A stretch of 64,000 nt of DNA from contig OZ231126.1 in the NCBI GenBank assembly GCA_965153355.1, positions 28,768,001 to 28,832,000 of the forward strand, written 5' to 3'. A program made the position numbers and the translations under genes. Below the pieces are notes generated by a model, which saw nothing but the letters and a program-made list of their open reading frames with translations, had not been told where the DNA came from and made no database searches. The stretch is from Flaccisagitta enflata. Taxonomy: Eukaryota. This document shows positions 1 through 64,000 of this stretch, in pieces (position 1 is the first letter of the stretch; each line of letters starts with the position of its first letter).

Positions 1-665
1 TATAAAGATATGAAGATATAATAGTATGAAAATATAAAGATTCAGAGATAAGGAGAAAAATATAAATTGATTCCTCTCTTCCCTCCCCCCACGCCTCCCC
101 ACCCCTCCCCCCGCCTCATCCTCATGAAGAGACATGAAGGGACTTGGAGAGACATGGAGAGATATGGGGAGACATGTAGAGATATGGAGAGACATGTAGA
201 GACATGACTCATGAGGAAACATAAGGAGACATAAGAGACATATAGGGACATGAAGAGACATACGAGACATAAGAGACCTAAGAGATACAAGAGACATAAG
301 AGATATAAGGGATATAAGAGATAAAAGAGATATAAGAGATATAAGAGATATAGGAGATACGAGATATAAGAGATATAAGAGACATAAGAGCCATAAGAGA
401 TATAAGAGACATATGAGACATATAGGAGACATTAGAGACATATAGGAGACATATAGGAGACAAAAGAGACATAAGAGACCTAGGAGACAACGAGACATGA
501 GATACATAAGAGACCTAAGATACATAAGAGAAATAAGAGACATACGAGATATAAGAGACATACGAGATATAAGAGACGTATAGGAGACATACAGGACATA
601 CGAGACATATAGGAGACAAAAGAGACGAAAGAGATGAAAGAGACATAAGAAATATAAAAGACAAC
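1..665. repeat. Degenerate ~9-bp satellite (AGAGAYATA-like units)
   Basis: Repeated gagatataa/gagacataa/gagacatat units, densest at 130-660; explains the spurious minus-strand ORFs. Confidence 0.8.
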
Positions 666-1557
666 AAAAAACATGAAGACTGAAGAGAAAACCTTAAAAA
701 TCGCGTTTTAGAATTTTCGCGTTCCACTCAGACAGACAGACATTCCTACCAAGGGACAGACCCTCTTATAGAGATGCGAGGACGCATCTTAAAATATCGA
801 GAAAAAAACCTCTGTACAAATTCTTTTACTGATCAATCAGTCAGTTCTATGTCACTCCAATACATGTGACTAAGGCGAGCAAAGGCAAAATAACTCTCGG
901 CTGCTTTTGAAGTTGATTGAATTATTAATTGAACAGAGGAAATCAAGGGAAGTGAAAATGATTTATGATTCATTCTTGAGCTTCATAAATTTAATAGAAA
1001 CTGCCCGTTACCCACTCAGTCATTCTTGCCTTCTATCCCTCTACACTATTCCTCACTAACACCCTTTACCTCTCTACCCTGTCATGTCTTTTTCTCTCTC
1101 CCCCTAACTTTTTTCCTCCTCTTGGAATCTGTCTCTTGGTACCTCCTTATCAACCTCCGACCGTCCGTCAACCTTTATGTCTCCCATTCAATCTACTACT
1201 TCTTTTTTTCATCCGTCTGTCAGTCTGTCTGCCTAGCAGTTTGTCCGCCGATCTGTCGCTTTTAGTCAGTCGCTGTCTTTCTGAATGTCTCTCTCGCTCT
1301 GTTTTTCTTCCCTACTTTTTTTTCTCTCTCTCTCCGTCTTGCCCTCTTTTTTTTCTTTCCTCCTTTCTCTCTTTCATTCTTTCTCTCTTTCCTTCTTTCT
1401 CTCCTTCCTTCTTTCTCTCCTACCTTCTTTCTCTCTCTCATTCATTCCTTCTTTCTCTCTTCTCTCCTTTTTCTCTTTTCTTCTTTTTCCCTTACCACTT
1501 TCTCTTTCCTTCACTTTCTCTTTCCTTCTCTTTCTCTTTCCTTCTTTGTCTCCATCC

Positions 1558-2110
1558 TTTTTGGGCAGCGGCCCCAAAGGGCCGATGTCCTGTAGAACAC
1601 AGGGGGGAATTTCCATATGTCCGTCCTTCCGTCCGTCCTTCCGTCCCCCCCCGGCAATCAAGGCCTCAAATTTGCCCTCCCAGCCCTCAAATTTGCCCTC
1701 CCAGCCCTCGATTTAGCCCTCCAGGCCTAAAATCAGCTTTCCAGGCTTCAAATCAGCCCCCCCCCCGCCTCAAATCTGATCTCCAGACCTCAAATCTGCC
1801 TTCCAGACCTTCAATTAGCCCTCCAAGCGTAAAATCAGCCTTCCATGGCTTAAATTTTCCCTCAAAACCCTAAATCGGCTCTCCAAGCCTTAATTCTGCC
1901 CTACAGCCTTCAAATATGCCTTCAGCGGCCTAAATCAGTCATCTAAGGCATGAAATATGCCGTCTCAGGACGTATGGAAATTCCCCCTGTGTTCTACAGG
2001 ACATCGGCCCTTTGGGGCCGCTGCCCTGCTTTCACTCCACTTCTTCACTGGATCACTCCTAGCAGGGCATCGGGTACCGCTGACCATGTGCGATCCTTGG
2101 ATGACTAGTT
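1558..2110 (+). mobile_element. Non-autonomous repeat family B (Helentron/HINE-like, asymmetric subterminal inverted repeat)
   Basis: GGGCAGCGGCCCCAAAGGGCCGATGTCCTGTAGAACACAGGGG near 1563 and its reverse complement near 1985-2027; internal ~21-bp tandem units; conserved 3' tail (GGGCATCGGGTACCGCTGACCATGT). Related copies at ~8771, ~44066, 49618, 52003 and 57930. Confidence 0.7.
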
Positions 2111-2200
2111 CTCTCCTTCCTCCTTTCTTTTCTTCCATCAGTTCTCTTTCCCTCTTTCCTCTTTTCTCTCTTTTCTTCTTTCTCTCCTTCCGTCTCTCTC

Positions 2201-2236
<36 letters not shown>

Positions 2237-2239
2237 CCT

Positions 2240-2332
<93 letters not shown>

Positions 2333-2375
2333 TTCTCTCTAACGTCAACTCTCCATTTTCCATTTTTGATTGCAG

Positions 2376-2457
2376 TGAACTCGTCACTCAATTTCCTGAT
2401 TTATTGCTTCTTGAGTCCTCACTTCCTCCGAGTTTTCCGTGCAACATTTTGTCGAAG
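2376..2457 (+). CDS. Class A GPCR (probable peptide receptor), exon encoding TM7 and helix 8
   Basis: tgcag|exon|gtaatt; translates xNSSLNFLIYCFLSPHFLRVFRATFCR. NFxxY is the NPxxY variant seen in FMRFamide/myosuppressin/sex-peptide-receptor-type GPCRs. Phase-2 end joins the exon at 3262 (R-CC). Confidence 0.8.
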
Positions 2458-2765
2458 GTAATTGGTGGCAGAGTGATTGAAGTCAATGACATAATTGTCA
2501 AAGGTAATTGGTGGCTGACAGGCTGAGTGATTGAAGTCAATGGCATGTTTTGTCGAAGGTTACTGGTTTGATACGAGGTTGGTGTGAGTGATTGAAGGCA
2601 ATGACATGTTTTGTCAAAGGTTATTGGTTAGATAAAAGTTTGGTGTGATTGAACTTTGAAGTCAATTACATGTTTTGTCGAAGGTTATTGGTTTGATCAA
2701 AGGTTGGTGTAAATGATCGAAGTCAATGACATGTTTTGTCAAAGGTAATTATTTTGATCAAAAGA
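2444..2765 (+). repeat. Degenerate ~45-65-bp tandem repeat, ~6 units, containing the exon end and 5' splice site
   Basis: Units of acatNttttgtcRaag|gtWaYt...gaagtcaat. Confidence 0.8.
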
Positions 2766-3184
<419 letters not shown>

Positions 3185-3261
3185 CTCAAGCCACATTGAC
3201 TGACGCCACATGCGTAACGTACGAATTTCGAAAGCTTAACAGGCCATTTCATGCCATTTAG

Positions 3262-3392
3262 GTGTTGTCCCGGCGATGAGATGAGCGAACGGGACGCAAT
3301 AATGAACGAGCTCAATCATACGACAGCGTCAAGCCTCTCTAGAATGCCATCGGAAGTCGGAGACAGAGACAGGACCGCTCAACGCGCCAAAG
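3262..3392 (+). CDS. Class A GPCR C-tail exon (CCPGDEMSERDAIMNELNH...TAQRAK)
   Basis: catttag|exon|gtgagt; only the phase-2 frame is open, matching the previous exon; CC after helix 8 is a likely palmitoylation site. Confidence 0.75.
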
Positions 3393-3735
3393 GTGAGTGC
3401 GCAGATGAAGTGAGTGAGAATCATGACGGAACGAAATCATACAACAGTGTCATGCCTCTCTAGCATGCCATCGGAAGTCGGAGACAGAGACAGGGCCGCT
3501 CATCGCGCCAAAGGTAAGTGCGCAGATGAAGTGAGTGAGAATCATGACGGCGCTCAATTAATCAATAATTATACAACAGTGTCATGCCTCTCTAGCATGT
3601 CATCGGAAGTCGGAGACGGAGACACAGACAGAGCCACTCAATGCGCCAGAGGTGAGTGAGCAGATCAATTGAGTAGGCATCATGAAAAAGCTCATCCATA
3701 CAAAAGCGTCAAGCCTCTCTAGAATGCCATCAGAA
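3302..3735 (+). repeat. ~121-bp degenerate tandem repeat (3.5 units) spanning the exon end and donor site
   Basis: cctctctagMatgYcatcggaagtcggagac...cgccaRag|gtRagt occurs three times, plus a partial fourth unit. Confidence 0.85.
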
Positions 3736-3913
3736 CATTACCCACATAGTATTACCCTAAAGCAGAAGCCTGAATCGCCAAAACGAACCCCCTTGAATGA
3801 GCCTAATTATACCGCCGCGTCGAGTTATGGCATCTGGAATGCCACCAAAGGTTACAACTCTCAGGATTGTGTAAATATGATGATTACTTCTCATTTACCT
3901 AAAGCTAGACCAA

Positions 3914-4628
3914 TCAGGTGTGTCAAAAAATAAAAAACATCTTTGATCAGATCATCCTCATCAGAGAGTGTAAACAAACAAATTTTAAGACTTTTACCAT
4001 TTTTATTTTTTCAAATTTCAGTCATCTTCCGTTTTTTTAGGGCAGGAAAAGATTGTCCAAAATATATATACTTCCAGAGTCTTTACCTAGTTTTGTTGAA
4101 AATAAGACCCAAAACTTCAATAAAGATTATCAAATTCTATTTCTTTTTATAATTTTGGTGGTAAAGAAACAAGGCCGGATACACGGCTACCCCAGTCGCG
4201 TGCGGGTGGGCAGGGGCCATAATTGAGGTCACCAGATTGTTTGGGCAGGAGCGGTAAGGCCAAAAACCGCAAAAACCCAAAAAAAGTAAAGTGTGACGGA
4301 CCGACGGACCGACGGACCGACGGACGGACCGACAAAGCGGGGTGTAGAGTCGCGTAGCACGCGACTAACAACTTTTACCTAATCCCAACTAGAAATCGAA
4401 GCAAGATATTTAAATGGGTACTATTTCTACATTTATAAACAATAATTCTGATACAAAATCGATAACACAGCAATATACAAATTAACGCTAAAAAGGGGTT
4501 TTGAAAAAAACGGAAGATGACTGAAATTTAAGAAAATAAAAATGGTAAAAGTCTTAAAATTTGTTTGTTTACACACCCTGATGAGGATGATCTGATCAAA
4601 GATACTTTTTATTTTTTGACACACCCGA
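3914..4628. mobile_element. MITE with long TIRs and 9-bp TSD (Mutator-like), containing a HINE insertion
   Basis: TIR TCAGGTGTGTCAAAAAATAAAAA...TTTTTATTTTTTGACACACCCGA, >100 bp imperfect; TSD CTAGACCAA at 3905-3913 and 4629-4637. Confidence 0.85.
4167..4368 (-). mobile_element. DINE-1/HINE-like element, family A
   Basis: Read on the minus strand: TTAGTCGCGTGCTACGCGACT 5' hairpin, (GTCC/GTCG)n, 3' subTIR GCACGCGACT, stem-loop GCCGTGTATCCGGC, then CTTGTT. Confidence 0.8.
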
Positions 4629-5089
4629 CTAGACCAATACTAGTAGCTATCCCAACCAACACCCACCAAATTGGAAGTGGAATGACCGCTTCCACAACCC
4701 AAAAGGCACACACATACAAATCCACATGACCAATCATAACACCCACGCACACAAAAGTACACATAAACATGAACATACCAACACACAAAATGCAAGAAAC
4801 AAACACGCATACGAAGACAAATGAACACACAGACAAAAAAACACACAGACAAAAAAACAAACGAGCAAACAAACACACACACACAGCCAGCCAGCACACA
4901 CAACCACTAAATTCTTCAATCTTGAAGCTCGACAAGAAATTTAAATTCAGAAATAAACCTGTTTCCCGAAATAAAGGCGTGTGAAGCTGAAGGTTGTCTT
5001 TGAATCAAAACAAGAAAATCGCCGTTATAGGAAAAGCAGTATAACGACAAAGACAGCAAAAAGTCGAAAACCTTCGGCACATGGCTTTC

Positions 5090-5130
5090 TATAAAAATAC
5101 AACGATCATCATTTAGTGACGCACTCAGCT
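5090..5130 (+). promoter_or_regulatory. Possible core promoter of the nested Ig-like gene
   Basis: TATAAAA at 5090-5096 with Inr-like TTAGT/TCAGC 23-35 nt downstream and the ATG at 5141; motif evidence only. Confidence 0.3.
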
Positions 5131-5820
5131 AGAAAAGAGAATGCAGATTTTCATTGCTGCGCCATTTTTCCTTTTTTGGACATTGTTCTTGAAAGTCCAT
5201 GCCAACGAGAATTTCACCTTCTGGTTTACCAGTGGGCAGTTGTTCATCGAAGGTGATGTTGTTGAGCTGTACTGTCCGCGACTCGCCCTTAAAGACACCG
5301 CTGACTACATTTACTTCCCGGGACTTTGGTTTGAATCGGATCGACGTTGGTACGTGCGTTCGACGAAAACTCTGATTTTTGCACCAAACATAAAAAACCC
5401 GAACGACAGTGACGGACTGCGTTGTTCTGACGCTCGCTTCAACTGCTCCGCTTTGGACTGCGACGAACAAATTCAAAGGGAAAATTGTGCGAATATGTTA
5501 TCAAGAGTTGTGAGCGTGGAATCGGTCGACAATTCTATCGAGATTCCGAATGAAGTGAGAGCAAGAAAAAAACACAAACCGGCGATTCCACTTTCGTCAC
5601 CATTGTCATTTGTCAAGTTCACAATCCGCGCTGCCTGGGAGTTCGGGGATGGCATATTTCATTGCTCCAATGGCTCGCTTTTGTCACCTGCAGCACTCGC
5701 TTTGGATCAAGACGCAGACAATTCAACGTCAGACTTGATTTTCCGGATGCCCAAGACGAAATTGAATTATGTGGTCGGCGAAATCCATCAACTTTGGAGT
5801 CGTTGGATTCACGTGGTCAT

Positions 5821-6192
5821 CCGGGGTGCCGATTCTGTATGGCTGCCGCGTAGCAAGGATTTGCCAGCGAAGGCTGCCGCACTTTCTTTGCATCTAAAAT
5901 CTTTCTGCTTTCTTACTAAATTAGCCCTCTGACGCTTAATTGATAATCCTGTTACTTACCTACTATTGTAAAAACAGGTTTAACTTCACATCATTAAGGT
6001 TATCAGAATATCTTGCTCTTCATCCTAGAATACTTCTAGACTCCTCTCTACTTCTAGACTTCTCTCTTCCTTTCCTTCATCCTCATCTTGCAATTTTGAT
6101 CAGTTTTCCCCACCAAGTGCCACAGCTGCCGCACCTGGCGGCTTGCCTGCCGCGTAGCATTGCTACCCTGCTACCCTGAATCGGCACCCCGG
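5821..6192. mobile_element. hAT-like MITE inserted in coding sequence
   Basis: Perfect 15-bp TIR CCGGGGTGCCGATTC / GAATCGGCACCCCGG; perfect 8-bp TSD GTGGTCAT at 5813-5820 and 6193-6200; homologous copy at 42432-42761. Confidence 0.9.
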
Positions 6193-6503
6193 GTGGTCAT
6201 TACTGACTCACTGGAGTTGTACGTTAATGACGGCAGGATAGGAGAACGATTGGATATCAATTGTCGCGCCAACATGCGGTGGAGAGGGCATATAATCAAA
6301 TGGCTTAGGTCTGATGATTATGGCGGGGGTTGGGGCGGCTGGTGGACCGGTTCTGACTTCCAAGCGACCTGGGGCCCTCTTGCAAGCTGGAAGCATGATT
6401 CATCGGAGGTTTCATGTACCCTCGATTACAGCATAGCATATAGCTACAGCAACCCCCCAAGATTTAGAAGCTATTCCGATGAACCCGTCATGAAGGTGAT
6501 ATA

Positions 6504-6970
6504 CACGCACTTGACTGAGTAACAACCTTCTTTATAACAACGTTGAGGCTCAAAATGTCAAAAAAATAAGAACATTTGTAGCAACATCGTCAGCCTCAGA
6601 AAATCAAAAATACAACAACATTTCAGCCTCATGTCCAACCAATAATAACTTTTCTCTTAGATTCGCTATAATTTCCGTTGCATTCAATTGTAACATGCGG
6701 CGGTTTTGAAGAAGGGGTGGCTTTTTCTTCTGTATTTCAGTTATAACAACATTTTGTCCCTTTATTTCATTCCTACCCTAGATCCCTTTCATTCCAGAGA
6801 AAGCAGCGAAAGGAATGGAAGTACAGACATCCTAATCAATCGTTACATTAGAAGATTGATAAGAAAAAAATAACAACAGTTTAGCAACGGTTTGAGCCTC
6901 ATATCGTCATTCAAATAACAACATTGAGCCTCAGAAAAAAATAACCCGTTGTTACTCAGTCAAGTGCGTG
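6504..6970. mobile_element. Tc1/mariner-like MITE inserted in coding sequence
   Basis: Perfect 23-bp TIR CACGCACTTGACTGAGTAACAAC; TA TSD at 6502-6503 and 6971-6972. Confidence 0.9.
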
Positions 6971-8485
6971 TACCCTTACCTGCTCAACGTTACCGCAGCC
7001 GAACCGTCCTCGACCGAAAAGACAACGGACCAATTGACAACGTCTATGCAAGCCAAGACAACATTGGACGATGGTGCATCATTGGACCCGACGACCATTA
7101 ATGAACCAACAACTCTGTCATCAATCGCCAGCTCTGGATGGAGCGAGAAAAACGCAAGGCCATCCGCTGAGACAACAAACTGTGACAGCTGTGGATATAG
7201 AGAGAACCTTAGACCTGACGTCAACAAAACACGTGCAAGGCACTACCACTGTGAGGCCATTGATTGAAACAACTGCTGAGGGTAACACAGTAATGGACAG
7301 TAGTGCAACAATCGGCATATCAACAGCTAACGATCCATCAACACTATCATCAATCACAGATGGAAGCGAAGAATTTTCAGTATCAGCAAAGAACGAGCAG
7401 GGCATAAGAACCACGAAAAAAATGGTTGAAACCACTGCGAAAAGTGACTTGGCAGCCGGAACTATCTCCCAAACTCTAATCATAGTCATCAGCGCCATGG
7501 CTGTTCTTATCTTCATCATTTTTGTCGTTCTCCTCTTCGTAAGCGTCTTTCTGTCGAAAATCATGAATCAACAAAAAAGTAACGTAGAAAACCATAATCA
7601 TATCAGCAACATGAACATCAGCGACGACGGAGTCATTGGAGATAATTGGGACGGGCAGAGCGCTCACACGTACATGAGCTTTCGCAGCAGCGGGAGTTCT
7701 CACATTTACGAAGATATCGACGAGAACGGCTCATCAGCCGAGTATCACCGGTCTACCCAAATTGACATGTCACCTGATTTTCATCACTCAAACACTGACA
7801 ATCCGCCGGTTGAAGACGCAAGCGTCCAACCATCTGTTTGATTGTCATTTAAGTAAACTTACTCATCCCTAAATCAAAACTTGAATGATATATTATACAT
7901 AAAATTTTTTAGCCAAGTTGGAAAACTAATAATTACGTCTTCTAGTACAGCACGGTTGACCAACACTAAATTTTTTTACAATTCGCACAATTTGACGATT
8001 ACATCTGGGAGTAATTGTATTGGTGTATTAATTCATGTGCTAAAATCGTTTTGTTGGGAACGGGGATGTTGAGGCTATGAAAAAGTTACCTATTCATTAT
8101 GCGTTGGTGACGAATTGCTTCCATTTCAATGGAAAAATGATTTATTTTCCTAACAAGTGATTACATATGTATGTATGTATGTATGTATGTGCATTCAATC
8201 GCGGGAACCTAGATCCAAGCATAAAGGATTTCTATCTAGAAACTGATGACGAAGAAAACGGAATGTCTCGACGAAATGGATTGTAAGGTAAGCTTTGCTT
8301 GGCTCATTTAATGAACCAACAGGTCCCAAAATAGACATATCTCGTCCACTAAAAATTGTCTATGCATATCGTGTATTCTGATGGCGTTAATTGTCAGCGG
8401 GACCACTAAAGTACGATCAACCGAGCGGGGCCTCTGAAGCAGAATGTCATGTCATTAACTATCCCCTTTAAAACGAATCTCTCAG

Positions 8486-8641
8486 GTCGGAACAGCCTCC
8501 GGAGTTTGCGGTCGTCGACGTCGACCGGCGGAACGATTCAAATGAAAGACCTTCAAGAGAAGCTGGAAGAAGCGCTGAGAAGCTCCGACTGCGAAAGGGA
8601 AGAAGCCAAAGACCAAGTCAACGCTAGCTTGGCCACTTATG
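8486..8641 (+). CDS. Class A GPCR C-tail exon (GRNSLRSLRSSTSTGG...LATY)
   Basis: ctctcag|exon|gtatga; phase 1/1, in frame with the exons at 3262-3392 and 9198-9379. Confidence 0.65.
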
Positions 8642-9197
8642 GTATGATGATATAGGGATGGTACCAGGCCCGGGGAGTCGGGGGAGTCGAGGGAAGGTGC
8701 ATGCAACGGCTCAAGTGAAAGGGGAAATTAACCAGAGTGACACTTATGACAAAATTTCTGAAGTCGCCATTTTAGGCAGCGGCCCTAAAGGGGACAAAGT
8801 CCTTTAGGACATGAGGACTTCCGCGTGTTTGGCCGTTTTGTGCACCCTCCCTCCACCATGAGCTCTTTCACTTTCAGACCCCAGATCAGGCCTACCTACA
8901 ATTTATCCTTTTAGGCCTCAACTTCTCTGGCTTCATCAGACCCCTTCCGACTCAAACCCCCACTCAAGCATCGAGTCAGCCCTAATGACTTTCAAATACC
9001 TCATATCGCTATCAACCCTTTAAGCTCTAAAATTAGCGATCTCTAACTCCAAATTATCTTATATACGCCTTACCCAGATGTCTCGCTACACTAAGTCAGA
9101 GCGCTTCCTGTGTTTAACAACTCATATCACCCTGCGAATGGAATTGCGTCAGTTGCCGAATAATTGACCCGTCACACTTTTTTCCTCCTTCCGTTAG

Positions 9198-9379
9198 CTT
9201 TACCAGAGGAAGACGAGGATTGCGACAGCGGGCATAGCAGCAGCGGTCACGGCAGTCTGGAGACAACGACTGCAGCAGCAATCGCCAGCGCCATCGCTGG
9301 TAAAACCACAACCAACCCGGAAACCACCAAAGAGTCGCCGAAATACGAGGAGAGACCTAAGATTGGTTCCATGGTCTAA
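9198..9379 (+). CDS. Class A GPCR terminal coding exon, ending ...RPKIGSMV* (class I PDZ-binding motif)
   Basis: Polypyrimidine tract + ttag acceptor; phase 1 in frame; stop TAA at 9377-9379; AATAAA at 10099 and 10135. Confidence 0.65.
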
Positions 9380-12367
9380 TTATGGAGAAGAGACTGGAAC
9401 AACTAAATTTCCGACTCATTCCCAAGAACAGTAAAAACTTGTGCTCTTCTAGAAAAAAAGAGATCCTTGTCTGTTATGGAAATTTGCTCGATGATCAGCC
9501 CCCGACACCCATTAAATAGGCCATTCCCCTTACGCCATTTAAGACTTCACGCTCCACCACGGCCTGAGCCACCCCCTTACCTCCCGAATGTAGTTATTTT
9601 CTCTACCCCGATCACGCAATCAAACTGGAATTTCGCCGCGGCCCCATGAGTGTCAGCTGCACATCATGAATAGAAAACAGCGAGGCTATCTCCGCTGCCT
9701 CCGGTAACAGCACTATCATGACTTTCTGGCCTCAAAACAGTTTCCCATATCAGACAAGTCGGTTACTACAGTATTCTTCACGTCATGCCGATCGCGATCT
9801 AACTTAACATCTGCTCACGGCCATACAACTTATTTCTCTGAGATTCGGTTTCAACTTAACAAAAAACGATTTCATAATAACATTGTTGCTACTAATTGTG
9901 AACTTAAACCGCCAATTCTTTTATTATTATTATTTGTTCCATTCATTATAATATATATATACACATTCAAAAAATTCCACACAATCACTTCGGTCAAAGA
10001 ACAACACAATGTCACTAAGGTTTTCATTTTTGTTTGTACCAAACAGCGAAATTGGGAGCAACGGAACTTTGAAGGGTGAGAGATACGGCATAAGCGCAAA
10101 TAAAACCGGAAAATATTTAAAAATTAAGAAAACCAATAAATCAATATTTACGCTAAAGCGGCAGGTGCTCAGAAGATTGCGTACATTTTTTTGATACGTT
10201 GGTAATTAAGCATATTTTTAATACCAAATGTACATACGACGTGTCGAGTTATTCTTTGTATGGACAGATAACTCCATTTTTTTCTTTTTATTTTTTTCGT
10301 TGGGTGAGAACGAGATAAATCCATTAACATTCGTAAGTTAACGCGGAAAAGCTACACAGAGTCCACGCTCCCAAGAGAGAGAAACTATATAGATAGTCGA
10401 TTAGCACTATAAAATGGTCTATCACGATTAGAGAAGAAGATATGAAATCTCAGTTAAGCCGTGTTATAACCGGGTAATTTCGTCAATTCAAAGAAAAAAG
10501 TTTGCGAAATAGGCGCAAACATGCGTGACTACAGAATGTTTGCCACTACCCAATTTCACATTATGAATACTTAGCCACACCAAAAGCGAAAACAGCATAC
10601 ACCTGCTTCAAACTCTTGCGTACGCCAGTGCAGTGACGGACGCCCATTTCTTACAGGATATCACTCTACGAAAAGTGACGATCTCACATCTTCAATAAAA
10701 TCGTGGATGCAAAGCGGCGGACAAAAACTACAATGACGCAATTATTTGACCAGACAACTAAGCAAGACATCGAACGGACGAACGAACAAACAAATAACCT
10801 GGGCAAATTTTCATTCATTTATTTCATGCATAAATTCGATGCCTCGTACGAATGAACATCCAATCATCTGTCTACATATGCGCACTAATAGAACAGGAAA
10901 GAAAAGAGCGCCGTTATCAGGCATGACAAACCCCGAAGCTCAATAGCATACAAAATTTGGAGAGAGTGTTTTACGACATGCGGTGACCATGTTTTGGTAT
11001 TACCATTTGTTAAGAAAGAGCTATACATTTTGGTCAATGTAAACTAAGTCATATACAGAAATGAAACAAGGAGATATTACTAATTCAAAAGAGTAAAACA
11101 AATTATCGATCTGGAAAAGAAGAAATCTCCGAGACGAACGTTTTGTTAGCTAGATACCAACCGGTCAAGAGATACAGACACACATTTAACACAAAAGCCT
11201 CATTCATGAAATACTGCTACTTCTGGCGCATGTTCCTCAGTTTCTCGTACAAACTACGACTAAGGAGAAAATAGCTAACTAATGGACACAAATTGGAGGG
11301 GGAATGATGGGGGGGGGAGGGAAAATAATGGGGTGGGAACTGAAACCGCGCCGCGATCAACTGATACATTGTCCGATCACTTGAAATGGCTAAGAAGGAT
11401 AAATAGAGATAAGCCAGCGTAACGATCGTGAAAACGGTACTAGTAAAAGGATCTCTCATCAGAACGTTATAGACCTGTAGACGCGCTGTTTGACGCAATA
11501 AAGAGGGAAAAAGCTACGTAACATCACTTCGATGGGAATGCTGAAATTACTTGGCGGTAGTCTTTGTTGTTTGCGGCTTTAATGCTATTTCAAATGGAAC
11601 GCAAGGAAGGGCGAGACAGACAGGAGAAAGGAAGGAAGAAAGGGAAGGGAAAGAAATAAGAAAGGTAGTTAGTTAGGAGGAAGGGAAGGGGGAGGGAAGT
11701 GTTGGGGGTAGCTTAGCTCCTACCACCCTCTGTCCCACTGTGTATATCGGAAGAGAACCGAGTTTTTAGTCCAATAATCCGATAATTGTCAACCTTGGCG
11801 GAAAAAAAGAAGCAGGGAAAGCGAACTACACAAAGGCGCGTCTAGGGCAACTTTCCCCCATTTTTCTCAGCAAACACACAAGCAGACGCTTTTTGCTTTC
11901 AATGACCATTCACGTTAGGAAAAGGGAAGGGACAGAGAGAAAGGATAAGTCGTCAATTCCCAGTGTAAACTATCCATCAGTCAGTCCGTCCGTCCGTCTG
12001 TCTAACTGACCGTTTGTTCATTGGGCTGTAAGTCCTCTTTTCAGTCCGTCCATCCCTCAGTCCAATCCACGATCATCGTCCGTTTGCCCCATCTGTCTGC
12101 ACTGACTTAAAACACATGAAGCGTATGTTAGAGAGGAGACGCGTTGGCAAGCACCACAAAAACATGAAAATAAAGTAGCAAAAGCAGGCCAGAGGGGGAG
12201 AGGAAGAGATGGTGAATCTCTTTAGGATGGGGGGGGGAGAGATTGTTGTTTAGCCATTGTTTAGTGAATTATTGAATCAATTGAGGATCCATATTCCCAT
12301 CTAGCAAGGGAACTGACACGGTTGGGGGTGGGGGCAAGGGCAGCGAGGTTGTTTAGGGGCTCATTTG

Positions 12368-60997
<48,630 letters not shown>

Positions 60998-62093
60998 CTG
61001 GACGAACAAAAGAGAGAGGAGAAAAAGAAAGATGTGATGTTTGATGTATGTTGCATTTGTCAGTAATATGTAACAATAGACATCAAAATCCGCCGCAAAA
61101 ATATTTAAAATGAAAAGGTAAAAGTTCCCTTGATAATCGGAACTCATTGTGTAATGCTTGACAAACGATAAACCATCAACCCCGGAAAGCCAACATTTAT
61201 CCATTTTTAATTCAGTTGATGTACAGCTTGTGAAAAAGTAATGGTATTGAATTCAAACCCTCTTCATGCGCCTCGGATTTTAGTTATGTCCACGAAGGGA
61301 ACAGGTCAATATCTACCGCGTGCAAATGGGTGGGTGCAACAATCCCTTGAAAACTGATTACGCCACAAGTCTCCCAGACAGGTGAACCGATGGATGGATG
61401 GATGGAAGTATGGATGGATGGATGGATGGATGGATGGATGGATGGATGGATGGATGGATGGATGTGGCTTGGAGAAAATAAACTCAATATCCAAGGTAGA
61501 AGCACCTCTCATTTACATTTTCCAAGGAAATCGAGCTTACGGGATCAAGAAGGCTGGAGTTAAAACTTACAAAAACTCGAACATGAAAAGATATTGATTT
61601 AAAATTGAATCTCTTTGCTCCTCTTTCCTCATCCCGTGTCATTTCGCTTTTGTTGACAGGCAAAAATTTCGGCAATGTAAAAACAAGGCCAAGTTTGGCC
61701 AATACGTGCGCCTCGCAGATTATGAACATATGAATGAATGAATGAATGAATGAATGAATGAATGAATGAATGAATGACTGACTGAATGAGTTCGGGAAGG
61801 ACAAAATGTATGGATGAAGAAAGGCGTGAAATCAGTCAATTTGCGTGACCAACAAGACCGACCGACCGATCGACCAACGGATCCGGACACGACCTCTAAT
61901 ACATGTGCCAGATGTGCCGAGGACGCACATTAAAACGGGAAGGAAAGACGTTTGCTAATGCCCAAATATTCGAAAATATTCCACGCTCATTCAAGGAAGG
62001 TTTACATATGAAAATATGTTAAAAGCCGATGGTAAAAAAAAACCTTTCCTTCCTTCCTGATTTCTATCCACATTATTCAAATTATTTTGATTC

Positions 62094-62145
<52 letters not shown>

Positions 62146-62203
62146 AGTGTGTGTCAGTGTGTGTCAGTGTGTGTCAGTGTGTGTCAGTGTGTGTCAGTGT
62201 GTG

Positions 62204-62540
62204 CATGGACGTAGGGGACGCCACGTCCACCACGTCCATGGACGTGGTAAAAGTCGGTCTTTAAAAACCAAGTCGGACTTGAATAAAGAGTAATTCAAGA
62301 TTGAAAAAATTTAAAATTTCATTGAAAAAGACTAAAAAAGAGAAAATTTTAGCTAAGTTTGTTTGAAATATCATAAAAAAACCTTAAAACGAAAGATTTT
62401 CATTCATAAATGATGCAAAAAGTGAAATAATTACAATCTTTTTTAAAATTTTCCCTCTTTATGTAAGTCAGTCTTGATTCTGACTCGGTCTTGAAATCCT
62501 TAGTGGACGTGGCTAACTTCAGAGCTCCCCTACGTCCATG
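62204..62540. mobile_element. hAT-like MITE inserted in a (GT)n array
   Basis: TIR CATGGACGTAGGGGA / TCCCCTACGTCCATG; flanks AGTGTGTG / ACTGTGTG. Confidence 0.8.
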
Positions 62541-62639
62541 ACTGTGTGTGTGTGTGTCAGTGTGTGTGTGTGTGTGTCAGTGTGTGTGTGTGTGTGTGTC
62601 AGTGTGTGTGTGTGTCAGTGTGTGTGTGTGTGTGTGTGT

Positions 62640-62752
<113 letters not shown>

Positions 62753-62777
62753 TGTGTGAGTGTGTGAGTGTGTGTGA

Positions 62778-62821
<44 letters not shown>

Positions 62822-63726
62822 CAAGAGATGGGGGCCAAAACTTTTTCTTACAAAAAGGTTTTGAAAGTTTTTTTCTTCAAAATCTTATTAAAATCAGGGA
62901 AGTGAATGGCCACTTTCACTAAAAGATTGCACCTGCCACAATTTCCATTTACAGGCTAGAAAAAAAAACATAAAAATGTTTGAAAGTTAAGTGAGCAGTT
63001 ATTCTCAGAACCCCTGCAGCTGACAACTTTCTCAAACACGCGCAAAACCCAATAAAGGGATGACGTGAGATTGTGGGGTGTGATGAACTGGTAGATAGGC
63101 GCTACTACATTATCACCAGTAAAAATAGACAATAAAAGGGAGATGGAATATCTTTTGTGGGGGCTTTCGACAAAGGGAACCCATGGAAACGAATACAAAG
63201 TTCGTTTGATGGTACAATACGATTAAGGACAACGAAGCATTGAAGGGGCCGAGCCGAGAGCTGAGTCAACGTTTCCTTTTCGGCTTCATCGCAATGTGAT
63301 TCTTATGCAAATTCATCATTAACACCGAATAGGATACTTTTAGATCTGAGATATATACAGACGCAGACACTTATGTGGATACAAACACTCACGCGTGTAC
63401 TTAAACACACGAAAGCAACTATGTACAGACACAGCGATAGAAAAACGCAGTGACGGACTCGCACGCACAGTGACAGAGCGACAGACACACACTAACACTG
63501 ACACACACACTGACACACACTGACTCACACAATCACACCCTGACACACACACTGACTCACACAATCACACCCTGACACACACACACAGACACACACAATC
63601 ACACCCTGACACACACCCTGACACACACCCTGACACACACCCTGACACACAAAACACACAAACACACACACAAACACACACACAAACACACACACAAACA
63701 CACACAAACACACGCAAACACACACT

Positions 63727-63824
<98 letters not shown>

Positions 63825-63833
63825 TGTATTGAA

Positions 63834-64000
63834 CAGGGGTGTATAAAGTTGAGTATTCCCCCCCCCCCCCGTGGGGGGGAAATAAAATCAAAAGGTTTGG
63901 AGATGGGGAAGAAAATCAAAAGTTTGAAAAAAAGAAAAAAGAAAATTTTTGAAGATCTAACACTTTTGGTAGTACCAAAAGGTAAAATACAATTACTTCA
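63834..64000 (+). mobile_element. Left end of a hAT-like MITE (family of 20055-21461), cut by the window edge
   Basis: CAGGGGTGTATAAAGTTGAGTATTCCCC...GAAATAAAATCAAA. Confidence 0.8.

Follow-up and report, generated by a model that had tools for sequence, protein, structure and literature searches.

The window (the whole stretch of DNA that was analysed, 64,000 nt) carries at 5141-7841 a gene for a previously undescribed receptor-like membrane protein with an Ig-like outer domain; all coordinates of the gene refer to the plus strand. The copy present here is a null allele and not a fixed pseudogene, because X1, another DNA run with the same organism label, has exact empty sites for both MITEs that interrupt the gene, as well as an in-frame version of its frame break. 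The reading moderately favoured here is that of a single-exon, lineage-restricted type I IgSF receptor gene of a marine animal, null in the window copy, with functional and non-functional haplotypes segregating.

When the 372-nt MITE1, the 467-nt MITE2, and the break at 7178-7242 are set aside, 5141-7841 reads as one frame of 616 codons: removal of 380, 469, and 1 nt leaves 1851 nt, equal to 616 codons and the stop. The ORF pieces contributing to it are located at 5141-5818 (226 aa, from the ATG), 6196-6510 (105 aa), 6974-7177 (68 aa), and 7179-7841 (220 aa and the stop). The earlier note had merged three ORF pieces into a frame of about 616 aa by leaving out the two MITEs and 1 nt, which is borne out by the frames and by the X1 DNA contigs. 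The ORF translations likewise agree with the single exon and the order proposed there (signal peptide, Cys/Trp-patterned domain or domains, S/T stalk, transmembrane segment, and Tyr-bearing tail), the full layout being signal peptide, domain 1, domain 2, S/T/P-rich stalk, transmembrane helix, and a 95-residue tail. The start codon and signal peptide (residues 1-21) occupy 5141-5203, with cleavage probably after VHA; the structure model has a helix at residues 9-19, and relatives P0005 and P0008 also show an N-terminal hydrophobic leader directly before the domain. As for retroposition, which had been suggested as possible, it is not borne out: no A-run is seen by eye after the stop in 7842-8200, and a putative TATA box, TATAAAAA, read directly at 5090-5097 and presumably part of the core promoter, lies 44 nt upstream of the ATG. 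The lack of introns does not by itself prove retroposition.

MITE1 (372 nt, 5821-6192) is non-coding and has perfect terminal inverted repeats of 15 nt. On insertion it duplicated an 8-bp target, GTGGTCAT (5813-5820 and 6193-6200), a duplication of this length being the mark of hAT elements. A second, diverged copy is found in the window at 42436-42763, and the read depth at the ends of MITE1 is 22,000-150,000 versus about 100 on the flanks. Its empty site is exact, with an X1 contig of depth 93.7 joining 5812 to 6193 and skipping 380 nt, and relative P0007 reads straight across the same site. According to its inverted repeats, duplication, lack of coding sequence, further copies, and empty site, MITE1 is a hAT-type MITE. 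MITE2 (467 nt, 6504-6970) ends in perfect inverted repeats of 23 nt, flanked by a TA target duplication at 6502-6503 and 6971-6972; here an X1 contig of depth 120.5 joins 6501 exactly to 6971 and skips 469 nt. Its depth in X1 is about 290,000 in comparison with about 100 on the flanks, and MITE2 is therefore a high-copy repeat, which together with the inverted repeats, the TA duplication, and the empty site assigns it to the Tc1/mariner-derived (Stowaway-like) type. Splicing of the two elements as introns was considered and rejected, since neither has GT..AG ends and the joints are present in DNA contigs.

The frame break of the window allele was located at 7178-7242 by the change of frames between 7038 and 7267 and by comparison with an X1 contig, in which the 65 nt of this interval are replaced by 13 nt. 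The net loss of 52 nt puts both frames in register. X1 additionally contains a contig identical to the window over 7119-7309 (0 differences), and the depths of its empty-site and in-frame contigs are like those of the unique flanks. The X1 contigs might in principle represent not an allele but a paralogue of very recent origin, and the unbroken allele is seen in pieces, never in a single contig. Of 17 coding differences listed for X1 versus the window, 10 are replacements and 7 are silent, a split compatible with weak constraint as well as with diversification.

Two further lesions are seen in other material. A 259-nt contig of X3, a marine-metagenome run, joins 5024 to 5165 (depth 5.18, side 120) with 1 and 2 other letters on either side, so that the 140 nt at 5025-5164, including the TATA box, the ATG, and 8 codons, are absent from this allele. 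P0013 shows a probable deletion of about 4 kb, which brings 3251-3430 up to the tail, with the joint running from about 3430-3560 to about 7598; a spliced transcript of an upstream gene was rejected as the first choice for its junction, where the window sequence has no GT..AG. These distinct disrupting alleles (MITE-broken, promoter/start-deleted, and the large deletion in P0013) fit the fast turnover assumed in the earlier note.

The lesions also bear on species-wide decay, a somewhat unlikely alternative in which a dispensable gene is on its way to becoming a unitary pseudogene, its open-looking alleles no longer being expressed or used while lesions accumulate. One haplotype with three lesions, another with the promoter/start deletion, and the probable deletion in P0013 speak in its favour, as do the high replacement:silent ratio of 10:7 and the 0 reads on exonic parts in polyA RNA run X23. 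However, this RNA result comes from the roughly 6 in 100 of one run that were read, in an individual that may or may not carry the open allele; X1 contigs, P0005, and P0012 are independent sources in which open versions are still found, and relatives at 38-50% identity share the cysteine framework and the motifs. In the metatranscriptome X7, coverage falls on MITE2 only. Returning to the favoured reading of a segregating receptor gene, the two MITE insertions and the small frame-shifting indel of the window allele would truncate the product after domain 1. A locus with none of the three lesions appears to be present in the other DNA sample of the organism, and wild DNA carries the promoter/start deletion as a further lesion; functional and non-functional haplotypes would therefore segregate.

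Domain 1 (5204-5820) is, according to a structure model with pLDDT 56.7, a V-type Ig-like domain with insertions. The model is a Greek-key beta-sandwich of two sheets and can be superposed on V domains of solved structure, and in the structural search V domains account for 50 of the 50 best matches, with rows spanning residues 27-226. The best match is 3bdb_A, the V domain of an immune-type receptor, although the rows differ by no more than 1 Z unit and so form a tie. The structure prediction that had been proposed as a check thus yielded an Ig fold for domain 1. The domain is invisible to Pfam: V-set, I-set, ig, Ig_2, and Ig_3 match 0 of the 8 family members at E <= 10, and PDB profile and sequence searches with it gave no match.

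The V-set pin and corner residues listed in PMC9546547 are Gly16, Cys23, Trp41, Arg75, Tyr102, and Cys104, to which G38, C45, W63, R122, F173, and C175 of domain 1 correspond (R122 and a hydrophobic E-strand residue were assigned by eye). The distances Gly-Cys, Cys-Trp, and Phe-x-Cys are the canonical ones (7, 18, and 2, respectively). Relative to the V-set list in that paper, Tyr102 is replaced by Phe, and Asp98 has no exact counterpart, D170 being one position off. The spacing between the B- and F-strand cysteines is 130 residues versus the usual 81; the surplus of about 49 residues falls between C' and D (four cysteines and a helix at 109-120) and between D and E, the extra cysteines being 95, 102, 107, and 116. 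The long spacing of about 130 aa with four extra cysteines, pointed out in the earlier note, is therefore confirmed by both model and sequence. It seems very unlikely that domain 1 is some other beta-sandwich and its Ig likeness an artefact of a shallow, low-confidence model: the 50 listed rows all belong to one fold class, the Gly/Cys/Trp/Phe-x-Cys spacings are exactly canonical, and a language-model search independently points to Ig families.

Of the two Ig domains proposed earlier, only the first is V-like in a model, and the Ig fold of domain 2 (6201-6501) remains a lead. Domain 2 is a probable C2/I-like Ig domain according to its cysteine pair (C23 and C74 in the numbering of piece P0002, a spacing of 51 residues, and a Trp at +13), its conservation with relative P0007, and the ESM Atlas, where Ig families make up 9 of the 10 best named clusters (scores 0.91-0.92). 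Its AF2 model (pLDDT 35) is unusable, and a PDB profile search returned nothing relevant. The stalk (6971-7460) is 38% S/T/P over 162 residues and has one N-glycosylation sequon and two internal repeats, which have diverged too far for locating the frame break; Tandem Repeats Finder reports no repeat in it.

The transmembrane segment (7461-7553) has a Kyte-Doolittle 19-residue maximum of 3.45 and is followed by a cytoplasmic tail of 95 residues and the stop (7554-7841) with three tyrosines, in YMSF (7671-7682), in YEDI (7707-7718, with 8 residues between the two), and in YHRS (third Tyr at 7743-7745). Both P0012 (92% identical) and P0013 retain YMSF and YEDI, and P0012 has His in place of the third Tyr. 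The ITIM consensus is [S/I/V/L]xYxx[I/V/L]; YEDI departs from it by His at -2, and neither YMSF nor YHRS fits. As for the ITAM consensus, which PMC9546547 gives as Yxx[I/L]-x(6-9)-Yxx[L/I], the spacing and the second half of YMSF-x8-YEDI fit and the first half ends in Phe. Judged by its sequence, the tail motif is ITAM-like and non-canonical. Thus, the tyrosines of HTYMSF, HIYEDI, and AEYHRS listed in the earlier note are all present, and neither consensus is matched by the tail.

Relatives of the protein are confined to 5 clusters in 1.84 billion protein representatives, all of them marine-metagenome fragments; six cysteines and the motifs FHCSNGSLL and HQLWSR are conserved across the family, and a literature search for these two motifs found no mention. 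P0005 (96% identical over residues 1-194) and P0012 (over the transmembrane segment and tail) represent open versions of the N- and C-terminal ends, respectively, from other sources. Further searches enlarged the family no more: tblastn found no paralogue within the window, a word-index search with the family profile recovered 4 proteins among 4155 candidates and 0 new ones, and 157 pattern stretches matched in a JGI metagenome scan included 0 relatives. The gene thus represents a small IgSF receptor family that is new and, as had been supposed, restricted to its lineage.

The narrow distribution also bears on whether the protein is a V-C2 type I adhesion or junction molecule (CTX/JAM/CAR-like) rather than an immune or allorecognition receptor, with tyrosines serving endocytosis or scaffold binding. 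This is unlikely: such molecules are usually conserved and intron-rich, whereas the present gene is confined to those few clusters and tolerates null alleles, and the best match of domain 1, within the tie mentioned above, is an immune-type receptor V domain. CTX/JAM/CAR-type V-C2 receptors (CAR D1 in 3j6o and 2j12, JAML in 3mj6) are conserved across animals, and these families are multi-exon. In contrast, the window gene is lineage-restricted and single-exon, with a long mucin-like stalk.

Regarding the genomic setting, the earlier placement within a GPCR intron found no support, as no 7TM family matches any of the 82 ORFs of at least 45 aa on both strands of 1-16500 outside the gene, or any of the 77 plus-strand ORFs of 24-44 aa, a scope that takes in exons from 24 aa upwards within this part of the window. 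Rfam gives 0 matches in the window. A CLASP-like exon in the window has a single Logan protein match, 91% identical. The coding sequence without introns in a repeat-rich region, together with the top Foldseek row, the HCMV UL141 glycoprotein (PDB 4i9x, 4jm0; E 0.027, probability 0.72), could suggest that the gene came from a virus or mobile element or travels with one, which would explain both the single exon and the likeness to viral Ig-like glycoproteins. At about 150 columns, the UL141 alignment is longer than that of a plain V domain. It is, however, a weak match to a viral protein (TM 0.26-0.31, 10% identity), and the 11 pattern stretches matched among IMG/VR viral contigs include 0 relatives. 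Moreover, no viral or transposase ORF flanks the gene, and no terminal repeats or target duplications surround it as a whole (repeat search over 5700-7100, flanks by eye), making such an origin extremely improbable.

As a receptor, the protein would expose a membrane-distal V-type Ig-like domain whose disulfide-rich insertion is the presumed ligand-binding part, followed by a probable C2/I-like second domain and a glycosylated mucin-like stalk. Ligand engagement may lead a Src-type kinase to phosphorylate the tyrosines of YMSF-x8-YEDI, and the phosphorylated tail would then recruit SH2-domain proteins. The best structural matches to domain 1 are teleost NITR10/NITR11 (PDB 2qhl, 3b5t, 3bdb, 2qte; rank 1 and Foldseek ranks 5, 8, and 12), V-domain receptors of multigene, fast-evolving families that carry tyrosine motifs. 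NITRs, however, show 8-14% sequence identity, have normal Cys-Cys spacing and no Cys-rich insertion, and are vertebrate-only. Hydractinia Alr proteins, as PMC9546547 describes them, are similarly type I, with N-terminal V-set domains mostly missed by Pfam and found by AlphaFold and structural alignment. According to the same paper, Phe often replaces the tyrosine-corner Tyr in them, an additional helix lies between strands C'' and D in many models, a likeness to domain 1, and tails with tyrosine motifs occur in a family of mixed genes and pseudogenes. Botryllus Fester/FcoR, as described in PMC12582321, also belong to the IgSF; their tyrosine motifs include ITIM and hemITAM, and the polymorphic haplotypes that encode them differ in gene content. 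By this description, the copy number of gene pairs varies in Fester/FcoR, whereas here one gene is broken by MITEs and deletions, and no paired partner gene is evident alongside.

The most far-reaching reading, quite unlikely at present, is a self/non-self or pathogen-recognition system peculiar to this marine lineage, in which the V-type domain with its disulfide-knotted insertion would serve as a variable binding face, null (MITE-disrupted, promoter-deleted, or with the large deletion) and functional haplotypes would be kept under balancing selection, and signalling would proceed via a non-canonical ITAM, YxxF-x8-YxxI. With its retained Cys-Trp-Cys pin and four-cysteine insertion, the V-type domain unseen by Pfam provides another case of an Ig receptor outside model animals that profiles miss, and the locus offers a clean natural case of MITE insertions producing a null receptor allele with the empty sites still segregating. 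If there is no such system, the locus would simply hold an unremarkable lineage-specific IgSF gene undergoing loss; if a polymorphic recognition system proves true, it would be a new, independently evolved member beside Alr, Fester/FcoR, NITR, and KIR.

The receptor gene (5141-7841, plus strand) appears as three pieces among the stop-to-stop ORFs, and its coding parts lie, all on the plus strand, at 5141-5818 (226 residues, translated from the ATG at 5141), 6196-6510 (105 residues), 6974-7177 (68 residues), and 7179-7841 (220 residues up to the stop at 7839-7841). The pieces are separated by two insertions of MITE anatomy. MITE1 (5821-6192) is 372 nt long and ends in perfect inverted repeats of 15 nt; an 8-bp direct repeat, GTGGTCAT, borders it at 5813-5820 and 6193-6200. 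MITE2 (6504-6970) is 467 nt long, with perfect inverted repeats of 23 nt at its ends and TA on both flanks. Removing both MITEs with one duplication copy each, as well as one base, yields 1851 nt, or 616 codons and a stop, which reproduces the single frame of about 616 codons that the earlier note had assembled from three ORF fragments. The frame, the pair of MITEs, and the frame break were all confirmed as real. In X1, a DNA run that shares its organism label with the best holder, summed depths (in which filled sites at the locus are not separable) reach about 290,000 over MITE2 and 22,000-150,000 over the MITE1 ends, so both are high-copy repeats. A diverged second copy of MITE1, with only the 5' end in common, lies at 42436-42763. 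About 900 nt from it, a minus-strand ORF (43663-43938) scores against PF05699, the hAT C-terminal dimerisation domain, at E 1.5e-7, and this region may be the decayed autonomous parent of MITE1.

Four public runs were compared with 4900-8200. X1 contigs join 5812 to 6193 (380 nt skipped, 372 + 8; depth 93.7) and 6501 to 6971 (469 nt skipped, 467 + 2; depth 120.5), both joints being exact empty sites of the MITEs, with depths comparable to the unique flanks (about 90-125). In another X1 contig, 13 letters stand in for the 65 nt at 7178-7242, and this net change of 52 nt brings the frames on the two sides into register. Since an X1 contig over 7119-7309 is identical to the window, both forms of this stretch are present in the sample. 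Further downstream, an X1 contig lacks 15 nt at 7609, which keeps the frame, and gains 2 nt past the stop. No other frame-breaking indel in the coding parts is among the differences listed for X1, beyond which there are 37 further single-letter differences. The pieces of the unbroken form lie on separate X1 contigs, never on one. In the marine-metagenome run X3, a 259-nt contig runs directly from 5024 to 5165, differing from the window by 1 letter on one side and 2 on the other. The 140 nt it lacks include the TATA box (5090-5097) along with the ATG and eight codons; by eye, the window sequence has no in-frame ATG between the upstream stop at 5001 and this junction. Another X3 contig, with a depth of 2.3, has two insertions near 5625-5653 (5 nt and 6 nt), which may be errors at so low a depth.

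The proposed order of signal peptide, Cys-patterned domains, Ser/Thr-rich stalk, transmembrane segment, and tyrosine tail was recovered in full: a hydrophobic leader (residues 1-21), domain 1 up to residue 226 with six cysteines (45, 95, 102, 107, 116, and 175) and five N-glycosylation sequons, domain 2 with two cysteines 51 residues apart, a 162-residue stalk in which Ser, Thr, and Pro make up 38%, a strongly hydrophobic segment (Kyte-Doolittle maximum 3.45), and a 95-residue tail with three tyrosines. Pfam gives nothing meaningful for any receptor piece or for any of the eight family members, and PDB sequence searches with the receptor were empty. The AlphaFold2 model of domain 1, built on an 8-sequence family alignment, has a pLDDT of 56.7 and a pTM of 0.60. 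Foldseek against PDB reports no match at E <= 0.001 for it, and every one of the best rows is a V-like Ig domain (HCMV UL141, NITR10, NITR11, CD8, and antibody VH). Relative to the V-set residue list given in PMC9546547, G38, C45, W63, F173, and C175 have the canonical spacings of 7, 18, and 2; R122 and the pattern before C175 agree by eye with strands D and F. Between C45 and C175 the distance is 130 residues rather than 81; the earlier note had already pointed out the long spacing. The excess consists of an insertion with a helix (109-120) and the four extra cysteines, and of a second insertion before strand E. Language-model search gives Ig families at 0.89-0.91 for domain 1, a weak lead, and 0.91-0.92 for domain 2, where 9 of the 10 named matches belong to the Ig clan. 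A predicted V-type fold for domain 1 is moderately supported by the model and the spacings; domain 2 is putatively Ig-like, its model having a pLDDT of 35, unusable for the fold.

Regarding the tail, YEDI is presumably similar to the preferred Src-family SH2 motif, and the ITIM pattern fits none of the three tyrosines. Eight residues separate YMSF from YEDI, which is ITAM spacing, and YEDI suits the second half; the ITAM consensus given in PMC9546547 does not match, the first half ending in Phe. A receptor-tail search returned 2 of 21 candidates, the metagenome proteins P0012 (92% identical, spanning the transmembrane segment and tail) and P0013. YMSF and YEDI are the same in both, and the third tyrosine is His in P0012; since the two are close alleles, this constancy says little. 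The receptor may signal, and any immune or allorecognition role is likewise putative.

The last 81 residues of P0013 match the receptor tail at 89%, and its first 60 are 100% identical to 3251-3430, which lies some 1.7 kb ahead of the gene within a 121-nt tandem repeat (3.3 copies, 3314-3735). Consensus-like splice-donor strings (AAGGTGAGT) occur in each repeat unit. A spliced transcript is disfavoured, because the window sequence has no GT..AG at the junction; a deletion allele (about 4 kb) or an assembly chimera is the likelier reading.

Phmmer against 1.84 billion representatives gives five proteins at E <= 0.001: P0005 (96% identical, residues 1-194), P0006 (40%), P0007 (50%), P0008 (the N-terminal part, with its own leader), and P0009. 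Their source in each case is an ENA metagenome contig (0.5-1.2 kb). Such contigs may be DNA or cDNA and so are no evidence that the relatives are intronless. P0007 runs in one frame from domain 1 via domain 2 to a Ser/Thr-rich stretch, which confirms the join across the MITE1 site. No relatives were found elsewhere in the window, in JGI metagenomes, or in viral contigs. The closest analogues are teleost NITRs, which are among the best structural rows for domain 1, the Hydractinia Alr family, and Botryllus FcoR/Fester haplotypes. A literature search for a prior description, by two family motifs only, found nothing.

As for genomic context, nesting in a GPCR intron is unsupported, since no 7TM family matches any of 82 ORFs of at least 45 aa (both strands, 1-16500 outside the receptor gene) or any of 77 shorter plus-strand ORFs, very short exons and exons beyond the window being outside this scope. 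A minus-strand HEAT-repeat gene, CLASP by eye, has its last coding exon near 12368-12480 and is therefore convergent with the receptor gene rather than containing it. This long gene spans about 12.4-61 kb; ORFs resembling CLASP/HEAT exons by eye (16685-17002, 19422-19808, 27505-27813, 28239-28622, and 60887-61252, minus strand) singly have no Pfam match, and that at 28239-28622 is 91% identical to a 755-residue Logan protein carrying HEAT-type Pfam domains. On the opposite strand, at 24316-26815, an F-box (PF12937/PF00646, E about 1e-9) precedes an uninterrupted ORF of 660 residues for which Pfam offers no confident match. Possible retroposition, also raised earlier, is disfavoured as a processed retrocopy by the upstream TATA box and by the absence of any A-run beyond the stop.

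Downstream of the receptor, a possible exon of a small gene lies at 9670-9804 (plus strand), where mitochondrial ribosomal protein S32 (PF10210) is matched weakly, below threshold (E 0.0028, 18.6 bits versus a cut-off of 29.2). Identical ORFs about 2385 nt apart in 48701-50034 and 50939-52417 (48786-49145 = 51171-51530; 49732-50034 = 52115-52417) point to a recent tandem duplication of about 2.4 kb. Long microsatellites of the (CT)n, (GT)n, and related types also occur in the window (e.g., 2100-2400, 3000-3183, 12500-13600, 54100-54500, and 56400-57100), as does a recurring short element whose translation has RPSVRPSV-like runs.

No receptor expression was seen in two RNA runs: in the organism's polyA RNA run, about 6 in 100 of which was read, all 4 reads in 4900-8200 fall on MITE2, and metatranscriptome coverage is on MITE2 only. 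Because the genotype and tissue of the samples are unspecified, this does not imply silence. By a crude count, the 17 listed coding differences between X1 and the window comprise 10 replacement and 7 silent changes, which fits weak constraint and diversification equally well. The window holds a null allele of a receptor gene of IgSF type, single-exon and lineage-restricted, the unbroken form of which is still segregating.
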